Sequence record: LC592711.1 | Length of the DNA: 64,000 nucleotides | Direction: 5' to 3' (one strand) | In this document: piece after piece, positions 1 to 64,000 of the stretch | Numbering within the stretch: position 1 is the stretch's first letter | Layout: each line of letters opens with the position of its first letter | The notes under the pieces: generated by a model | What the model was told of the DNA's origin: nothing | The model's input: the letters and a program-made list of their open reading frames with translations, nothing else | Databases searched by the model: none | Translations under genes and position numbers: made by a program

Positions 1-231
1 ATCCCGAGCCTTGAAAATCGGAATCCACTCACTGGTCGTATACAGATACTGCCAGATAGTATCTTTCAAACCAGGCAGAGCCAGCATCTGCTCGATCGTC
101 AGGTCGCTATCCTGGATCGTAGCCGTCTGACCCTGATACTCAAACTGAAGGAATGCAGAGTCTTTCAGAATGAGATGGTTCTGTACCTGCTCAAGTGTAT
201 AAAACGCATTCATACGCGGCATTTCACGCAT
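1..231 (-). CDS. hypothetical protein, truncated by the window start (MREMPRMNAFYTLEQ...)
   Basis: Not in the ORF track. Manual translation from ATG at 231 with AGGAG RBS stays open to base 1. Confidence 0.75.
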   Translation of the reverse strand, partial: MREMPRMNAFYTLEQVQNHLILKDSAFLQFEYQGQTATIQDSDLTIEQMLALPGLKDTIWQYLYTTSEWIPIFKARD

Positions 232-294
232 GGTGTTGCTCTCCTAAAAGGTTATAAGCGGGAGCAGGAATTGTTCCCATTTTGGCCCAACTGT

Positions 295-783
295 TTACAT
301 CCCGTACTTCACGAGGAAGTCGTCGAACTGACGGAAGAACTCTCCACGGATATAAGTAACACCATGGAACTCCCGCGCGCTAATCCGAGATTCCGGATCT
401 TTGCGATACGCTTGTAACATGATCTCACTGATCATACCTTCGCAGCGGCGCGCGAAATCTCTGGAATACGGAGCATCGAAACCGAAATAACTCAGTACTG
501 CCAGATAGGCATTGACTTCGAATTCGTCACGAAAACCATCGTGATAAAATTCTTCCGTATGAGCCTGACCGATGAAACGACTCGACATCAGCCATTTGTC
601 GACCGTGACCTTCGCCAGTTCGAAAGTCCTCATATCGTCGTTTCGTTCAGCGAAAGCCTGGAAACGAAGATCGATTTGCTGATTGTCGAAATGACTTCGT
701 GGATGCTGAGCGTTCATCGACCTCAGAACTTCGCCGTCGTAAACAACATGAACCACGTACTTCTTATCCATTACAAACTCCAT
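295..783 (-). CDS. hypothetical protein, probably early
   Basis: 162 aa ORF with an ATATAT-type promoter motif just upstream (827-842). Confidence 0.75.
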   Translation of the reverse strand: MEFVMDKKYVVHVVYDGEVLRSMNAQHPRSHFDNQQIDLRFQAFAERNDDMRTFELAKVTVDKWLMSSRFIGQAHTEEFYHDGFRDEFEVNAYLAVLSYFGFDAPYSRDFARRCEGMISEIMLQAYRKDPESRISAREFHGVTYIRGEFFRQFDDFLVKYGM

Positions 784-826
784 TGTAAAAGGAAGTTCAA
801 AGCCTTTGATTGGCTTTATCCTTTTC

Positions 827-842
827 GTTATATATCTTTGAA
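827..842 (-). promoter_or_regulatory. putative early promoter (TTCAAAGATATATAAC)
   Basis: One of seven ATATAT(A/C/T)A(C/T) copies upstream of minus-strand genes. Confidence 0.55.
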
Positions 843-865
843 AAAATCTAAAGCGGCATACGACG

Positions 866-889
866 AGGATAGGGCTTTCGCCCTATCCT
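866..889 (-). terminator. hairpin after structural operon
   Basis: 10-bp stem, GAAA loop, followed by CGTCGTATG. Confidence 0.6.
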
Positions 890-898
890 GTCTTTCGT

Positions 899-2281
899 TT
901 AGTCCAACCCTGTCAGACCAGCCTGATTGGGATCGTCCGCTTTCACGAAGATCACCATTGCGACGAATGAACGATAGCCATTTGCCATCAGGCCCTTGCC
1001 GTTCATCTTGGTTTGGATGTGCGCTTTCAACAACACGCCATTGACTTCTTTCACTTCACCCTGATCGAGGAACATGATCTTCACGTTCAGACCAGGCTTG
1101 ATGATTTCGGGATTAGCGTTTTCCCATTCGAGCGTGTAGAAGTGTCCTTGTCCACGAGCGAGTCGAGAAGTCGCCAGATACGGATTTGCCGTAATCCCTT
1201 CAGGCGAGAGTCGAACATTGTTCTTTCCGTTAGGAGCTTGCTCACCAACGAATTCATTGTTGTTCTGACTACGCCTAGCCAACGCCGTATTGTTGCCGCC
1301 CTTGGAGAATCCTTGGACGATCTGGTTAGCATCTGCGAACATGACGCCATTACCAGCATTGTCCTGAATCTGACTCTTGTCGGATTCGATCTTCTTGTTA
1401 CCCGTCGACAGAATGGTCGTGATGCCATTTTGCGTAAGGTAAGTCTTCTCAACCTGGGGAAAGCGCTTGGCAGGAACTGAGATGATGATCAGCTTTTCCT
1501 TCGCCTCATCAAAGCCTGCGGTGTCGTACGGCGGATACACGTACCAGATACGCTCATGAACAAACTGAGCCATACCGGTCGGGAAGATACCACCGCACTT
1601 GGTTTGAACGTAGTCCGCCAGATCCGAGAGCATGACGCCGTGATCGATCACGACCTGGCTTTGCTTATCGGTAGCTGCTGACGGATGCATGTTCACGCCC
1701 AGGAGCTTATTGTCGTCATCGACTTCCAGCTGACCGCAGTTCATCGTGATCAGGTGCTTGACGAGATCTGCATTGGTCGTGTTGGTAAAGTTACCACCCA
1801 CACTCACTTTACTGATGTCATCAAGCAACTTGGGTTTTAGCTGAATATCGACTTCAACGAAGTCAAGCAGGTTCTGAACCTCTCGACTCAAATTCTCGTT
1901 GTTGTTATCTTCCGACATGAAGGGACGAGCCTTCGGATCGATAGACACATTAAACGTTTCGACAGTCACCGATCCAGCAGCATCGGATTTGTCGTAACTG
2001 GTAGGATTGAGCAATTCTGTTTTCAGAATGAACTCAAGATTACCTTTGGCTGGATAAACGAAAGCCGTATAGTCACCCAACATCATGACCACACGAATCA
2101 TCTTCACCGCGCCATAGTTCAGTTCGTAGTCAGCATGCTCGTCGATGTCCGTAATCTTGATCACGTCATACGTCTGCGTGCCAACCTTGAACTGTCCCGT
2201 ATAGCTGTAGAAGTTAGGCTGGAAGCTGGAATTCAATACCCGCTGGATATCAAAGTCCAATGGAGAGCTGTCGATGTTCAT
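899..2281 (-). CDS. putative virion/baseplate structural protein (phiKZ gp101-like by position)
   Basis: 460 aa, last gene of the structural operon; assignment from size and recalled synteny. Confidence 0.55.
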   Translation of the reverse strand: MNIDSSPLDFDIQRVLNSSFQPNFYSYTGQFKVGTQTYDVIKITDIDEHADYELNYGAVKMIRVVMMLGDYTAFVYPAKGNLEFILKTELLNPTSYDKSDAAGSVTVETFNVSIDPKARPFMSEDNNNENLSREVQNLLDFVEVDIQLKPKLLDDISKVSVGGNFTNTTNADLVKHLITMNCGQLEVDDDNKLLGVNMHPSAATDKQSQVVIDHGVMLSDLADYVQTKCGGIFPTGMAQFVHERIWYVYPPYDTAGFDEAKEKLIIISVPAKRFPQVEKTYLTQNGITTILSTGNKKIESDKSQIQDNAGNGVMFADANQIVQGFSKGGNNTALARRSQNNNEFVGEQAPNGKNNVRLSPEGITANPYLATSRLARGQGHFYTLEWENANPEIIKPGLNVKIMFLDQGEVKEVNGVLLKAHIQTKMNGKGLMANGYRSFVAMVIFVKADDPNQAGLTGLD

Positions 2282-2982
2282 TGAATACGTCCGTGAATAC
2301 CTGAACGATCCATGTACGACAAGAAGATGTCGCGCATGGATGGACGCTCCGGCAACTTCTTCTCTTCCACATTTTCCGGCTTGGGCTGATCGGTAACCGG
2401 TACTGTCGAGTACTTGTTGCGAACGGTGTACTGATCCTGCTTTGCCTTGCCTCGATCCCTGACGCGTTTGTCGACTGCATCGAACATTGCGTTGAGGTTG
2501 ACGATTTCTCTTTGAAGACCTTCCGGAATAAACGTGCGAGCAAACTCTTCGCCATACTCATGACCAGCGTACTGATACACGGCTTCAGCGAATTCGTCGA
2601 TCTGCACGAGATCTTCAAACGGCACATTGTGGTTGAACACAGTCGACTGGATGCGTTTAGCCCAATCGAACGTATAGTCCTGGCAGATCTCGTAGATCGC
2701 TTTCGTATCGTCACGTTTAACGATACTGACCATTGTGTGTTCGTGATAGTACTCCACCATCTGAGCGATGGGAATGTACACGGGAGCCTGCTGCTTCATG
2801 AGCTCCCGGTCTACGTTTTGATTACCCGATGTGTGCAGGCCGTAGCGTTCAAGGTACGCCGTACCAAAACGAGCAATACGAGGTACCTTGCACAACCAGA
2901 CCCGCCCCCACAACGGATACCGAGGATCATCGAAAGGGATGCTACTCGGGTTAGGTGCGGGGCGTTTCTTTTGTTCCGTCAT
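2278..2982 (-). CDS. conserved hypothetical protein in structural operon
   Basis: 234 aa ORF with 4-bp overlaps to both neighbours. Confidence 0.7.
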   Translation of the reverse strand: MTEQKKRPAPNPSSIPFDDPRYPLWGRVWLCKVPRIARFGTAYLERYGLHTSGNQNVDRELMKQQAPVYIPIAQMVEYYHEHTMVSIVKRDDTKAIYEICQDYTFDWAKRIQSTVFNHNVPFEDLVQIDEFAEAVYQYAGHEYGEEFARTFIPEGLQREIVNLNAMFDAVDKRVRDRGKAKQDQYTVRNKYSTVPVTDQPKPENVEEKKLPERPSMRDIFLSYMDRSGIHGRIQ

Positions 2983-4328
2983 AGCCTTCTGAGGTTGTAC
3001 TTGATCAGCAACAGGAGAAGCGGAATGTAGTAGAACCGTTCCACATGTCCCCAGTTGAGAATGTCGTCACACACTTTCAGAATATCGCCAGCGGCGATAA
3101 TTTTAAAGTCGATGTAATCCAGCAGCAAACTTTCGAGCAACGACAGATTCGTGTTGTCGCGCGTATAGAAGGCGCTGGAGAGGACGTAGCCGTTGTCCAT
3201 GTCGATGGGCTTGATGATGGGCATCGGAGCGATGGAGCCATCCGTAGGCGGCGTGGGAGGCACGTACGCAGGCATTGTCGACTTGATGTTGACCGGAAGC
3301 AGAGGTTTCTGGATTTCCTTGGCCATCATGAAGTCAACGTTCGTCTTCGGATCGACCGGATACACGACTTGAGCAATGCCCGAGTAGCGCATCGAAGCGA
3401 GAAGTGCCGAACGATGGAAGTTCACGCGCGACGTAACACCGGTCTTCGTGTAGATGAAGTTCATCAACTTCGGGTCACGATTGGATAGCATCGTCCACAG
3501 ACTCATGGACGAAATCGCGCCATCGTCACCGATGTTCAATTCACGAATCGACTGGATATGAACATCATCGAATGAGTTCATGATCGACTTGACGAAATCG
3601 ACCAACCCATGATCGTAAGTCGGCACGTCTTGCATCGGCACGACAATCGTCATGTACTCGCGACTGAAATACTGGTTGAAGTACAACTGGATGTAGTCGT
3701 ACCAGTAGCCGGCCAACTTCTTGCTGTTCTGATAGTCGTCCTCAACGAGCAAGGGATTCTGCAGGTTAAGCAGGAAGTCCTTGACGAAGTAGTAGGTTAC
3801 GATCGTCTTCTGATCCAGGTCGAAGATACGAGTCTGATCATTGATCGCAATCAGCTGATATTCGATCTGGTGGGCATGGTCCACGAAGATCTGCATCGCC
3901 TGCACTTTCGTGACCTTGAAAATACCTTCACGGCCATCAGCAATGCCAGCGCGGAACATGTCACCTTCCTGAGGAACCAGGAAAGGATAGACGTTCGCCA
4001 TACCCTGCATCGTCATTTCGTTGGTTTGCGGATCTTGAGAAACCTGCGTCAAGTCCTGCGTCACTTTCAGTTCCATCGACCAGATGCGACGGTACTGTTG
4101 GAGAACAGCAGGCAAGGACGTATCCTGGCCTTTGATCTCACTATTCTTGTCGAGGATCTGTGAGTAGTAATCCACTACCCACGGCGAGCCTTCGATATAC
4201 GCAAGCAGATCGCTCTGAGGCGTATATTCGGTATCGATGACAGCGGTCTTCACACCCGGCTTGAAAGGACGGACAATGTCCTGTCTGGGCTGGGTAGGAG
4301 CCTTGTCGGTATCTGTCCAAAGCGGCAT
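2979..4328 (-). CDS. putative virion structural protein
   Basis: 449 aa ORF, translationally coupled within the structural cluster. Confidence 0.55.
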   Translation of the reverse strand: MPLWTDTDKAPTQPRQDIVRPFKPGVKTAVIDTEYTPQSDLLAYIEGSPWVVDYYSQILDKNSEIKGQDTSLPAVLQQYRRIWSMELKVTQDLTQVSQDPQTNEMTMQGMANVYPFLVPQEGDMFRAGIADGREGIFKVTKVQAMQIFVDHAHQIEYQLIAINDQTRIFDLDQKTIVTYYFVKDFLLNLQNPLLVEDDYQNSKKLAGYWYDYIQLYFNQYFSREYMTIVVPMQDVPTYDHGLVDFVKSIMNSFDDVHIQSIRELNIGDDGAISSMSLWTMLSNRDPKLMNFIYTKTGVTSRVNFHRSALLASMRYSGIAQVVYPVDPKTNVDFMMAKEIQKPLLPVNIKSTMPAYVPPTPPTDGSIAPMPIIKPIDMDNGYVLSSAFYTRDNTNLSLLESLLLDYIDFKIIAAGDILKVCDDILNWGHVERFYYIPLLLLLIKYNLRRL

Positions 4329-4337
4329 TGCGTCCTC

Positions 4338-5903
4338 TTATTTCTTCGATTGGAACACGCCATTGACAGTGCTGAACTGCACGGTCTTCATGGCACGATT
4401 GATGGTTCGGCCTTTGAGACATTCAGCGAATGAGTCATAGGTACGCGGTGTCAAGCCGTTAGCGATGATGTTATCGCACGGACGATAGTTACCGGCAGTC
4501 GTCGGTGCAATGTACTGAACGATCTGATCGAACGCACAGCGGGCATTGCGAAGACGAGCTTTCGCATCTTCCGTGATGTAGGTCAGGTCAGTGGTCACCG
4601 AAATACGCAGATGCCAGACCTTACGCTTATTGAGAGGCTGAGTCGAATAGATGTTCAGATTCTCATCCATGCGAATCCAGGTAGGATCTACCAGCAGTCG
4701 ACCCATGTAAAGGGCCACGTTCACCGCAGACTGTCGAGGCTTTGTCACATACTGGGCTTCCGCTGCCATGAACTGCTTCATGCAGTCACTGAACTGGAAA
4801 CCATACGAATCCGCTTCGAGATCCGTCAGGTTCATGAGCAGGTTCGGATCCATTCCCGCTGCCACCTGATCGTCAGTCGGCAACAGAACGAGAGTCGTGA
4901 CCATGCGCATCGTTCTCTCAGGAACATTGCGAGGCATAAACTCATCGAACGTCGGGAAGTAACGCCCCGGGAAATCCTGATAGACAGGATTCACATTCTG
5001 CATCGACTCGAACGACTTCAGATGCGCCATCGACCAGCTACGCGATTGCTGGTGATCTTGCAAACGCTGAAAGCCTGTTTCGTTCCGGAACTTCTTGCTC
5101 AGGATCTGATTGTGAATCGAGATCGGATACATGAAGTGAATGTCCTTCGGCTTTTCGTAACGCAGCACGTAAGGAATTTCCACTTCCCACACATCCGTCT
5201 CATCTTTACGCTGACCGAAGTCAGGCTCAGAGCCGATGTCAAAGAAGCCAAGACAACGCATCTGGGTTTCCTTGAAGACACCCAATGTGTTCTTTCCTGC
5301 CTGATCCGTCAATAGACCATAGCGGGGATTGACCCATTTCTGGAAGAACGTGTCAAAGTCCTCACCATAGCCTGCTACAGCTTCCTGGAGGCGATGGATC
5401 TCTCTGAGGATGACCATGTAGGACTCCGGCATCGCAAACGAATACTGAAGCGTATGGAGCCACGTATCCTCACGATTGGGGATCTTCATGATCATGTAAT
5501 CGTACCAGCGACGAGCATCCGTCTTGTTCTTGGCACGATAGTGGATCGTGAACTTCATTTCCACCGATGCATAAATCGGACGCATCTCGATTTCGAGGTC
5601 ACGATTCAGAAAGAGCGGAATTTGTTCAGGTTGTTTGGTCACCATTGCAGGCAGCCAATCATTGACATAGTTCTCCGTGATTTCGATGAAGATCTTGTCA
5701 GTCGTCGGCAGGCGAATGGTTTCGTATTTGTTCGAGATGTAGCCATGAGGCTGAGCGACCGTATCCGCATAACCCGGATAGTTGATATTCATGTCTGCAG
5801 GCAGACCGAGTCGATCGATCAGAATTTCCTGGACCGTGGCTACAGCGATGGCACGACTCACCGACTGATCGGATTCCAGGATAGGTCTTTGAATCTTGGG
5901 CAT
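4338..5903 (-). CDS. putative virion structural protein (phiKZ gp99-like by position)
   Basis: 521 aa ORF; size and synteny only. Confidence 0.55.
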   Translation of the reverse strand: MPKIQRPILESDQSVSRAIAVATVQEILIDRLGLPADMNINYPGYADTVAQPHGYISNKYETIRLPTTDKIFIEITENYVNDWLPAMVTKQPEQIPLFLNRDLEIEMRPIYASVEMKFTIHYRAKNKTDARRWYDYMIMKIPNREDTWLHTLQYSFAMPESYMVILREIHRLQEAVAGYGEDFDTFFQKWVNPRYGLLTDQAGKNTLGVFKETQMRCLGFFDIGSEPDFGQRKDETDVWEVEIPYVLRYEKPKDIHFMYPISIHNQILSKKFRNETGFQRLQDHQQSRSWSMAHLKSFESMQNVNPVYQDFPGRYFPTFDEFMPRNVPERTMRMVTTLVLLPTDDQVAAGMDPNLLMNLTDLEADSYGFQFSDCMKQFMAAEAQYVTKPRQSAVNVALYMGRLLVDPTWIRMDENLNIYSTQPLNKRKVWHLRISVTTDLTYITEDAKARLRNARCAFDQIVQYIAPTTAGNYRPCDNIIANGLTPRTYDSFAECLKGRTINRAMKTVQFSTVNGVFQSKK

Positions 5904-5937
5904 AAGTTGTCCAGTGTTGGTTCTATGTCAAAAGATG

Positions 5938-6354
5938 TCACTCGTTTCGCTGCATGTATTCAGGCAGATCGGGAAACGGCAAGATCTTTCCTTTCAATTC
6001 GTGCGAACAGTCGCCCAGGAAATACACTTCTCCCGGTTTAGCTCCGTTGCAACCTACCCAGGTATGGCACTGCTGACATTCGAAGTCACGCTCGTCTTCA
6101 GGATGCTTCTCATTAAACGTACACCAGCAATCATCCCCAGGTTTGTGGGAATCCATGTAATGTCCAGAACGAGTCAGGACGCTCGGACCGAAGACGGGTT
6201 TGTTCACGTCTCCATTCCACGTCCAGTTCTGACCCGGAGGACCACCTTGAGTCGTGATCTGGTGACAAGTCTGACAACCCTGACACCAATAGGTCAAACC
6301 ACTACGACCGCGATTGTCGGACCAGCTACGAAGTTTTGAAGACAGAAGTCCCAT
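5938..6354 (-). CDS. DUF6527-like Cys/His metal-binding protein
   Basis: YWCQGCQTCHQI...WTWNGDVNKPVFGPSVL...CHTW...YFLGDCSHEL resembles the DUF6527 pattern as recalled. Start moved to MGLLSS. Confidence 0.6.
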   Translation of the reverse strand: MGLLSSKLRSWSDNRGRSGLTYWCQGCQTCHQITTQGGPPGQNWTWNGDVNKPVFGPSVLTRSGHYMDSHKPGDDCWCTFNEKHPEDERDFECQQCHTWVGCNGAKPGEVYFLGDCSHELKGKILPFPDLPEYMQRNE

Positions 6355-6389
6355 GATGTTCTCAATAAAGATTAACCAAAGGATCAACA

Positions 6390-6417
6390 CTACCAGTAGC
6401 CTTTCGGCTACTGGTAG
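6390..6417 (-). terminator. hairpin terminator
   Basis: 12-bp perfect stem, GAAA loop. Confidence 0.6.
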
Positions 6418-6429
6418 AGGATCTGCTGT

Positions 6430-6708
6430 TTAGTCGTCGTGACCACGAGTACGTTCGCGGAAGGAACTGTGTCCCGTCATGCGGGCTTTCAGATCCTTGT
6501 TGCTGCTGCTGCCCGTACCGTAAGCATCGTTGATGGTCCTGACTGCACGTACGGCCGCATGGCCGACGTTCTTGGCCGAGCCCACCACTGCTTCCTTGAC
6601 GTCATGCGCGGCGTTCTTCACACCTTGCTTGGCGTTTTCCTTGGTGTCCTGCCACGAGCTCAAGGAAACCTGGCTCTTACGCGGTTTGTCGATCTGATAG
6701 AAGCCCAT
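6430..6708 (-). CDS. small hydrophilic hypothetical protein
   Basis: 92 aa ORF directly after the head-protein gene; K/A/V helical repeats. Confidence 0.6.
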   Translation of the reverse strand: MGFYQIDKPRKSQVSLSSWQDTKENAKQGVKNAAHDVKEAVVGSAKNVGHAAVRAVRTINDAYGTGSSSNKDLKARMTGHSSFRERTRGHDD

Positions 6709-6710
6709 GA

Positions 6711-8021
6711 TCAGTGTCCGTCCTTCTTCAAGTCAACGTGGTTGCCGCTACGGTTGTTGAAAGCCAACACGTATTGGGCAAGATTGATGAACGAGTTCAC
6801 CACCCCATCCACCAGGCCGTAATACATCAGAGCAGGCTGGTCCATCGTCTTCTGGAAGAACTTCAGATCGTAAAGCATGATGTCACGGTCGTTCTTCTTC
6901 TCTTTGGTGGAGAAGAGGTTTGCGCCGATCTTCTTGATCTTGGCTTCCATGCCCTTGATGAATGCTTCCTTGTCAACCTGATACTGCTTGACCTTATCTG
7001 CGCACGCTTTCAGCTGCGAGTTCAGATACTGGATGTTTTCGATGAGTTTGTCGGGATTGGCGAAATCGCCTTCGAGCACAGCGTACTTGTTCAAGTTGAT
7101 GATGCCTTCGACTTTCGTCTTCTGGATCTTCAGGCCGTCGACCCAACGCAAGTTCTGCTTCATCACGTCATCGCTCTTCGCATCGTACTTCGGAGGCGGG
7201 AGCATCTGAACAGTCACGAAGGTGTTGTCGCCGAATTCTTCCGACGCATACACCTTGAGTTCACCATTCTTGCCGCGAGCAGCGGTGAGAACTTTACCCT
7301 CACGGGTTTCCTCGAAAGGAACCGGCATCGAGTCGTCAGTCGGTTTATCGCCAAGCATGCTTTCTTTGGCCTTGCGGTTCATCTCATGCTGGGCACCAAA
7401 CACCTTCAGCATTTCAGAACCGATCTTGCCGAGGTACGGACCATCCATGATGCCGTGGGTGGTCACGATATGCTTGAGGATCTCCGGCTTGGACAAATCG
7501 CACTTGGTGTAAAAGCCATTGGAGCCAATCGGATACGGACCATCTTTCTTCTGCTCGTCGGTCTTTTTCTCGTTAGCAGCTTTGACTTCTTCAGCTTTGT
7601 GCTTCAGATCCGCGGTCTTTTCTTCGTGGTCCTTGTTGCGCGTGAAGATACGCTTAATCAGGCCCCACACCCACTGGAACGCTTTCTTGATCGCATTGAT
7701 GATCGACATGAAAACGTTCTTGATTCCTTCACCGAATCCTTCGAGAGCGGCATGACTAATGTCGTGCGTCTTGAAGGACTGCAAGTCAGGAATCACTTTG
7801 TTCGGTTCACCGCCAATGCGACCCAGACGCAGGAAGCATTCAACGGAGTGCTGGACGAGTTTGTACGCTGTCTCATCGAGTCCCTTATCGCCGTCGGTCA
7901 TCAGTTCCTGGGTATAGGTGAGACTTTCCAGAGTCTGAATAGCCGTTTCGACTTTCTCGTTATCGTGAGCATAAGCCTGGAGGTCCAGATCCAAGCTGTC
8001 GCTATAGGTGAGTGAGCTCAT
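6711..8021 (-). CDS. phiKZ-like internal head (ejection) protein paralog
   Basis: Acidic N-terminal propeptide, AALE|G processing-like site, then amphipathic IKKAFQWVWGLIKRIF helix. Confidence 0.75.
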   Translation of the reverse strand: MSSLTYSDSLDLDLQAYAHDNEKVETAIQTLESLTYTQELMTDGDKGLDETAYKLVQHSVECFLRLGRIGGEPNKVIPDLQSFKTHDISHAALEGFGEGIKNVFMSIINAIKKAFQWVWGLIKRIFTRNKDHEEKTADLKHKAEEVKAANEKKTDEQKKDGPYPIGSNGFYTKCDLSKPEILKHIVTTHGIMDGPYLGKIGSEMLKVFGAQHEMNRKAKESMLGDKPTDDSMPVPFEETREGKVLTAARGKNGELKVYASEEFGDNTFVTVQMLPPPKYDAKSDDVMKQNLRWVDGLKIQKTKVEGIINLNKYAVLEGDFANPDKLIENIQYLNSQLKACADKVKQYQVDKEAFIKGMEAKIKKIGANLFSTKEKKNDRDIMLYDLKFFQKTMDQPALMYYGLVDGVVNSFINLAQYVLAFNNRSGNHVDLKKDGH

Positions 8022-8048
8022 CGGATTCCTTAATTAGACGTCATAAGA

Positions 8049-8082
8049 GAATACTCAGGAGCCCGAAGGCTCCCGAGTATTC
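8049..8082 (-). terminator. hairpin between head-protein paralogs
   Basis: 15-bp stem with one G-U pair, UUCG loop, followed by TCTTATG. Confidence 0.6.
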
Positions 8083-8126
8083 CCAGTGACAACTAACCGA
8101 AGTCAGTTACCGGCACGAAACGAGGA

Positions 8127-9443
8127 TTACTCCTTGTTTTCGTACTGGCGTGCCGACAGTTCAGCGTACTGCAGCGATGCGCTCATGCCGCGGATCGAGT
8201 GCGAAGCGAACGAAGCCGCCGGCTCGTCCATCAGCTTGCGGAACAGCGTTGCCGAAGCCTTCGCCTTCTTCTCGGCGTCGCCCTTCGAATCGCCGCCTTC
8301 GCGCGATTGACCGGCCGCGAACTTTTCGAGCTTCGCGATGAACTTCGCCTTGTTGTTGTTGATGTCGGTGAGGTTGCGCTTGTACTCGCTCACTTCACCG
8401 GCGAACTTCTCGATCGCTTCCGCGAAGCCGCGGATTTCGTCCGGCGTCAGGACCTTCAGCGTCTTGCCTTCGTCCTTCTTGTCGGACAGCGAGACCGAGC
8501 CGGCCTTGACCTTGTTCGCAGCTTCTTGAGCAGCCTTCACGTCGGCGCCGCCTTGTGCCTTCGGCACTGCGATGTACACGACGGATTCGCCCGGGAAGCG
8601 CGAGGTCACGAACACAGCGACGTCGCTTTCAGCCGTCACGCGCTTGGCCGTACCGGCGTCAGCTTGCTTCAGGCCGTATTCAGCCGGCGACACGCCTTCC
8701 GTACGGTCGTTCGCGAGGTCCGTTGCCTTGCCGAAGACGTCCGAGAACGCCTTTTGCTGGCTGAACAGCTTCTTCGCTTCAGCAGCCAGACCTTGCAGGT
8801 CGGCGGTCTTGACCGGCTGGCCGTTCACGCGCACGCTGTTGTACAGCGAGTCGTTTTCGAGGTTCGGCTCGGTAGCCTGGCCCGACAGCTTCGTGGTCGA
8901 TTCCTTCAGCTTCTGAGCACGCGATTGCAGACGCTCGGCCGCGCCGAAGATCTTGTTGAAGAAGTTGCGGACCCACTCGATCGACTTCTTGATCGCGTCG
9001 ACGATCGATTGCCAGATCTTCTTGGCGGAGATTTCGAGCGCTTCGACCGTGGCCTTGCCCAGTGCCGCGCGGTTCGTGCGCGTACGGAACGATTCCGACG
9101 ACGGGATGCCGAGTTGCTTGTACGTCACGCCGATGCGTGCGACCTTGAGCAGCGTTTCGACGGACGTTTCGATGATCTCGGCCGTGTTCTCGTCGATGCC
9201 TTCGCCTTCGTTCGCTTCCGCGACTTGTTCGGCGATGGTTTCCAGGCCGTCGGCTGCAACAGCAGCTGCGTCGATCTGATCGTTGCCCGTGTTGATCGCT
9301 GCTTCGTCGGCGTTGATTTCGCTGACGGCCGATGCCAGGGTGTTGGTTTCGTCCGGAGCGATTGCGTCAGCGCCGGTCATGGTGTCTGCGGCGTCGAAGT
9401 TTTCGTTCGAGTGCAGGATGCCGCTTTGCGGAAGGAAAGACAT
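8127..9443 (-). CDS. phiKZ-like internal head protein (gp93-like family)
   Basis: Acidic propeptide with SNE/SSE sites, then IVDAIKKSIEWVRNFFNKIFG helix; strongly biased codon usage suggests high expression. Confidence 0.8.
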   Translation of the reverse strand: MSFLPQSGILHSNENFDAADTMTGADAIAPDETNTLASAVSEINADEAAINTGNDQIDAAAVAADGLETIAEQVAEANEGEGIDENTAEIIETSVETLLKVARIGVTYKQLGIPSSESFRTRTNRAALGKATVEALEISAKKIWQSIVDAIKKSIEWVRNFFNKIFGAAERLQSRAQKLKESTTKLSGQATEPNLENDSLYNSVRVNGQPVKTADLQGLAAEAKKLFSQQKAFSDVFGKATDLANDRTEGVSPAEYGLKQADAGTAKRVTAESDVAVFVTSRFPGESVVYIAVPKAQGGADVKAAQEAANKVKAGSVSLSDKKDEGKTLKVLTPDEIRGFAEAIEKFAGEVSEYKRNLTDINNNKAKFIAKLEKFAAGQSREGGDSKGDAEKKAKASATLFRKLMDEPAASFASHSIRGMSASLQYAELSARQYENKE

Positions 9444-9575
9444 GTTGGATTACTCCATTGCAATGAAGGTTACTAAGAGGCCCTTAGTTTAAAACACCTA
9501 CTCTCGTAGGATCCTGAAAAACGTGCATTCTAAACTATATGCCTAAAATACACGTTTTAGTTTCTCACCAAACAA

Positions 9576-10160
9576 TTAAGAGCCAAAGAACACGCGAAGG
9601 GTGAAAAGCATATCGCTCAAACCATCCCGTTGTCCCAGCCATGTACGCAGGAAGTCCCGGATGAGAACGGGTTCGTTGTTGTAGCGCCCCAAGAGGAACT
9701 CGCGTGTTGCGATCCCAATCGTCCAGGCATTGTGCTTACCGATGTCCAGTGTGTCCACATAGATCATCGGATGATACTTCCGGAACCCCGTGTACACGTA
9801 GCAGACCGTCTCGTCAACGAAACGATTTTGCATCGTGTCAAAATATGGGTTCTGTTTCTGTTTTTCGATCCATTCGTTGATGGTCAAGGTGCCAAACGAG
9901 CCGAGGGCAGCTCGATACAGGCGTTCGCGAAAAGCGAAATCCCGCTTGAGCATGTCCTCGTGCTTCGTGACCTCTTTCCAGAGTTCCTCGATGTCCGCGT
10001 TCGGAGTGAGGTCATTAGCCTCAGACTCCAAAGTGATACGCCGAGTTGCGGCACCTATAAGATCCACCTGAATGGGTTTGTTCACCTGAGCCTTACGGTA
10101 CTCGATGGGGGCACCGAGAAAACCGTTCGGATAGAGTTTCAACCCACCGAAGATCTTCAT
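9576..10160 (-). CDS. putative head-associated protein (gp91-like by position)
   Basis: 194 aa, overlaps the upstream stop, contains TLE|SE. Confidence 0.55.
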   Translation of the reverse strand: MKIFGGLKLYPNGFLGAPIEYRKAQVNKPIQVDLIGAATRRITLESEANDLTPNADIEELWKEVTKHEDMLKRDFAFRERLYRAALGSFGTLTINEWIEKQKQNPYFDTMQNRFVDETVCYVYTGFRKYHPMIYVDTLDIGKHNAWTIGIATREFLLGRYNNEPVLIRDFLRTWLGQRDGLSDMLFTLRVFFGS

Positions 10161-11050
10161 TACTGCATCTCCTCTTCGGCCTTGTTGATTTTGTAAATCA
10201 AGCCTTCCGACTTATCGCGCAGGAGTTTGATCTCCTTCTCGACTTGCGGGTTGGACTTGCCGGCTTGCGCTTCTTCCAGCAACAGGATACGCGACTGGAT
10301 GCGACGCAGGTCTTCCTGCGCCTCTTTGTAGCGCCATGCCTGGAACTCGACGATCCACTTGCCGATATGGAAGAACGGGTTCAGGCTGACCGGGATGAAG
10401 CCCATCTTGAACGGGTCCATCTTCAGACGGCCGAAGAGCGCGTTGTTGTCGTCGCTTTCCACGTCGACCTTCACGTTCGGGATCTCGTCGAACTTCGACT
10501 TGAACTTGTCGTCCGACAGCGCTTCGAGGGTTTCCAGGAAGAACGGGAAACGTGCGTCGACCCAGGCAGCTTCGCCCTTGGACATGTTCTCCTTCTGGTA
10601 GTCCTCGTACATGCCGATGGCTTCGGTTTCGTAGATCGTGACTGCCTCGACGAACTTGCGAAGGAAACGATTCAGGAACGAAGCGTTGTCCACCAGTTGC
10701 ATCATGACAGCCGAGCGATGGTCGATCGTGGCCTGCGACACCGTTTCGGGCATCGACTTGCGGATTTCCTGAGCCAGGATATCCAGGTTCTTCTGAACCT
10801 TATGCAGACGATCCTTCAGGTCTTCGATCACGCTCGCGTTGCGTCCCAGGCGGAATGCTTCGCGATACTTCTCTTCGTAACCGAGGACCATTTCCGACTT
10901 GGCCTTGCGGGTTTTGAACGCCGCAGCAGCGGTGTTGTAGATCGGCATGACCTTGGTGCTCAGATCTTGCTGAACCACTTCCAGCGAGGCCAGTACTTCA
11001 TCCTTGCTGGTCACACCTTTGAGCGACTTGACGTATGCGTTGATATTCAT
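10160..11050 (-). CDS. inner-body/head protein (gp90-like by position)
   Basis: 296 aa coiled-coil-rich protein, high codon bias, synteny. Confidence 0.65.
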   Translation of the reverse strand: MNINAYVKSLKGVTSKDEVLASLEVVQQDLSTKVMPIYNTAAAAFKTRKAKSEMVLGYEEKYREAFRLGRNASVIEDLKDRLHKVQKNLDILAQEIRKSMPETVSQATIDHRSAVMMQLVDNASFLNRFLRKFVEAVTIYETEAIGMYEDYQKENMSKGEAAWVDARFPFFLETLEALSDDKFKSKFDEIPNVKVDVESDDNNALFGRLKMDPFKMGFIPVSLNPFFHIGKWIVEFQAWRYKEAQEDLRRIQSRILLLEEAQAGKSNPQVEKEIKLLRDKSEGLIYKINKAEEEMQ

Positions 11051-11066
11051 GTTGGCGGCCTTGCTG

Positions 11067-12167
11067 TTAGAAGCTCGGAGCGTTGCCGAGCTGGTAAGCT
11101 TTCAGAATATCGGTGATCGAGGCGCTTTCCTTCTGGTTGGCCGCCTTGCACTCGCGGATCGACAGATCCGACACCGACGGGATACCGGTCGTGTAGAACT
11201 GCACACGGTCGTATTCCGTATCCATCACGGCCACGATGAACAGCCCCGTTGCATCGAACAGCTTCTGGCGAGCCTTGAAGTTGCTGAACTTGTCGTTCAT
11301 CGCCAGTTCGACCTTCTTGATGGTTTCCGTCGTGGTCACCACCAGGTTCGTCGAGTTTGCCACCGACGGGTTGAGCGAGAGCAGGCCGGAGAGCTTGTTG
11401 CCGCGACGCTGGTTGGCCAGTGCCGTGTACACGCCCGACTTGTCTTGCATCAGGTTCTTCTTGTGTTCCTTCACGAGATCGCGCGCCGTGAGCAGATCGA
11501 CCAGGTTGATCTGGCCGCTGCGGTACTTGATCCAGCGCGAGGACACATCGTTGTCGACATGACCCGTCGAGAGCAGCTTCGAGAGCAGATCCGGAACCAT
11601 CGTCGAGGCTTGCAGACGAATGAGAACCGGGAGCGTGCCCTTGTTGCCGCCAGCGGAGATCTGAACTTCCAGCAGCTTGCCGACAGACAGATTGCTCGCT
11701 TCCTTGATCACTTCCGTCGAACGCGATGCCAGACCACCCGGTTCCGAGATTTCATTCTCGCCGCCGAGCATCTGCGAAGCTTCGTTCGAAATCGACTTGA
11801 ACGACGGCAAACGATGCTTGAAGCTTTCGTTGGACATCGTCCAGATCGCGCCGGCAGTGTCGATGGCGCTGTCTTTCGGATTGCGGTTGGGATTGAGCTT
11901 GTCCAGGTGACGAGCCACTGCGATGTTGTCGATGCTTGCCTGGAGCATGTTCCAGGACAGCAGATAGTATGCCGAAAAAGCCGAATGCAGTGACTGGGTC
12001 ACTGTGGGCGTATTTTCGTTGAAGAGCACACTGGAGTCGACGATCATCAGGGGTTCGACGCGGACATTGCGCGTGTAGTCGACGTACGAATCGGCAGTGC
12101 CGGAACGCATTGCGTCGATTACTTTGCCAGCGGTAACGAGGCCGGCTTCTCCAAGCTTTTCAAGCAT
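11067..12167 (-). CDS. inner-body/head protein (gp89-like by position)
   Basis: Start placed at MLEKLG behind GAGGA RBS; SNE|S and SNE|A sites; synteny. Confidence 0.65.
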   Translation of the reverse strand: MLEKLGEAGLVTAGKVIDAMRSGTADSYVDYTRNVRVEPLMIVDSSVLFNENTPTVTQSLHSAFSAYYLLSWNMLQASIDNIAVARHLDKLNPNRNPKDSAIDTAGAIWTMSNESFKHRLPSFKSISNEASQMLGGENEISEPGGLASRSTEVIKEASNLSVGKLLEVQISAGGNKGTLPVLIRLQASTMVPDLLSKLLSTGHVDNDVSSRWIKYRSGQINLVDLLTARDLVKEHKKNLMQDKSGVYTALANQRRGNKLSGLLSLNPSVANSTNLVVTTTETIKKVELAMNDKFSNFKARQKLFDATGLFIVAVMDTEYDRVQFYTTGIPSVSDLSIRECKAANQKESASITDILKAYQLGNAPSF

Positions 12168-12199
12168 GATTTTATTCCTCGGGATAACAGGACTTTTAA

Positions 12200-13468
12200 A
12201 TGGATAACAGATTAGATCTAACGATCGACCAGATCTATTCACTCGGGAAAAACGGGTCGGAGACCTTGCAAGCCGGGTTGGATCGAATCTACAATTCGAC
12301 GCCTCTCGGTCCGTTGCCGAGTAACATGGTCAACACGATTTACGGTATCAACCACCGACAGACTCAGTTGGCTTTGCCTTTCAACCGCGACAATTATGGT
12401 TTAACATTCTTTACGCGGCCGAGGTTGAACCTGACCACAAACAACATTCGTTTTGTTCGGCAAATGTATCCGTTGTTGAACACGGAGCCACGGTCTATTC
12501 AGCGGATCATCCGTTGCCTGCTGGATCCCTCACTGGCCTATCCAGACACGCAATACACTCAGATCCAACCTGTCAAGTCGCCCTATGTGGACGACCTGAA
12601 TATGTTTATTCCACTGCTGTCCAACCTCTGTCTGACTATTTCGGGGTGGCCTGATTACGTCGTCGATACGCATACGACGCCCGAGGGTCACTACCGGGAA
12701 TCGCACAGCATGGTCGACAGCAGTATTGAAGTTAAAAACACATACGAATTGTCGGCTTCCTTTCGGAACATACCGAATAATCCGGTCACATTATTGTTTT
12801 ATTTCTGGATCTTCTACGCATCGAAGGTCTTTGAAGGTGAAATGATTCCGTATGGCTCCTCGCTGTACGAAAATGAGATCGATTACAACACCCGAATCTA
12901 CCGTCTGGTGCTGGATCCGACCAAGCGTTACGTTCAGCATATCTTGTCGACCGGGGCGTCTTTCCCCCTCAATGCGCCGGTTGGTGCGCTGGGTAACTTC
13001 GACCACGATCAGCCCTTCAATGAATCAGGGGATAACGTCAACATCCGCTTCCAATGTATCGGAATGGATTACAACGATCCGATCCAGATTCAGGAGTTTA
13101 ACTCCGCTGTGACGATCATGAATCCTGGCATGGGCGATGGTTACCGTGACCAGTTCTACATCAAGATTCCTTACCAGATCCTCTCGTTCTTCAATATGCG
13201 TGGTTATCCTCGTATCGAGAAGAGCACGATGGAACTGGAATGGTACGTGTCCTACGCGATGTTCCAGTCGTATGCCGCTCAGTTGAGTGACTTCGCCAAT
13301 ATCCAGGGCATGCGCAACCAGACATTCTTGCAATATATTTCCGCAGGCGACACCTCTAATTATAAGAAAGCCTTGGAAGACCTGGATACCGAGAACCTGA
13401 ATCAGACGTTTAACGGCGGCATCATTAAAGCTGATGTCAACGCGAACTCTGGTTCCTCACAGACTTAA
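12200..13468 (+). CDS. putative tail/baseplate structural protein (gp88-like by position)
   Basis: 422 aa, divergent from the head genes, AGGA RBS. Confidence 0.55.
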   Translation: MDNRLDLTIDQIYSLGKNGSETLQAGLDRIYNSTPLGPLPSNMVNTIYGINHRQTQLALPFNRDNYGLTFFTRPRLNLTTNNIRFVRQMYPLLNTEPRSIQRIIRCLLDPSLAYPDTQYTQIQPVKSPYVDDLNMFIPLLSNLCLTISGWPDYVVDTHTTPEGHYRESHSMVDSSIEVKNTYELSASFRNIPNNPVTLLFYFWIFYASKVFEGEMIPYGSSLYENEIDYNTRIYRLVLDPTKRYVQHILSTGASFPLNAPVGALGNFDHDQPFNESGDNVNIRFQCIGMDYNDPIQIQEFNSAVTIMNPGMGDGYRDQFYIKIPYQILSFFNMRGYPRIEKSTMELEWYVSYAMFQSYAAQLSDFANIQGMRNQTFLQYISAGDTSNYKKALEDLDTENLNQTFNGGIIKADVNANSGSSQT

Positions 13469-13482
13469 CTGGAGCCATTTTA

Positions 13483-16401
13483 ATGGGCACTATCCGTGAC
13501 ATCATGAACGACGCGCTGGCGGCGTCCTATGACCCTAGCGGTCAGTTCAGAGCGTCGATGCGCACGCTCGTAGCAATCATGAATGGGGAGATCGATGACG
13601 TCTCTCCAGCCAACCCCGTGGTGATGACCATCGAGAACACGGGCGCGTTGATCGCGGCGTTCACTGAGAGCATGCAGACTCAGACTCAGCGACTCTTGCA
13701 GGTGAACGCTCTGACGCCTGAGGACCTCTATCCTCACATGGCGGACGTACACTTCACCAACATCTTCAACCTGCCGGCCAAGTCGACATTCACTCTGATT
13801 CTGGATAAGAAAGAGATCCTGAACCAGATGAAGCCGATTCCTGGCACGATGTCGAGCAAGGTGACGATTCCTCGCAACTCGTACTTTACGGTCTCGGATT
13901 ATGTCTTCGGTATTCACTATCCGATCGATATCATCCAGCAGGTGCATGGCGGCATTCGTGTTCAGTATGACACGAGTATGCCGACTGCTCTGGAAGCGTT
14001 GTCGACCAACATCCTGAATACGCGCGAAGTTCAGCGTGACGGGGTGACGTATCTGGCAATCGACATCGACGTCTTCCAGTTCGACATTGCGAGCAAGACA
14101 CCGGTAGTGACGCAAGGTACTACCTTCAGCTTCAACGTGGCGATCACGGATCTGTATTACGCGACCCGTGTCTACATGACGAATGCTGACGGCTCGTACA
14201 CCGAGATCCCGGTAACGTACAGCGAGAAGATCTATGACCCTCTCAAGCCGTGTGCTGTGGTGAAACTGAGTGATGGGAACGTCAATGTTTCCATCCCGCA
14301 GATCTACATCAACCAGGGCATCATTCTGGGCACGCTGCGCATCGATGTCTACACCACGAAGGGGCCTCTCCAGACCGATTTCTCCAGTTTCGCTATTGGT
14401 TCGGTAGGATACCGCTTCAGAGACCTCGATAAGAACGCTGTAACGACGTATACGGCCCCGATGACGCAGTTGGATACCTGCATCATACTGGCGGAGCAGC
14501 CTGTCTCTGGCGGCGCTTTGGCGATGACCTTCGACGAGCTGCGCACAGCCGTGATTGCTGATGCGATTGGTGATCCGAACCTGCCGATCACGCCTGCCCA
14601 GATTCAGAACTTCATCACGCGTCTTGGCTACGACGTCATCAAGAATACCGACATCGTGACTGACCGAGTGTTCCTGGGCACGAAGAACATGCCGGACCCG
14701 ACTGATCCGTCTTTGCTCACTGCTGCGAACGCTTCTATCGAAACGATGAATGCGGCGTTCACCGATCTGATCGGTAACTCGGCCGTGATCGACAACACAG
14801 CGGATTCGAACTCCATTACCTTGACGCCTAAGGCTATCTACCAGTTGGTCGATGGCATGCTCAAGCTGGTGGACGATTCGACTCTTGCTTCGATCAATGC
14901 AATGCGCAGCGATCTGAAGGCAACGTACATCACCAATGGCGGTTTCCTCTATTCACCGTACTACTACGTGCTGGATAAGAGCAACAACCAGTTCCGTCTT
15001 GCGCCTTACTACCTGGATAATCCTCAGGTGCTGTCGCAGACGTTCGTCGAAGACAATGAAGGTACGCTCCTGCAAGTCAACACCAACGGGTACACGCTGG
15101 TGAAGACGGACTCGGGCTACACACTTCGTCTGACAGTCAAGTCCAATGACGACTACAAGGCTTTGCAGAACACGGACGTACAGTGTCTGCTGGGCTTTAA
15201 ATCGCCCACGGAAGAAGATCCCTGCTGGCTCACGGGCACGCTTTACGGAACGGATCCCACGAGCAAGGAACGGATCTGGGAATTCGATCTCTCGTCCAAG
15301 TTCGCTATGGACGTCACCGATCGGATTGACTTCCGTAACTTCAAGATGTACGACACGACCGACAAGACGATCTTCGCAAGCCTCACGCAAGACTTCACGG
15401 TTATCTACGCGACTCAGTCGCAAATGGGTAACCTCTTCGTGCCTGGTCTGATCGACGCATTGCTTCCGCGTTATCTGGTCGGCCTGAATAGCAAGGCGAT
15501 CTGTCAGGAGAAGCTGACGTTGCAGTTCGGCCAAGCTTTGTCCAACCTCTGGGCACGTGCTCGTTCGGTTGCTTCCACGATCGAATACGAAACGTACCCG
15601 ACTGACGTTATCCTGCGTTACACGGACGACGTCTGGAAGGTGGACCCGGCAACCAACAGCACGATCTTCATGGTCGACGGCAAGCCGACACGTATTCTTC
15701 TGCATGCGAAGAATGATCCGATACTGGATGCCAATGGCAATCAGCAGGTTCAGTATCCGGCTGGCTCGATCGTGTATGACTACACGCAGAATCCGCCTGT
15801 GCCGATCGTCAAGAACGTTCGTTATCTGAAACATCGCTTCGAGCTCTTCCTGATCGAAGGCGTCTATGCGTTCAGTAACGACGACATCGCTGTTGCCTAT
15901 CGTAATACTGTTGCTCAGACGGTGGCTTCGTGGGTGACAACCGACATGGTAAACGTTCAGAAGGCTTCGATGGATAAGACGCGAGTCTACTTCTATCCGA
16001 AGACGATCTTCGGCACCATCGAGGTTGTGGTGGCCGATGGCATCATCCAGCAGATCTCGGCAGGTCAACGTTTCGACGTTGCTCTGACTGTGACCAAGGA
16101 AGTCTATCAGGACGACGTTAAACGTCAGCTGCTGACCAATCAGACTACGACGGTGATTGCCGCCTATCTGAAAGGCCAAACGCTTTCCAACAGCGACATC
16201 GTGGAACAGCTTCGTGCAAGTTATGGCGAAGACGTTCTTGATGCTCAGGTATCGCTCTTTGGCGACGCTGCGAACATTCCGGTGATGCAGTTGGTCAATG
16301 AAGTTCACTGTTGCGGTATTCGTAAACGACTGGTGTCGCGTGACGACAACAAGCTGGTCGTGCAGGAAGACATCAACGTGACCTTCACGATGATTCAGTA
16401 A
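13483..16401 (+). CDS. large baseplate/tail structural protein (gp87-like by position)
   Basis: 972 aa beta-rich ORF, GGAG RBS; synteny. Confidence 0.6.
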   Translation: MGTIRDIMNDALAASYDPSGQFRASMRTLVAIMNGEIDDVSPANPVVMTIENTGALIAAFTESMQTQTQRLLQVNALTPEDLYPHMADVHFTNIFNLPAKSTFTLILDKKEILNQMKPIPGTMSSKVTIPRNSYFTVSDYVFGIHYPIDIIQQVHGGIRVQYDTSMPTALEALSTNILNTREVQRDGVTYLAIDIDVFQFDIASKTPVVTQGTTFSFNVAITDLYYATRVYMTNADGSYTEIPVTYSEKIYDPLKPCAVVKLSDGNVNVSIPQIYINQGIILGTLRIDVYTTKGPLQTDFSSFAIGSVGYRFRDLDKNAVTTYTAPMTQLDTCIILAEQPVSGGALAMTFDELRTAVIADAIGDPNLPITPAQIQNFITRLGYDVIKNTDIVTDRVFLGTKNMPDPTDPSLLTAANASIETMNAAFTDLIGNSAVIDNTADSNSITLTPKAIYQLVDGMLKLVDDSTLASINAMRSDLKATYITNGGFLYSPYYYVLDKSNNQFRLAPYYLDNPQVLSQTFVEDNEGTLLQVNTNGYTLVKTDSGYTLRLTVKSNDDYKALQNTDVQCLLGFKSPTEEDPCWLTGTLYGTDPTSKERIWEFDLSSKFAMDVTDRIDFRNFKMYDTTDKTIFASLTQDFTVIYATQSQMGNLFVPGLIDALLPRYLVGLNSKAICQEKLTLQFGQALSNLWARARSVASTIEYETYPTDVILRYTDDVWKVDPATNSTIFMVDGKPTRILLHAKNDPILDANGNQQVQYPAGSIVYDYTQNPPVPIVKNVRYLKHRFELFLIEGVYAFSNDDIAVAYRNTVAQTVASWVTTDMVNVQKASMDKTRVYFYPKTIFGTIEVVVADGIIQQISAGQRFDVALTVTKEVYQDDVKRQLLTNQTTTVIAAYLKGQTLSNSDIVEQLRASYGEDVLDAQVSLFGDAANIPVMQLVNEVHCCGIRKRLVSRDDNKLVVQEDINVTFTMIQ

Positions 16402-16412
16402 CATAGATGAAC

Positions 16413-16446
16413 CATACACACCTGGGCTTACGCCCAGGTGTGTATG
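16413..16446. terminator. bidirectional hairpin between convergent genes
   Basis: 15-bp perfect stem CATACACACCTGGGC/GCCCAGGTGTGTATG. Confidence 0.7.
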
Positions 16447-16457
16447 TGCTCTTTCGT

Positions 16458-18233
16458 TTATTCGTCTTTTTTCTCTTGACCCGTCACAATACGGAGAGCG
16501 TTCTCAGCTTCCGACGTGGACATGGTAATCGAAGGACGATCGTCGTCTTCTTCATCCGCGCCACCGAACGACACCTTCAGGTGCTTAACGGAGACGAACG
16601 GCAGCATGTGTTGGTTGACTGTCGATTCCTGGGCTTCCTTGCTCAGATCCGACAGATCATCCACGAGCTCTTCCAACGAAGGCGGAACCATCTCACCCAC
16701 CTTGTTGTAAAGCGCCACAAGACCAGCTGCGTTCTTCTTCAGTGTACTCACGACGTCTGCTGCGTTCTTGGTGACTTCCGTGTAAACACGGGAGATCTCC
16801 GCATACACACGCATCAAGCCGGCGTAGTTCTCCGTCAGGATACGCTGCAAACGAATGATTGCTTCTGCCTCTGCTTTACGCTGGGGGCGGGAAGGATCGC
16901 GTGCTGCGGTTTTCTGAAGACCACGAGCAGCTTCTTCGAGGTGCTGCAGGACAGGTTGCGACTTCTTCAGCAGTTCGATGAAGACGATCATACCGCGCCA
17001 GTTGACTTCCTTCAAGCGGCGCACACCGATCTGGTAACCGGACAACAGTTCTTCCAGATCGTTGAAGTTCGGTTCTTTCGAACCAGCATCATGAATGCTG
17101 TTGCGAAGCGTGCCTGCCCATTCGCCAGCCGACATGAACGTATGGGAACCGATCTTGAAAGCAGCCAGCCGTTCATCCGAAATAGCCGCCAACGAGAGAA
17201 GACCCGTGCGTTCCTTATTCCAGCCGGAACCACCTTCTTCGGAGAAAGCAGAGGCAGCTTCCTTGCCAGCAGCAAATGCTGCTTCAAGCGCATCGAGTTC
17301 CGACGCCATGATCTTGCTGTAGTCGTTGAAGCCTTCGAACGACGCGGTGATGAGAGCCATCGCATCGCTACGTTCTTGAGCGAAAACAACACGAGCGTAA
17401 CGGCTCGGCTTTCTCATGTACTCCAGAACTTCTTTGCCGCCTTCAACGCCCATCAGTGCTTCGCCCAGGTCGATCTTCAGGAAGTGCTCGCGCTTTGCCT
17501 TCGGATCGATCTTGGTGTTGTCCAGCAGGTCGGGGATTTCAGCGATGATCTGGTCTTGAACCGACACAGGCAGCGAGGACTTGCGGATTTCCTCGTGACT
17601 GATCGCATTGGGCATGCGAATGTTCAGTTCTTTACCCCGCGTAGCTCGGACCTTGCTGACGGTGCGATCGAGGACCTTCTCCTGCTTGTCCACTTTCTTC
17701 TCGGATTCACGGACACCCTGCTCCGCTTTATCCAGAGTACCGCCACCGCTACCACCACTCGATCCACCACCACTGCCAAACAGCCAGTTGATGAACTTGT
17801 AGATGATAGCGACAAGGAAAGCTGCTGCTGCTGCGATCACCACCCACATCTGGGTCGAGAGCGCTTCGAGACTCGGCTCGTAGCCGACACCCGACACGTC
17901 TTCGGTGAAGTAGTTGGGCTTGATATGGGATTCGAGCGACGGAACGAGTTCCAGAAGCTCGTAAGCCATCCCACGGCTCATGCCCTTATTCTTCTTCATC
18001 CGACGTTCCAGATCCACCAGACGCTGGACGTAGGATTCGGTCGAGATGATTAGATCGATGTCGTCTTTCATCTCCGGGAACTGGTTAGCCAATTCCGGTT
18101 GTTTGAAGAAGTTCGTATCCGGCATCTCGAAGCCGCTGTTGGGACCGCCCTCAGCTGCGGACTGCATAGCCTGAGCGCGGATCTCCTCGTTGTCGTTGAA
18201 CTTGTCCCACGTGAAAAGCGAATCACCACGCAT
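16458..18233 (-). CDS. processed internal head protein
   Basis: PSLE|S and PSLE|A sites, hydrophobic WVVIAAAAAFLVAIIYKFINWLFG segment, Gly/Ser linker. Confidence 0.65.
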   Translation of the reverse strand: MRGDSLFTWDKFNDNEEIRAQAMQSAAEGGPNSGFEMPDTNFFKQPELANQFPEMKDDIDLIISTESYVQRLVDLERRMKKNKGMSRGMAYELLELVPSLESHIKPNYFTEDVSGVGYEPSLEALSTQMWVVIAAAAAFLVAIIYKFINWLFGSGGGSSGGSGGGTLDKAEQGVRESEKKVDKQEKVLDRTVSKVRATRGKELNIRMPNAISHEEIRKSSLPVSVQDQIIAEIPDLLDNTKIDPKAKREHFLKIDLGEALMGVEGGKEVLEYMRKPSRYARVVFAQERSDAMALITASFEGFNDYSKIMASELDALEAAFAAGKEAASAFSEEGGSGWNKERTGLLSLAAISDERLAAFKIGSHTFMSAGEWAGTLRNSIHDAGSKEPNFNDLEELLSGYQIGVRRLKEVNWRGMIVFIELLKKSQPVLQHLEEAARGLQKTAARDPSRPQRKAEAEAIIRLQRILTENYAGLMRVYAEISRVYTEVTKNAADVVSTLKKNAAGLVALYNKVGEMVPPSLEELVDDLSDLSKEAQESTVNQHMLPFVSVKHLKVSFGGADEEDDDRPSITMSTSEAENALRIVTGQEKKDE

Positions 18234-18244
18234 GGCGTGTCACC

Positions 18245-18721
18245 TCACGAGAGCGAGATCTTGTTGCACTCGCGCAACTTGCAGATGAGCAGGTTGGCCA
18301 GTTGGAGAACCGACGATGCCTGCATGCCGACTTCCTTGATGGCGTTCCACACTTCGACTGGCATGATCGGAGCGATACCCAACGCGGTAGCCAAGAATTC
18401 GAATTCCGGGTTCACGTTGTAGTCGCACGCTTCGCCGTTCAGGATACGGCTGCGCAGCAGGAACATCATCTTCGCGGCTTCGCAAGCTGCTTGCACGTCG
18501 ATGAGCATTTCTTCGTTCAGGAACGAGACCGTGCGCGCGACGTTTGCTGTGTGTGCATCTGCGAACACCGTCATCGGGTTCAGTTCGTTGCCGATCTTCG
18601 GAACGAGGTGGTTGCCGATTGCCATGCCGATGATGACCGGCAGGATCAGGCGACGCTTGGCGGAATCGGGCAGCATGAGGCTGACCTTGCCAGCGAATTC
18701 TTGGACTTCGAAATTCTGCAT
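18245..18721 (-). CDS. putative virion protein
   Basis: 158 aa ORF in operon with head proteins. Confidence 0.6.
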   Translation of the reverse strand: MQNFEVQEFAGKVSLMLPDSAKRRLILPVIIGMAIGNHLVPKIGNELNPMTVFADAHTANVARTVSFLNEEMLIDVQAACEAAKMMFLLRSRILNGEACDYNVNPEFEFLATALGIAPIMPVEVWNAIKEVGMQASSVLQLANLLICKLRECNKISLS

Positions 18722-18736
18722 GATGGTGACCTGTGG

Positions 18737-20047
18737 TTAAGCGTTACGGAACTTGTTTGCGTAGTAGAACAGCTTGTTGGACGCCATGTCTTCGAGCTGT
18801 TGCTGGAATTCGATCTGTTTGCGTTTGTTGACGCCCGACGGAATCAGGTAGTCATAAACCAGACCCACGAGCTGGGTATGGTCCTTGAAGTGATCGTTGG
18901 TCTTGTCGATGATCTCGATGTCTTCGCGAATGCGAGCCGAGTCTTCCTTCGTCAGGCCAGGTTCCTTCAGTTCGTTGATCAGGTCATTGCGGATGCGGAT
19001 GAAACGACGACCTGCCTTGTCGTACCAGTCGTGATGGGCGTCTGCCAGCAGGAGACCTGCGAGCAGCACGAACGTCGTGTATGCGCCGTACACTTGACCG
19101 ATTGCGATTTCGAAGATACCGAGCGCGAGCACACAGACCTTCACGAATTCCATGAAGAAGTAGCCGACCCAGCCGCGACGATAGATCGTGCCCTTGTACA
19201 TCTTGTCGAGCGCCGTCACGAGATCACGGCCAGCGCCATGACGCGTTGCGAACTGATCCGACAGAGCTTCGAAGCTGTTGATGTCGTAGCCTTCCACGCC
19301 CGACTGGCTGCGGTTCTTGCGTGCCAGGTTCGAGATGATGACCGTGTAGATCGTCGTGTTGTTCTTGTTGCCGAGATCCTGAGCATCCAGATTCGTGATC
19401 GCCAGCATATCGCCAGCTTCCTTGATGATCAGTTCACGTCGGCCATGGTCGGTCGTGCCGTCCAGTTCACGCACCATCGTGATGAGGATCTGGTTGGTCG
19501 TACGGAAACGGATCAGGTGTTCGAAGAACGACCACACGTGACCGACTTCATGCAGGATGATCGCCGAGAGTTCCGGGCTGGAATATTCACGACCGTCGAA
19601 GAGCTTGTAGAGCAGGCCCTTGTTGCCGTAGATCATCGCAGCATTCAGGTACATCTTGATCGGCGGCAGTTCTGCCAGGTAGCCGTCCACCCAGCCTGCG
19701 TTCGTATCGATGAACGTACGCACTTCCTTGTTCTGGCTCTTGCGGATGTCGGCGAGCGAGCGCTTGGAGAGCGTCGTGTCCTTCCAGCCGTAACCTTCGA
19801 GCAGCGGGCTGTTCTTGTCCAGATGCGGGGGTTCCGTCATCATGGGCATGTCGCTCACGCTGATTTCGAAGTTGATGTTCGTGTTGTCCTTGATGCACTT
19901 GGCAACTGCGATCTCGAACTCGGTGCGAGTGTTACCGTCGCTCTTGGTACGGTACTTGTCGATGATCGCCGTCATCTCGCGGTGAAAGCGATCGTTCTGG
20001 AACGAAATGCTCTCCGGCGAGTAGATGGGATTGATGGTGGTAAACAT
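18737..20047 (-). CDS. putative virion protein with zincin HExxH motif and membrane segments
   Basis: IILHEVGHVW, downstream EALSDQFATRHG, hydrophobic C-terminal helices. Confidence 0.6.
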   Translation of the reverse strand: MFTTINPIYSPESISFQNDRFHREMTAIIDKYRTKSDGNTRTEFEIAVAKCIKDNTNINFEISVSDMPMMTEPPHLDKNSPLLEGYGWKDTTLSKRSLADIRKSQNKEVRTFIDTNAGWVDGYLAELPPIKMYLNAAMIYGNKGLLYKLFDGREYSSPELSAIILHEVGHVWSFFEHLIRFRTTNQILITMVRELDGTTDHGRRELIIKEAGDMLAITNLDAQDLGNKNNTTIYTVIISNLARKNRSQSGVEGYDINSFEALSDQFATRHGAGRDLVTALDKMYKGTIYRRGWVGYFFMEFVKVCVLALGIFEIAIGQVYGAYTTFVLLAGLLLADAHHDWYDKAGRRFIRIRNDLINELKEPGLTKEDSARIREDIEIIDKTNDHFKDHTQLVGLVYDYLIPSGVNKRKQIEFQQQLEDMASNKLFYYANKFRNA

Positions 20048-20144
20048 GTTTTGGCCGACCTTTTGTCAACGGTAATTAAAAATCAGACGACACAATGTTG
20101 TGCCTGAAATTGTCCTACGCCTCATAAAAAAGGTGCGAAATAGA

Positions 20145-22241
20145 ATGGATAATATTCTGTTGCTCAACAAGAGGAACAAAACAGCAGTTTACCCAAGTGA
20201 TCTGCTGGTCATTGACATTGACAGAACCTGTCCGATTCTCGGAAATCCGTTTCCGATGAAGGACAAAGACGACGATGAAGAACGCTCTTTTGTGATCGAT
20301 TCATACCGTCGGTATTTTGAAAAAGAGTATACCAATAATGGGATACTCACCAAACGAATTCATGAACTTGCAGACCTGGTTCGCTCTGGTAAGCGGATCG
20401 GTCTTCGCTGCTGGTGTCACCCTAAACCGTGTCACGGCAACATCATCATCTCCAAGATCAAAAAACTACTGGAAGGAAACATGTCTGAATCGCCTCAACA
20501 ACCCAGTAAAGAGTTTCTGAACTATCCCTTCGCAAAGGAAGACATCGATTACGTCGAATGTCGTTTCGCTATCCACATTCCGAAGGATCGAAACAACGAG
20601 AAAGGTATCGACCTTCATGCAGTTAAGGAAATCATTCACTTCAAGGATGGCACGACCAAGCCGTGGGTGAAGTACATTCCGAACTACCAGTGCAAATTCT
20701 GGACGACGAAGCCTCATGTTCGTAACGGCAAGTTTGCACACAAGCAGAAGAAAGAATGGGAGTCGCTCGATAACCTGATTGAAGGTCAGGCTACCGCTTC
20801 CGGCATGGGCTTTGCTGTTGCTCGTGCGCTGGATCAGATGCGTCTGGCTGATCGTTATTTCGATCTGAAGGATTCGCCCTACGTCTACGGTCTGGATATT
20901 CCGTCGACGGTGCAACTCAAGCACGACTACACCGTGCGTATGCAGGGTAAGGCTGATACGCCGTTTACCATCGCCTATTCTGATACTGAAACGAACATGC
21001 TCGGTATCGAAGAAGGTGCTTCGAAACACATCATCATGCAGTCGCTCTTCCATCAGGATGGACGTCTGTTCACGGTGATTCTCGAAGACTTCGTGAAGAC
21101 GCTGCCTAATCCGCAGAAAGATCTTCGCGCCCTCTATGACGAACACATGCCTGAGCAAGGCAAGGAACTCGTCAAGGATTGGGAAATCGCAATCGTCAAA
21201 GAACCGATCGACATCGTCAAGGCAATTTTGCAACGTTGCCATACGTGGCAGCCTGACTTCCTGTCGTTCTGGAACATGATCTTCGACTTGGACAAAATGA
21301 TCCAGTGCGTTGAAGACGCCGGTTATCGTCCCGAAGACATCTTCTGCGATCCTCGCCTGCCGCGTGAGTTGCGCTATGCATACCTGAAGCGCGCTAACCC
21401 GAGCAAGACGTCGGCATCGGGTCGTCTGATGACCAAGAAGCCTGCCGACCAGTGGCATAGCTGGCTATGTCCTGCCTCGTTTTACATCATTGACCAGATG
21501 GCCACCTACCGCTTCGTTCGTAAATCGAAGCAGCTGGAAAAGTCTTACGGTCTGGATGACATTCTGGGCAAGGAACTCGAAGGTCTGGGTAAGCTCAAGC
21601 ACAAGCCTGCTGAAGGTTTGACTAAAGCTGAATTCCACATCTTCATGCAACAGAAATATCCTGGCGAGTATGTGATCTATCACATCTGGGATGCGGTCTG
21701 TATGCACCTGCTGACGCTGAAGACGAAGGACTTGTCATTCTCGTTGCCAGGTACGACGGAGTTCTCGGACTTCATGAGCTTTGAATCGGAACCGAAACGC
21801 TACATCCACAAGTTCCATTTCTACGCATTGGAAAACCATCGATGCGTGACTGGTGTATCCAGTAAAGCTCTGGTGCAAGAATACGACGACATGACCATCT
21901 CCACCAAAGGTCACATCGTTACTCTTGAACCACATTTGACTGTGGATTCTGGGATGAAGATCTTCAATGATTATCCCGAGCTACAGACAAACTTCTACGG
22001 CCACAATGCTGACTTGGACGTTAAGTCCAGTTATCCATACGGCCAGTGGGTTTTCAACATGTCGCGTACCACGACTGTTCGAGAACTCGTTGAGATCGAA
22101 GGTGTGCGCGATCATGTTCGCCGCATCCAGGGTCTTAACATCTCTGGTGGACGCAGTAATGCAGTTGAATTCTGTACTGAGATCTTCGGTCTTCCGAGCC
22201 TCGCTGAACTCGACAAGATTTACGATCAGGCACATGCATAA
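20145..22241 (+). CDS. split family-B DNA polymerase subunit (3'-5' exonuclease + motif A; phiKZ gp82-like) with N-terminal DUF4326 domain
   Basis: ExoI SDTETN, ExoII WNMIFD, ExoIII YHIWDA, motif A DLDVKSSYP. N-terminal LGNPF...LRCWCHPKPCHG is the DUF4326 pattern. Internal RBS+ATG at 20481. Confidence 0.8.
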   Translation: MDNILLLNKRNKTAVYPSDLLVIDIDRTCPILGNPFPMKDKDDDEERSFVIDSYRRYFEKEYTNNGILTKRIHELADLVRSGKRIGLRCWCHPKPCHGNIIISKIKKLLEGNMSESPQQPSKEFLNYPFAKEDIDYVECRFAIHIPKDRNNEKGIDLHAVKEIIHFKDGTTKPWVKYIPNYQCKFWTTKPHVRNGKFAHKQKKEWESLDNLIEGQATASGMGFAVARALDQMRLADRYFDLKDSPYVYGLDIPSTVQLKHDYTVRMQGKADTPFTIAYSDTETNMLGIEEGASKHIIMQSLFHQDGRLFTVILEDFVKTLPNPQKDLRALYDEHMPEQGKELVKDWEIAIVKEPIDIVKAILQRCHTWQPDFLSFWNMIFDLDKMIQCVEDAGYRPEDIFCDPRLPRELRYAYLKRANPSKTSASGRLMTKKPADQWHSWLCPASFYIIDQMATYRFVRKSKQLEKSYGLDDILGKELEGLGKLKHKPAEGLTKAEFHIFMQQKYPGEYVIYHIWDAVCMHLLTLKTKDLSFSLPGTTEFSDFMSFESEPKRYIHKFHFYALENHRCVTGVSSKALVQEYDDMTISTKGHIVTLEPHLTVDSGMKIFNDYPELQTNFYGHNADLDVKSSYPYGQWVFNMSRTTTVRELVEIEGVRDHVRRIQGLNISGGRSNAVEFCTEIFGLPSLAELDKIYDQAHA

Positions 22242-22251
22242 AGCATAGGCA

Positions 22252-22281
22252 CCTACTCCTACCCGCAAGGGTAGGAGTAGG
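22252..22281. repeat. 30-bp hairpin/terminator, copy 1
   Basis: CCTACTCCTACCC-GCAA-GGGTAGGAGTAGG between convergent genes; exact reverse complement of 32071-32100. Confidence 0.9.
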
Positions 22282-22292
22282 ACTATGTCTGC

Positions 22293-22865
22293 TTACCATA
22301 CGCTGTAACCGCTAGGCATATATTGGAATGTGTCAGGAATCTTCACAATCGAAGACTGGACACTGCCGTAAGGGTCCGCAGCACAGCCCCAAAACGACGA
22401 AACGCCAGGGACATAACTGGTGAGGTTCACACTCGTCATAGCCACACCATCCCGATAGAACACCAGGAGTTTAGCGTCCAGATCTACTGCCACACCGATT
22501 ACGTTACCTGTGGTGAACGAGCTATAACCGATGCGGCTATTAGCGCCGAAAATAAGCTGTGGTCCTGAACCATACCAAAGCAGTTCGCCTGAACTGGTCC
22601 AAGGCTGGTTGTAGGTTGTACTGATAGAAGCTAGTCCGATCAAAGGTGTATACGGACCATTTGGCTGAACGATAAGTACTTCGAAATACCATTTCCCGCT
22701 ACTGTGCGAATTGGTAGTAAAGGCAGAAGGTCCGCCGGTCGAAGCAAACGTTGCAGTCTTATTGTTGTTTGACAGAGTAGCGCCGGCACTTTTCATCGTT
22801 GGACTGAAGGCGGTACCACCCGACGCAGTGACTTTCTTTTTTAACAACAGGGAGGCAGCTAGCAT
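22293..22865 (-). CDS. SPRY/B30.2-domain protein
   Basis: SSGKWYFEV...GNVIGVAVDLDAKLLVFYRDG SPRY signature. Confidence 0.85.
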   Translation of the reverse strand: MLAASLLLKKKVTASGGTAFSPTMKSAGATLSNNNKTATFASTGGPSAFTTNSHSSGKWYFEVLIVQPNGPYTPLIGLASISTTYNQPWTSSGELLWYGSGPQLIFGANSRIGYSSFTTGNVIGVAVDLDAKLLVFYRDGVAMTSVNLTSYVPGVSSFWGCAADPYGSVQSSIVKIPDTFQYMPSGYSVW

Positions 22866-22866
22866 C

Positions 22867-23469
22867 TTACCACCGTGAGAAACCAGACGGAATCGAATAC
22901 GTCAGCGACGTTGATGCCAAATCCACGATGCCTGCTGTACCGGTTGCATAAGGACTTCCCGCAATCGGATAGAAGGTATGTCCTGGAGTACTGTATGTCG
23001 ACATGCTCAGTTTACCTTTAGCTACTCCATTGATTGAAAACTCAAGCTGCAAGTTATCAAGATCCATCGCTATACCGATGACGGCGCCAGCCGTGAAGAA
23101 CGTACCGTAAGTAATGGATTTAGCATTATTGTAATACATCGTACAATTGCTAGGTCCATTGGCATATAGCACCATTTCATCAGGGCCGTTATTAAACGGA
23201 TTCGTGAGATCGGTACGTTCAGAACAGATTCCGATAGCCGGCGATGCTCCGCCAGGCCAGCCGCTTTCTACTTGAACGATATTGATTTCAGTGTACCACT
23301 TGCCGGAAGTCTTGCCTAATGTCCCACGCGCTGACGCATGCGACGATGAATTCATTGTAAGTCGGAGATTGCTATTCGAAAGAGAAGAGCCGCTACTCAT
23401 TGTGGATGAATCCCACGTTTGAGTAGAAGATACAATCTTCTTCTTGGCGGCGAGGATTAACTCATGCAT
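22867..23469 (-). CDS. SPRY/B30.2-domain protein
   Basis: KTSGKWYTEI...GAVIGIAMDLDNLQLEFSING SPRY signature; paralog of its neighbour. Confidence 0.85.
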   Translation of the reverse strand: MHELILAAKKKIVSSTQTWDSSTMSSGSSLSNSNLRLTMNSSSHASARGTLGKTSGKWYTEINIVQVESGWPGGASPAIGICSERTDLTNPFNNGPDEMVLYANGPSNCTMYYNNAKSITYGTFFTAGAVIGIAMDLDNLQLEFSINGVAKGKLSMSTYSTPGHTFYPIAGSPYATGTAGIVDLASTSLTYSIPSGFSRW

Positions 23470-23505
23470 AAGTAACCCATGTTTGTAAGTATAAAGTCAT
23501 AGGAT

Positions 23506-23531
23506 CGTATCAGGGCGCGAGCCCTGATACG
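23506..23531 (-). terminator. hairpin after tmk
   Basis: 11-bp stem followed on the minus strand by ATCCTATG. Confidence 0.55.
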
Positions 23532-23537
23532 TATCCG

Positions 23538-24233
23538 TTATTCGATGTACTGGATGATATTGTCGACCGATTTCTGTACTTCACTGATCGAGCGGGTTGC
23601 ATCGACAGTGAAAAGAGGCCCGGCTTCCTGCATGATTCGCTGGCTGAACTGCGCACGGAAGTTCTGGATGAGGTTCTCGAAGAATTCGTCCGGCTTCGTT
23701 TCGAATGCGTCCTTCACATCACCGGCCGCACTTACGCGTTCGTCGACACGAGCGCGAGAAGTCGCCAGATCGATGTCCAGAAAGATCGTGGCGTAGCCTT
23801 TGATCTGGCTGTAGAGCCATGCCCGCGTTTGAAGCGGATATGAAGCCAGAATGTTGGGCAGATTCAGATGGTAGTCGAACATCTGATCACAGAGCTTCTT
23901 AGGGATTCCCTGAGTGAAGTGCTGGTATACCCATGTCGTGTCGTTCCAACGGTCACTGATGACCACCTGGCCAGCCAGAAGGGCAGGTATGATGTTCTCG
24001 ACCAGTACCCGGCGACGCAGATACAGAATACACGACAAAACTGCCGGCATCGGGATTTTCTGATGAATCCATGCATCGCGCATGAACGATGCTTCTTCGT
24101 CTTTCGGATATGCCGCGACAACGACATTCGGAATGCCTTTAGCCGTCAGGTATTCGCCGATGTATTTCGAAATGCTACTCTTACCGCTCCCGTCGATGCC
24201 TTCAACGGTCCAGAAACGATTGTCACTTGCCAC
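23538..24233 (-). CDS. tmk: thymidylate (dTMP) kinase
   Basis: P-loop VEGIDGSGKS, ISDRW...YQ motif, IFLDID. Confidence 0.92.
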   Translation of the reverse strand: MASDNRFWTVEGIDGSGKSSISKYIGEYLTAKGIPNVVVAAYPKDEEASFMRDAWIHQKIPMPAVLSCILYLRRRVLVENIIPALLAGQVVISDRWNDTTWVYQHFTQGIPKKLCDQMFDYHLNLPNILASYPLQTRAWLYSQIKGYATIFLDIDLATSRARVDERVSAAGDVKDAFETKPDEFFENLIQNFRAQFSQRIMQEAGPLFTVDATRSISEVQKSVDNIIQYIE

Positions 24234-24338
24234 GTTGGTCTCCCAGGTTTAACCAGGCTATCTGGCCTAAAAATAAAAAAATAAAACAAAAAAAAAATCC
24301 CCGGACGAACCGGGGAAAAATACACGCGCCGCCGAGGG

Positions 24339-25109
24339 CTACATGCGGCGCATGTAGAGGCTCAGTGGCACGTAGGACGGATTCACGAAACGATACATTG
24401 CTGCAGCGCTCTGTTCCTTCTCGCGACAGTTATTCGCGAAACGAACGAAGTGCTCCAACTCACCCTTGGTTTTGGCAGTGCCGACATACACACTGTTCTG
24501 CTCCTTAAGCGAACTGTAGTAGACTTCGACACCGCCTTCCTTCGAGCGAGCATAGGCTTGTACGCCATCGGGTATGATGACGTCATGCACAGTCTTGATA
24601 TAGTTCCGGTTGTACTTCACCGGATACCACAACGACTTATTGACCTCGTCGGTGAACTGACGCAGATTCTCGAAGTAGTAGTTCGCAGCTTCCAGGACCA
24701 TGTTCTTGTAATCCGGATTGTGGAACTCCTGCGCAATGCTGCTACCGCTGAATACTCGGATAACAACCTTACGAGGACCCCGCATTGCTGCGACCATCTT
24801 CGAAGGAAGAATGAAAACGCCATGGCCGGGAATGACCTTGACGCCTTCTTCTTTTTTATCAAACAACTGACGTAGCTTGCCGCGCTGGGCGAAAGCTTTC
24901 GACTGACCGAGCGCGACGTTGTACTCGCGGAATGTCTCAGCCGATACTTCTTCGTCCACGATGGGCGTGAACACGTGATTCTGGCGAATGCTATTCACCC
25001 GCCATGCCTTATCGCCATAGCTGGCGTTGATGATGGACAGGTCCGAATCAATCGGGAATTCGCGATTCAGAATACGCACTACGTTTTTGCCGACGGAGAT
25101 CTGTTGCAT
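24339..25109 (-). CDS. hypothetical protein
   Basis: 256 aa ORF with AAGGA RBS and downstream terminator. Confidence 0.75.
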   Translation of the reverse strand: MQQISVGKNVVRILNREFPIDSDLSIINASYGDKAWRVNSIRQNHVFTPIVDEEVSAETFREYNVALGQSKAFAQRGKLRQLFDKKEEGVKVIPGHGVFILPSKMVAAMRGPRKVVIRVFSGSSIAQEFHNPDYKNMVLEAANYYFENLRQFTDEVNKSLWYPVKYNRNYIKTVHDVIIPDGVQAYARSKEGGVEVYYSSLKEQNSVYVGTAKTKGELEHFVRFANNCREKEQSAAAMYRFVNPSYVPLSLYMRRM

Positions 25110-25143
25110 GTCGATTTTATCCTTACGTTTTGAAAGTTGAAGC

Positions 25144-25881
25144 TTAAGCTGCGTTGATGCTTACATCTTCAGAGTTCGCAGCTTCCAGGCTTTCGCCCGA
25201 TGCTGCTTTTTGGCGAGCCTTGATGATGCAGATCGCCATGTCCACGGCCACCAGGAAGTGGGCGTGAGAGGTTTGGTACGGATTCTTCGGAACAGAAACC
25301 GTACTGGCCAGCCGTCGCGGATCGCCTGCTTCTTCATAGCTTTCCAGTGGCGCAGTCGTCTGATACGCGTCGATCATTTCCTTGGTGGCGGCGATGACCG
25401 AATCGACCCAGACGTACTTCTTCTTCCATGCTGCCTTGTAATAGCGCTTGGCATCTTCGACCGAATAGCCGGCATTGGCGAGAGTCGCCAGACAGCCTTG
25501 TTCGAAGATTGCCCGCGTACGGACAGACAGCGGAATCGCGACGATTGTGCGTCCGACTTCTTTTTCATCTTGCTTGCGGATGTTGACGCGCAGGTCCCAT
25601 TCACCGAGTCGGTGGGGAACGCGGCTCCAACCGTGGAAGAACTGTACCAGGTCCTTCTGGCGTCCTTCAGACACGATCCGTTCGATTTCTGCTACAGCCG
25701 CTTCGTCGGCGGCAGATGCGAGAGGTGCAGGGGCTACCCGATGTGCCGGACGATGGGTCGCATGATTGTTTCCTCCACGACTGAAGGTCGAGGTGTGCGG
25801 CCGGTGACGTTGGCCTTCTGTGGATTGGGGCGTCTTATTCTTGTTGCCGCCGAATCGATGTGCCATGTTGAGATAAGTCAT
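25144..25881 (-). CDS. hypothetical protein, probably early
   Basis: Start placed at MTYLNM behind GGGAG; promoter motif at 25978-25993. Confidence 0.7.
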   Translation of the reverse strand: MTYLNMAHRFGGNKNKTPQSTEGQRHRPHTSTFSRGGNNHATHRPAHRVAPAPLASAADEAAVAEIERIVSEGRQKDLVQFFHGWSRVPHRLGEWDLRVNIRKQDEKEVGRTIVAIPLSVRTRAIFEQGCLATLANAGYSVEDAKRYYKAAWKKKYVWVDSVIAATKEMIDAYQTTAPLESYEEAGDPRRLASTVSVPKNPYQTSHAHFLVAVDMAICIIKARQKAASGESLEAANSEDVSINAA

Positions 25882-25977
25882 AATGACTCCCAAGACATAA
25901 TTTTGGTAAGCGAGGAATTCGCTTGTTTTAACCAACAGAACAGAACCCAGCAAAAGTTTTAGCCGGAAATTCATTTT

Positions 25978-25993
25978 GATTATATATTGTTGA
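25978..25993 (-). promoter_or_regulatory. putative early promoter (TCAACAATATATAATC)
   Basis: Same motif in an AT-rich gap after a terminator. Confidence 0.55.
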
Positions 25994-26045
25994 TTTTTTC
26001 TGCATTATATCTGGCTGCCAAACAAATAAAAACAGACATAGACCA

Positions 26046-26073
26046 ATACCAGAAGCCTTGCGGCCTCTGGTAT
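26046..26073 (-). terminator. hairpin after chaperone operon
   Basis: 12-bp stem with G-U pairing, GCAA loop, then TGGTCTATG and a U-rich tract. Confidence 0.6.
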
Positions 26074-26075
26074 CG

Positions 26076-26597
26076 TCATTTCTTTTGCTGTTGATTACTA
26101 GGCGTTTGAGCGAGCAGCTTCTCCAACTTCTGAATGGCGCCGTTTCCGGCACCAAGCAGCTTGGCGCTATGCTTCTTCGCCGAGTTAATCACCTTCAGGA
26201 AATCGCGTCGAGGATAACGAATTAACTCATCGAAGGAAAACCCGAAGATTTCATGCACCTTGTTTTCGGCAAACTGGTCGAGACGGAAGTCAAACGGGTC
26301 CACACGAGCCAGATCCTCAAGCGGCGAGCAGAATAACAGGGGCCATGGAACGTTCTTGAAGTCGTCCGGTGCGTCGTGATTGTAGATGCCGAATGCGGTT
26401 TCGTACTTCATCCGCATGAACAACTCCGCGTCCACCACATTGGGTAGTTTGGCGTTGGTCATGGCTTCCAGAATCACGTTGACCGGAGACCTGCCCCTGT
26501 CTTCTATTCTCGCCAACTCGGGTTCTAGTCCGATGTGTCCTCCAGACTCCTCGATGAGAGTCCAAGCAACTTCTGCTCGACCAGCTGAAAAAAAACC
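26076..26597 (-). CDS. -1 frame ORF downstream of the chaperone-like gene (T4 gp51-/lambda T-like); probably the frameshift extension
   Basis: Open in the -1 frame across the T8 run. C-terminal HEIFGFSFDELIRYPRRDFLKVI resembles gp51/T-type chaperone tails. No convincing own RBS. Confidence 0.55.
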   Translation of the reverse strand, partial: GFFSAGRAEVAWTLIEESGGHIGLEPELARIEDRGRSPVNVILEAMTNAKLPNVVDAELFMRMKYETAFGIYNHDAPDDFKNVPWPLLFCSPLEDLARVDPFDFRLDQFAENKVHEIFGFSFDELIRYPRRDFLKVINSAKKHSAKLLGAGNGAIQKLEKLLAQTPSNQQQKK

Positions 26598-28051
26598 GAA
26601 ACCGCATCGAGGGCGATCAGGCGCGGCCACTTGTCGCCGGACAGGGTGTCCTCGTACTCGTTGACCGAGGTCGTCGCAATGATTGCGACTTGCGTGTTGT
26701 TGATGTAGTCGCTGATCGCCTTGAAGAACTTCCGGGAGATCTCGTCGGAGGCCGAGAGAGACACAAGCACCTTGTCCACGTTTTCACGCGTGGTATAGAG
26801 CTCGCCATCTTCTTCGATAGCCTTAACGTAGTGCGAGTACTGGCGCAGACGGGAAGCCTTAGCCAATTGGCTGATGTACTGCATGCGCTTCTGGTCGGTT
26901 GCTTCCGCGCCAAGAGCTTCGTGAACCGCGGCGTTGATCTCGTTGATCCACTTCTCGCCGGTGTCGAAGTACTCGCGCAGATTCGGCGTATACAGATGCA
27001 ACTTCACACCTTCGCCGATTTCGACCACCGTGTTCTGGTTGAAGACGAACTGGTCCTTGTAGTCCTTGATCGTCTTGAGCGTCATCGGCGCTTCGATACG
27101 CTTGACCATGTGCGCCAGTTGCTCTTCCTTGAACATTTTGGCGTTCATGAAGAGACACTTGCGCAGGTCGATGATCTGATGCAGTTCTTCCTTCGGCAGC
27201 TTCGTATCTTCCGTGAAGACAGCCCGCGACATCGGGAAGCCGTTCGGATAGATCGAGGACGCGACCGACAGAGCGATCAGCGGCAGATCGTTCACAGTGA
27301 TGTGATCGACCAGGTTTTCCTTGGGCAGATCGTTGACCGTCGTTTCGATCAGCGAGCCAACCCATGCTTCGAAAACAGCTTTGGCCGTGAAGACCGAGTT
27401 GTTCGCGAACATGAGACCGTGCGTGGCCCGGCCGAGCTTGATCGGTTCAGCGATGATGGTACGCCACAGGCCGATGATGTCGTATTCTTCCAGCGGCTTC
27501 ACAGTCGCATAGAAGCCCGAACCAACGAGCGGAACCTGTACCGGCGAACCCAGACCCAGACGCGCACGAACCGACAGGTTCAAACGCTCCGAGCTCATCT
27601 TCGCGCCACGTCCCTTGTTCGTGAACTTGGGACGACCGACGTTGACGTTCTGACCTGCGTAGTTCAGAGCATTGCGCCATTCGGCATTCGGGTCAGCGAG
27701 CGCATCTTCGAACACGCCATGAGCCGGAACCGAACGGAAACCGTTGAGCAGCGTCTGATACCAGTTCACCGCATCTTCGTTGACGTCGACTTCGCCCATC
27801 TTGGTCGCAGTCATGTCGTCGTTGATACGGCTTGCCGAATCAGGCAGAAGAGGAACCAGGATATCCTGGAACTTCTTCAGTTCTTCTTCGCTGGGAGCAG
27901 GCGACATCAAGTCGGTCTTGCTTTCCCAGTTCTTTGCTTGCTTGGGCACCTCGACGGTCTGCGGGTCGATACTGACCTGCGTTTCGTCGGGCATGTGAAG
28001 CTCGGGCTCGTCACCCGAGCCGCCCTGGTTGTCTTCAGGAGCGATTGCCAT
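26525..28051 (-). CDS. putative tail/baseplate assembly chaperone (T4 gp26-/lambda G-like; phiKZ gp77-like by position)
   Basis: 508 aa; NDLPLIALSVASSIYPNG resembles gp26-type motif; ends VSVFFQL at a slippery run. Confidence 0.5.
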   Translation of the reverse strand: MAIAPEDNQGGSGDEPELHMPDETQVSIDPQTVEVPKQAKNWESKTDLMSPAPSEEELKKFQDILVPLLPDSASRINDDMTATKMGEVDVNEDAVNWYQTLLNGFRSVPAHGVFEDALADPNAEWRNALNYAGQNVNVGRPKFTNKGRGAKMSSERLNLSVRARLGLGSPVQVPLVGSGFYATVKPLEEYDIIGLWRTIIAEPIKLGRATHGLMFANNSVFTAKAVFEAWVGSLIETTVNDLPKENLVDHITVNDLPLIALSVASSIYPNGFPMSRAVFTEDTKLPKEELHQIIDLRKCLFMNAKMFKEEQLAHMVKRIEAPMTLKTIKDYKDQFVFNQNTVVEIGEGVKLHLYTPNLREYFDTGEKWINEINAAVHEALGAEATDQKRMQYISQLAKASRLRQYSHYVKAIEEDGELYTTRENVDKVLVSLSASDEISRKFFKAISDYINNTQVAIIATTSVNEYEDTLSGDKWPRLIALDAVSVFFQLVEQKLLGLSSRSLEDTSD

Positions 28052-28063
28052 GTAGCTGGTTCC

Positions 28064-28837
28064 TTAGATGCGGATCAGGTCGATGCCGGGCTGCGGCTGA
28101 CCAGTGACTTCTTCGGTTTCGACAACGCCGAGTTCATCGACCGGCGTGACGACGCGGCTCTGGCCGCGACCTTCAGCCGGCTGGTTGATGATTTCCGACG
28201 GCTTGAGTGCATCTTCGCCATCGGCGCTGATACCTTCCATGCCTTCGGCCGGAGCTTCGACTTCCTTCGCTGCTTGCGGAACATCACCTTCGTCGAGGAT
28301 GGCGACTTCCTGGCCGGCAGCGCGCGCAGCTTCGATCTGTTCGACCGTCAGTGCGTCTTGCGCTTCGAGCAGTTCCTTGAGCGCCTTGTTGTAGATCAGG
28401 TTCAGCGCGCCGATGATCGGCTGGAACTTGTTGAAGAGGTCGATGTCGAATGCCTGATAGGCTTCGAAGATGCGGTACGCTTTCGAGAGCTCTTCGTAGC
28501 TCAGGCACAGCTTACGGATGTGACCGTGGCTGTCCCAGAGAGCCTGGAATTCCTTGGCCATTTCGGCGACGAGCGGCTGGATCTTCGCGATTTCGGCGTC
28601 GAACGCTTCCTTCTCGCCGTTCTTGGCGACCTTCATCAGCACGACCGGGTGGTTGTACTGTGCGAACAGTTCAGCCAGCTTGTTGATGTTCTTCTGGCTG
28701 CGTTGGTGAACTTCTTTCAGCTGATACCAGCAGCGGGAGGTCTTCTCGCGATCGAACGATTTCTTGCCGCTCGTCATGCCGGCTGCTGCGCGGCGTTCTG
28801 CGTCTTTCTGACGACGGCTTGCGGATTTTTGCGTCAT
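28064..28837 (-). CDS. conserved hypothetical coiled-coil protein (gp78-like by position)
   Basis: 257 aa ORF co-oriented with and just upstream of the chaperone-like gene. Confidence 0.65.
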   Translation of the reverse strand: MTQKSASRRQKDAERRAAAGMTSGKKSFDREKTSRCWYQLKEVHQRSQKNINKLAELFAQYNHPVVLMKVAKNGEKEAFDAEIAKIQPLVAEMAKEFQALWDSHGHIRKLCLSYEELSKAYRIFEAYQAFDIDLFNKFQPIIGALNLIYNKALKELLEAQDALTVEQIEAARAAGQEVAILDEGDVPQAAKEVEAPAEGMEGISADGEDALKPSEIINQPAEGRGQSRVVTPVDELGVVETEEVTGQPQPGIDLIRI

Positions 28838-28933
28838 TTGTCATATCCCCAGTAGGAATTTTAGATGGTTCACCAGACGATAACTTCAAGTAAATAAAAA
28901 AGTATTTATTTACTCTGTTGTGTAGATCCTCTG

Positions 28934-29848
28934 ATGAATAAGGAGAACACTATGCTCGATCAGAGCTTGGACAACTTTTTGGAACAGGCATTGCCACCGG
29001 AGAAGTACCGCCTCTACGTGGACATTATCTCCTATTTGGAGAGCATAGAATACGACACCATCGAGAGTGAGCTACTCAATCTCATCTACATGTCGATTGG
29101 CGACGAGAACGAAAAGGTTCCGAAGCCTGAGTCGACCTGCGTGGATGAAATCTACGGTCACCTTCGCGAGTGTATGATCTCCCAACTTTCGCAAAGCGGT
29201 ATCGTCGCGAATGAAGAGGTCAAGCTAAAGGATGTGTACGATTTGGCCATCGGCCTTTACCACATCTCCACTCACGAAGACATCGCAGGCATTGTTGCAT
29301 GCTGCAGTCTCGATGAAGCCCCGATCCACCAACTGGCTGAAGTACTCCAGCTGGTGACGACGGTGAGCGCCGATCACTGGATGACAGTCATCGACGAAAT
29401 TCAACCCGAAGTAATTTCGCGCATCATTGAGATGAGTCACGAGACGATCAACTCCGAGTATCAAGTAATGGAGGAGACGGCTGAATATTTACAGAAGATC
29501 CGGATCTATTCCGAGTACTGCGTCAAGAAGGGAATGATTGACCTCAAGGTCTTCAGTCTCGTCTCGAATGTCGTGCTCGGACAGAACTACCAGACGTATC
29601 TGGATTCTGGTGTGATTCACGAACTCTTCGAAGGCGATCAGATGGAACGATTGGCGCTTGAGATGTACGGCATGGCGCTGATGTCCAATGATGCTTCGAA
29701 GGATCCGGTCGGAGCTATCCGAACTGTCATCGAGTCATACATCGAGGACACGCGTCGTATTGTCGACTTGAACTCGAAAGTGCAGCTGGTCAATGCCGAG
29801 TTCGTCAAGTTCTATCAAACCACCAGCCAGGGCCTGAACAATGGATAA
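28934..29848 (+). CDS. conserved hypothetical/virion protein (gp79-like by position)
   Basis: 304 aa acidic ORF overlapping the vRNAP gene start. Confidence 0.65.
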   Translation: MNKENTMLDQSLDNFLEQALPPEKYRLYVDIISYLESIEYDTIESELLNLIYMSIGDENEKVPKPESTCVDEIYGHLRECMISQLSQSGIVANEEVKLKDVYDLAIGLYHISTHEDIAGIVACCSLDEAPIHQLAEVLQLVTTVSADHWMTVIDEIQPEVISRIIEMSHETINSEYQVMEETAEYLQKIRIYSEYCVKKGMIDLKVFSLVSNVVLGQNYQTYLDSGVIHELFEGDQMERLALEMYGMALMSNDASKDPVGAIRTVIESYIEDTRRIVDLNSKVQLVNAEFVKFYQTTSQGLNNG

Positions 29849-31139
29849 ACGTGACTTTTTCATGCTCTGCATGAAAGAACACAAGTATCGGGATAAGCGC
29901 TGGGTGCTACGTGCTTTCGCTTTGGTGCGGGAGAACAAGACACCCGAGACGTCTAAACCTCTCGACATCATTCAAACGCCTGCCGGACACTTCTACAAGC
30001 ATCCGGAAACCGGCGAACTCGAACAGATTCGTGGTGCGGTCAAACCTGGCAAGCCGATGTATGGCGTCAAGGAAAAGCTCACCGTGAAGAAAGGCGAGTT
30101 GCCGGGTATTCTCAAAGATGAGGAAACTGACTACGGTCGTATTCTCTACTTCTGCATCGTCTTCCTCCATTCGTTTGACGGGCATGTGCCCTTTAAAAAC
30201 CAGCAAATGGACATGGGGAAATTCGAAGATGAACTCGCAGCGAAACTCCAGGACGATGTTGAACCTGGACAAGAGGAGAACCCGGCTCTATTCTATCCTC
30301 GTCAGCTCGTACGTTATTACGAAGCCATGGCGTACACCCGCGGCCTGGCAATGCTGTGCGTACCCGCTGCTTCTCCGGCCTCAATGACCATCGACCCGAA
30401 GGTCTTGAAGCGTCGTGACGAACTGTTCAACGATCCGAACATTGACCTGAACAATCAGGCAGTGGCGGCTTCGGTGGAAAAGGAACTGGTGGACATGGAC
30501 CGCGATTCGTTCAAGGACGATTCGGCCTCCGGCTTCCTTATCAACAAAAAAGACTTCGCGGTTATCCGCAAGAAGCGTTTCATTTCATTCGGCTCGGGGG
30601 CTGGCCTCACGCCTGACTCCAAGACTGCGTACGTTAAACGTAGCTTGAACGAAGGTGTGGATGTAAAACAGTTCAAGGACTACAACGATGAAATGCGTAC
30701 TGGCTCGTATAAACGCGGCGTTGAAACGATGTTCGGTGGCGAACTGGACAAGTGGCTCGTTCGTGAGTCTTCGAACATCAGGGTTCTTCCGGATGACTGC
30801 GGTAGCACTGTCGGTATTCCGACCCTCATCAACGAACTCAACCAAAACCAGTGGATCGGCTTTAACATCGTCGAAGGACGAGGCGTCAATAAGCTGAGTT
30901 CCGACAACATCGGCACTTATATGGGCAAGGTCGTTCTGCGACGGTCTCCGGCTGCATGCTGGGCACCTAAGCCTGACTATTGCACGGTGTGCCTGGGCGA
31001 AAAGCTCTCGATGAACCCGGACGCAATTTCCATCGCGTTCTCGCAATACGGCCACGACTTCATGGGCGAATCCATGTCCGCAATGCACGGCAAATCCTTG
31101 TCGATTGCTCGGATGGATCTCGTGGCAGAAGCTTCTTAA
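29841..31139 (+). CDS. virion RNA polymerase beta' subunit, C-terminal part (phiKZ gp80-like)
   Basis: DDCGST and CWAPKPDYCTVCLG zinc-site motifs, and bridge-helix-like SYKRGVETMFGG. Confidence 0.85.
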   Translation: MDKRDFFMLCMKEHKYRDKRWVLRAFALVRENKTPETSKPLDIIQTPAGHFYKHPETGELEQIRGAVKPGKPMYGVKEKLTVKKGELPGILKDEETDYGRILYFCIVFLHSFDGHVPFKNQQMDMGKFEDELAAKLQDDVEPGQEENPALFYPRQLVRYYEAMAYTRGLAMLCVPAASPASMTIDPKVLKRRDELFNDPNIDLNNQAVAASVEKELVDMDRDSFKDDSASGFLINKKDFAVIRKKRFISFGSGAGLTPDSKTAYVKRSLNEGVDVKQFKDYNDEMRTGSYKRGVETMFGGELDKWLVRESSNIRVLPDDCGSTVGIPTLINELNQNQWIGFNIVEGRGVNKLSSDNIGTYMGKVVLRRSPAACWAPKPDYCTVCLGEKLSMNPDAISIAFSQYGHDFMGESMSAMHGKSLSIARMDLVAEAS

Positions 31140-31165
31140 CACTTTTCTTTCTGGAGAACATTCTC

Positions 31166-32047
31166 ATGGCAACGGAACAACAAGGCGGTACGCAAGACAA
31201 CACTGGCGTCGATCAGGAAGCTCTGAAGGCAGCAGCTGCCGATCAAGCCGCTCAACAACAAGAGCAGCAAGACGCCGCAGGTGACGCAGCAAAGGACACG
31301 CCTCCGGCAGACGATGCTGCTGCAAAGCAAGCTGCTGCTGACGCTCAGGCCGCCGCCGATGCTCAAGCTGCACAAGCCGCTGCAGATGCAGCTGCCGCCG
31401 CCAAGGCTCAGCCCGTGACCGCACAAGTCCGCAAGACGATCCCCGCTCCGGCTGCTCAGCAAACGGGTGCGAAGGATGCTTCGACGACCACGGCAACGAC
31501 GCCTGCTGCCGCTGTCGTCACCAAGCAAGTCGCCGCTGCAACGGTCACTGACACGACCACCAAGGCTCCGGCCAGCGATCGTGATCTGCCCGAAGTCGTC
31601 GCTGCGATGAAGGTCGCGAAAGCGCAGACGCAATCGGCTCTGTACCAAGTCATCCAGTACGCAATCGACATGCATCCGGGCAAGCGCGTGGAACTGCCGG
31701 CGATCGAACAGGCTCAGATCAACCTGCGCTCGAACTTGTTCACGATCCTGTCGGCTGAAGACGTGAACTTCAAGGTCGTGTACCAGGCACTGCTCGCAAT
31801 CGTCAAGGCACATCGTCAGAACTGCTTCGCGATCACGGCACGCAACCGCGGCCTGAACACGGTCAGCCTGGCAGCGCTCGACAACAAGGGCATGCGTTTC
31901 CTGACGAAGATCGTCGATCTGCTGGTGTTGACTGCCGGCATGAACGACGTCGAAAACGTCAAGAAGCAGTTCGACTTCTCGAAGCTGGCTGAATGGTGCC
32001 CGAACGTGCGCATTCAGCAAAACCTGACGTCGTACTACTCGGCGTAA
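31166..32047 (+). CDS. hypothetical protein with Ala/Gln/Thr low-complexity N-half (gp81-like by position)
   Basis: Start placed at MATEQQ behind GGAGA; high codon bias. Confidence 0.7.
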   Translation: MATEQQGGTQDNTGVDQEALKAAAADQAAQQQEQQDAAGDAAKDTPPADDAAAKQAAADAQAAADAQAAQAAADAAAAAKAQPVTAQVRKTIPAPAAQQTGAKDASTTTATTPAAAVVTKQVAAATVTDTTTKAPASDRDLPEVVAAMKVAKAQTQSALYQVIQYAIDMHPGKRVELPAIEQAQINLRSNLFTILSAEDVNFKVVYQALLAIVKAHRQNCFAITARNRGLNTVSLAALDNKGMRFLTKIVDLLVLTAGMNDVENVKKQFDFSKLAEWCPNVRIQQNLTSYYSA

Positions 32048-32070
32048 TTCGCAGCAATGCGGACATAACT

Positions 32071-32100
32071 CCTACTCCTACCCTTGCGGGTAGGAGTAGG
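32071..32100. repeat. 30-bp hairpin/terminator, copy 2 (inverted)
   Basis: CCTACTCCTACCC-TTGC-GGGTAGGAGTAGG between convergent genes. Confidence 0.9.
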
Positions 32101-32112
32101 GCTTTATGCCGT

Positions 32113-32967
32113 TTAGGCGTAATTCATCTTGCGCGCTTTACGATTCTGCTTCTTGATGCGGGCAGAACGCTGACGACGATTCTTCTGATGTTCCTGGTTA
32201 TCCAGGCGTGCTTGTGTTGCGTAGTTCTCGCGCTCCACATGCTTCACAGCACCAGCGAAGTATTGGTCGATGCCACGCTCGAAGAACTCATGGCGAACAC
32301 TATCCCAGCTGGTCAGGTCTTCATCTTCCCGACACATGTCGAACGGAACAGCGCAGGACATGACGACGCTTTGCGAGATGGGACGACCAAAGAATTCCAG
32401 GATGGCAATGGCCATGCATTCGCAACGATCAGCGTAGTGCAAGTGCTGTCGATGACGATACAGAACGCCATTCAGATTCTTGATGCGGAAGTGATGTTCC
32501 ACGAACTGCATCAGATCCATGCCGATGGCCTGTAAGCCTTTGCGACCAGAGTGCTCGATGATTGCCTGCATACCGTGCATCATGATGACTGCGTAGTAGT
32601 TGGGCATGTACTGGCCGATGTAGTGCGGCTTCGTGCAAGCGCCTTCGTAAGCGATCATTTCATCTTCGATCTGATCGAGTACGCCCTTGGTGAAGCGAAC
32701 CAGAGAGAAGTTGTGGATCTTGCTTTGTTCGACGAACTTCTTCAAGCTGTCCTTGAACGCGTCGTACTTCAACTGCTGTGCGCTACGTTCTCGGCTGCTC
32801 GCTAGAGCAGCTGCGTGAAGCAAGCGTTTGAGTTCACGCTTGTCTTTACGCGACATTTTCTTTTCTTTCTTTGATCTCTTCTCGGCGATCACCCACTTGA
32901 ACGCGATGACAACGATCAAGATAAGCAGACCCACCAACCCCACAGCGACGGCATTCGGATTATACAT
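32113..32967 (-). CDS. hypothetical protein with N-terminal transmembrane anchor
   Basis: AVAVGLVGLLILIVVIAF followed by a basic stretch. Confidence 0.7.
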   Translation of the reverse strand: MYNPNAVAVGLVGLLILIVVIAFKWVIAEKRSKKEKKMSRKDKRELKRLLHAAALASSRERSAQQLKYDAFKDSLKKFVEQSKIHNFSLVRFTKGVLDQIEDEMIAYEGACTKPHYIGQYMPNYYAVIMMHGMQAIIEHSGRKGLQAIGMDLMQFVEHHFRIKNLNGVLYRHRQHLHYADRCECMAIAILEFFGRPISQSVVMSCAVPFDMCREDEDLTSWDSVRHEFFERGIDQYFAGAVKHVERENYATQARLDNQEHQKNRRQRSARIKKQNRKARKMNYA

Positions 32968-32990
32968 TTTCAAACTCTTCTTGGTTTATG

Positions 32991-33395
32991 TCATTCAGGA
33001 ATGTAGGAAAGAACTACGTACGAAATACCAGGTTCGAGACCGATCTTGTCACCCAGAATCGGAATCAAGCTAATGCCGGCCAAAGTCGACAGATAAAGCG
33101 CAGTCAACCCAGCCTTGTCGTCTTCGAAAGTGCATTCACAGGTGAAAGCGCCATCGTCTTCGACAATTTTGCCAGCCACGATACACTGGCTAAAATCCGT
33201 TTTGGAGGGATTCTTCTCCCGGATGTACTGCTGGAGAGCATAGGCTAAACGAGCCTGTCTGGGACCCTCGTTGAAGGCCGCAAAGTGCTTCCTCCACTCA
33301 TCTACGGTGGTCTCGTACTCCGGCGGCAGAAAAATGTCCACGACCTGGGAAGTACGAGACCGGATAGTCTTTTGAACTAACCGGTCAAGACTCAT
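32991..33395 (-). CDS. hypothetical protein
   Basis: 134 aa ORF coupled to the upstream ACP-like gene. Confidence 0.65.
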   Translation of the reverse strand: MSLDRLVQKTIRSRTSQVVDIFLPPEYETTVDEWRKHFAAFNEGPRQARLAYALQQYIREKNPSKTDFSQCIVAGKIVEDDGAFTCECTFEDDKAGLTALYLSTLAGISLIPILGDKIGLEPGISYVVLSYIPE

Positions 33396-33396
33396 A

Positions 33397-33672
33397 TTAC
33401 TCCTCGTTCAGATGCTTAATTACCTTGTCAAAGACGTCCTGCCAGGTAGCGAACGGGCCATCGAGAAATCCGATCTCCAGTTCATCTTCCAGTTCAGACA
33501 TGATGTCCATGTGATCCAGCGAATCCAGATCCCCGCTCTGGAAAGGCAACGCCAGGAACTCACGGAACTCCGTACTGTTCTCGACCGCGGTCTTACGAAC
33601 CGTTTTCGTGTCGTACGACGATACTACTTGGACGAGCACTCGACGTGCCTTCTGTGCTTTGGCCTCAGCCAT
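33397..33672 (-). CDS. acyl carrier protein-like protein
   Basis: 91 aa. GDLDSLDHMDIMSELEDELEI...FATWQDVFDKV aligns by eye to ACP helices II-IV with the DSL phosphopantetheine serine. Confidence 0.75.
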   Translation of the reverse strand: MAEAKAQKARRVLVQVVSSYDTKTVRKTAVENSTEFREFLALPFQSGDLDSLDHMDIMSELEDELEIGFLDGPFATWQDVFDKVIKHLNEE

Positions 33673-33764
33673 TTTAAAAACCCCTGCTTGTTATTACTGT
33701 TACTGGTTTCGGTCGAAAACCAAATAATCAGTCTCGCTTCATAAAGCCTCAAAAAAATAAGTAG

Positions 33765-34300
33765 ACAGCAAAAAGGGCGGGACAGAGTGGCCGAAGCCAC
33801 CCCATCCCATGCCTAAGATGAAACTGAACTTACATCCCAAGGTCGTCGCATCACCACAAGGAAATGACGAGTGACGACTATGGGCTATAAGCTTTGCAGC
33901 GTTTCCCAACGGATGCGCTACCTATAACTGGTCCCGAAAAGACCCCTTACAATCGATGCGGGCTTAATACACACGAAGGCCAAACGACGTCCCCGCAAGC
34001 GCGAACGCGCGCGCCAGCGATTTACGTCAGGCATCACTAAGTCCTTAAAGGGAAACTCATATCGGCGGCACTAAGAGGCGGCCATGAGTTGTGATCTTCG
34101 CGCAGCTTAGAGCAGTAGTATCGAGACTCTGCCTTCACCACATACGACGTGTGTATTTCGCGGGCCTTTCACCCGAGTCAGGATATATCGCGCAATCGCA
34201 CCATCCTGACCTCTGCCTCGAACAGATCTTCAGAAGCCATGTTGTTAAAGAACGAGACGACTGACCAGTCCCTCACGAGATTAGGTCAGTCGCCAGATCA
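33765..34300 (-). ncRNA. candidate long structured non-coding RNA
   Basis: No ORF of 60 aa or more in ~540 nt; many hairpins; ends in a 13-bp UUCG stem plus U-tract. Confidence 0.45.
33771..33808 (-). terminator. intrinsic terminator closing the structured intergenic region
   Basis: 13-bp stem, UUCG loop, CTTTTT. Confidence 0.7.
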
Positions 34301-34303
34301 CGC

Positions 34304-35554
34304 TTACGGTTGAAGCGAGTCGGTTTGATCAGCAGCTGCTGCGCCGTCCGCATCAGCCTTCACGTCGGTAGCCGCCGGCGTTTGGACTTCTGCTTGAACA
34401 GCAGCATCTGCGACTTCAGCGGTCGGGGCAACGGCGGCGGGAGCAGCGACTTGTTCAGCCGTTGCGTCCACTGCCGGCGTTTCCGCGGTCGGAACTTCTG
34501 CCTGCGCTTGTGCAGCGTCGGTTTCCACCGGCGCAGCCGTTTGCGCTGCGTCAGCAGCTTGTTCCACCGGAGCAGCGTCGACAGGTGCGCCAGTCAGTGC
34601 TGCAGCCGTTTCCGGATCTGCATTCACTTCGGGCGTTTGTGCCAGAGCTTCGGGCGAGTGATCGACTTCTTGCGAGGTCAGATCCGCCGGAGCAGCTGCT
34701 TGTTCCACAGCGGGAGCTTCAGCTTGAGCAGCATCGGCTGCCGGTGCTTCCACTTGTGCTGCGGCATCGACGGCCGGAGCCGTTTCTACCGGTGCTGCTT
34801 GCTCACCAGCGGCGGGGTCGACTTCCGGGGCAGCTTCTTGAGCCACGCCTTCGTCGGCTACGCCAGCCGGTTGAGCTTGTTCAGCAGCAGCGTCTTCCGT
34901 ACCAGCTGCAGCTTGGGCCGGAACTTCGGCTTGTGCATCTGCTGCGGGAGCGTCGACTTGCGGAGCTGCGTCAGCCGGGGCTTGAGCTTGCGCTTCGCCT
35001 GCGGCCGGGTCCACTTCTGCTGCTGCGGGTGCTTCCGGAACTGCCGGGGTTTCCGGTTGTGCCGGTGCATCTGCGGGCTGTTCCACTGCCGGTGCAGCTT
35101 GTTCAGCCGTACCTGCATCCGTGCCCGCTGCCGGATCTTGTTCGACGGCCGGAGCATCGCCCGTCGGTTGTGCTTCTGCGGTGCCAGCGGTGTCGACCGG
35201 TGCTGCATCTGCGGGAGCCGCGTCAGCAGGTGCCGGATCTTGAGCTTGATCACCAGCGGCCGGAGCCGCGTCTTGCGATTGGTCGCCAGCTGCGATCTGG
35301 TTGTCCAGAGCAACTGCTGCTGCGCCAGCGGCTGCGGCGGCTGCCGTACCGTTGTCGCCCAGACCGAGGGCTTCGTTCGTGGTGTCGCCGAGCGGTGCTT
35401 CGTCGCTTGCCGGCGGGACGACCGGATGGTCTTCCTTCTTCTTGTGGAAGATGCCGACGATACGTTCGACCACGTGTTCGGGCAGGGAGGCCAGGGCTTC
35501 GATCGCCAGGATTTCAGTCTTCAGTTCATCGAGAACTTTGTGGATGATGCTCAC
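34304..35554 (-). CDS. highly acidic Ala/Pro/Glu/Gln low-complexity protein
   Basis: 416 aa, GTG start behind AAGGA; imperfect EVDPAAGE/APAVEQ repeats. Confidence 0.8.
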   Translation of the reverse strand: MSIIHKVLDELKTEILAIEALASLPEHVVERIVGIFHKKKEDHPVVPPASDEAPLGDTTNEALGLGDNGTAAAAAAGAAAVALDNQIAAGDQSQDAAPAAGDQAQDPAPADAAPADAAPVDTAGTAEAQPTGDAPAVEQDPAAGTDAGTAEQAAPAVEQPADAPAQPETPAVPEAPAAAEVDPAAGEAQAQAPADAAPQVDAPAADAQAEVPAQAAAGTEDAAAEQAQPAGVADEGVAQEAAPEVDPAAGEQAAPVETAPAVDAAAQVEAPAADAAQAEAPAVEQAAAPADLTSQEVDHSPEALAQTPEVNADPETAAALTGAPVDAAPVEQAADAAQTAAPVETDAAQAQAEVPTAETPAVDATAEQVAAPAAVAPTAEVADAAVQAEVQTPAATDVKADADGAAAADQTDSLQP

Positions 35555-35638
35555 GATTTTTCCTTGATAAGGAGTGTTTTAAAAGTACGGCTCAACCAGC
35601 AAAAACGTTGTTACTGGCTCATACAATTTCGGTCGATT

Positions 35639-36001
35639 TCAGTGCCAGATAATGGTCACGAAAGGTCCAGCAACGGCGAAGGCGAACAGCAGCTTGCATG
35701 CAATATGCAGCGCCTGATCGCCCATCGCACTGATGATCTTGTTTACCCGCAGCATGTCGATTACCCAATGCCAGATGAACTCCAAAAAGGCAATCGTGAA
35801 TGCTGCTTTCGGACTGAACAACCAGACTACGCTACCTGCAGCTGCACCCTGAATCAGGGCATGCATTGTCAGGCCATACCACCACGGGAAGCCAGGCACC
35901 AACTTGTTCTTGATGTCGGACAGGAATTGTCCTTGACCAGGAAAGTCGAAGAATGCGTGAACTGCCAGCAGGAGACCGAAGACTGCAAGGAACGTCGTCA
36001 T
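35639..36001 (-). CDS. DUF3307-family membrane protein
   Basis: LLAVHAFFDFPGQ, MHALI, HWVIDMLR, DQALH pattern. Confidence 0.8.
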   Translation of the reverse strand: MTTFLAVFGLLLAVHAFFDFPGQGQFLSDIKNKLVPGFPWWYGLTMHALIQGAAAGSVVWLFSPKAAFTIAFLEFIWHWVIDMLRVNKIISAMGDQALHIACKLLFAFAVAGPFVTIIWH

Positions 36002-36039
36002 GGTTATTATCCTTATTAGAGTGAAGGCGCAGCCTGAGT

Positions 36040-36384
36040 TTAGTTACCTAATGAATCCAGGATCTTCCGAGCCTCAGACGGTTTCCAACAATCCCGTCCG
36101 TACACCTGCTTCAGAAGTTCAAAGGACTCGTAGTACTCCGGATCCCACTGATCCTCAAGGCCGAAGCACGAGCAGTGTGATCCGTACACATCGAAGAATT
36201 GCTTCTTCTCATGGTCGTAACCAAACACCACCGAGGATCCAGAATAATCTTCGTACGTATACCCTGCGTACAGGATTTGGTATTTCGGATCATCCTCGAC
36301 GCTGAACGCACGAAAGACATCTTCGCGGCAATCAAATTCATCATGGAAAACGGGTTCTTTAGACAACAGGATAGCTTCAGTCAT
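36040..36384 (-). CDS. conserved phage hypothetical protein (GSHCSC motif)
   Basis: YEDYSGSSVV...YGSHCSCFGLEDQW, a motif recalled from many phage proteins; start placed at MTEAIL. Confidence 0.7.
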   Translation of the reverse strand: MTEAILLSKEPVFHDEFDCREDVFRAFSVEDDPKYQILYAGYTYEDYSGSSVVFGYDHEKKQFFDVYGSHCSCFGLEDQWDPEYYESFELLKQVYGRDCWKPSEARKILDSLGN

Positions 36385-36449
36385 GATAATTCCAGTATTG
36401 AGTTTGAAGGAAAAGCATTTCCCTAAAACACTCATTTACTGAACTTCTC

Positions 36450-36715
36450 ACTACTTAACCACCCAAGCTGCGCCTTCGTAAAGGGGTGGCCCGAGATCTT
36501 TATCGTTGGTTAGAACGCTTTGTTGAGCCGCACACCGTAGGAGGTTGGAGTATGCGCTCGAACTCGATCTCAAAGCCGAAAAAAAATAGCAGGAAGGCAT
36601 CTTCCTGCTAAAGGGGGAGTTACCCCGAACGTACCGACTCCCTTCACCACAAAGGAGTTTGCTGCCGCATGAGCGTGCTGCTAATCGAGTCGGTCGTTCT
36701 GGGCAAATCATAGCT
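36450..36715 (-). ncRNA. candidate small structured RNA(s): terminator-ended module plus anti-SD hairpin module
   Basis: ~290 nt intergenic gap with ACCGAC/GTCGGT and CTCCTTT/AAGGGAG stems, a strong terminator at 36579-36610, then a hairpin with loop UCCAACCUCCUACG. Confidence 0.4.
36579..36610 (-). terminator. intrinsic terminator
   Basis: 10-bp perfect stem plus T8. Confidence 0.8.
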
Positions 36716-36730
36716 ACAGCATTTATTTTT

Positions 36731-37240
36731 TTATAGTTCGACGAAGTCCACCTTCGGACCATAACGTAATCCACCCGACCATTCGCTGCTATCACGCAGC
36801 TTACCATGAATGGTTGAACGGATAATGCTTTCGCGTTGGGACTTGCTGTAGTAGAGGCGCGGAATATACATGTCGCATTCTACAGCGATATTGTCGACGG
36901 ACACCAACACTTTGACAGGCAGCATGTGATCATGACGACCCATGTTATCCCGATCGTTCAGCGCTTCAGCAATTTTCAAAAAGGTATTGCGCTGATTCGT
37001 GAGATAGTCATAAGCCGGATCGAACGGACCGCAGTCTTGTGCCAGTTGTTCGCCTTCATTAACGAGTCGGATACACTCGTCGTAGGAAATGGGGCCGATG
37101 GTTTTTAACCACAACGGAAGCATCATCTCGGCTCGACGCTTCAGTCTGTCACTGCCTGGACCACGATCCTCCATCAGGTCCTTCAAATTGGCTTCGCGTT
37201 TTTTCGCGATTTGGTCTTCTAGTTCTTGACGGGAAAGCAT
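36731..37240 (-). CDS. hypothetical protein
   Basis: 169 aa ORF in minus-strand operon. Confidence 0.7.
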   Translation of the reverse strand: MLSRQELEDQIAKKREANLKDLMEDRGPGSDRLKRRAEMMLPLWLKTIGPISYDECIRLVNEGEQLAQDCGPFDPAYDYLTNQRNTFLKIAEALNDRDNMGRHDHMLPVKVLVSVDNIAVECDMYIPRLYYSKSQRESIIRSTIHGKLRDSSEWSGGLRYGPKVDFVEL

Positions 37241-37242
37241 TT

Positions 37243-37932
37243 TCAGCCCTTGTAGAGTTGGAACAGCTCAACAATCAGTTCCCGCTCTTCGATATCGCCC
37301 ATCTCGAAGTCATTGTAAATCGTCGTCGCTTCCATGTAGAGATCATGGATATCGCCGTTGATCAACATACGCTTGCCTTTCATGGTAAGCGCAGAGACGT
37401 CCGGGACTTCTTCACCCTGCATCGCCATCAGAAGACGACCGTTAACAGGATGCTCATAAATCGAAAGCGGTTCCAGGTGAGTCAGTACATCGATACCGAC
37501 AACAATCTGCATGTCGCTATGGGAAGCACGAGCGCGTTGTACTGCCATGACACTCATGCCCAACTGCTTGAACAGCGCAAGCTTGTTGTACTGACGCAGA
37601 TAATCGAAGACACCTTTCATCAGCACGCTTGATGCGGGGTTATTCGCAACAAACGCCAGTGCTTCGAAACCATCCATCGACGGATGGACAAACAGATGCT
37701 GGAGCGGTACGCCGTAAAAGAACGGCTTCCAGTTGCTCTGGTTATCCTTGACAAACGGATGACCGAACGGACCAACGTGAATGAATTCCTGAAGCAAGAA
37801 ATTGACAAGCTGATTCAGTTCCTCGTTTTCAGGAGCATCGGGTGAACGCATGAACCAGAAGTCGGTGGAACGGAAATTGACTTCCCCTTCCATGTCATCG
37901 TAGCGTTCTTTGTGTTCAGAACCTAACAGCAT
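37243..37932 (-). CDS. hypothetical protein
   Basis: 229 aa ORF with GGAGG RBS. Confidence 0.75.
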   Translation of the reverse strand: MLLGSEHKERYDDMEGEVNFRSTDFWFMRSPDAPENEELNQLVNFLLQEFIHVGPFGHPFVKDNQSNWKPFFYGVPLQHLFVHPSMDGFEALAFVANNPASSVLMKGVFDYLRQYNKLALFKQLGMSVMAVQRARASHSDMQIVVGIDVLTHLEPLSIYEHPVNGRLLMAMQGEEVPDVSALTMKGKRMLINGDIHDLYMEATTIYNDFEMGDIEERELIVELFQLYKG

Positions 37933-38012
37933 AGGCCCTCCAATTAAATAGCCAACTGATTAGTGCCGGCATTAGAAAAAAAGATCCCGTCGTACTGACC
38001 GGGATCGAATCT

Positions 38013-38651
38013 TTAGCGACCGCCACCCATCATGGTGCGGACCATTTCCATCGTTGCTGCACCAGCGTTGCGTGCCAGAACGAAAGAGTTTGCAGGACGG
38101 CCGGGAGGAATGCGTACTTCGTCGTCATCCTTGTCGTATTCGAAACCGAACATCTGCGCTGCAGTCACGAGATCGTGCAGGCAGAATTCCTTCCATTCCG
38201 GTTCCATGTGATTGGCCAGTTTGGCATTTTCGATGTTTGAGACGAGGTCGACCGTATAGTCTTGGGCGCCGTTCGGCTTGGTTTCGTAGTACACGATATT
38301 CAAGCCGGGGAAAGCGACCACGATGTACAGCTTGCGGAAATTGAGCGGGTCCACCATGTAGATCGTCGAGCAAGGAGGAACTGGATTTCCTTCATCGTCG
38401 ATGAACATGGTGGAGTTGAACCGTCCATAATAAGCCGGTTCATTTCCCTGAAGCTTTTCCGTGAACTGGGCTGCGGATACTTCTGCTGCCGTATAATCGG
38501 CGCACAGACAACCTGCCGAGAAGACGTCCGACAGCTTGGCGGTTTGTTCGCCTTCCCGATTCATGAACATTTCCATGCGGGCAACAACCGACTTCGCGGT
38601 GACTGCATGGACAGGAATGATGTTGATTGCTTTAGCGAGTTGCTGATTCAT
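38013..38651 (-). CDS. hypothetical protein, paralog of 38716-39549
   Basis: Start placed at MNQQLA behind GAGGA; shares the F(I/V)D(D/E)xG...P..TI block. Confidence 0.75.
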   Translation of the reverse strand: MNQQLAKAINIIPVHAVTAKSVVARMEMFMNREGEQTAKLSDVFSAGCLCADYTAAEVSAAQFTEKLQGNEPAYYGRFNSTMFIDDEGNPVPPCSTIYMVDPLNFRKLYIVVAFPGLNIVYYETKPNGAQDYTVDLVSNIENAKLANHMEPEWKEFCLHDLVTAAQMFGFEYDKDDDEVRIPPGRPANSFVLARNAGAATMEMVRTMMGGGR

Positions 38652-38715
38652 TTTAATCCTCTCTGTTATAAAAAGAAAAAGGCCCCGAAGGACCTCTTGT
38701 ATTGCATGCTGCTGA

Positions 38716-39549
38716 TTACTTCGCGATGACTTCGACTTGCGTCGGAGCCAGCGGGATCTTGAAAGCTTCCTTTTCAGCATCCCAGGGAAGACCGAAGAAG
38801 TCTGCCATCTTCTTCCAGTCGCCCTTCACCTTTTCCCAGAAGGAACCGGCACCATCGTCTTCCTTGTTGTAGGAAAGCGAGAAGCGATCGTCGTCGCGAT
38901 GCTCGACGTGCGTAATGACTTGGTTCACGCCAGGCGACAGAACCTTGACCCACAGGTGAGCCTGGAAGTTCTTTTCGTGAACCGTGATCGTCTTGCCCGG
39001 CTGGATGAATTCACCAGCTTCGTCGACGAACACCATCTTCTTCAGGATGCTCGGGATATCCTGGCGATCCATGAAGCCACCCGACAGTGCAACGAACTTC
39101 ACATAGTCCGTCATCACCAGAGCGATCCCGAATGCATCGCGCATGCGGATCACGTCTTCGCCCTGAGCCTTGGCCAGATCGCTCAACCACTGAGCAGCTT
39201 GACCTTCCGGCAGCTTGCCGACCGTCATCGTCTTGAGGACGCGACCGTTGTTTTCCGAAACGGGTTCTTGCGGAACAGCGAGTTCTTGCTTATTCATCTT
39301 GTTCTCCAGAAGTTCATTACGGGCGTCTTGCAACAACATCCATGCATCGTTGTCCGAGACGTTCTTGGTAAGTTCAATCTTACCCTGATTCATGAGACCC
39401 GTCAACGTTTCAAGGATCTCTTCTTCAGTCGCCACAACTGCCTGACGCGCCACCTTATGCTTGATGGCTGCCAGCGTACAGCTGATTTCCTGACCTTCGT
39501 TGAAGAGGGTGTTGAGGATAGCGACTTGCAGGTTGATTGCGTTGTTCAT
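38716..39549 (-). CDS. hypothetical protein, paralog of 38013-38651
   Basis: 277 aa ORF with GGAGA RBS. Confidence 0.75.
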   Translation of the reverse strand: MNNAINLQVAILNTLFNEGQEISCTLAAIKHKVARQAVVATEEEILETLTGLMNQGKIELTKNVSDNDAWMLLQDARNELLENKMNKQELAVPQEPVSENNGRVLKTMTVGKLPEGQAAQWLSDLAKAQGEDVIRMRDAFGIALVMTDYVKFVALSGGFMDRQDIPSILKKMVFVDEAGEFIQPGKTITVHEKNFQAHLWVKVLSPGVNQVITHVEHRDDDRFSLSYNKEDDGAGSFWEKVKGDWKKMADFFGLPWDAEKEAFKIPLAPTQVEVIAK

Positions 39550-39622
39550 GTTTTTCTCCAGAGAAAAGAATTGTAGCGGAGCCGACCATTCGGCTCCATT
39601 GGGGGTTTTTTACTTCTACTGC

Positions 39623-39841
39623 TTAGTCTTGGCTTTCGCCCATGACCCATTTGTTGCACGACTTACGCGACGTATCAATCTTGTCGCCAGTCATGCAGTA
39701 CTTCTGAATCATTGCATTCTCGTGTTCCTTGAGGCTCAGTTCAACCGGACCACGGAACAGCGTGAACGACAGGAACCATGCGATGATGATTCCGAGAACC
39801 AGAAACGTTGCTACGTTGCCTGCATTCAGTTGCTTGTTCAT
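39623..39841 (-). CDS. small membrane protein
   Basis: 72 aa with one hydrophobic helix; GAGGA RBS. Confidence 0.65.
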   Translation of the reverse strand: MNKQLNAGNVATFLVLGIIIAWFLSFTLFRGPVELSLKEHENAMIQKYCMTGDKIDTSRKSCNKWVMGESQD

Positions 39842-39912
39842 CTGTTCCTCCTGGAACGTGTTGTCGATGGAATGAATTGTACTCCATTCCTAATCAGGGT
39901 CAAGCACTATTT

Positions 39913-40134
39913 TTAGATAGCTGCTTGGAAAGTCAGCGAGTTGATCTTGCCAGCGCGGAACAGAGCGCGTTCGATGCGCATCATGCGGCTGTCGATCTTC
40001 TTGCTGATTGCTTCGAAGCGACCGAGGTTATTCGTCTTGCGTGCTGCTTCCTTAGCTGCCTTAGCTGCTTCGAGCTTAGCGGCCAGCTTGTTAACGCGTG
40101 CATTGAAAGCGATTGCCTTGAGGATCTTGTTCAT
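39913..40134 (-). CDS. small basic Lys/Ala/Arg-rich early protein
   Basis: 73 aa from MNKILK behind AAGGAG; promoter motif at 40209-40224. Confidence 0.75.
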   Translation of the reverse strand: MNKILKAIAFNARVNKLAAKLEAAKAAKEAARKTNNLGRFEAISKKIDSRMMRIERALFRAGKINSLTFQAAI

Positions 40135-40208
40135 GTTGTTCTCCTTGGGTACTAAATTTTGGCCATACGGGAAAGGGTATTCAGGCTTCATTGCTGAATG
40201 TCACCCGA

Positions 40209-40224
40209 GTTATATATAGTTGAA
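40209..40224 (-). promoter_or_regulatory. putative early promoter (TTCAACTATATATAAC)
   Basis: Same motif, between the helicase terminator and the accessory operon. Confidence 0.6.
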
Positions 40225-40252
40225 AATCTTTGGAATGCGATTTTTTACAGCA

Positions 40253-40302
40253 AAAAAAGATAGCACTCTCCAGGGGCCGAAGCCCCTGGAGAGTATGCTA
40301 TA
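40253..40302 (-). terminator. intrinsic terminator after helicase
   Basis: Long stem, UUCG loop, T7; the stop codon lies in the 5' arm. Confidence 0.8.
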
Positions 40303-41908
40303 AACCTAATGTTGCGGTATGGTGCATTGTCGTGGAGATCAACGCCCTGTCTTTCAGCAAGTCTTTCTTGGACTTGTGATAGCTCATGTGTTTCGCAATG
40401 TTCATGCACACGAAGTACACAAACGTGGGAACACGATCCGAACCATAAAGCTTCTTAAGATCACGTAAGCGACCCAAAGCTTGCAGGTTAGACTGAATCG
40501 AATCGATAGCAACCGTCATGATCACTGTCGTCAGATTCGGGATATCGATAGCCGTGCCAGCCTTTTGCAAGGTAGCAAAGATGACGTCAGCGCCAAGCGC
40601 ATCAATCAACGAATCCCCCTGGTTGTATTTCGCCAACTTCAGTTCAGGCATCAACTGCTTGTAGTACATCATCGCATCTTCACACATCTTTCGAGTTGCA
40701 AAGTAGATAAGGCACTTCTCGCCATCCTTTCTTTCGAAGAAATACGTCTTACGCATCACATCGTAAATCATCAAGTAATACTGCTTGTACAACTTACTTG
40801 ATCGATGCAAAGACTTCTCGAACTCCACATGGGAATACGACGTTCTTCCCCTTGCAGTTGTTTTAAGACGGCGAGGTTCATGAATGTCGAACATCCATGC
40901 AACAGTCCGAGCGTACTTCCTGTACTCAGGCACCCGCATCCGGTTCTTATCCGGATACGCCATCTGGTACATGTCCATCAGAAACTGGTTACGATTCACC
41001 AGAGTAGCGGACAACGAAACGGACTGCTCGATATGTGTGTATAGATCGAACAGGAAGTTAGCATGAAAGTCCTGGTGCGTTTCGTCAATGATCCGGAAAC
41101 CAAAGCCGCACGCCTGCATGAACTCCCACGGGAAGATACGGAAGCCAGGAACGTATTCGCCGGGTGGCAACTTCTCCTGATCCGAAATCCAGTTACGCAT
41201 GGTGGCGTTTGAAATGAAGACGAATGTTGGCTCCAACCAACCGTCCATCAATCCATTGATCAACCAGATGAGTTTTTCTGATCCGCCTTTATTGTTCTCG
41301 CCGCCAATCAACAGGATCTGCGTAGGTGCGATGTCACATTGCTTCATGACATCATCACGCCACTTATCGAGATAGCCGGGTTTCATGAACCCAACAGTCC
41401 GATAGCCCCAGTGAGCGGCTGCGAAAATCGACATGGCTGACTTACCGCCGCCAGTCTGCATTCCCACCAATTTTGAAACGATCTCGGGATTTTTCAACTG
41501 CTCCACGATGTCAACTTGATCGGGGAACGGCTTAAAGAAATCCTTGATCTTAATCTCTACCTTTGCCGACTCGTAAATCGGTTCAGTTATATAAGTTACG
41601 TCCTCAGGTCTGGCGCCTGCTCGCTCCAGAATGTTCTTGAAGTCGGGCAAGCTGTTGATGTGAAAACGGTACTCCAGATCGGGATGATTCCAATCGTATT
41701 CGAGCGGAGGTTCGTTTATACTTGTTCTTGTCGGCGGGGAAGAGTAGGAATCTTTGAAGTCGAGATACCTCTCGCCTCCTGCTTCATCCCAGTCCCAATG
41801 CTCGAACCAGGATGCAAATTTTCCCACGATCTTTCGCGCCGCCGGTGACTCTTCGCCAAACTTCACTGCGTAGTGATGGCTAAAGATCCGGACGTTTAGC
41901 TTACTCAT
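40298..41908 (-). CDS. SF2 DExH helicase (phiKZ gp75-like)
   Basis: Motifs QTGGGKS, IIDETHQ, SLSAT, KAGTAIDIP, QALGRLR. Start uncertain (41908 or 41938). Confidence 0.9.
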   Translation of the reverse strand: MSKLNVRIFSHHYAVKFGEESPAARKIVGKFASWFEHWDWDEAGGERYLDFKDSYSSPPTRTSINEPPLEYDWNHPDLEYRFHINSLPDFKNILERAGARPEDVTYITEPIYESAKVEIKIKDFFKPFPDQVDIVEQLKNPEIVSKLVGMQTGGGKSAMSIFAAAHWGYRTVGFMKPGYLDKWRDDVMKQCDIAPTQILLIGGENNKGGSEKLIWLINGLMDGWLEPTFVFISNATMRNWISDQEKLPPGEYVPGFRIFPWEFMQACGFGFRIIDETHQDFHANFLFDLYTHIEQSVSLSATLVNRNQFLMDMYQMAYPDKNRMRVPEYRKYARTVAWMFDIHEPRRLKTTARGRTSYSHVEFEKSLHRSSKLYKQYYLMIYDVMRKTYFFERKDGEKCLIYFATRKMCEDAMMYYKQLMPELKLAKYNQGDSLIDALGADVIFATLQKAGTAIDIPNLTTVIMTVAIDSIQSNLQALGRLRDLKKLYGSDRVPTFVYFVCMNIAKHMSYHKSKKDLLKDRALISTTMHHTATLGL

Positions 41909-41977
41909 CGTGCAAAAAACCCCATAGGCATAGCTCAAAGGATTGGGCTACTGTATGTTTTATCGAGGTTCGATTAG

Positions 41978-42009
41978 AAAAAATAATGGAGAGACCGAAG
42001 TCTCTCCAT
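41978..42009 (-). terminator. intrinsic terminator
   Basis: 10-bp stem, UUCG loop, U-tract. Confidence 0.7.
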
Positions 42010-42016
42010 CACGCTT

Positions 42017-42826
42017 TTACTGCGGCAAGGTACGCTGACCAGACTTAGCGTAGCCGTTTGCATAGAACTGCTTCACGAACGCAAGCAAAACCGCATCACG
42101 CTTCATCGCTTCACGCAAAGACATCCATCCTTCATTCTGATAGACCCGTTGGATCTTCAGCTGGAAAGGTTGTGACTTGATGTACAGTGCGGTTTCGCCT
42201 GATGGATCGTTGTACTGAACCACATCCATCGGAGTACCGCCTAACGTCCAGGACACACGAATCGTGTTAATGTCCGGATAGTAATGCAGAGTCCGAGGCG
42301 TGTTATAGATTGTGCGGGGTTCCTGATCATCGTCATGGAAGCTGGTATAAACCGGCAACCGTTCGTACTGATAGTCGTTCTCCCTGAGCACCTCGTGGAT
42401 GTCACAACCACTGAGATGCTTGTACGCAGCCTGGATCAGGACAAGCGTGAAATCCGAGAAAGCTGTCACCGGATCAATCTTCTTTTCCTGACCACCCATG
42501 GGACGCATGAGGGGGCGATTGTACAAATGCGCCAGATAAACTTTGCGCATCCCTTCAGCCACTCTGACGATCGGACCGAAACCGATGTCTACCAGGTATT
42601 CTGGAATTTCCATACGACGAGTGTCGTTAACTTGCCCTACCTTAATTGGAACTTCGATGAACCGTGCGTCACTGCCGACTTTAAGGTTATCGAGGTTCTT
42701 TTTATAAGACAGGTAGAGCTTGTGTTTTCCCAACTCCAGCGCCGAAAGGATTACTCCTGACTCGCCATTGGGCATCGGGAAAACTTCAAACACCTGGCAC
42801 GTCATTGTTGCATTTTCCATCTTCAT
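42017..42826 (-). CDS. hypothetical protein
   Basis: 269 aa ORF between nvRNAP and helicase. Confidence 0.7.
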   Translation of the reverse strand: MKMENATMTCQVFEVFPMPNGESGVILSALELGKHKLYLSYKKNLDNLKVGSDARFIEVPIKVGQVNDTRRMEIPEYLVDIGFGPIVRVAEGMRKVYLAHLYNRPLMRPMGGQEKKIDPVTAFSDFTLVLIQAAYKHLSGCDIHEVLRENDYQYERLPVYTSFHDDDQEPRTIYNTPRTLHYYPDINTIRVSWTLGGTPMDVVQYNDPSGETALYIKSQPFQLKIQRVYQNEGWMSLREAMKRDAVLLAFVKQFYANGYAKSGQRTLPQ

Positions 42827-42913
42827 TTTTGAAACACTCCGTTACGGATTTACGCCCCCTAAAGCGGGAGCAAAGGGATAGCCGTTTTGACCCACGGCTG
42901 AGGGTTACGACAC

Positions 42914-44920
42914 TTACACTCTCGGAAGCAATTCCGGGTGAAGTATGGCGTCCATCGGATGATCGGGACGATTCTTGTTGATGAACGACTCAACCGAACT
43001 GAAGATGATCGTATGTTTTTCAAAGGCCATCGTCGCCGCGAGTGAACGCATTGCCATGGCTCTCGACATAACACCGATACCACGCTTACTCCACGGCTTG
43101 CTGAGTGCGTAGTTACCTTCCTTCGCAGAACGAACCGAAATCCCGTAAACCGCCACAGAGACCTGAGCCATGTTGATGGTCAGTTCACTATTGAGCAGTT
43201 CGTAGGTATCCAGCAGGAATTGATCCACGTCAGTAAACTGATCGCGAATCTCTTCACGTTTCACTTCCGACTCGATGTGGGATTTGAAACCCAACGAGAA
43301 GTCGATCAGCGAATCGTTCTTCATCGGCACGAACGCAAAGGGCTTGCGATAATCCCAGTTGCTCATGTCGATGACGAAGTTGTTCTTATCGTCAATCTCC
43401 CAATACTGCTCCTTCACATACTTCAGCATGTCATGACTGAACGACGCCATGCGTTTGCCGGTACCGAGGATGAACGGGCGACGATCCACATACTCGACCT
43501 TGCCCTTGTGTTCGATCTCCAGAGACATTGAGCCGATTTCCGTAATACGACCGATAGAAACACGATCGATGTCGGTGAGATACATCACGTCGGTCAACGA
43601 TTTTCCTTCGTCGTGACTGATGATCATCTTGTAATTCATGCCCTTCATGTTCTCTGTGAAGTAATACGAAATACCATCGCGACCAACTTCGAGGTACTGC
43701 GCATCTTCTTCATCGATTCTCAGCTTCTGCACCACGCTGTTAGCCAGGTAATGCTTCTTCGACAACTGACGCTGAATAATGAATGCGTACAGGTCGGTGG
43801 TCATCAACTGACCGAGGTTGGTACGTTTCGGAATCGTCAGGCTGATTGCACCCAGACAGCATTCGCATACGCCGTTCGGATCCGGATGCGCACAATGGTT
43901 AATGTTGCGCGCATGAATGATTTTCCCGATCAGATGCTCATCGGTACTTTTCAGTTCGTACAGCGTTTCCGTCGGATCTTCAGGCAGCGTATAATACACG
44001 CCTTCGTTCAATTCCAGATCGCTTGCGGTCAGATCGTTTTGCTCGCGAATCTTGAACGGAATGAAGCTCTTCGTACCACAGTCGCCAGGATGCACGTTCA
44101 TCAGGATTTCATTCAAGATTTCCTGACGCCGAGACTGATACACCGCATCTTCCAACTCGGCTTTGGTAGCTTCGATGGCCTGCGATGCCTTACGCGACTC
44201 GACCATGTTGTCATACAACGTACGATGGCCGTCGGTATAATTCGACATCAGCGGATACTTGAAGATCTCGCCGCCCAGATCCTCAATGTAACCAGTCGGC
44301 GCAATTGCCTGAACCAACTGGTTCGTCTTGATGACGCCCGCTCGCGCCATGCGGACCGCACGGTTGTTCATGATTTCGGGAATCGTCGATTTCGCAATCA
44401 ACTTCGTGATTCCCTGAGTCGTTCCCAACACCGACTCTTCCGTGGGTCGCATCTTTTCCAACAGATCGGCGATCTCGGGTACCTTGAACAACTTGATGAC
44501 ATCCTTGATGGACACGGTCGAAACCGACGTACCCATCTTGACTGCCAGCAGATTGTACATGACATTCCCATACTCGTAAAACTCTTTGGTGAGTTCTTCG
44601 AGCAGGTCATAGTCACCGAATCGTCCAGTCTTCTTGTACGCTTCGTAGATGTCCCAGTGGATGATATTCAACAAGTCCATGTGCATGTTCTTGTGGAACG
44701 TCTTCTTCGCCATCGAGTTGGAGATGTGATGACGCTTTTTCAACGGGATCGGACGCTTGCGAATCCAATCCCACATCGGCATCGTGAAGTTGGTTTCACG
44801 ATCGTTGGTGAGCAGCTGGCCGTCCTCGAACTCCAGATAAAACTCACCGGTCAGTACGTCGCTGAGTTCCCAATGAGAATACTTCAGCAAATCCTCGGCT
44901 GGAAAGATAATGTCTGACAC
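42914..44920 (-). CDS. non-virion RNA polymerase beta' subunit, C-terminal part (gp74-like)
   Basis: GDCGT and HCAHPDPNGVCECC zinc motifs; follows the beta C-half; GTG start with AAGGAAGG. Confidence 0.88.
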   Translation of the reverse strand: MSDIIFPAEDLLKYSHWELSDVLTGEFYLEFEDGQLLTNDRETNFTMPMWDWIRKRPIPLKKRHHISNSMAKKTFHKNMHMDLLNIIHWDIYEAYKKTGRFGDYDLLEELTKEFYEYGNVMYNLLAVKMGTSVSTVSIKDVIKLFKVPEIADLLEKMRPTEESVLGTTQGITKLIAKSTIPEIMNNRAVRMARAGVIKTNQLVQAIAPTGYIEDLGGEIFKYPLMSNYTDGHRTLYDNMVESRKASQAIEATKAELEDAVYQSRRQEILNEILMNVHPGDCGTKSFIPFKIREQNDLTASDLELNEGVYYTLPEDPTETLYELKSTDEHLIGKIIHARNINHCAHPDPNGVCECCLGAISLTIPKRTNLGQLMTTDLYAFIIQRQLSKKHYLANSVVQKLRIDEEDAQYLEVGRDGISYYFTENMKGMNYKMIISHDEGKSLTDVMYLTDIDRVSIGRITEIGSMSLEIEHKGKVEYVDRRPFILGTGKRMASFSHDMLKYVKEQYWEIDDKNNFVIDMSNWDYRKPFAFVPMKNDSLIDFSLGFKSHIESEVKREEIRDQFTDVDQFLLDTYELLNSELTINMAQVSVAVYGISVRSAKEGNYALSKPWSKRGIGVMSRAMAMRSLAATMAFEKHTIIFSSVESFINKNRPDHPMDAILHPELLPRV

Positions 44921-44933
44921 GAATTAACCTTCC

Positions 44934-47213
44934 TTATTTAAAAAGTTTTCTAATGAAACCGCTGGCCTTGCGAGCCATGTTCGCTGCCGAGCGTGCCATA
45001 CGTTGGAACGTGCTGGTCGCTTCGAACAGATACTCGCGCTTCTTGTCGATATAGGCGTCGCGGTGTTCGATGTCCGGATCCTTGTACTTCTGGAATACGA
45101 ACTTGTAGCCATTCATGTCCAGAATGTGCTTGAAGAGTTTGAGGGCCCGATTGTTGCCAAGCGGTACGTTGTTGCGATCCACACCACGTTCGATGTTGGT
45201 CGGCGTTTTCGAATCGAGAATCGAGTACACATACTCGCGGTGAGTAGCGAGAGAGTTGTTTCGATCCAGCAGATCGGCTGCCACCTGCCCACCACAATAC
45301 GACATGATGATCCGCAGTTCTGCTTCGGAGATTGCTTTGACTGCCTGCGTCTTGGCCGGATTGGAATACTTATCCGAACTCGTGACTTGCCCGAGGACAC
45401 CCAGATGCTGAACCTTGGCCGTATTGGTTGCGATCCAGTCGTCGGAAATCTTTTCGAGCAGCATGAAGTACTTGTGGCCCATCTCGATGTCTTCTTCGGT
45501 CCATACCCACTCGCCCGAATAATCGCGATACTCCACAGGTCCAACACGAGGCGGGAACTCCGCTTCACATGCTTCAACTGCCTGACGCCATGCGGTCATG
45601 TTGTGCGTCGGACTGAGAATGTGGATGCATGGGAACTTCATCAGCCATGACAAATGCAGTGCACGCTTTTCAACATCGTCGAATTGCGCACTCGTGTAAT
45701 GCTCGTGCATTGTCGGGCTGAGAATCTCATACAGCCTCATCAGGTCGCCCCAAACCTGGTCATACGCCTGCTGACGCTTAGGCATATCTTCCAGGACTTG
45801 CTTTTGGGTCGGCTGATCATCCGGTCCAAGCTCAATCGTGTCACGAACCGTCACCAGGAACTCACGAGTCACCTGATTGAAATACGGTTCATACAGGCCG
45901 CCGAAGTTTTGCCGGTTAAACGGCGACTCCGGAGACATGACCACTTCAGCGCGAACACCATACTGGTTACGCGGCATTTCGTTGTCAGGCAGAACGTGAC
46001 ACACAACGCCCTTGTCGCCTGCACAACCAGTTGCCTTGTTACCGATGTTCGGCAGAATGTTGTACTTGATCTTGAACTCGACACGCCAATCATCGATCGG
46101 TGCTTTGTGATACAGCTTTTGCACCACGTCGCCGATGTCGTAATCCGTCATCGCACATGCTTCGAGAACGAGGCGATGGAATTCGTCCGTCAGATGCATT
46201 TCGCCACGACGCTGACGATACTGCTCGTTGTAGACGTTCAGGATTTCTCGATAGAAGCGATCGGTCAGATCCTTGTAATACTCGACCTGATCATTCATGC
46301 CGTTAGGCAACGAACGATTGTCATGATAGACCATGATGTCGATGATTTCGCCATCGCCTGCGCGAGTATACAGCTTGTCATCGTAAGTCATGTCCAGCAT
46401 ACGGGTATCATGAATACCCATGCTGCACACCGCGAGTCGTTCATCAAACTCACGAGTGGCCATCAGCAGGCCGTCAGGACGAATGCGCTCACCTACGTCC
46501 TTGAAGATTTTATAACGCTTGCGCGGGTCTTCACTCCGCGGGTCGCCGAACATATTCAGGCCATAACGGTTTTGGCCCCAGCTAGCAGTACGAGTCTCAA
46601 TCATGTTGAAACTCATCTTCTTCAGTGCGGACTCCGAAATCAGAATACCGTCTTCAGATACTGCCGGGTGACTCATGTTGGCGAACATGAGATTCAGGCC
46701 ATAGCCGTAACCGCCACCATCTTTAATCGATGGCGATGTGAGGAATTCGGTCCCTTCCTCGAAACTTGCTCCTTTTGCAATGCGAGCCCAGTCGCTCGTT
46801 TTCTTATACTGGAAACCGAAGTACTGGTGTTCCAGCGAATAGTCTCGCAGATCCAGACAGCCGATCGGTCGGCCAGGATTTTTCAAATCGACATAGATCG
46901 CGATCCTTTGAGGATTCGTGATCGTGCTGCCGATAGTACGAGAGCGCGGAAACCGATCGATGACCGCAAGAATCTCGATATCGCTCGGTGCTTTAACTGA
47001 AAAACAATACTCCCCGAATCGTGCTTCAGTCCCTGTTTGCCAATAGCGCTCCTCCGAACCAGAGATGACAAGTGCTTGCGGCAAGTGCCCAGCGAACATC
47101 ACCTTCCGAGGACCACTGTTTACATCGACCCATGGATCCATGGAATTGTTTGAGAGAAACTCCGCGTGGAGCTCGCTTGGATGACGGGCTAATATTGTCA
47201 TTGATCCATCCAT
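44934..47213 (-). CDS. non-virion RNA polymerase beta subunit, C-terminal part (gp71-73-like)
   Basis: GNKATGCAGDKGVV (beta region H) and KAISEAELR (region I-like); uninterrupted. Confidence 0.92.
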   Translation of the reverse strand: MDGSMTILARHPSELHAEFLSNNSMDPWVDVNSGPRKVMFAGHLPQALVISGSEERYWQTGTEARFGEYCFSVKAPSDIEILAVIDRFPRSRTIGSTITNPQRIAIYVDLKNPGRPIGCLDLRDYSLEHQYFGFQYKKTSDWARIAKGASFEEGTEFLTSPSIKDGGGYGYGLNLMFANMSHPAVSEDGILISESALKKMSFNMIETRTASWGQNRYGLNMFGDPRSEDPRKRYKIFKDVGERIRPDGLLMATREFDERLAVCSMGIHDTRMLDMTYDDKLYTRAGDGEIIDIMVYHDNRSLPNGMNDQVEYYKDLTDRFYREILNVYNEQYRQRRGEMHLTDEFHRLVLEACAMTDYDIGDVVQKLYHKAPIDDWRVEFKIKYNILPNIGNKATGCAGDKGVVCHVLPDNEMPRNQYGVRAEVVMSPESPFNRQNFGGLYEPYFNQVTREFLVTVRDTIELGPDDQPTQKQVLEDMPKRQQAYDQVWGDLMRLYEILSPTMHEHYTSAQFDDVEKRALHLSWLMKFPCIHILSPTHNMTAWRQAVEACEAEFPPRVGPVEYRDYSGEWVWTEEDIEMGHKYFMLLEKISDDWIATNTAKVQHLGVLGQVTSSDKYSNPAKTQAVKAISEAELRIIMSYCGGQVAADLLDRNNSLATHREYVYSILDSKTPTNIERGVDRNNVPLGNNRALKLFKHILDMNGYKFVFQKYKDPDIEHRDAYIDKKREYLFEATSTFQRMARSAANMARKASGFIRKLFK

Positions 47214-47262
47214 TCTGTTTTGAAAGTTGAACTGTCGGGAACTTCTAGACAGTATCCAAGAT

Positions 47263-47278
47263 ATGATATATTTCTCTA
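47263..47278 (-). promoter_or_regulatory. putative early promoter upstream of nvRNAP beta
   Basis: AAATATATCAT. Confidence 0.5.
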
Positions 47279-47308
47279 ATATTTTATATAGGCCGTTAAA
47301 GGATTCCT

Positions 47309-47650
47309 ATGCCTGCCATTCTGGATAACATCGATAACCAAGGTCCGGCGATTTACTATTCCGAAACCTTCAGACAGATGATTGAGGATCACCTGACTGT
47401 TCTCAAAACGATGTCGACTACTCAAGTCCGCACCATCACCGATGATGACTGGGCGACGTTGTACAAATATGAAGGAGACTTCTACGGTCTTCTTGGCGCA
47501 TTGCAAGTTGACCGCAAGTATCACTGGACTGTGATGCGCATGAATGGTTTCCGTAGCCGATTTGAAGCTACGGATGACATCGCTCAACTGATGCTGCCTG
47601 ACTGGACGTATGTGGACAAGCTCGCACAACTGAGCAAAGAGAAGAAATAA
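47309..47650 (+). CDS. small hypothetical protein, LysM/T4 gp53-like pattern
   Basis: 113 aa; YEGDFYGLL...YHWTVMRMNG loosely resembles LysM-type wedge proteins; AAGGA RBS. Confidence 0.5.
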   Translation: MPAILDNIDNQGPAIYYSETFRQMIEDHLTVLKTMSTTQVRTITDDDWATLYKYEGDFYGLLGALQVDRKYHWTVMRMNGFRSRFEATDDIAQLMLPDWTYVDKLAQLSKEKK

Positions 47651-47661
47651 ACAAAAGAAAA

Positions 47662-47693
47662 TACTACTGGATCCCGCGAGGGATCCAGTAGTA
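47662..47693. terminator. bidirectional hairpin between convergent genes
   Basis: 14-bp perfect stem; U-tract on the minus side, CCTTATG on the plus side. Confidence 0.75.
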
Positions 47694-47705
47694 CCTTATG
47701 CCGTC

Positions 47706-49337
47706 TTAACGACGGTAGTAGCGGTCACGCCGATCGTAACGATCATCGCGATCATCGTAATCGCGATCGCGACGAGCGCGGTCACGGATGTCGCGGATAC
47801 CACGACGACGATCATTGCGATCGTAATCACGGTCATCATAGTCACGCTCACGGCGGCGACCATAACGCTCGCTGCTACGTTCTTCATCGCGCAGTGCATC
47901 ACGCAATGCCGGATTATCTTCGAAGATATCTCCGGTACGTTCGCGGCGACGATCGTCATAGTCACGATCATCACGGCGATCACGATCACGCCGGCGGTCA
48001 TCACGATCGTAATCACGATCGCGCGAACGACGGTCATCGTAATCGCGCTCACGGCGACGTTCACGCAGTTCGCGTTCTTCTTCTTCGCGACGCTCGCGTT
48101 CGAGTCGTTCTTCACGTTCACGCAACTCACGCTCACGCCGTTCGAGTTCACGACGTTCACGATCTGCTGCGCTGCGGGCTTCACGTTCGCTCGTAACTGC
48201 CCGATCAGTACCGGAAGCCTCGCGGGTTCTGTCGGGCAGTGCTTTTCCCAGCGTTTCACCGGTCGACACGGGAGCCGGAGCACCCAGAACCATACGACCA
48301 CGCGGAGCCGAGGAAGATACAGAAGTCGACGTCGCGCCAAGAACAGGACGTTCACGACGGACTTCATCAGCACGACCCATATCGCGTTCTTCACGACGAG
48401 GTTCGCGGCGAACTTCCTCTTCCTTCTCACGATCCATTTCTTCCCCAGCTTCGTTGGAGTTGAGAGCAGGAATCGTGCGAGCGAGCTTTTCGACCATGTC
48501 CTTGCTGTCGAAGATTTCCTTCCAGGTCCCGAGGTCTTCCGGGAACGTCAGGATTTCCGGCAGATCGACGATGCCCATGTAAGGCTGCGCCGTTTCCACC
48601 AGAGCATCGACGACATTCAGAACCGAACGCACGAGCGACTCGATGAACGGAGCCGAACGCGAGTTGATGCCGACGTTGAAGAATTCCGGATCTGCGAGCA
48701 GAGTCGGGAACACGAACTCGTAGAGCTTGATCAGCATCTCGCGGTTCTTGTTCGTCAACTTCACACCGTTGATCGGTTCCTTCTCCGGCTTCTTCAGGCT
48801 TTCGTAGATCGGGAACGTGACAATGCCTGCACGGCCATACGTCACCCCCTTCACCACACCACCACGCTTGATGAAGATGTTGATGAACATGTCCGCATTG
48901 TTGCGGGACTTCGTCGACTTCTGAATCGATTCGAAATCCTTCACGAGCGATGCATCGCACTTCGACAGCGCGTTCAGAACTTGCGACTGTTCGGTCGACA
49001 GGTTCTTCTGGTTGTCTTGATCGTACGCGATCGCAATGAGCTCCTTCATCAGGTAAGCGATCGACGCATTCAGACGTTGAACGAACTGGTCACGCAACGT
49101 GGCCACCATGTCACTGATGCCCAGGTTGAATGCTTCGCGCAGCGGATGGAAGCCCACGCGAGTTTTCCAGTTTTGATTCTTCATCTGCTCCCGGGTAGGC
49201 AGAACAACCCGCTTGCCATCGATGGTGGCAGGCATCAGTTGATCGCCGAGCTTCACCGACACGTTCCCTTCTTCGTCGGCAACCATCCACCCCAGGTCCA
49301 GCAGAATCTTGTAATAATCGATGATCTTATCACGCAT
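47706..49337 (-). CDS. conserved nucleus-block protein (gp70-like) with long Arg/Asp/Glu-rich tail
   Basis: 543 aa; located between the PicA-like gene and nvRNAP beta; RDYDDR repeats. Confidence 0.7.
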   Translation of the reverse strand: MRDKIIDYYKILLDLGWMVADEEGNVSVKLGDQLMPATIDGKRVVLPTREQMKNQNWKTRVGFHPLREAFNLGISDMVATLRDQFVQRLNASIAYLMKELIAIAYDQDNQKNLSTEQSQVLNALSKCDASLVKDFESIQKSTKSRNNADMFINIFIKRGGVVKGVTYGRAGIVTFPIYESLKKPEKEPINGVKLTNKNREMLIKLYEFVFPTLLADPEFFNVGINSRSAPFIESLVRSVLNVVDALVETAQPYMGIVDLPEILTFPEDLGTWKEIFDSKDMVEKLARTIPALNSNEAGEEMDREKEEEVRREPRREERDMGRADEVRRERPVLGATSTSVSSSAPRGRMVLGAPAPVSTGETLGKALPDRTREASGTDRAVTSEREARSAADRERRELERRERELREREERLERERREEEERELRERRRERDYDDRRSRDRDYDRDDRRRDRDRRDDRDYDDRRRERTGDIFEDNPALRDALRDEERSSERYGRRRERDYDDRDYDRNDRRRGIRDIRDRARRDRDYDDRDDRYDRRDRYYRR

Positions 49338-49350
49338 TTTTTAATTTACC

Positions 49351-50808
49351 TTAATAGCTGTAACCACGACCCGAACCACCAGCGCCCATTCCAGTTGTCG
49401 AAAGGATTTCATCGAACAGGCTATTGTAGTCACGAGCCACGTCGCGGACGTCTTGCCGACTGTTGGTCAGAATCGGAGACGTGAGAGAATTGCAGAAGCA
49501 AGGGAACACATAACGGCCATGGTTCTCGCCATCATAGAACAGCTTGAAGTCGATTTCCCCGAACACACGGCACTTCACTTGCAAACCGATCGATACGCGA
49601 TCTTCTGCGGTAATCGGGAACATCAGTTCGTCGAGCAGACGATCTTCGAACTGGTCCACGAACCAGCTGAGGTCCACGTCACGCACGAACGACTTTGCAG
49701 TCGTCGGAATGAATTCAAACGGAGCCTCATGAGACGCCGTCTGATTGTGAACCTGGAAGTCCAGCCGATGCAGACCGGTTTCCATCATCAGAGCCGGAAC
49801 TGCAACCTGAATCAAGGCTGCAATCTTGTCCCATTCTTCACCGCCGTTCAGATCGTTCGAATCGACGTGATACTCGGTCATTGCCTTCGATTCGTTGTCG
49901 AACAGCTTCGTTTCCGTACGACGCTCTGCTTCCGGATCGATATACAGCAGATCGCGGAACGTGAAGTTGTCGGTGGTGGTCGACAGATTGCGAGCATTCG
50001 AAATTGCACGCAGGAACACGTCGTCCGTGGCATATGCTTCTTGCACATAGCCTTGAGCCGTCGCATTCACGTCGAGTACGGATCCACCAAACTCCGTGTT
50101 GTCGATTGCCTTGCGGCGCGATTCGAGAACCTTCGACATGTAACGCGAACCGATACGATTCGAGGTCGACGACTTCACCGAGTTCTTCGACAGCGTCACA
50201 CGCAGATCGGTGAGGTCTTCCACGAGCTCACCAGTTTGTTCTGCGTCGAGCGACGAATAGATATCTTCCGGCCGCATCGTGTACAGCTTGTCGCTACGAC
50301 GACGCAGGCCCGCATTCTCACGATCGGACAGAACATCCGCTGCGCGAGCCGGCATGAACGTACGCTGATAGCCGCCGCGGCCATCCGGAATCATACGTTC
50401 TTCGAGCATGAACGTATTGTTGACATAGAACTCCATGTCATGATCCACGTTACGTGTGGTGAAGCCGACCGAGTTGGTATAACCCATCACGACCTGCTTC
50501 AGTTTGTCGCCGGTACCGATCTGGATTTCCAGCGTCAGGATAAAACGGCCACGCCGAGCATCCCAGCCATTCGGGACATCGATGATGCCACGAGTGTGGA
50601 ACGACGGAACCATGAACTGGTTTGCGATCTGTGCCAGCATCGACGGCGTGAAGCGCCTGGACTTTTGGTAACGCTCTTCGACACTGTCGAGGAGTGTACC
50701 GCTGAAATGGGTTTCATACGGACGGAGGAACTGATCCTGGAACGTAGCCGACTCAGCGATGATCAGCTCTTCAACGAAAATCTTGATGTCTTGACGACCT
50801 TGGCGCAT
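49351..50808 (-). CDS. picA: PicA/Imp1-like phage-nucleus import factor (gp69-like)
   Basis: 485 aa directly downstream of the gp68-like gene; N-terminal QDQFLRPYET; synteny. Confidence 0.7.
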   Translation of the reverse strand: MRQGRQDIKIFVEELIIAESATFQDQFLRPYETHFSGTLLDSVEERYQKSRRFTPSMLAQIANQFMVPSFHTRGIIDVPNGWDARRGRFILTLEIQIGTGDKLKQVVMGYTNSVGFTTRNVDHDMEFYVNNTFMLEERMIPDGRGGYQRTFMPARAADVLSDRENAGLRRRSDKLYTMRPEDIYSSLDAEQTGELVEDLTDLRVTLSKNSVKSSTSNRIGSRYMSKVLESRRKAIDNTEFGGSVLDVNATAQGYVQEAYATDDVFLRAISNARNLSTTTDNFTFRDLLYIDPEAERRTETKLFDNESKAMTEYHVDSNDLNGGEEWDKIAALIQVAVPALMMETGLHRLDFQVHNQTASHEAPFEFIPTTAKSFVRDVDLSWFVDQFEDRLLDELMFPITAEDRVSIGLQVKCRVFGEIDFKLFYDGENHGRYVFPCFCNSLTSPILTNSRQDVRDVARDYNSLFDEILSTTGMGAGGSGRGYSY

Positions 50809-50825
50809 TTCTTTAGCCCTCTATT

Positions 50826-52391
50826 TTAAAAAGTGTACAACGAAATGAACTGTTCATTCCGCCCTTGCACGTAAATGGCATAGTCTGCCAATCTGTTCCG
50901 AATGTCGTACCCCACTCGGAATGTTTTGTTTACCGCGCTGCCACGTTGGGCTGCGATTTGCTCCTCAGGCAGATTCAGGAACCACGTATGGTCAGACAGA
51001 GCCTGAGCCAATTCCATGATTTCATTCACTGCATCGTTGTTGGGCTTCACCGCCTTTTTCGTCGGATGACGACGGTAGTACGGATAAAGCTCATTGAGTT
51101 TGTCGATTTTGTCCTTCGTGATGTGGGCACGGGACTCCTGGCTATACGAACCATATCCTTCTGCATTCATGCTGCGTGCAGTCGGGATACCGGCCAGATC
51201 CTTGAAATCGGTATTCCACAGAACGAACTGCGCAACACCAGCAAGCCGCAAGATGCTCGACTTGTTGATGTCCCACAGCGCCCGTGGACTGACGATCGGA
51301 TTGACCACCCACTGAATCATGCGGATCTGGCATTCTTCGAGTACGTTGGTCGACATCGTTTCAGCCGAGTCCATTGCCCTTTCGAGTTCAGCGAGTTGCT
51401 CTTCGGACAATTCGTTTTGAAGCAGCAATCGCGCGGCGATCTCGGGATAATACTCGGTCCACTTCTCGATCGCCGTGAACTCACCCGGAGGCACCAGGGG
51501 TTTGTTCTTATACTTCTCCGCACGAGACGAGGAGTCTTCACTCGAATCATCTTCGTTCGGATTGATCTTTTCAAGGATCGCGTTCTGATGGCTGTCGTTT
51601 TGCGAGAGCCGATTGCGAAGCGTCTTGTGGATGATCTGCACCAGATGCGTATCCGACGGATGTCGCGTGAAGCTTGCGATCACCAGGAAGCGCACGAGAA
51701 TGTTCGCTACCAGGTTCGTCTGAAACACATCGGAACCAATCCCGTCGATCGAAGAACGAATGTTGATGTCGTCCTGCTTGACGTTCTTCGCCACATAGTG
51801 GTTCAGACGCTGCATTGCCGGAGACTCTTCGATCGAAGTCTTCGAAATCGTGAAATACGTATTCAGATCCCTGAACGTCGGCCCAGATTCCTTCTTGGTG
51901 ATTTCTGCGAACTCGCCCCAGATCGGTGCGATTGAGCGCAACTTGATCACCATGAACACGAGTTCCCAATAGTCAGCGACCAGATAAGTCTGCTCGCGAC
52001 TGCCAGGTTTCTCGTGAGTGAACTTGTACTCCACATCCAGATCTTCAGGAATCCAGATGCCGCCATGATACCGGGTCCAACGCTCGAAATCTTCCGTGTC
52101 GTGGATATTGATAATCTCATTGACGATCGGACGAAGCTGAAGGATCAGCGGATTGACGTTGAACGTCTCGTTGAAGATGTTCTTTGCCTGGCGATACAGA
52201 TCGAAGATTTTGTCCTGAAGTTCGATGTCGATCCGAGCCCAGTACTTATTGATTTGCTGAAACGGTTCGTACGTTCCTTTCTTAAAAGCTTGTCCATAAA
52301 CCCCACCATTGAACTCCAGGGTTTCCCCGCGGTGTTCGATGAGAATCATCCCGCTTCCAGCGACGCCTGCGTGTTGGAATTTCGCTTGCAT
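50826..52391 (-). CDS. nvRNAP fifth (promoter-specificity) subunit, gp68-like
   Basis: ~520 aa between ChmC-like and PicA-like genes; AAGGAG RBS before MQAKFQ. Confidence 0.75.
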   Translation of the reverse strand: MQAKFQHAGVAGSGMILIEHRGETLEFNGGVYGQAFKKGTYEPFQQINKYWARIDIELQDKIFDLYRQAKNIFNETFNVNPLILQLRPIVNEIINIHDTEDFERWTRYHGGIWIPEDLDVEYKFTHEKPGSREQTYLVADYWELVFMVIKLRSIAPIWGEFAEITKKESGPTFRDLNTYFTISKTSIEESPAMQRLNHYVAKNVKQDDINIRSSIDGIGSDVFQTNLVANILVRFLVIASFTRHPSDTHLVQIIHKTLRNRLSQNDSHQNAILEKINPNEDDSSEDSSSRAEKYKNKPLVPPGEFTAIEKWTEYYPEIAARLLLQNELSEEQLAELERAMDSAETMSTNVLEECQIRMIQWVVNPIVSPRALWDINKSSILRLAGVAQFVLWNTDFKDLAGIPTARSMNAEGYGSYSQESRAHITKDKIDKLNELYPYYRRHPTKKAVKPNNDAVNEIMELAQALSDHTWFLNLPEEQIAAQRGSAVNKTFRVGYDIRNRLADYAIYVQGRNEQFISLYTF

Positions 52392-52430
52392 CGACACTCC
52401 TTTTAAAAATTTCTTAGCTAATACAATCGA

Positions 52431-52446
52431 ATGATATATTTGTTCG
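52431..52446 (-). promoter_or_regulatory. putative early promoter upstream of gp68-like gene
   Basis: AAATATATCAT. Confidence 0.5.
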
Positions 52447-52467
52447 TTTTGTTTAAATGAGGGTTTT

Positions 52468-52495
52468 CACATGGGTGGCCGAAGCCACCCATGTG
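52468..52495 (-). terminator. hairpin after ChmC-like gene
   Basis: 12-bp perfect stem, UUCG loop. Confidence 0.65.
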
Positions 52496-52516
52496 TTATG
52501 TTTACGAGGTTACTGC

Positions 52517-53284
52517 TTAAAACGAGATGTCGTCGAAATCGGAACCGCCTCCGCCGAAGCCGCCACCCGATGATTCGCCATCGCTGTCGTTACTGCCACC
52601 ACCCCAGCCACCACCACCACCGCCGTTGCCACCACGGTTGTAATTGCCGCCACCGCCGTTACCGCCACCGCGGTTGTAACCACCGCCGCCGCCATTGCCG
52701 CCCGGCGTCTTCGGTTCCGGATGCTTGTACGTTGCCACCGACACATGCACGACGATACGCGACACGAGGTTGTAGAACGCACGTGCTGCGAACACCGAGA
52801 CTTCTGCTTCCGACATCGGCTGATCGGCGCGAGCCAGATGGTGCCAGTACGTCGGTGCGAACGGGAAGTAGATCTGCGGGCGGCCTTGCTTCAGCAGGTC
52901 TTCGACCATGATGTACACGACACCACCCGGATTCTTGCCGACTTCCACGCGAGCGATGTTCGACTTCTTCTTGTCGGCGCCGACCGGTGCCTGGCAGAAC
53001 GTGCTGTACTTGACCGGTTCTTTCGATTCGGTCGCCGACTTCAGCTGTTCGAGCATGATCTGCAGATCGACGATGCCGAACTTTGCCTGGATTCGGCCGA
53101 AGTTGTTGTCCTTGTCGTTGGGGTCGCGGGTGTAAACCGTGATGCCGGGATTGTCGTTGTTGGCGTAGAAGTGCAGTTCCGAGAAACCCTTTACGCCCTT
53201 GACGGGACAAGGGGTCGAAAGCACGATGCGCTTCGAATCCAGCAGATTCTTGTCGCGCGCCTTGGGTTTGAAGTCACCAGCCAT
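52517..53284 (-). CDS. chmC: ChmC-like nucleus-associated nucleic-acid-binding protein (gp67-like)
   Basis: 255 aa; beta-rich core plus Gly/Asn-rich tail ending DFDDISF; directly upstream of the gp68-like gene. Confidence 0.7.
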   Translation of the reverse strand: MAGDFKPKARDKNLLDSKRIVLSTPCPVKGVKGFSELHFYANNDNPGITVYTRDPNDKDNNFGRIQAKFGIVDLQIMLEQLKSATESKEPVKYSTFCQAPVGADKKKSNIARVEVGKNPGGVVYIMVEDLLKQGRPQIYFPFAPTYWHHLARADQPMSEAEVSVFAARAFYNLVSRIVVHVSVATYKHPEPKTPGGNGGGGGYNRGGGNGGGGNYNRGGNGGGGGGWGGGSNDSDGESSGGGFGGGGSDFDDISF

Positions 53285-53346
53285 GGTTGCCTCTTCTGAG
53301 AAAGTTGTTAGTCGTACTCCAGATCATGAGTAGACCTGGTAAAAGA

Positions 53347-54282
53347 TTACATCATGTCCTTCACGGTGTCACGGAAGAACGGGTTTTTCAGCTGATCCAG
53401 ATTCATCCGGATACGGGCGTCAGTCGTCAACGCACTCCAGCCATATTTCGTTGCAAGCTCGACGATGTCTTTACGAAGCTTCGAATCCATCGGCGAGAAG
53501 AATTCTTTTTCACCAAATATCCGTGCGAAGTATTGGGTGAAAGGAATCATCGAGAGTTCTTTGCCGTTGTTGAGTTTGGTGTACCACAACGAACGGTTCT
53601 TGATTGCTCCCGTATGCGATTCGATCAGGTCCAGTTCCTCGAAGGCTTTATAGGACAACAGATCCCACGCAATGTGTGTTTGGATCAGAAAGTTTCCATC
53701 CTTCTTATCCGGAGCAATGTCGGTATCGAATCCTTTTACGTAATCCTTACCGACATCATCCAGGAATTGCTGAATGGATGCTTCCATGCGCTTACGTTCT
53801 TCCACCTGCTTCGGCGTGATATCCGATTTGAAGACGGAATGGTGTCGATAGCGCGTGTAGATGGCTTTATAATTGCAGAGGTACAAGGTCGGATCGATCT
53901 TGGTATCTGCAAGGACACGTTTCACTGCTTCCCATTCGTCATGCATGAGTTCTGCAATGACGCCCGGCTTGAGCAGAATATTGATGTCAGCCGAGAAAGA
54001 GCCGACGATGTTTCGATAAAGCGTACGGGCGTTAAGCCAGTAATGGTTGTATTTCAGGTGAGGCGACTCATCCCACTTACGATCGGGATGGATGTTCATC
54101 AGGCTTTCGAGGGCCAGAGAAGTCGGTACATTCACCGGAAACTGACCACGCGCCATCTTCTCAGTGAATGTGAAGACGTTCATTGTGTCCAAATTCCCAA
54201 ATGGATGGATGCTATCAGCCCAGCTTCGCGTTTTGTCGGATGGTTGTAAATGGTCGAATGATTCAAAGCCAGCAGCGGCCAA
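53347..54282 (-). CDS. conserved nucleus-block protein (gp66-like), possible 5'-3' nuclease fold
   Basis: 311 aa; synteny; WLNARTLYRN. Start uncertain. Confidence 0.5.
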   Translation of the reverse strand: MAAAGFESFDHLQPSDKTRSWADSIHPFGNLDTMNVFTFTEKMARGQFPVNVPTSLALESLMNIHPDRKWDESPHLKYNHYWLNARTLYRNIVGSFSADINILLKPGVIAELMHDEWEAVKRVLADTKIDPTLYLCNYKAIYTRYRHHSVFKSDITPKQVEERKRMEASIQQFLDDVGKDYVKGFDTDIAPDKKDGNFLIQTHIAWDLLSYKAFEELDLIESHTGAIKNRSLWYTKLNNGKELSMIPFTQYFARIFGEKEFFSPMDSKLRKDIVELATKYGWSALTTDARIRMNLDQLKNPFFRDTVKDMM

Positions 54283-54349
54283 TCATTCTTCACGAAGGGA
54301 TAAGTCCTCTTCTTAAACCACATCAGAGGCTGACCATTCATCATTTCAA

Positions 54350-54868
54350 TCATGACGTCCTCACAATGCTCTTGACCCACGCTTCGATGAACTTGTATTC
54401 GCCAATCGTGATGTCGGTCGGGAAGGTCGGGATACGACGAATCGGCATTCCGCTAAGCAGCCGATAACCGCGATACTGAATCGACGGATCTCCGAAAGGA
54501 TGTTTGTCACTGATCCCACGAGGAATCGAGTTCTTCGGCGAGAACCGCGACGGACCTTTCGGCGGACGCGGATACTTCTTGATCAGATCGCCGAGAACTT
54601 GAACTTGCATGTGATCGACGATCTTTTTCTGCCATTCTGTAAAGAAGGTCGACGGCAACGACTTCCCGACATTACTCGGTCTTTCCATCTGAACCAATTG
54701 CCATTGTCCAGTCTCGGGATTGACTTCAGTCCCAAACCGCACTTTAGCCGGATCGATGTACTCGCCGTTCGTGATCCATTCGACTTCGGGTTCAGGTTTG
54801 CTTTTGGGCAACGGCGCATGGCCGTTGCGTTTGAACTGATTGATATACGAAAAATTCGGACCGCTCAT
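54350..54868 (-). CDS. hypothetical protein
   Basis: 172 aa Pro-rich ORF with GAGGA RBS. Confidence 0.6.
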   Translation of the reverse strand: MSGPNFSYINQFKRNGHAPLPKSKPEPEVEWITNGEYIDPAKVRFGTEVNPETGQWQLVQMERPSNVGKSLPSTFFTEWQKKIVDHMQVQVLGDLIKKYPRPPKGPSRFSPKNSIPRGISDKHPFGDPSIQYRGYRLLSGMPIRRIPTFPTDITIGEYKFIEAWVKSIVRTS

Positions 54869-54874
54869 GATTCC

Positions 54875-56071
54875 TCACATAACGGAAGCCATCAGTTCGT
54901 CAAAGTACTCACGCTCATCATCGTTGTTAAGCGTAATTCCCAGACGTTCCATGATGATTGTTTTAATGTTCGACGAGTCGATCGTGAAAGGCACGTAATC
55001 AGCCTCGTCAGTAGTTTCTAACACAGTCGTCGTATCGACTTCTTCTTCATCGAGGAATTTCTTCGAGAAATGCAGGAAGGGATACATCGACTGGTATGTG
55101 TCTATCGCAGCCAGAACTGGATGTCCACGACGAGCAGCAATCCTAACATGATTGTGAGGACGAAGAGAATCGCAGGTGTGTAAGACCTGAAGGTGCGCCT
55201 TGTCGAGATCCTCGTCAACCTCAACTGTCTTGAAATCCATCGCATGTTCATTCACCTGAAACGTAGCAGTATACGAACCATCTCGGTTCACTGCTGCATG
55301 GACGAAGCCTTTAGGCGTTTCCATTCCATGCCGCTGACGGTCTGGAGAGCCCTGAACGATGATGCGACCCTCTCTACGGAACTCATGATCGTGTCCAATA
55401 AAGATCAGGTAGCGAACGATGTTTAGGTAAGCTTCCGAGCTATGGAACCGTGAGTGTCTACCCACAGGAACCTGAAATTCGAAAAAGCCATGCATGATTC
55501 CGAAGTCCACTTTCTCAAGTGCTCGTGCTTCCATCATGTCCATGACTTGTCGGTACGTAACTTCGTCCGACGTATTCTTTTCATCGGGAATACAGAGAAG
55601 ATGAATGTCATACTTCTCAATGTACTCGATCGATACTTCCTTCACATAACGCAGTTCGCACTTGTCTTCAGGTTCAGCCGCATCATTGATGGCGACGAAC
55701 AAGTGAGATTGCAGTCGGTCATGTGAGGGGGTGCCTTCCAGCACTACGACCGTGGTATCCGTCCTCGCACAACGAGCGAGCAAGCGACGGATCCACGATA
55801 CGATAGATGGAACATCCCGATGGTTAACCGGGAGACCTCGATCGAAGACATCACCGACGATAAAGAGAATGTTGATTCCCTTCAAGAAGTCATACGTCAA
55901 CATTGAATCGAGGCCCTTGACCATAAACTCGGCCGGATTAGACGGGCATCCCAGATGAATATCCGAGATGCTCGCAACCTTAATCTGTGTCCAGTTCGTA
56001 GTCGCCGACGTCTGCAGTGTTTGCACTGCTGCTTCCACCGAGGTCGACAGCTTTGTCTTTGTTGGGGTCAT
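54875..56071 (-). CDS. SbcD/Mre11-like metallophosphoesterase nuclease
   Basis: SDIHLG, VGDVFD, LEGTPSHD, IMHG, IGHDH motifs. Confidence 0.88.
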   Translation of the reverse strand: MTPTKTKLSTSVEAAVQTLQTSATTNWTQIKVASISDIHLGCPSNPAEFMVKGLDSMLTYDFLKGINILFIVGDVFDRGLPVNHRDVPSIVSWIRRLLARCARTDTTVVVLEGTPSHDRLQSHLFVAINDAAEPEDKCELRYVKEVSIEYIEKYDIHLLCIPDEKNTSDEVTYRQVMDMMEARALEKVDFGIMHGFFEFQVPVGRHSRFHSSEAYLNIVRYLIFIGHDHEFRREGRIIVQGSPDRQRHGMETPKGFVHAAVNRDGSYTATFQVNEHAMDFKTVEVDEDLDKAHLQVLHTCDSLRPHNHVRIAARRGHPVLAAIDTYQSMYPFLHFSKKFLDEEEVDTTTVLETTDEADYVPFTIDSSNIKTIIMERLGITLNNDDEREYFDELMASVM

Positions 56072-56696
56072 TTTCGAGGAGATTCCCGAGATTCAGGATC
56101 TTGTCGTGCTTGCCGTAGCGTTCGAAGATCGCATTCCAGATACGCATGTTCGCGTAGACTTGTTCAGTCGGCTTGTCCTTGATGTGCAGACCCGAAAGTT
56201 TCTTGTTCAGGAACTGCTGCGAAGCTGCTGCATCGAATTCCTTCAGACGCGAATAATGACGCTCGATCAGCGTCATCGATTCACCACCCGGCTTCGATTG
56301 TTCGAGAATCGACGTATCGAAGAGCGGCGGAACCGTGAAGAGGATCTTGCCGTTTTCATCGACGATGTCGACCGAAACCTTTTCACCACCAGCAACCTTT
56401 TCGAGCCAGGTGCGGTAGTTCACTTCTGCGGTCGGCTGGACTTCACCAGCGAAGAGCGGCAGGAAGTGTTCGACGAAGAGCGTTTCCGGGAACTGCGAAT
56501 TCTGCTCGATTTGCGTGAGCGAGTTCGCAATGCCGCGGATGTCGATACCGATGCCCATCCGGCGTTGTTGCTGGAAGTTGGCAAAGACCTTCATCGCTTC
56601 TTGCTGGCGCGGATGAGGCTGAGCAACATCGGTTTGAGGTTCCGGCACACGGGAAGTCGTGCCATCCAGTTTGTTGTCGAGTTCGCGTTGGTTCAT
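55980..56696 (-). CDS. conserved hypothetical protein
   Basis: 238 aa ORF in the nucleus block. Confidence 0.7.
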   Translation of the reverse strand: MNQRELDNKLDGTTSRVPEPQTDVAQPHPRQQEAMKVFANFQQQRRMGIGIDIRGIANSLTQIEQNSQFPETLFVEHFLPLFAGEVQPTAEVNYRTWLEKVAGGEKVSVDIVDENGKILFTVPPLFDTSILEQSKPGGESMTLIERHYSRLKEFDAAASQQFLNKKLSGLHIKDKPTEQVYANMRIWNAIFERYGKHDKILNLGNLLENDPNKDKAVDLGGSSSANTADVGDYELDTD

Positions 56697-57109
56697 GTTG
56701 GGCTTCCTGTTGCATCGACGTTATAGATGCGCTGGACTTGAGTGCCCAGCAGGTCAATAGCTCTCGACAGATCGTGGCGAATACCCTGATCGTCGACGAA
56801 GCTACATCCTATCGTAATCGTCAATGAAGTATTATCGTTCGGATCAGTTTGAGCAACATTGCAATCCATCTGCACGTTGGTAAACTGGGTGGAGAAATAC
56901 GTGTTCAGATACGCATTCAGATTGGACGTAAGCTCGCCATCCGAAGTCGAATCTGCTATCAGTGACTGATACGACGTCACATTCAGCTTGTCTTTATAGA
57001 ACTGCGTCTGGCTCTTCTGTGTCGTAAAGAAGTGTGCCAGCATGTAGTCTGCTTTTTCGAGCGGGTTCGACACGAAACCACTCGGGGAATAAGTCGGAAG
57101 CAAAGCCAT
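56693..57109 (-). CDS. conserved hypothetical protein
   Basis: Probable start MALLPTY downstream of the terminator at 57136-57162; the track extends it to 57172. Confidence 0.6.
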   Translation of the reverse strand: MALLPTYSPSGFVSNPLEKADYMLAHFFTTQKSQTQFYKDKLNVTSYQSLIADSTSDGELTSNLNAYLNTYFSTQFTNVQMDCNVAQTDPNDNTSLTITIGCSFVDDQGIRHDLSRAIDLLGTQVQRIYNVDATGSPT

Positions 57110-57125
57110 TTTCAGATCCCGAAAA

Positions 57126-57162
57126 CAAAAAAAAATATGGTCAGGGATTTCCCCTGACCATA
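57126..57162 (-). terminator. intrinsic terminator
   Basis: 11-bp stem plus long U-tract. Confidence 0.7.
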
Positions 57163-57171
57163 CTCCGAACA

Positions 57172-57831
57172 TTACATGTTCTCGTTCAACACCGAAGTCG
57201 GATCTTTCTTCTTCGCCGCATAATGCGCTTCAAGCACATCCCACGTCGAGATGATGTCGCCCTGTTCGATTACGTCGAGATCCCGTTCATCAACGGAATC
57301 GTTCATATCCGAATAGAGGACAAATGCGTCTTCGCCTTCACCGAGGCGATTGAAGTCATTCTTGATGCCATGACGATCTTCCGTCCAGATGACACCATCA
57401 ATGACACGCATGAAGTCCGGGTCATCGAACCCACGTCGTTCGGGATAGCGATTGCGATAACTGTCCGAATACCCATCGATTGCCTGCTGTTCATGCAGGA
57501 TTCTCGACATGATATTAGCCATGAGATAGCGTTGCATCACAGGCTTTGCGTTCTGGATGGATTCGATCGTCGACAACGGACGGATCACATCTTTACGCAT
57601 CGGATCAGCAGTCTGACGAACACGTGCTCGAATACGACGCAGTGCTCGCTCGCCATTATACCGATCAAACGCTTCACGCGAATCCTCAAAGAACCCATTG
57701 AAGAGTTCACTGATTCTCGGCGCATAGCGTTCGACACGATCTCTCAGATAACTGAGAGTTCCCTGATGGGGTTCTCCAAACAATTCGGCGTCGATATCCT
57801 CTTCACTGATATAACCGCCTCTGATTCCCAT
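57172..57831 (-). CDS. conserved hypothetical protein
   Basis: 219 aa, coupled to the nvRNAP stop. Confidence 0.7.
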   Translation of the reverse strand: MGIRGGYISEEDIDAELFGEPHQGTLSYLRDRVERYAPRISELFNGFFEDSREAFDRYNGERALRRIRARVRQTADPMRKDVIRPLSTIESIQNAKPVMQRYLMANIMSRILHEQQAIDGYSDSYRNRYPERRGFDDPDFMRVIDGVIWTEDRHGIKNDFNRLGEGEDAFVLYSDMNDSVDERDLDVIEQGDIISTWDVLEAHYAAKKKDPTSVLNENM

Positions 57832-59462
57832 TAGTGCAGTGTCCTCGTATTAAACATTTTGTGCATCCGCGCCAGCTTAGCTGGGTCGGGTCTGCGTGCT
57901 TGTTCGCTGTAGTTGTACAGGTGATTCACCACCGACGACACGATCGGTTTGGGCAACGGCATGTTGTCGCCGATCTTGCGCGGGCCGGACAGTTTCCACG
58001 CACCGAAGTGCGGCGCCAGATAACGGAGTTCATCCGTCGTCCAGTTGTCCATGGTCAGGAAGCCGAACATCTGATCGCCATCGAAGTCAGCATTCGGGCC
58101 AGCCACCGAAATGATCGGATAGCTGATCGACATGATCTTCGGATTGGTCTTGATCTTGGTCACGAACATCCGCTGGATCGAAGTACGATACATGGACGGA
58201 TTGCGACCGAAGATAACCGGAATACCACGGCGAACTTTGATCTCGCGAAGCTCGATCTCTCCATTCTCCAGATACTTCGGTTTCATCTGACCATCGACAA
58301 TCGAAGCTTCGATTGTCGGCGACAGTTCGTACGGCGACTCATCCAGAAGCTCGTCGAAGAGTTCTTCGAGCAGCGGATGATGGACGTGCGTATGCGCATT
58401 CAGAAAGTACGATGCGTCGTTGTGGCCAAAACCACGACGGAACAACTTACCCATCAAGTGCAGACGGAACGTCGTTACTGCCAGAGCCCACGGCAGGTGA
58501 ATCTCGTCATGGTGATGCGGCTCCGTGAGCGAATTGATAACCGCACGGAAGCTGAACCAACAGCGAGTTGCGTAAACGTGTTTCCGTACCAGGCCAGGTT
58601 TGCCGGCGATGAAGTTCTTTTCGTAATCACGCCCGAACTCGGACAATGCTTCCGAAAACTTGGACGCACGGTTTTCCTTTTGGGCAACCGTATAGTCCTT
58701 GATATCGCTGTCGATACCGGAGATGTTCCGGACGGCATCGATAATCGTCTTCAACGTCGTATCCATGTAAGTACCGAACTTGGTGTTCTCGATCACCAGG
58801 ATGGTCTTGTTGTGCACAGGTACGTGTTGCGAGAAGATGCGATCGCGATACATTGCGATAAAGATCTGCATCTCCCTGAGTTTCTCCTTCTTGTCTCTCG
58901 TGGAACTGAATTGTGGAAATTCACAAAGCTGACCGATGATCCAGTCAAAGTTGTGATAGAAGAAGTTCAGCCCGCGCTCGATGCGGCGGTTTTCCAGTTC
59001 GTCCATCCACCGACCATGATGCTGGCGATTCGGACGATAGTCCGTATTCGTCAGATACTTGATGATGTTGAACTTCTGGTTGCTGTTGTTCGAGAGACTG
59101 AAGAAGTCCGACAGCAGACGCCAAGCCTGAGGATTGATCAGTGCATCGACGCCTTTAGGCGCTTCAACCCAGATGATGGGCTCAAGCGGTTTATCCAACA
59201 CAGCCTGAACCGGTTGCTTACATTTTCGACAGACGGTCCCCTTACCGTTTCTATCTACGTGATGCTGACCGAACGTATGCCCACACGAACATTTCGGAAT
59301 CGTGTCAAGCAGATCGGTATCGTTGTACGTCACGAAGAAGTTTTCGTCGAAGGCCGACTTCTCCGTTTCCAGCGTGTCCAGTACCTTATTGACGATGATG
59401 GGGTCTGATGTTATCTGCGAGAATAACTCGTCATAGTTTTGCATTTCCAAATGTGTGCCCAT
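57831..59462 (-). CDS. non-virion RNA polymerase beta' subunit, N-terminal catalytic part (gp55-like)
   Basis: GPNADFDGDQM catalytic motif, CSCGH...CRKC zinc finger, RCWFSFRAVI; start placed at MGTHLE behind AGGAGG. Confidence 0.95.
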   Translation of the reverse strand: MGTHLEMQNYDELFSQITSDPIIVNKVLDTLETEKSAFDENFFVTYNDTDLLDTIPKCSCGHTFGQHHVDRNGKGTVCRKCKQPVQAVLDKPLEPIIWVEAPKGVDALINPQAWRLLSDFFSLSNNSNQKFNIIKYLTNTDYRPNRQHHGRWMDELENRRIERGLNFFYHNFDWIIGQLCEFPQFSSTRDKKEKLREMQIFIAMYRDRIFSQHVPVHNKTILVIENTKFGTYMDTTLKTIIDAVRNISGIDSDIKDYTVAQKENRASKFSEALSEFGRDYEKNFIAGKPGLVRKHVYATRCWFSFRAVINSLTEPHHHDEIHLPWALAVTTFRLHLMGKLFRRGFGHNDASYFLNAHTHVHHPLLEELFDELLDESPYELSPTIEASIVDGQMKPKYLENGEIELREIKVRRGIPVIFGRNPSMYRTSIQRMFVTKIKTNPKIMSISYPIISVAGPNADFDGDQMFGFLTMDNWTTDELRYLAPHFGAWKLSGPRKIGDNMPLPKPIVSSVVNHLYNYSEQARRPDPAKLARMHKMFNTRTLH

Positions 59463-59515
59463 CCAACCTCCTTCAAAGCACGATTGTAAAAGATTTCTAC
59501 TGCAGTATCCAATAG

Positions 59516-59531
59516 ATGATATATCGGTATA
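59516..59531 (-). promoter_or_regulatory. putative early promoter upstream of nvRNAP beta' N-half
   Basis: GATATATCAT about 55 nt before the re-assigned start. Confidence 0.5.
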
Positions 59532-59623
59532 CTTTTTTACATATAGAGACATCTATATAAAAAAACATACGGATAGATCAAAAGAAAAATCCGCAAGACT
59601 CGCTGGATTTTCCTCGACTGTCC

Positions 59624-59908
59624 TTAGTGGACAGTTGCCAATCGGAGTGGTTCCGATTGGTTGACGGTACGGTAGAGTGCTGCTTGTGTTGCATTGAGGT
59701 CATTCAGTTTCCGGCGTCCGTAATCGTTTTCGATCATGAACATCGCTGTTGCAATTTCCACAACCGGTATTTCAGGAAAAGCTTGCATGACTGCGAGAGT
59801 TGCTTCTCGAATCGTTTTACCTGCATCACGCTCTTTGTAATAAGCTTCGCGAATGTTACCGAAACTCAGGAGAGCGGAACTTCTTATTGTGTTCATCTCA
59901 GTTCTCAA
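59624..59908 (-). CDS. small hypothetical protein
   Basis: 94 aa ORF between chimallin terminator and nvRNAP; real start may be MNTIRS. Confidence 0.55.
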   Translation of the reverse strand: MRTEMNTIRSSALLSFGNIREAYYKERDAGKTIREATLAVMQAFPEIPVVEIATAMFMIENDYGRRKLNDLNATQAALYRTVNQSEPLRLATVH

Positions 59909-59917
59909 GTTGACGGC

Positions 59918-59958
59918 AAAAAAGAAAATAGAGAGAGTCCCGAAGGACTCTCTCTATT
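59918..59958 (-). terminator. intrinsic terminator after chimallin
   Basis: 14-bp perfect stem, UUCG loop, U-tract. Confidence 0.8.
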
Positions 59959-59989
59959 CAGTGGGTTACTACTGGCTTACGCCGGCAGC

Positions 59990-61936
59990 TTACCAGCGGT
60001 TGTCGTTGCGATCGGCGCGATCGTAGTAACGATCGTCGTAACGGTCACGCGACTGACGCTGATTGCGATACAGACCACCGCTACCCGGACGGGCCAGGAT
60101 CGTATCGATGTTGCCATACGTGGTGCGATAGCGATCGCTGCCATCGCGGCTGCTCGACGTCGGGTTGAGCGACAGCTTGCAGCGGCTGATTGCTTCGATC
60201 AGCGCTTCGTCGAAACGGGTATCCCAGTTGTAACGCTGGAAGAAGCCCGTGATGACGGCGGTCGGCACGAAGTCACGGATGATTTCGTAGCGTTCCGATT
60301 GCGACAGCGTGTTGTCGTCGTTCGAAGCTGCGGCCATGCCCCACTTCTGGATCAGGAGCAGGTCGTCTTCCTTTTCCGGACGCAGCATGTTCAGCAGCGC
60401 CAGATAGTCGAAGTCGCGCAGGTCGAGGCGCATGCCGCGATCGCCTTCCGTGTAGTAACCGCCATGGATCCGCTCGACGTGGCTGTCGAGGATCGGTTCC
60501 GTACGGTCGTACAGGTCTTCGAAGTGACCGTCGGTCAGCACGCAGCACGCGTCGTAGATGCGATCCATTGCCTTCTGGCTGCCTTGCGCAGCTGCCATCA
60601 GGTCGACATGTTGCCAGGTCGAGGAGCCGCATTCCGGCACGTCGATCGAGTGGATCACGCCGGGACGCACGGTCGTACGCAGCAGAGCCTGACGCTTCGC
60701 AGCGGTGAAGCTCGCGTTCTTCGTTTCCCAGCGCTCGCCGAAGCCGCGTTCCAGATCCTGGAGGTTGGGTTCGATGGCCAGCGCGCCGATGTTGCGCATG
60801 TCGTCTTCACCGACCGAGAGGTTCGGTTCGAAGGCACGCATGATCTCGGCCGATTCACCAACTGCATGAGCCGTCGCGTGAGCGAGCATCATGGTCGTCG
60901 GCGAGAAGTCGACGGTGTCGGTGAACGTGTTGATGAAGCGCAGTGCGTACAGCTGGCATTCTTCGCTGCGACGATCGCCACGACGAGCGTACAGATCGTT
61001 GCGGCTCGACGCGCCGTCGGCCGGAGCGTAGACGAAGTCGAAGTAGCCGCCGACACGCGAGATGCGAGTGCCGGTAACCAGCTGGTCGATCGGGTCGCGG
61101 CTGTTACGGCCACGGTTTTCGCGCGAGACGAGATCGATGATCATGTCAGCACGGACCGGCAGATGGCCACGATCGTAGATGTGGTTCTGGCGGTGCTGGA
61201 TGTGCACGCTGTTGAAGCTGTCGTCGTCGGACTTCAGGCACAGCTGCGGCGCGTCCGGATCGTTGCGATCGATAGCCGTCTTGATGGCGGCGAACGAGTT
61301 CTTCACGCAATCGGCGATTGCCTGCGGATCGTCCTTGGCGGTCGGGAAACCACCGTAGATGACTTCGGCATCTGCCGTGTACAGGTTTTCGTTCGGATAC
61401 GCGTTGCCCAGAACTTCCTTCACGACGTCGCGAACCTTCGAGTCGTAGCCGTCGCCCGGCACTTGCACGACCGTCACGCGATTGCCGCGATAGCTTTCTT
61501 CACGCGGACGCAGCTCTTCGGCCGAGCCGGCGAGCAGGAACGTGTGATAGCCGACGCCCAGCTTTTCCTTGCCACGCTTCTTGCCTGCGATGACGATGCA
61601 GGAGAACGGAATGCCGGCGACCGATGCATCGATCGGGAACACCTGGCAGTCCAGCATGTTGTTGTCGGTCTTGGCCGGCATGGCTTCCACGAAGTCACGA
61701 CGGAACACTTCGAGCGCTTCTGCCGTGCCCGTCATTGCGATCGGGGTCGGGTTCATGCGGCCGATGTTGCTCAGCGATGCCGTACGGATGGTGCCGCTGG
61801 AGCGGCTTTCGTCACGGCGCGACGAGCGTTCTTCTTGTGCACGATCTTCTTGTTCGCGGCGGCTGCCACCTTGCTCTTGCGCACGGCGCATTGCGTCACG
61901 GACTTGCGATTGCTGATCTTTGCCTTCGATGCTCAT
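59990..61936 (-). CDS. chmA: chimallin (major phage-nucleus shell protein)
   Basis: 648 aa from MSIEGK; recalled blocks (RIHGGYY...DLRDFDYLALLN, ITGFFQRY...ALIEA); very high codon bias; upstream of gp55-like gene. Confidence 0.9.
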   Translation of the reverse strand: MSIEGKDQQSQVRDAMRRAQEQGGSRREQEDRAQEERSSRRDESRSSGTIRTASLSNIGRMNPTPIAMTGTAEALEVFRRDFVEAMPAKTDNNMLDCQVFPIDASVAGIPFSCIVIAGKKRGKEKLGVGYHTFLLAGSAEELRPREESYRGNRVTVVQVPGDGYDSKVRDVVKEVLGNAYPNENLYTADAEVIYGGFPTAKDDPQAIADCVKNSFAAIKTAIDRNDPDAPQLCLKSDDDSFNSVHIQHRQNHIYDRGHLPVRADMIIDLVSRENRGRNSRDPIDQLVTGTRISRVGGYFDFVYAPADGASSRNDLYARRGDRRSEECQLYALRFINTFTDTVDFSPTTMMLAHATAHAVGESAEIMRAFEPNLSVGEDDMRNIGALAIEPNLQDLERGFGERWETKNASFTAAKRQALLRTTVRPGVIHSIDVPECGSSTWQHVDLMAAAQGSQKAMDRIYDACCVLTDGHFEDLYDRTEPILDSHVERIHGGYYTEGDRGMRLDLRDFDYLALLNMLRPEKEDDLLLIQKWGMAAASNDDNTLSQSERYEIIRDFVPTAVITGFFQRYNWDTRFDEALIEAISRCKLSLNPTSSSRDGSDRYRTTYGNIDTILARPGSGGLYRNQRQSRDRYDDRYYDRADRNDNRW

Positions 61937-62039
61937 TTTAGTGCTTTCCTGTTTTGGAAGAAATGAAAAGTAGATACGCGTACCAGAATTAGTCACGTAC
62001 GATAAAGAATTGATCGCATTACTAACGCAGATCAACTTT

Positions 62040-62055
62040 GTAATATATCAATGAA
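62040..62055 (-). promoter_or_regulatory. putative early promoter of chimallin (TTCATTGATATATTAC)
   Basis: Contains TATATTAC, the reported phiKZ early -10 consensus. Confidence 0.7.
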
Positions 62056-62237
62056 ATTTATTTAAATCGCACGATATACCACAGCACGCGAACATAGGTG
62101 CTACAACATGCAGACGTTGTCATCTGCACAGTATAGGGGTAAAACAATAACTTTTTATTTCCCTGTACTTTGTCCCTGTCGCATGTTCATGCTATGACTC
62201 TGATTGCTAGAAAATTACCTAATACGGATGTGTTCGC

Positions 62238-63317
62238 ATGCTCAGCATCTTCAACGACCTTCAACCCAGGATGAAAGGTATCATCAGCTTTCCTGAATGG
62301 ACATTCATTCGGGACGGTCTGATGATGAACCTGGACCACACCAACAAGTATTACCGCAGTGGTGCTTATGCGGTAGGTTCCGATCATGAACTGGTCAAGT
62401 TGTTGTTCGGTTTGACAACCAGTACGGATGAAGAACTGGCCACCTATTACAAACGCGTCGATGCAAAAGCATTGACGGTTGCTCAACAATTGGGATTCAC
62501 GACTTCTATCAGTAAGGGACGCATGTTCAACAATGTGTTCTTCTCCGGTAAAAGTCGAGAAGTCATCATCGTTCATAACGAAGACTTCGATCCCCAGCAA
62601 GTTACGGAGAACTGGCGTGATGCTCGTCCGATTCAAATCCTGCGTCATGGCTTTGACTTCATCGATTGTTTTCCTATGCAAGGGCAGCTGGAAAGCTCTG
62701 GAGTCAGCTGCTTCGCCATCAATCTGTCCATGCTCGGCGTGCAGTATCGAGCGTATCGCCAATGGCAAAAAAGCTACGTAACAGAAGAGACAGGTCGTAA
62801 TTCGGTCTATCACTTCCTGTTTGCGTATCCGTTGAACAACATGATTTATGACGCAATGGATCATGCGGTGTTTAACCGTTTGGTGCGTCTGAATCAAGAT
62901 CTACCTACAAGCGACAATCAGTATCGTCATCCGTTTCATGTGACGAACTTCGTGGGTCGTGTGGATCGAATCCTGGGGAAAGTTCTCGATACACTTCGAA
63001 ACAATCCTCTTGACTTTTACAACATCTGCGCCACGATCCCTCTGATCAATCAGGGCAGTTTGCTGGATCTCCTGAAGCTTCCGGACATCTACGAATCGCG
63101 GCAAATCAACTGGGCTATTTACATGGCTCGGATCGATATGCTGTTGTTCCTCCTGAGTTTCGATAACAATCTGAAGATGATGAATCAAAGCGAACTGAGT
63201 AAGATCAAGTACGCACTGAAGCTGTATCTGAAGGATGGTACGATTCAGTCTGCAGTACCGCGCGATCTGTTCGGCAAACAAAAGATCGTCATCGAACGAC
63301 TGGTTGAAAAGATGTGA
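62238..63317 (+). CDS. conserved protein divergent from chimallin (putative virion protein)
   Basis: 359 aa; position recalls phiKZ gp52/53. Confidence 0.55.
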   Translation: MLSIFNDLQPRMKGIISFPEWTFIRDGLMMNLDHTNKYYRSGAYAVGSDHELVKLLFGLTTSTDEELATYYKRVDAKALTVAQQLGFTTSISKGRMFNNVFFSGKSREVIIVHNEDFDPQQVTENWRDARPIQILRHGFDFIDCFPMQGQLESSGVSCFAINLSMLGVQYRAYRQWQKSYVTEETGRNSVYHFLFAYPLNNMIYDAMDHAVFNRLVRLNQDLPTSDNQYRHPFHVTNFVGRVDRILGKVLDTLRNNPLDFYNICATIPLINQGSLLDLLKLPDIYESRQINWAIYMARIDMLLFLLSFDNNLKMMNQSELSKIKYALKLYLKDGTIQSAVPRDLFGKQKIVIERLVEKM

Positions 63318-63318
63318 A

Positions 63319-63354
63319 CATATACCACTCTGGCTTACGCCAGAGTGGTATATG
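63319..63354. terminator. bidirectional hairpin between convergent genes
   Basis: 16-bp perfect stem CATATACCACTCTGGC/GCCAGAGTGGTATATG. Confidence 0.75.
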
Positions 63355-63357
63355 GGC

Positions 63358-64000
63358 TTATGGGTCTGGTGTGAAATTCGACGTGTATTTCGCGTAACTG
63401 TACATCTTGAAGTTATCAAGGTTTCCAATCCACGGGAACTCGGTCGTCGCGCCATTGGCTGTTTCAGAAATACAACCGATGGTCAGTATCTTCGTATTCA
63501 GTGAAAAAGCGGAAGCATTGAAAGTTGTACTTCCGTTCGCAACACCATTCTGATAGATGGTGAAGACATTACCCTGCTTAACGAACGCAGCATGGTATTT
63601 GGTATTCAGGTTGAAACTGTTCGTGGCACCAACGATGGTCAAATGGTTATCGTTTTGTCCGACGCTATAAAACAGCCCAAGCTTCTGGGAACGTCCAGTT
63701 GCATAAAGGGCATAGCCGTTATCGTTGTGATTTCCAAACGTGAAGAAGACAGCTTGACCAAAGTTGCCTTGCTTCAGATTGTAAAAATAGAATTCGAATG
63801 TGAAATCACTGACGAACGGATTAAAATTCCAAGGCGTCGTATCTGTTCGAAGATACGTTGTCGCCGGAGTAACGTTCGTCGATGCAAACAATGCATTCTG
63901 GGATCCAGACAATGCAGGCGTGCTCGCGAGTGTTACTCCTGTGTTTGTGATCGGCCACGCGTTCGGGCTCTTGTCTGTGAAGTCGCCTTCAAAATCAAGA
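63358..64000 (-). CDS. LamG/concanavalin-A-like domain protein, 5'-truncated by the window end
   Basis: Frame stays open to the end (LDFEGDFTDKSPNAW...); DFTFEFYFY, YHAAFVKQGNVFTIYQNG, IGNLDNFKM are LamG-type motifs. Confidence 0.8.
   Translation of the reverse strand, partial: LDFEGDFTDKSPNAWPITNTGVTLASTPALSGSQNALFASTNVTPATTYLRTDTTPWNFNPFVSDFTFEFYFYNLKQGNFGQAVFFTFGNHNDNGYALYATGRSQKLGLFYSVGQNDNHLTIVGATNSFNLNTKYHAAFVKQGNVFTIYQNGVANGSTTFNASAFSLNTKILTIGCISETANGATTEFPWIGNLDNFKMYSYAKYTSNFTPDP

Follow-up and report, generated by a model that had tools for sequence, protein, structure and literature searches.

A probable -1 frameshift on a U-run joins a core gene of nucleus-forming jumbo phages to the open reading frame that follows it

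Does the coding region of a core gene in Burkholderia phage FLC6, here gene A, end at its own stop codon, or is part of its output carried past that stop into the next open reading frame? The question arises at a run of eight T residues shortly before the stop, where a second frame, offset by -1, is open across the run and continues into the annotated gene B. The window analysed is the last 64 kb of the FLC6 genome (100% match to LC592711.1), and the features of the locus within it are listed below.

Anatomy of the junction and proposed mechanism

28051..26525, minus strand: gene A (FLC6_gp204), 508 aa, defined by its open reading frame and translation; labelled 'hypothetical protein' in the record
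26595-26588, minus strand: T8 run, the putative slip site, preceded by GG at 26597-26596
26594-26588, minus strand: slippery heptamer T TTT TTT, which falls on A's two invariant Phe codons in the register X XXY YYZ
26525..26594, minus strand: overlap of two frames; the 0 frame holds the last 22 codons of A and its stop, the -1 frame would encode the fusion linker
26076..26594, minus strand: -1 extension of 172 codons plus stop, comprising the linker and domain B (phrog_12109); proposed to be translated only after a shift
26529..26537, minus strand: H-x-G motif codons of the -1 frame (residues 20-22 past the site), upstream of every candidate start of B
26076..26462, minus strand: extent of gene B (FLC6_gp203) given by the FLC6 annotation, 128 aa
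26562..26580, minus strand: small predicted hairpin of 7 bp, beginning 7 nt past the T-run; a possible shift stimulator

Gene A carries AAGGAA 8 nt before its ATG. Near its 3' end the 0-frame codons read TCG GTT TTT TTT CAG, and the TAG stop comes after 20 sense codons past the second Phe. The open reading frame 26630..26076, which is -1 relative to A, runs uninterrupted across the T-run and offers 172 codons from the run, or 170 beyond the two Phe codons. The first ATG of this downstream frame is at 26462 with GGAAG just 2 nt ahead of it, and in-frame TTG, GTG and ATG codons occur 26-44 codons past the run. Phenylalanine in gene A is encoded by 2 TTT versus 17 TTC codons, both TTT codons lying at the T-run, and TTT accounts for 19% of Phe codons across the long open frames of the window. 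The whole 64-kb window contains only four A/T runs of at least 8 bases. A sequence-only reading of this DNA had reported the T8 run with its GG, the S-V-F-F-Q codons, the 20 codons to the stop and the -1 frame open to 26076, and all of these facts proved correct; it had also remarked, rightly, that the first downstream ATG lacks a well-spaced ribosome-binding site and that TTT is unusual among the Phe codons. A terminator-like match that includes the T-run (26600-26618) was attributed to chance, such matches being fewer than in shuffled sequence.

We propose that gene A and the open reading frame that follows it probably constitute one expression unit with two products, generated by a ribosomal -1 slip on the U-run, and that the unit encodes a candidate assembly factor for the baseplate hub or tape measure. 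Most ribosomes would read A to its stop and produce the 508-aa protein, while a fraction would slip one base back on the U-run encoding the invariant Phe-Phe, with tRNA-Phe re-pairing with UUU in the -1 frame. The slipped ribosomes would exchange the last ~20-residue helix of A, a predicted C-terminal helix encoded in the 0 frame of the FLC6 overlap, for a short linker and a ~150-residue helical domain B. The resulting fusion would be ~658 aa long, and domain B would have no start of its own. We observed the anatomy of the site, its conservation, its codon bias and the coding signature that surrounds it; that a shift takes place, that the ribosome makes it and how efficient it would be are matters of inference.

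Conservation of the putative slip site and probable cause of the slip

We compared 95 loci from relatives, including phiKZ, 201phi2-1, Goslar, SPN3US, DT01, BRkr, FLC9 and 80 IMG/VR contigs, in which the A proteins are 18-93% identical and the GC content ranges from 29 to 60%; the counts below refer to 83 distinct junctions, 82 complete loci or 81 distinct -1 pieces from this set. Phe-Phe was conserved in the relatives' loci at 10-22 codons before the A stop. Homologs without the T-run or with a variable frame offset had been named beforehand as the observation to look for against a programmed shift; the 95 loci passed this test, and the phase of B was -1 in 95/95. From the Phe-Phe site the -1 frame was open for 152-186 codons in the 82 complete loci (median 168), compared with a median of only 16 open codons for the +1 frame.

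The 83 distinct junctions gave the consensus N NNT TTT TTY. The first Phe codon was TTT in 82 of them, versus 32% TTT elsewhere in gene A, and in loci with a GC content of at least 50% it was TTT in 53/53 cases against a background of 16%. The bias persisted when sequences were clustered at 50% identity (TTT in 34/35 clusters, including 18/18 high-GC clusters). The base preceding TTT TTY was T in 72/83 junctions, producing a perfect T TTT TTY, and G or A in the other 11; the T-run measured 5 bases in one junction, 6 in 13, 7 in 37, 8 in 28 and 9 in 4. Among 8 Chiangmaivirus genomes with DNA identity down to 82%, a 38-nt block containing the T-run and the 26 nt after it was invariant.

Because this pattern is conserved in every relative examined, it lies far beyond chance. 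The richness in T is partly forced by the protein, since Phe-Phe is itself invariant in A; what is free is the choice of codon and the preceding base. The slippery heptamer is imperfect in some loci, given the 11 junctions with G or A before TTT, one locus with T5 only and another with Val-Phe in place of Phe-Phe.

The small hairpin downstream of the run (26562..26580) is nearly invariant in 7 relatives. Shuffled sequence folds just as well as the region that contains it (z = -0.03), and no family-wide excess of RNA structure, and no conserved stimulatory structure, was found downstream of the site.

The same A-B fusion might instead arise in transcription, if the multisubunit RNA polymerase of the phage, acting in the phage nucleus, added one U to some of the mRNAs. 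One added base would yield exactly the -1 frame observed, the site is a pure homopolymer that reaches 8-9 T in 32/83 junctions, and the conserved downstream RNA structure that usually aids ribosomal shifting was not found. However, the run is only 5-7 T long in 51/83 junctions, which is short for efficient polymerase slippage; the established examples, Thermus dnaX and Shigella mxiE, have runs of ~9. The run is also always placed in the X XXY YYZ register that re-pairing of tRNAs needs, although this argument is weak because the conserved Phe-Phe forces the register as well. We consider a transcriptional slip unlikely and retain the ribosomal slip as the preferred reading.

The downstream frame and its start

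In 7 relatives, third positions of the 0 frame show 41% variability in the overlap against 92% over the remainder of A; synonymous change in A is suppressed there. Between the A stop and the annotated ATG, variable columns of the -1 frame amount to 65%, 52% and 95% at codon positions 1, 2 and 3, respectively, and this third-position periodicity is a coding signature for the -1 frame.

All 81 distinct -1 pieces from the relatives were mutually homologous, and the H-x-G motif recurred in these diverse sequences with His in 90% and Gly in 91%. Only 4 of the 82 loci had an ATG, GTG or TTG before codon 22, and H-x-G lay upstream of any start in ~78 of the 82. The -1 frame of phiKZ has no ATG, GTG or TTG for 87 codons, and in six further loci none of the three occurs for 102-153 codons. 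Candidate starts of B vary even among 8 close relatives: in 8 closely related genomes B is annotated with five different starts, giving 127-144 aa. Gene callers across the family have assigned B 71-171 aa and sometimes left it uncalled, and the phiKZ record lists an 80-aa remnant only. The annotated gene B most likely covers just the 3' portion of the true coding sequence. Given the conservation of Phe-Phe and TTT, the constant -1 frame, the homology of the pieces, the position of H-x-G upstream of the starts and the loci that lack a start, B would almost certainly be made only as an A-B fusion through the -1 shift.

Every public annotation nonetheless gives B as a gene of its own, and B could be a separate small protein, translated from an independent start (variable or non-canonical) or by termination-reinitiation, with the T-run a by-product of Phe-Phe. 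FLC6 itself offers in-frame TTG, GTG and ATG codons 26-44 codons past the run, with GGAAG near the ATG. Such starts are not conserved among the 8 close relatives, however; in seven loci the first 87-153 codons contain no canonical start, and the starts come only after the conserved H-x-G and the stretch with coding periodicity. A constant -1 phase in 95/95 loci would not be expected of an independent gene, and TTT in 53/53 high-GC loci, against the 16% background, would be left unexplained. We therefore regard a separately translated B as highly improbable.

An artefact or broken gene, a single ~658-aa gene split through a misread homopolymer or a recent frameshift mutation, is effectively refuted. 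Homopolymers are the commonest place for sequencing indels, but all 95 loci, taken from independent isolates and from metagenomes that many groups sequenced, are split at one and the same position and phase, with runs of 5-9. No unsplit version, that is, no in-frame A-B fusion, was found among 41 A homologs and, for B, the best 150 of 256 clusters. A single long match, P0268, that resembled an A-B fusion was a tandem-repeat artefact. The comparison thus strongly supports the suggestion made from FLC6 alone, that a programmed -1 shift in a G/GT-like layout would yield a ~658-aa fusion beside the 508-aa product.

Identity of the pair and comparison with known systems

Orthologs of gene A include phiKZ gp77, Goslar gp81, 201phi2-1 gp136 and SPN3US gp39. 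It corresponds to the Chimalliviridae core gene cg18 (supplementary table of PMC10299810), one of roughly 70 core genes of that family and without assigned function. The protein matches phrog_4585 over its full length, homologs were detected by tblastn in 219 phage records, and its size across the family is 354-690 aa. Sequence searches of A and B against Pfam, NCBIfam and PDB gave no match, and PHROGs returned only two or three unannotated families.

The predicted model of A (pLDDT 71, pTM 0.72) found nothing in PDB with Foldseek (best E = 0.38). Against BFVD, the same model matched T4-type 'baseplate hub assembly protein' entries at E values of 2.5e-5 to 6e-3 and a TM score of ~0.5 over the target, and the names and sizes of these entries fit the gp51 family, PF12322. 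Matches to A named 'tail assembly chaperone' had E values of at least 0.5. For comparison with T4, gp26 and gp51 family alignments were built for hhalign. The A family aligned with the gp51 family at a probability of 18-23% (P ~1e-3 vs 0.28 for the reversed control), with the weak signal spanning ~85 columns near the C-terminus of A. The T4 gp51 homologs all carry PF12322, and the PF12322 HMM matched neither FLC6 A nor any of five diverse orthologs when the E cutoff was relaxed to 10. The resemblance of A to a T4 gp51-type hub assembly protein, at the level of predicted fold only, is a weak lead.

The sequence-only reading had assigned the two parts differently, likening the upstream part to T4 gp26 and the downstream part to T4 gp51. 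Neither label held: A against gp26 gave an hhalign probability of 6% over 27 columns and a Foldseek E of 1.6 (T4 Gp26'), its predicted fold resembling the gp51 family instead, and hhalign probabilities for B against gp51, gp26 and gp28 were at most 1%. The model of B has low confidence (pLDDT 61), and with Foldseek it matched only its own jumbo-phage orthologs.

In the 201phi2-1 record, the neighbours gp138 and gp139 are marked as detected by mass spectrometry, a mark that gp136 and gp135 lack; nor do the records of phiKZ and 201phi2-1 describe A as a structural protein or as seen by mass spectrometry. In FLC6, phiKZ, 201phi2-1, Goslar and SPN3US the pair is surrounded by hypothetical genes, virion RNA polymerase subunits and a helicase, and no tail genes stand beside it. 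By analogy with the lambda G/GT and T4 gp51 chaperones, the pair may help to assemble the baseplate hub or tape measure of the tail without being part of the virion. We offer this role tentatively, because the gp26 and gp51 labels fail as written, the pair lies away from the tail tube and tape-measure genes and A is oversized. Of the original proposal of a G/GT-type tail chaperone pair, the layout stands; the chaperone identity is a hypothesis that neither the location, nor the size of A, nor any family match supports.

No annotation or description of the -1 layout in phiKZ-like phages seems to exist, in agreement with the sequence-only reading. Literature searches found no published description of a cg18/gp77 shift or of its fusion product, and 'gp77' in the retrieved literature denotes differently numbered genes of other phages. 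A family-wide frameshift would join the orphan open reading frame B to core gene A and correct the annotation of every phiKZ-like genome, including those of model phages and therapy candidates. It predicts a protein of ~650-690 aa that can be searched for in existing proteomic and ribosome-profiling data, and would supply a clean natural case of a plain U-run shift in hosts from Vibrio to Burkholderia. For cg18, the first testable functional lead would be an assembly factor resembling T4 gp51 whose two forms are produced at a fixed ratio. A bolder generalization is that all nucleus-forming jumbo phages must make cg18 as two isoforms by slipping on a U-run, the pair being the long-missing hub or tape-measure assembly chaperone of giant contractile tails and tying T4 gp51 to the frameshifted G/GT principle; alternatively, the slip could be made by the non-canonical multisubunit RNA polymerase of the phage in the phage nucleus, as programmed transcriptional slippage. 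In this full form we consider it doubtful.

The proposed shift can be set beside several known systems. In E. coli dnaX a -1 shift on a homopolymeric heptamer gives the two isoforms tau and gamma, and the Thermus gene uses transcriptional slippage. The dnaX shift shortens the protein and has strong flanking stimulators, whereas the A-B shift would lengthen it and no conserved stimulator was found. In gene 10A/10B of T7 and T3, ribosomes that slip to -1 on a U-rich heptamer close to the gene's 3' end make a minor product whose C-terminus is extended. There, the extension is a short tail on a major capsid protein, whereas in A-B it would be a whole conserved domain on a probably non-virion protein.

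T4 gp51 (PF12322), whose family is named 'tape measure protein assembly chaperone' by some annotators, may be like A in predicted fold, and A, like gp51, has no mass-spectrometry or structural-protein note. However, A is about twice the length of T4 gp51, gene 51 is not known as frameshifted and it directly adjoins the hub genes 27-28-29, whereas A has no tail-gene neighbours.

The tail assembly chaperones lambda G/GT and P2 E/E+E', examples of the -1 shift conserved among dsDNA-phage tail assembly genes, differ from A-B in several respects. Upstream proteins of the lambda G/GT type are ~100-150 aa long against 400-690 aa for A, which exceeds the known tail assembly chaperones 3-5-fold in size; the lambda pair lies between the tail tube and tape-measure genes, whereas the A-B pair is located elsewhere; and A matches no tail chaperone family in sequence or fold (best so-named Foldseek match, E = 0.5). 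In both lambda and P2, as proposed for A-B, two open reading frames overlap, the slip falls a few codons before the first stop, and the second frame has no start of its own and serves only as a C-terminal extension; the P2 tail chaperone frameshift likewise uses a T-run. As with G/GT, slipping to -1 late in the first open reading frame would fuse it to the second, as judged for A-B from sequence anatomy and conservation. In all of these systems the two products are presumably needed at a fixed ratio, and the arrangement has been kept despite very diverse sequences.

The FLC6 locus and its candidate slip site

Burkholderia phage FLC6 is a phiKZ-like jumbo phage of the genus Chiangmaivirus; the window corresponds to the final 64 kb of its genome, and the 2.4-kb region analysed here matched LC592711.1 at 100%. 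Gene A's frame and the -1 frame were each translated and studied on their own. The sequence-only reading had proposed that ribosomes slip into the -1 frame at a T8 run near the 3' end of gene A, thereby entering the downstream ORF, gene B. On re-reading, its account of the run, the codons, the distance to the stop and the open -1 frame was correct in every respect.

Features of the A/B locus (window coordinates)
28051..26525, minus strand: gene A, FLC6_gp204, 508 aa
26630..26076, minus strand: -1-frame ORF relative to gene A, 172 codons counted from the run
26597-26596, minus strand: GG directly 5' of the T8 run
26595-26588, minus strand: T8 run, read in the gene A frame as TCG GTT TTT TTT CAG
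26462..26076, minus strand: gene B as annotated, FLC6_gp203, 128 aa

Gene A ends in TAG, 20 sense codons 3' of the run. TTT is indeed unusual for Phe here, accounting for 19% of Phe codons in the window's long open frames; in gene A, 17 of the 19 are TTC, and the sole two TTT codons are those at the run. Likewise, the first ATG of the downstream frame (26462) has no well-spaced ribosome-binding site, with GGAAG just 2 nt 5' of it versus AAGGAA 8 nt upstream of the gene A start.

Several further features of the window were recorded. A terminator scan flagged a weak 6-bp stem with the T8 run (26600-26618, minus strand), probably by chance, as the scan gave fewer matches than in shuffled sequence; a pause hairpin at this position, just 5' of the run, could matter were the slip transcriptional. 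Other long A/T runs are a T9 (57127-57135, minus strand, 37-45 nt inside ORF 56693..57172), a T8 (36579-36586) inside ORF 36451..36807, which shares a 77-nt overlap with the upstream ORF 36731..37240, and a T10 (24288-24297) in the intergenic gap 24234-24338.

Conservation of the site and the -1 frame

A tblastn search with gene A found homologs in 219 phage records distributed over the nucleus-forming jumbo phages, PHIKZ077 being that of phiKZ. PhiKZ gp077, Goslar gp081 and RAY gp267 constitute core gene cg18, listed as "hypothetical protein" (supplement, Prichard et al. 2023, PMC10299810). We compared 12 loci from named phages, 80 from IMG/VR, and those of Goslar, SPN3US and 201phi2-1, a set spanning 18-93% identity between A proteins and 29-60% GC.

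Phe-Phe occurs 10-22 codons before the A stop in all A proteins but one, the exception being Val-Phe encoded by GTT TTT. Of the first Phe codons in 83 distinct junctions, 82 are TTT; the second codon is TTT in 66 and TTC in 17, while TTT makes up 32% of Phe codons elsewhere in the same A genes. At loci with at least 50% GC, TTT is found at the site in 53 of 53 against a background of 16%. When loci were grouped at 50% protein identity, 34 of 35 lineages always had TTT, including all 18 of high GC. A further T directly precedes the site in 72 of the 83 junctions. Across all 83, the runs are 5 (1 junction), 6 (13), 7 (37), 8 (28) or 9 (4) T long. Every complete locus keeps its -1 frame open from the site over 152-186 codons (median 168); the T-run and constant -1 offset seen in FLC6 are shared by the homologs compared. 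The +1 frame has a family median of 16 open codons; in the FLC6 clade it also stays open for ~90 codons (window 26525-26800, minus strand), probably a composition effect, since this opening is not kept elsewhere.

Eight Chiangmaivirus genomes, with DNA identities as low as 82%, share an invariant 38-nt block that contains the run and the 26 nt 3' of it; indels are absent, and each genome keeps an open -1 frame.

SPN3US-type phages have a gene A of about 650-690 aa (phrog_8054; 1613-3583 in the SPN3US locus; BFVD matches of 686-687 aa), apparently owing to a longer N-terminal part; their slip site and -1 ORF are unaltered.

A coding frame without its own start

All 81 distinct translations of the -1 frame from the site onward are homologous: phmmer from the FLC6 piece retrieved 70, and one profile iteration all 81. 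The best conserved positions of this alignment include a His (90%) and a Gly (91%), 20 and 22 residues past the site. With 4 exceptions among 82 loci, the first ATG, GTG or TTG follows these two residues; in phiKZ the frame runs for 87 codons before reaching one, and in six other loci for 102-153 codons.

The -1 frame of phiKZ
NC_004629.1, 3724-4239: 167 open codons back to a T7 run in PHIKZ077

PHIKZ076.4 is annotated at 80 aa, with no ATG, GTG or TTG between it and the T7 run. Because the frame is open and start-less back to that run, PHIKZ076.4 is the tail end of the 167-codon frame; even in this model phage, the annotation misses most of the coding region.

Start annotation is inconsistent. 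Gene callers give gene B 71-171 aa family-wide, and in the eight Chiangmaivirus genomes its annotated start falls at five different codons (127-144 aa; window 26076-26462 and its seven counterparts); a candidate TTG at -1-frame codon 26 is ATG, CTA or AAG in other members. Across seven FLC6-clade genomes, variable columns between the A stop and the annotated B ATG amount to 65, 52 and 95% at -1-frame codon positions 1, 2 and 3, compared with 55, 40 and 91% in the gene B body, and in the overlap the third-position variability of A is 41% versus 92% outside. By these sequence patterns, the ORF past the run encodes protein and lacks a start codon of its own. No in-frame A-B fusion occurred among 41 A homologs (503-537 aa, but for one 309-aa partial match) or in the top 150 of 256 B clusters from 1.84 billion representatives searched (71-171 aa, save one long repeat artefact).

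Taken together, the conserved TTT site and start-less frame are consistent with a programmed -1 shift at the U-run, which would yield, alongside the 508-aa A, the predicted A-B fusion of ~658 aa anticipated by the sequence-only reading. The fusion would lose most of the last predicted helix of A (model residues 483-506), a linker and helical domain B taking its place. Transcriptional slippage at the T-run would give an identical product and is possible, runs of 8-9 T being especially compatible with it; ribosomal slippage of tRNA-Phe is the simplest account, given that the runs are mostly of 5-7 T and always in heptamer register. As for a stimulatory element, the FLC6 clade has an invariant 7-bp hairpin starting 7 nt 3' of the run. 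However, its site region folds no better than shuffles, and a family-wide survey found no excess of RNA structure 3' of the site; neither analysis gave a convincing RNA element.

Functional leads and novelty

Sequence searches of Pfam, NCBIfam and PDB returned no match for A or B, and both were assigned only to PHROG families without annotation. Modelled with AlphaFold (pLDDT 71, pTM 0.72), A had no fold match in the PDB. Beyond its own orthologs, the BFVD matches of the model were T4-like phage proteins of 225-310 aa (E 2.5e-5 to 6e-3, TM about 0.5) named baseplate hub assembly protein, hub subunit or hub assembly chaperone; by comparison with the T4 genome, these names and sizes correspond to the gp51 family (Pfam PF12322), one homolog of which is annotated "tape measure protein assembly chaperone". 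Profile-profile comparison of A (84 sequences) with gp51 (93 sequences) gave only 18-23% probability (P ~1e-3; reversed control 0.28). What is supported is a weak link of A to gp51 at the fold level. The sequence-only reading had likened A to T4 gp26 and B to gp51. Neither likeness is supported, because A scored 6% against gp26 and B gave no signal with gp26, gp51 or gp28. Tentatively, the pair could be a non-virion assembly factor of hub or tape-measure type.

A CxxC pair lies ~25 residues before Phe-Phe in A of phiKZ, DT01 and BRkr, a position at which FLC6, RSF1 and FLC9 carry a short deletion (compared with window 26600-26680). CxxC motifs also occur in T4 gp26 and gp51, and it is to this part of A that the weak hhalign matches map.

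The locus adjoins virion RNA polymerase and helicase genes, not tail genes, and the 201phi2-1 record marks mass spectrometry detection for neighbours, not for this pair.

In keeping with the sequence-only reading, full-text searches of the literature on phiKZ and Chimalliviridae, covering few subscription journals, found no prior description of the shift, nor is it mentioned in recent reviews. The mechanism itself is of a well-known kind; what is unusual is that the putative shift would extend to all members of a large, intensively studied phage family.

Follow-up and report, generated by a model that had tools for sequence, protein, structure and literature searches.

No small ribozyme has been studied more thoroughly than the hammerhead, which as a rule forms a strict three-way junction. 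In the known examples a single stem II is directly flanked by A9 and G12, and the 10.1-11.1 pair is usually G-C. Cleavage of a type I hammerhead leaves nearly the whole ribozyme on the 5' product, the 3' product starting with only a stem I strand (5 nt in the RNA described here). A second motif relevant to this work is the elbow of tRNA, in which G18 of the D-loop touches psi55 (T-loop position 2) and G19 pairs with C56.

In phages and prophages, hammerheads have been described between cistrons, where they are proposed to cut long transcripts into units; these are mostly type II ribozymes with a pseudoknot, and a discontinuous mouse hammerhead carries a very large loop (PMC3088659). Neither a T-loop/D-loop double hairpin nor a five-way junction is reported for any hammerhead in that work. 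Surveys of hammerhead diversity have documented pseudoknotted type II forms, small core insertions, and non-circular permutations, and likewise no T-loop/D-loop double hairpin (PMC3088659, PMC10085705). A different class, the theta ribozymes, comprises minimal HDV-like ribozymes located beside tRNA genes in gut phages (PMC10879173).

Here we describe an RNA of Burkholderia phage FLC6 (LC592711.1), a jumbo phage of the genus Chiangmaivirus with a 227-kb genome; the window analyzed is the last 64 kb of that genome. We put the probability at about two in three that the center of this RNA (34238-33961) is a self-cleaving hammerhead ribozyme variant, of type I but of unusual form, an assignment that is based on sequence comparison. 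Like the hammerheads surveyed earlier (PMC3088659), the element lies between phage cistrons and has a core that tolerates a very large insertion in one stem. It resembles the theta ribozymes in that the FLC6 family includes small variants, predicted to be self-cleaving, that occur in tailed phages, often near tRNA genes, and for which processing in cis is proposed. It differs from them in that theta ribozymes belong to the HDV-like class rather than to the hammerheads, in that the FLC6 genome has zero tRNA genes (PMC8066314), and in that the FLC6 copy is far larger. We found no account of the FLC6 RNA, of jumbo-phage hammerheads, or of a T-loop form of the hammerhead in the open-access literature, and the genome papers of FLC6 and of Pseudomonas phage PaBG, which carries a related element, do not mention the RNA. 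The element probably represents a known ribozyme class in a structurally new variant: its hammerhead core is familiar, and its T-loop/D-loop-like architecture is undescribed in the open-access literature searched.

Genomic location and extent of the RNA

The RNA lies between gp212 (34304-35554) and gp211 (33397-33672), both on the minus strand, and the LC592711.1 annotation contains no CDS between them. The preliminary description had singled out this interval as the largest non-coding gap, and at 631 nt it exceeds every other annotated gap within the window's first 50 kb. The product of gp212 is a low-complexity protein rich in Ala, Pro, and acidic residues, with no matches in Pfam or PHROG, while the counterpart of gp211 in a relative has been named acyl-carrier-protein (ACP)-like. 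Downstream, and on the strand shared with the RNA, is a small-ORF/ACP-like operon, gp211-gp209. The whole structured RNA occupies 34303-33768 of the minus strand (n1-536, about 540 nt), extending from just past the gp212 stop codon to the U-tract of a terminator; RNA positions are numbered along the minus strand as n = 34304 - window coordinate. As judged from the sequence comparisons that follow, this stretch is a real, conserved, heavily structured non-coding minus-strand RNA of about 540 nt that is unannotated.

Predicted fold and strand

Folding of the minus strand yielded a minimum free energy of -220.1 kcal/mol, better than that of shuffled sequences (-186.8 +/- 7.4; z = -4.5), none of which was as good in 100 trials. 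The plus-strand fold is almost equally stable (z = -4.1), and folding energy alone therefore can neither choose the strand nor prove that an RNA exists. Instead, the RNA is placed on the minus strand by (i) covariation, (ii) strand-specific G-U pairs, which had been pointed out in the preliminary description as working on this strand only, (iii) the terminator, and (iv) the orientation-specific motifs of the core.

Every stem listed in that description was recovered in the minus-strand fold: GCGACUGACC/GGUCAGUCGU (n11-20/38-47), UCAGGAU/AUCCUGA (n95-101/120-126), CGGGU/GCCCG (n129-133/139-143), the GCAG-AGU stem (n172-178/185-192), ACUCAU/AUGAGU (n214-219/245-250), GACGU/ACGUC enclosing a UUCG hairpin (n276-280/314-318), GUAGCG/CGCUGC (n383-388/403-408), and GUCGUC/GACGAC (n426-431/457-462). 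The 13-bp UUCG terminator was also found (n496-508/513-525), in agreement with a terminator scan (33809-33778). Two long-range helices had been overlooked, n66-70/339-343 and n148-156/329-337, and these organize the whole 5' two-thirds of the RNA. When a hammerhead-compatible fold was forced, the energy was -215.4 kcal/mol, as compared with -220.1 unconstrained, a cost of only 4.7 kcal/mol.

Covariation among homologs supports this structure. With eight relatives, RNAalifold predicted 156 pairs, 26 of them with compensatory changes, and the core helices (discussed later) pair without exception. Some helices that RNAalifold drew from close relatives only (n67-73/89-95, n98-113/344-393, and an extension at n143-156/329-342) have parts overlapping stems I, II, and H4, and these parts are contradicted by the distant relatives. 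The helix n67-73/89-95 could, in FLC6-type sequences, form as an alternative that sequesters part of the core; it is absent as a conserved feature in distant relatives. A proposed pairing of the H6 loop CUCGA with either UCGAG of the T-loop or a 3' AUCGA was rejected: it shows no covariation, and UCGA is palindromic.

Conservation among Chiangmaivirus-type phages

The RNA is kept in 11 phage records that represent nine distinct isolates (FLC6, FLC8, FLC4-11C, FLC4-4C, FLC4-5C, RSL2, RsoM3USA, RSF1, and SURPRISE13), with identities of 78 to 100%. Distant relatives were reached via the neighboring ACP-like protein. A profile search located the RNA upstream of the ACP-like gene in eight of nine metagenomic jumbo-phage loci, including where protein identity falls to 57%, and the RNA is conserved in loci L012-L014 and L016-L023 (at least eight metagenomic jumbo-phage contigs). 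At L015, which carries a relative of the ACP-like gene, the RNA was not found at the corresponding position, nor did the covariance model of the 5' module match there. Synteny with the ACP-like gene holds in every Chiangmaivirus-type locus that carries the RNA. Within the window, the 5' module model (R1) detected a single copy.

The hammerhead core

The center of the RNA contains the elements of a hammerhead junction. The 5' strand of stem I, GGCUU (34234-34238, minus strand; n66-70), pairs with AAGCC (33961-33965, minus strand; n339-343); four of the five pairs covary and all cells are standard, GGCUU/AAGCC being replaced by GGCGU/ACGCC, GGCUG/CAGCC, GUCCG/CGGAC, GAUCUA/UAGAUC, or AUCUG/CAGAU. 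Directly 3' of this strand is the hammerhead box CUGAAGA (C3-A9; 34227-34233, minus strand; n71-77), which, as CUGANGA, is invariant across all clades (23 of 23 distinct modules) except at N7, where A, U, or C occurs. After the stem II region, an invariant C followed by G12, A13, and A14 (34157-34160, minus strand; n144-147; invariant in all sequences) forms part of a CGAAA box, and its GAAA leads into stem III.

Stem III consists of the strands AUACACACG (34148-34156, minus strand; n148-156), in which A148 is A15.1, and CGUGUGUAU (33967-33975, minus strand; n329-337), in which U337 is U16.1. None of the 15 Chiangmaivirus-type sequences lacks any of the nine pairs, and multiple compensatory variants occur. 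The CGAAA box and the first pair, A15.1-U16.1, are invariant and the remainder of the stem covaries; in distant relatives AUACACACG/CGUGUGUAU is wholly rewritten, for example as ACGUCCGUG/CACGGACGU or ACUCCUGUG/CACAGGAGU. At least six sequence variants each were observed for stems I and III. Between these stems lies a single unpaired base, U338 (33966, minus strand), which is H17, the predicted cleavage-site nucleotide; it is U or C in the 15 Chiangmaivirus-type sequences, and U, C, or A, but never G, in the whole family. Nowhere in the RNA is conservation higher than in the segments that join the helices, namely CUGANGA, CGAAA, and this single base between the return strands.

The pairing of these helices was quantified in two ways. 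Over the 22 bp of stems I, II, H4, and III, the ten distinct core sequences among the 15 Chiangmaivirus-type sequences give 220 standard pairs out of 220; 16 of the 22 pairs vary, mostly by compensatory changes on both sides, and sliding the helix partners by 1-3 positions lowers the standard pairs to 17-56%. This count was made on ungapped core segments and is free of model-fitting bias. For stem II and H4 in a model-made alignment of 22 sequences, 99% of cells are paired, compared with 81% in shuffles (0 of 500 reach 99%) and 25-52% for slid partners, and five of nine pairs change on both sides, a count that leans toward the model because the alignment was fitted to it. A relaxed hammerhead descriptor matched only once on both strands of the window, at 34233 of the minus strand, with 0.04 matches per shuffled 64-kb strand.

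Compared with the Rfam type I hammerhead (RF00163), the FLC6 core has the same layout. Only stem I is open, II and III each being closed; CUGANGA comes directly 3' of the first strand of stem I; GAAA runs into a stem III that starts with A15.1-U16.1; a single H17 precedes the stem I 3' strand; and stem II (4 bp) and stem I (5-6 bp) have the lengths seen in natural hammerheads. The differences are that the family carries two or three hairpins (the T-arm, an optional H3, and H4) in place of one stem II, has an invariant extra C before GAAA, and does not always have G-C at 10.1-11.1; that FLC6 itself bears a 172-nt four-way-junction insert in stem III and a structured 3' part of about 200 nt; and that the family falls below every Rfam threshold. 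Searches of Rfam 15 at the gathering threshold and in E-value mode, with both the window and the isolated region, produced only chance-level hits, and the Rfam hammerhead models gave no match to the isolated region even at E <= 10.

The preliminary description had proposed a novel long phage ncRNA without the hallmarks of known RNAs. The RNA is indeed real, conserved, structured, and absent from Rfam 15, and it is neither a tRNA nor a tmRNA; it is not, however, entirely novel, because its invariant center is a hammerhead-ribozyme junction, with CUGANGA, GAAA, A15.1-U16.1, H17, and stems I and III all present, so that the core belongs to a known ribozyme class.

A probable tRNA-like elbow in place of a single stem II

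Stem II is a hairpin resembling the T-arm of tRNA, UCUG-UUCGAGG-CAGA (34212-34226, minus strand; n78-92), with 4 bp and a 7-nt loop. Its T-loop-like character had been noticed earlier, and it proved to be a key feature of the RNA: six stem variants occur, all Watson-Crick, while the G-C pair that closes the loop never changes, nor do U1, C3, A5, and G6 within the loop. It is followed by H3 (34177-34210, minus strand; n94-127), a variable hairpin that is optional in the family, differs locally in each relative, and is reduced to a mini hairpin or missing in compact members. The last of the group, H4, is CGGG-UGAAAGG-CCCG (the GGUGAAAGGCC hairpin; 34161-34175, minus strand; n129-143), with 4 bp, an invariant U128 before it, and the invariant C after it; GGUGNAARGCC is invariant and two stem pairs covary. 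The FLC6 RNA has all three hairpins between A9 and G12, and the family as a whole departs from the three-way junction with a single stem II, having two or three hairpins and the invariant C in this interval. The 10.1-11.1 pair is U-A in FLC6, and G-C, C-G, or A-U in other clades.

The T-loop motif pattern (U1, A5, and the G-C closure) is present and invariant, and a contact with a partner is backed by covariation with the H4 loop in all 23 distinct sequences. T-loop position 2 and H4-loop position 6 are U/G in 17 sequences and G/A in the other 6, with no exceptions, and the G/A state is found in at least four separate lineages (RSF1/L013/L014, L030, L034, and L057). In the tRNA elbow the corresponding contacts are G19 with C56, whose equivalents here are invariant, and G18 with psi55, whose equivalents covary. 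Further likenesses are the 7-nt T-loop, U-K-C-R-A-G-K, closed by G-C, and the partner hairpin, which has 4 bp and a loop ending in R-G. From the covariation of positions 2 and 6, together with the invariance of the G19/C56 equivalents, we infer that the two hairpins, equal in length, lie side by side with their loops docked like a tRNA elbow. Unlike tRNA, the module has no acceptor or anticodon function and no ARAGORN or Rfam tRNA match, and its hairpins appear in reversed order (T first, then D-like) inside a ribozyme junction. ARAGORN detected neither tRNA nor tmRNA in the window, and the Rfam tRNA and tmRNA models did not match it. A reading of the 5' T-arm as part of a permuted tmRNA was rejected, as neither CCA nor an acceptor strand lies downstream.

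Outer domains and terminator

Upstream of the core is a 5' hairpin, H1 (34256-34294, minus strand; n10-48), for which RNAalifold predicts 11 bp, 5 of them compensatory; its sequence is variable, and it is absent in some clades (e.g., L020/L021). Between H1 and stem I, the single-stranded motif CGUUCUUUAACAA (34242-34254, minus strand; n50-62) is invariant in the nine isolates and present in L018. A promoter function for CGUUCUUUAACAA was considered and rejected, as the motif does not recur within the window.

The tip of stem III carries an insert of 172 nt (33976-34147, minus strand; n157-328) that is predicted to fold as a four-way junction with hairpins H6, H7, and H8. H7 is a three-way sub-junction with two GCCGCC boxes, H8 is a UUCG hairpin, and GUCGUA, UGCCU, and GGCCUUC are kept in Chiangmaivirus-type sequences. 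The inserts of other clades are unrelated to this one, and compact members have only a short loop. Downstream of stem I, a conserved structured domain of about 150 nt (33814-33960, minus strand; n344-490) includes hairpins H9, H10, and the long H11, which are RNAalifold helices with some compensatory changes. This 3' domain is absent in L020/L021, where a terminator-like hairpin follows the core almost immediately, and is different in L025/L030, where another structured segment, over 350 nt long, takes its place. Both the 3' domain and the insert at stem III are clade-specific additions. In FLC6 the domain is followed by a strong intrinsic terminator, GGC...UUCG...GCC then CUUUUU (33769-33813, minus strand), with 16 bp, two compensatory changes, and no non-standard cells.

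A wider family of compact and large members

More members of the family were recovered by pattern scans anchored on the invariant bases of the core; strict DNA patterns had given no matches in a first metagenome scan, and the core-anchored pattern then found members. The module occurs in other contigs of jumbo-phage size, namely L025/L028 and L030 (about 244 kb) and L027 (172 kb), the last being identical to L047, a 286-kb contig in a Paraburkholderia assembly. It is also present in a 28-kb contig binned as Thaumarchaeota (L034) and in seven more IMG/VR contigs (L051-L057), one of which is the Pseudomonas jumbo phage PaBG. Each member outside the Chiangmaivirus type has stems I and III, an A-U first pair, and an H17 other than G, the exception being L056, whose stem III is only about 2 bp. 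When the same type of pattern was used to scan bacterial and archaeal genomes, 18 of 20 matches had no T-arm and no stems I and III; we take these as chance matches, and they serve as a negative control. A BLAST search with the L030-type RNA yielded no matches among isolated phages.

The members L034 and L051-L057, including PaBG, are compact: they span 75-110 nt, with stem III a short hairpin and H3 tiny or absent. The PaBG element is located at about 121565-121641 of KF147891.1. Since they hold little else, the constant unit of the family is the hammerhead core together with the T-arm and H4. Compact members have GUC or GUA sites, and several members of the family combine the textbook GUC with G10.1-C11.1. 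Over its full length (positions 1-45), the Rfam Hammerhead_1 model aligns to L034, exactly at the predicted boundaries; the score is low (12.4 bits; gathering threshold, 34) because the model must treat the hairpins as a 55-nt loop. In an Rfam search of the family members, none reached E <= 0.5 for any family.

Genes for tRNAs lie within 0.02-1.5 kb of L021, L025, L028, L030, L051, L053/PaBG, L054, L055, and L057. Only 1-3 nt separate stem I from the stop codon of the upstream ORF in L020/L021 and L030, which leaves no room for a separate promoter, and about 9 nt separate it from a preceding tRNA-Asn gene in L028. This closeness to an upstream ORF or tRNA gene indicates that the element is most likely co-transcribed with what precedes it.

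Proposed mechanism and alternative explanations

We propose that the FLC6 element is a cis-acting RNA, carried on a minus-strand transcript that would be shared with the upstream gene(s) and end at the terminator (33813-33769). Stem I (5 bp) and stem III (9 bp) would flank the CUGANGA and GAAA boxes and the cleavage-site nucleotide, while the T-loop hairpin and the D-loop-like UGAAAGG hairpin, equal in size and with the variable third hairpin between them, would replace the single stem II. The RNA is predicted to cut itself between U338 and A339 (33966|33965). The 5' product would be upstream mRNA that keeps the ribozyme as its 3'-terminal part and finishes in a 2',3'-cyclic phosphate; the 3' product would be a structured RNA, about 200 nt long, running from a 5'-OH to the terminator. 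Cleavage may serve to create defined RNA ends or to insulate neighboring transcripts. The simplest reading is probably processing in cis, giving the upstream mRNA a structured 3' end and the downstream RNA a defined 5'-OH.

Several observations sit uneasily with the hammerhead reading: more than one hairpin separates A9 from G12, the 10.1-11.1 pair of FLC6 is U-A, the Rfam hammerhead models do not match FLC6, the alternative helix could sequester part of the core, and the strong conservation of the stem III insert and 3' domain exceeds the needs of a simple self-cleaver. The junction might instead be a non-catalytic scaffold, perhaps a relic, within a particle that binds a protein or tRNA factor through the elbow and the stem III domain. 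The extra hairpins between stem II and G12 would suit such a role, as would the large, conserved insert with its invariant unpaired bases, the tRNA-like surface suggested by the covariation of the elbow, and the tRNA genes that are often found beside family members. We nevertheless think this unlikely, as every position of the catalytic core is invariant across very divergent clades in which the flanking helices change freely, H17 is kept as "not G", and the compact members consist of the hammerhead module alone, which a scaffold would not demand. Slightly less probable is an allosteric ribozyme or leader that senses a ligand, protein, or tRNA and controls cleavage or terminator read-through, and hence expression of gp211-gp209. 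The order of structured RNA, intrinsic terminator, and genes on one strand is the classic layout for such a device, the ACP-like gene is syntenic in all Chiangmaivirus-type loci, and FLC6-type sequences have the alternative helix that could sequester the core. That helix is not conserved in distant relatives, however, and we found no conserved antiterminator alternative; the inserts are unrelated between clades and missing from compact members, and stem III is a solid 9-bp helix, so that the distal insert is unlikely to gate the core.

Two further explanations concern the nature of the transcript itself. Its size, its phage origin, and its T-loop and GGUGAAAGG motifs, which recall RNase P or tRNA-like RNAs, could point to another known large RNA (a group I or II intron, RNase P RNA, tmRNA, or GOLLD, ROOL, OLE, or HEARO); this is very improbable, given that Rfam 15 yielded nothing for the isolated region, whether at the gathering threshold or with E <= 10, that flanking exons are absent, and that a terminator closes the RNA. 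Translation of an Arg-rich ORF of 38/39 aa (34037-33918), which the preliminary description had offered as its alternative and which in FLC6 has AAGGA upstream, can be set aside almost entirely: RSF1, RsoM3USA, and SURPRISE13 have either a disrupted frame or a different sequence there, and substitutions track helix pairing, not codons.

Within the hammerhead reading, the elbow and the ornate stem III also invite the more speculative idea, to which we give little weight, of a naturally regulated hammerhead, in which the elbow is read by a tRNA-elbow-binding factor or the insert binds a ligand. Candidate readers of the elbow might include RNase P, a T-box-like RNA, a phage protein, or a ribosomal stalk. 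Another possibility is that the cleaved RNA is an effector in its own right, mimicking tRNA.

Implications

If the hammerhead assignment is correct, the architecture of the class would be extended by a T-loop/D-loop-like pair that replaces stem II, and stem III would be able to bear hundreds of structured nucleotides. It would also explain why searches with covariance models and descriptors have overlooked such members. The element is the first candidate functional RNA besides tRNAs that we have found described for Chiangmaivirus-type and PaBG-type jumbo phages, and it places a precisely predicted RNA-processing site in a phage that has been investigated as a biocontrol agent against pathogens of rice and tomato. 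Should the ribozyme prove to be regulated, translation or tRNA status would act as the switch for RNA cutting in these jumbo phages. Finally, the proximity of family members to tRNA genes parallels that of theta ribozymes, and suggests that ribozyme processing in tRNA regions may be a wider phage strategy.

Possible alternative pairing in the FLC6 core

The tetranucleotide UCUG is duplicated within window 34209-34237, which corresponds to n67-95 of the minus-strand RNA (n = 34304 - window coordinate). Because two copies are present, at n70-73 and n78-81, CAGA (n89-92) is able to pair with either. An alternative helix of 7 bp would mask C3-G5 of the predicted hammerhead core; it is feasible only in FLC6-type sequences, and distant relatives cannot form it.

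Flanking genes and gaps

The gene upstream of the RNA, gp212 (34304-35554, minus strand), encodes a low-complexity protein rich in Ala, Pro, Glu and Asp, for which searches of Pfam and PHROG returned no match. Its size among relatives ranges from 251 to 450 aa, and it is absent from the L020/L021 clade of contigs, in which the RNA is found. Downstream of the terminator and ahead of the ACP-like gene (gp211), an ORF of about 63 aa is intact in FLC4-4C, FLC4-5C, RSL2, RsoM3USA, RSF1, SURPRISE13 and metagenomic relatives; FLC6, FLC8 and FLC4-11C share an identical, clean deletion in it. An in-frame remnant of this ORF, ATG AAG CGA GAC TGA, lies at 33728-33742 on the minus strand of the window. 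The second-largest gap in the annotation (36385-36730) is overlapped by a 118-aa ORF (36451-36807, minus strand) that is unannotated in LC592711 and had no match in PHROG or Pfam.

Related modules in other genomes

A compact copy of the predicted hammerhead variant, of about 77 nt, is found in Pseudomonas phage PaBG (KF147891.1, about 121565-121641; contig L053, 3424-3500), where it is surrounded by a 1.5-kb unannotated stretch within a tRNA gene cluster. Another compact member, which carries a GUC site and the G10.1 base, occurs at 1245-1355 of L034, a 28-kb contig from a Thaumarchaeota bin, although that assignment is doubtful; it is the only member that aligned end to end with Rfam Hammerhead_1 (12.4 bits). 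In contig L028 (3735-3922), about 9 nt separate the end of a tRNA-Asn gene from stem I of the predicted ribozyme, while L025, whose RNA is nearly identical, has an ORF in place of the tRNA-Asn gene. Finally, a module is located at 5515-5618 (minus strand) of a 286-kb contig of Paraburkholderia sp. BCC1886 (NZ_CAAJGK010000011.1), which is identical to IMG/VR contig L027 across the 700 nt compared and looks like a jumbo-phage genome inside a bacterial genome assembly.

Follow-up and report, generated by a model that had tools for sequence, protein, structure and literature searches.

In Burkholderia phage FLC6, directly after an intrinsic terminator and ahead of the next gene, the minus strand carries a sequence of about 90 nt whose consensus fold is a three-way junction with an accessible, C-rich apical loop. 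As judged from comparative analysis, this junction is a new RNA family restricted to the genus Chiangmaivirus, and it sits within a known type of jumbo-phage leader architecture. In the explanation that we favour, to which we give a probability of roughly 0.55 as a whole, the role of the loop in pairing included, the junction would be a leader module of read-through transcripts whose apical loop recognizes a Shine-Dalgarno (SD)-type sequence, with the ribosome binding site (RBS) of a phage RNA polymerase gene, gp237, as the best candidate partner.

The window, by which we mean the whole 64-kb stretch of DNA analysed here, is the final part of the genome of FLC6 (LC592711.1), a phiKZ-like Chiangmaivirus jumbo phage of 227 kb. 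Window positions equal the LC592711.1 record position minus 163105, and genome-wide FLC6 scans used the complete 227-kb sequence from the public record. The locus falls inside a 346-nt gap without an annotated gene, between gp215 and gp214, where the neighbouring genes are all on the minus strand. The order within the gap is fixed: a promoter-like block is followed by a structured RNA of about 130 nt with a C/U-rich linker, the terminator, the three-way junction and the next gene (gp214 in FLC6; where a relative lacks gp214, the DUF3307 gene). The features of the locus are as follows.

37240-36731, minus strand: gp215 (annotation), the upstream border of the gap
36734-36701, minus strand: promoter-like block, made up of an A-run plus TAA, about 10 variable nt and TATG (36712-36709), then the start of RNA-A
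36709-36579, minus strand: RNA-A, a predicted sRNA-like unit of about 130 nt, its start placed solely by the TATG motif
36610-36579, minus strand: intrinsic terminator with a 10-bp stem, a 4-nt loop and eight U, directly upstream of the junction
36577-36488, minus strand: three-way-junction RNA of about 90 nt, consensus fold of 29 pairs (covariance model R1)
36384-36040, minus strand: gp214 (annotation), the first downstream gene in FLC6 and a present/absent cassette among relatives
36001-35639, minus strand: gp213, DUF3307 membrane protein (Pfam PF11750 and phrog_2470)

Our alignment of the gap covers nine Chiangmaivirus phages (FLC6, FLC4-4C, FLC4-5C, FLC8, FLC4-11C, RSL2, RsoM3USA, RSF1 and SURPRISE13). 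It contains two strongly conserved blocks with the terminator between them, the second of which holds the hairpin that a preliminary description of this DNA had singled out. That minus-strand stem-loop does form, at 36556-36529 with a loop of 12-14 nt, and it corresponds to helix P2 of the consensus fold, the parts of which are listed here.

36577-36566 with 36498-36488, minus strand: P1, the outer closing helix, 11 pairs, two of them with compensatory double changes
36563-36522, minus strand: P2, a long bulged hairpin, 14 pairs, 96.9% of cells paired
36548-36537, minus strand: the P2 apical loop CCAACCUCCUAC, its core CCAACCUCC invariant in seven distinct sequences
36517-36504, minus strand: P3, a short hairpin of 4 pairs whose loop varies, all cells paired (100%), compensatory double changes in two pairs

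When the seven distinct sequences are aligned by fitting to the covariance model, standard pairs make up 96.6% of the 203 pair cells. Five pairs changed on both sides and yet were kept, a count reached by none of 500 column shuffles, and sliding the helix partners by 1-3 columns as a control left pairing at only 29-40%. The double changes in P1 convert C-G to U-A in RsoM3USA and G-C to A-U in SURPRISE13, and in the latter phage the apical stem of P2 has been rebuilt, with one double change. The junction strands GA, AAAG and AUAWA are unpaired and without variation across the same seven sequences. Taken by itself, the single sequence has an unremarkable fold energy (z = -1.2), and the covariation comes from a base that is thin though clean, amounting to only about five independent lineages. 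By these comparisons the structure is real and beyond chance. Its strand can be read from the 24 G-U cells: because the identical helices read on the plus strand fall to 85.2% pairing, the folded strand is the minus strand, as for the genes. That such an RNA fold exists, and in this orientation, is on this evidence highly probable. A longer arm that had been proposed to enclose the hairpin (GCUUUG/CAAAGC) fared differently, with only 35 of 42 cells paired; every substitution in the relatives breaks it, and the substitutions that do so are compensated within P1.

Indels of 1 and 4 nt among the relatives break every frame, and hence the region is not coding on either strand; they rule out a 118-aa minus-strand ORF (36451-36807) that we had considered. 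The 77-aa CDS annotated as gp216 in FLC4-5C, which runs over the junction and terminator, is probably spurious as well, its frame being opened solely by lineage-specific 1-nt indels and missing from all relatives. The plus strand carries the features that had been put forward as a competing explanation, namely an SD-like AGGAGGT run and, after a spacer of 6 nt, the ATG of a 19-aa ORF (MRSNSISKPKKNSRKASSC, 36552-36611). Were this small ORF with its own strong RBS the functional unit, the conservation of its first six residues in all relatives would fit, yet these six are what the relatives have in common: the length ranges from 11 to 50 aa, the frame past the A-run is not maintained, and the sequence is just as conserved upstream of the start codon. 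Moreover, substitutions inside the ORF are compensated outside it, in the other strand of P1, the G-U pairs point to the minus strand, and the ORF stands opposite to all its neighbours with no plus-strand promoter-like site upstream. We reject it as an explanation of the locus and regard it as exceedingly improbable that the ORF is the functional unit.

Covariance model R1 recovers exactly one copy per genome in five complete Chiangmaivirus genomes, which represent five lineages, and has no match in six more distant jumbo phages (FLC9, RP12, Xoo-sp14, FLC1-1B, RTH11 and phiKZ). Rfam yielded no match at E <= 10 in 35800-37300, none at the gathering score across the whole window, and only chance-level matches in a permissive search of four relatives; a tRNA/tmRNA scan likewise found none. 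Among the 39 loci returned by a pattern scan of IMG/VR, the only true homologues were those of RSL2 and RSF1, the others being unrelated coding sequences. A stricter two-gap pattern gave 0 matches in metagenome contigs, and a protein-anchored search with gp215 led to Chiangmaivirus only. The element shares three helices and conserved unpaired junction bases with the hammerhead and other Rfam three-way junctions, but its junction strands GA / AAAG / AUAWA lack the CUGANGA and GAAA cores of the hammerhead. The family is unannotated and, even if the proposed pairing fails, deserves to be annotated in the genomes of FLC6, RSL2, RSF1 and their relatives.

The terminator, which had been described as strong and as adjoining the hairpin, was recovered by a terminator scan as a stem-loop at 36610-36587 followed by eight T at 36586-36579. 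It is present in all relatives, with RSF1 and SURPRISE13 carrying a different hairpin plus U-run in its place. Upstream of it, RNA-A comprises a closing stem (GCCCAGAACG/CGUUC..GGG), inner hairpins, the C/U-rich single-stranded linker and the terminator, the 5' end GCCCAGAACG being predicted to pair with the segment just before linker and terminator. This architecture is predicted alike in five lineages although the inner sequence diverges, and 36709-36579 has the appearance of a small transcription unit, about 130 nt long. The linker reads CUCCCCCUUU in FLC6 and CACCUCUUU in RSF1, the latter resembling the 16S rRNA 3' end. A pseudoknot between the apical loop of the junction and GGGAGU of the upstream RNA was also considered and set aside, as it is conserved in the FLC6 type alone.

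The promoter-like block is conserved in all nine phages, even where extra genes are inserted upstream, and we consider 36734-36701 a candidate promoter. A TATG overlapping the start is the core of phiKZ late promoters (PMC7598289). Further copies of the block or of its parts were absent from the FLC6 genome, and this uniqueness counts against the explanation favoured here. The block resembles only loosely the motif ATATATCAT found upstream of RNA polymerase genes, and in k-mer counts for promoter motifs coding repeats dominate. The motif ATATATCAT itself occurs on the minus strand behind an A/T-rich tract, upstream of the RNA polymerase subunit genes gp237, gp224 and gp124/123 and of a few others (window positions 59524, 52439 and 47271; record positions 148127, 123186 and 111851; all minus strand). 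A second minus-strand motif, GATATATTAC, precedes at least six other genes, and both may be regarded as candidate phage promoter classes.

An arrangement of this type has been mapped in other phages. In phiKZ, 17 candidate ncRNAs derived from 5'UTRs arise by premature termination and exist in short and read-through forms (Putzeys et al. 2024, PMC10914365), and 201phi2-1 has similar 5'UTR premature-termination units (PMC11512511). In both phages, such a unit consists of a start site and a terminator within 250 nt in the leader of a gene; its short RNA is abundant, its read-through mRNA rarer (PMC10914365, PMC11512511). One of the phiKZ ncRNAs is a 141-nt RNA upstream of PHIKZ302 (PMC10914365), and inspection of its sequence showed that its apical loops are likewise C/U-rich. 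FLC6, which belongs with phiKZ and 201phi2-1 to the phiKZ-like, nucleus-forming jumbo phages, would share their combination of a start site (a predicted one in FLC6), a short structured RNA and a leader terminator. The differences are equally clear. There is no similarity by sequence or model, R1 having no match in phiKZ; the FLC6 hairpin lies after the terminator, so that read-through RNA would contain it and the short RNA would not; and FLC6 has a three-way junction, known from its sequence, where phiKZ has tandem hairpins in mapped transcripts. A parallel comparison within phiKZ, of the C-rich loops of the 141-nt RNA with the RBS of gp55, gave no clear match. To our knowledge, none of the small RNAs mapped in the nucleus-forming jumbo phages phiKZ and 201phi2-1 has a known function or target.

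The position of the junction relative to these signals bears directly on what kind of RNA it can belong to. P1 begins 1-2 nt past the U-run of the terminator, which leaves no space for a separate promoter there, and the only promoter-like block available to the junction is the one 130 nt upstream, ahead of the terminator. A scan between the junction and the next gene found no terminator-like site. The gp214 cassette is present in five of the aligned phages (FLC6, FLC4-4C, FLC4-5C, RsoM3USA and RSF1) and absent from the other four (RSL2, FLC8, FLC4-11C and SURPRISE13), and in these four the RBS of the next gene (DUF3307) follows about 10-30 nt after the junction. The junction is retained whichever gene comes downstream. 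Because it stands after a terminator, has no terminator of its own and precedes the next gene, the junction is by position a leader module of read-through transcripts; judged in this way, it would be a post-terminator leader element and not a stand-alone sRNA gene.

Contigs assembled from RNA libraries are compatible with this reading. Four root-metatranscriptome runs of one study contain contigs from a Chiangmaivirus relative about 93-96% identical; when these were compared with 35000-38000, one contig spans 36270-36631, continues with 44 nt of a divergent version of the upstream RNA, and covers the gp214 start, the junction and the terminator. Such a contig fits a read-through RNA, with the proviso that assembled contigs carry no strand, ends or level and may include DNA. 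Several soil metagenomes also contain part of 35000-38000. In another run, a contig of a related phage ends near 36483. We considered this end as a start site and rejected it, because genomes with and without gp214 diverge at this point, and the contig end is explained as an assembly branch point. The same end might otherwise have suggested an element acting at the level of DNA, for example a site bound by a protein or a promoter driving the genes downstream, in which the hairpin would play no part. The location, past a terminator and ahead of the next gene, is likewise one in which to expect a promoter. Such an element would be unlike the AT-rich motifs upstream of other genes, and the compensatory changes and strand-specific G-U pairs speak for selection on an RNA fold, and we hold a DNA-level element to be very improbable.

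In the explanation that we favour, transcription would start from the promoter-like block and reach the leader terminator after about 130 nt of RNA. Most transcripts would stop there and a minority would read through, as in the units of phiKZ and 201phi2-1. The junction would then be present only in the read-through transcripts, as a folded module heading the downstream mRNA. Its apical loop would be the working part, pairing with an SD-type sequence, for which the unusually strong RBS of gp237 is the best candidate. The invariance of the loop could equally reflect a protein-binding site; the downstream genes differ between phages, and we found no functional link between them and the junction.

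The candidate partner and the site within it are as follows.

59472-59462, minus strand: loop-complementary site, covering the SD and the A of the AUG of gp237; best duplex in FLC6
59462-57831, minus strand: gp237 (FLC6_gp237), the candidate target, RNA polymerase beta-prime-like (annotation, Pfam and phrog)

An 11-mer of the hairpin (36549-36539) had been reported to be the exact complement of this site, and it is. The assignment of the target to a non-virion RNA polymerase (nvRNAP) subunit was also reasonable: gp237 has an Rpb1 domain-2 signature (Pfam RNA_pol_Rpb1_2), it matches phrog_2987, an RNA polymerase beta subunit, and the phage Noxifer homologue carries the annotation non-virion RNAP beta-prime. 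In the 227-kb FLC6 genome, the 11-nt match is the unique longest one, with a runner-up of 9 nt, and chance alone would be expected to produce about 0.5 such matches anywhere in the genome. Only about 10 of the 241 annotated FLC6 genes are preceded by a full GGAGG, and the chance that one of these would extend to 11 nt is, by a rough estimate, about 0.01-0.02, for a match that was found post hoc and of which 7 of the 11 nt follow from generic SD/anti-SD likeness. The strongest GGAGG sites in FLC6 are those of gp237 (AAGGAGGU) and gp137 (GAGGAGGUU).

Energetically, pairing would be favourable. A genome-wide ranking, which had been suggested as a check, placed the gp237 RBS first among 8219 start-like sites in FLC6, with a duplex of -21.0 kcal/mol. 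The loop has an unpaired probability of about 0.9 and costs 0.2-1.6 kcal/mol to open, the gp237 target costs 1.7 kcal/mol, and a duplex of about -19 kcal/mol set against a combined opening cost of 3.3 kcal/mol is still favourable on balance. The CCAA part of the loop, which is not generic, is invariant, and its counterpart in the target, the UUGG spacer, persists in five of the six aligned sequences (five lineages). Across these lineages, the gp237 site fares as listed below.

FLC6: rank 1; no change
RSF1: rank 1-2; pairing positions unchanged
RsoM3USA: rank 1-2; one loop-flank base differs, target the same
SURPRISE13: rank 9; one loop-flank base differs, target the same
RSL2: rank 18; U to C in the target core (GGAGGCUGG), loop the same

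The 9-nt core of the pairing is intact in four of the five lineages. All three lineage changes (the target in RSL2 and the loop flanks in RsoM3USA and SURPRISE13) weaken the pairing, and none of the three is compensated, so that loop and target show no co-variation. Conservation of the site itself says little, because the entire gp237 leader is highly conserved. The link to gp237 is suggestive and is the best single target hypothesis, yet it fails the sole comparative test available, and that it is the true target we consider, from the sequences at hand, unlikely to doubtful.

These observations also frame a trans-acting version, in which the element, set free or still within a longer RNA, would pair with the gp237 RBS, block the 30S subunit, and time or limit polymerase synthesis. 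The genome-unique complementarity over the SD and first AUG base, its top rank, the accessibility of both sites, the conserved CCAA and UUGG segments and the low chance of the extension all argue for it. They are offset by the uncompensated changes that take the RSL2 site down to rank 18, by the uninformative conservation of the leader, by the generic share and post hoc nature of the match, by the position of the element, which has no terminator of its own and no evident promoter of its own, and by the fact that only one of the several polymerase subunit genes matches. We regard pairing in trans of this kind as unlikely. The preliminary description had envisaged a phage sRNA that times nvRNAP synthesis; of this proposal, the conserved minus-strand structure, the accessible loop and gp237 as the best predicted partner have stood, whereas co-variation and a stand-alone sRNA have not.

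Base-pairing sRNAs with C-rich anti-SD loops are known from bacteria, including Staphylococcus aureus RNAIII and RsaE and the mycobacterial 6C/B11. Each of these is transcribed independently, with a promoter and a terminator of its own, and multiple targets have been validated. The FLC6 element resembles RNAIII, RsaE and 6C/B11 in presenting an accessible C-rich loop complementary to an SD region, with predicted occlusion of the 30S subunit; in contrast to them, it has neither its own terminator nor an evident promoter, offers a single loop, is of phage origin, and has a predicted target. A second relevant comparison is the 3' end of 16S rRNA, the anti-SD, which reads ...CACCUCCUUU-3'. The loop contains ACCUCCU, the 7-nt anti-SD core, which would put it in competition with ribosomes for strong SD sequences, but unlike the rRNA it is a hairpin loop of a phage RNA and has the conserved CCAA extension that is missing from rRNA. 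Two functional readings follow these similarities. The junction might be a riboregulator of the nvRNAP beta-prime RBS, acting within the read-through leader or after processing, or, in a broader variant, an abundant mimic of the 16S 3' end that titrates strong SD sites, of which phage genes have few (about 10/241). Even taken jointly, we rate these two readings as doubtful.

A serious alternative is a leader element recognized by protein. In this case the junction would be a module in cis of the DUF3307/gp214 operon, read by a protein or by RNases as an operator, a stabilizing 5' structure or a processing signal, and the invariant loop and junction bases would form its recognition surface. It would explain why unpaired bases in the junctions (GA, AAAG and AUAWA) are invariant as well as those of the loop, it agrees with the junction adjoining the RBS of the next gene in RSL2, FLC8, FLC4-11C and SURPRISE13, and the search for RNA partners found none that co-varies. 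At the same time, the element stays constant while the downstream gene differs among phages, and the neighbouring genes include no evident candidate for the binding protein. Pairing of the loop in cis with the downstream SD was tried as a further possibility and rejected as weak: the loop is only 4-5 nt complementary to the downstream SD regions, these regions form a local hairpin themselves, and the gene that follows is not constant. We consider a cis-acting module of this kind unlikely.

Whichever reading applies, the locus offers a compact fold supported by covariation, a candidate working surface in the invariant loop with its likeness to the 16S 3' end, and one concrete candidate target, the RBS of an RNA polymerase subunit gene that is the strongest in the genome. 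Should the pairing of the favoured explanation be shown, read-through of a leader would be linked to polymerase control in a setting where transcription and translation are physically separated. A riboregulator of the beta-prime RBS would, if true, shut off or meter the phage transcription machinery once later transcription units are activated, which would make it the first case, in a nucleus-forming phage, of a multisubunit phage polymerase under RNA-based control. FLC6, RSL2, RSF1 and related phages are under study as biocontrol agents against rice and tomato pathogens.

The surroundings of the junction hold some further features. An 11-bp inverted repeat (GAAGGCGCAGC / GCTGCGCCTTC, at 36467-36477 and 36023-36033) flanks gp214 together with its leader, and the gp214 product matches phrog_8792 and, weakly, a phrog labelled integrase. 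Further downstream, codons 4-6 of the DUF3307 gene contain UCCUU, which can pair with the SD of this gene (AAGGA) in a small hairpin around the start codon (35960-36010, minus strand); the hairpin is kept in both the FLC6 and the RSL2/FLC8 contexts.
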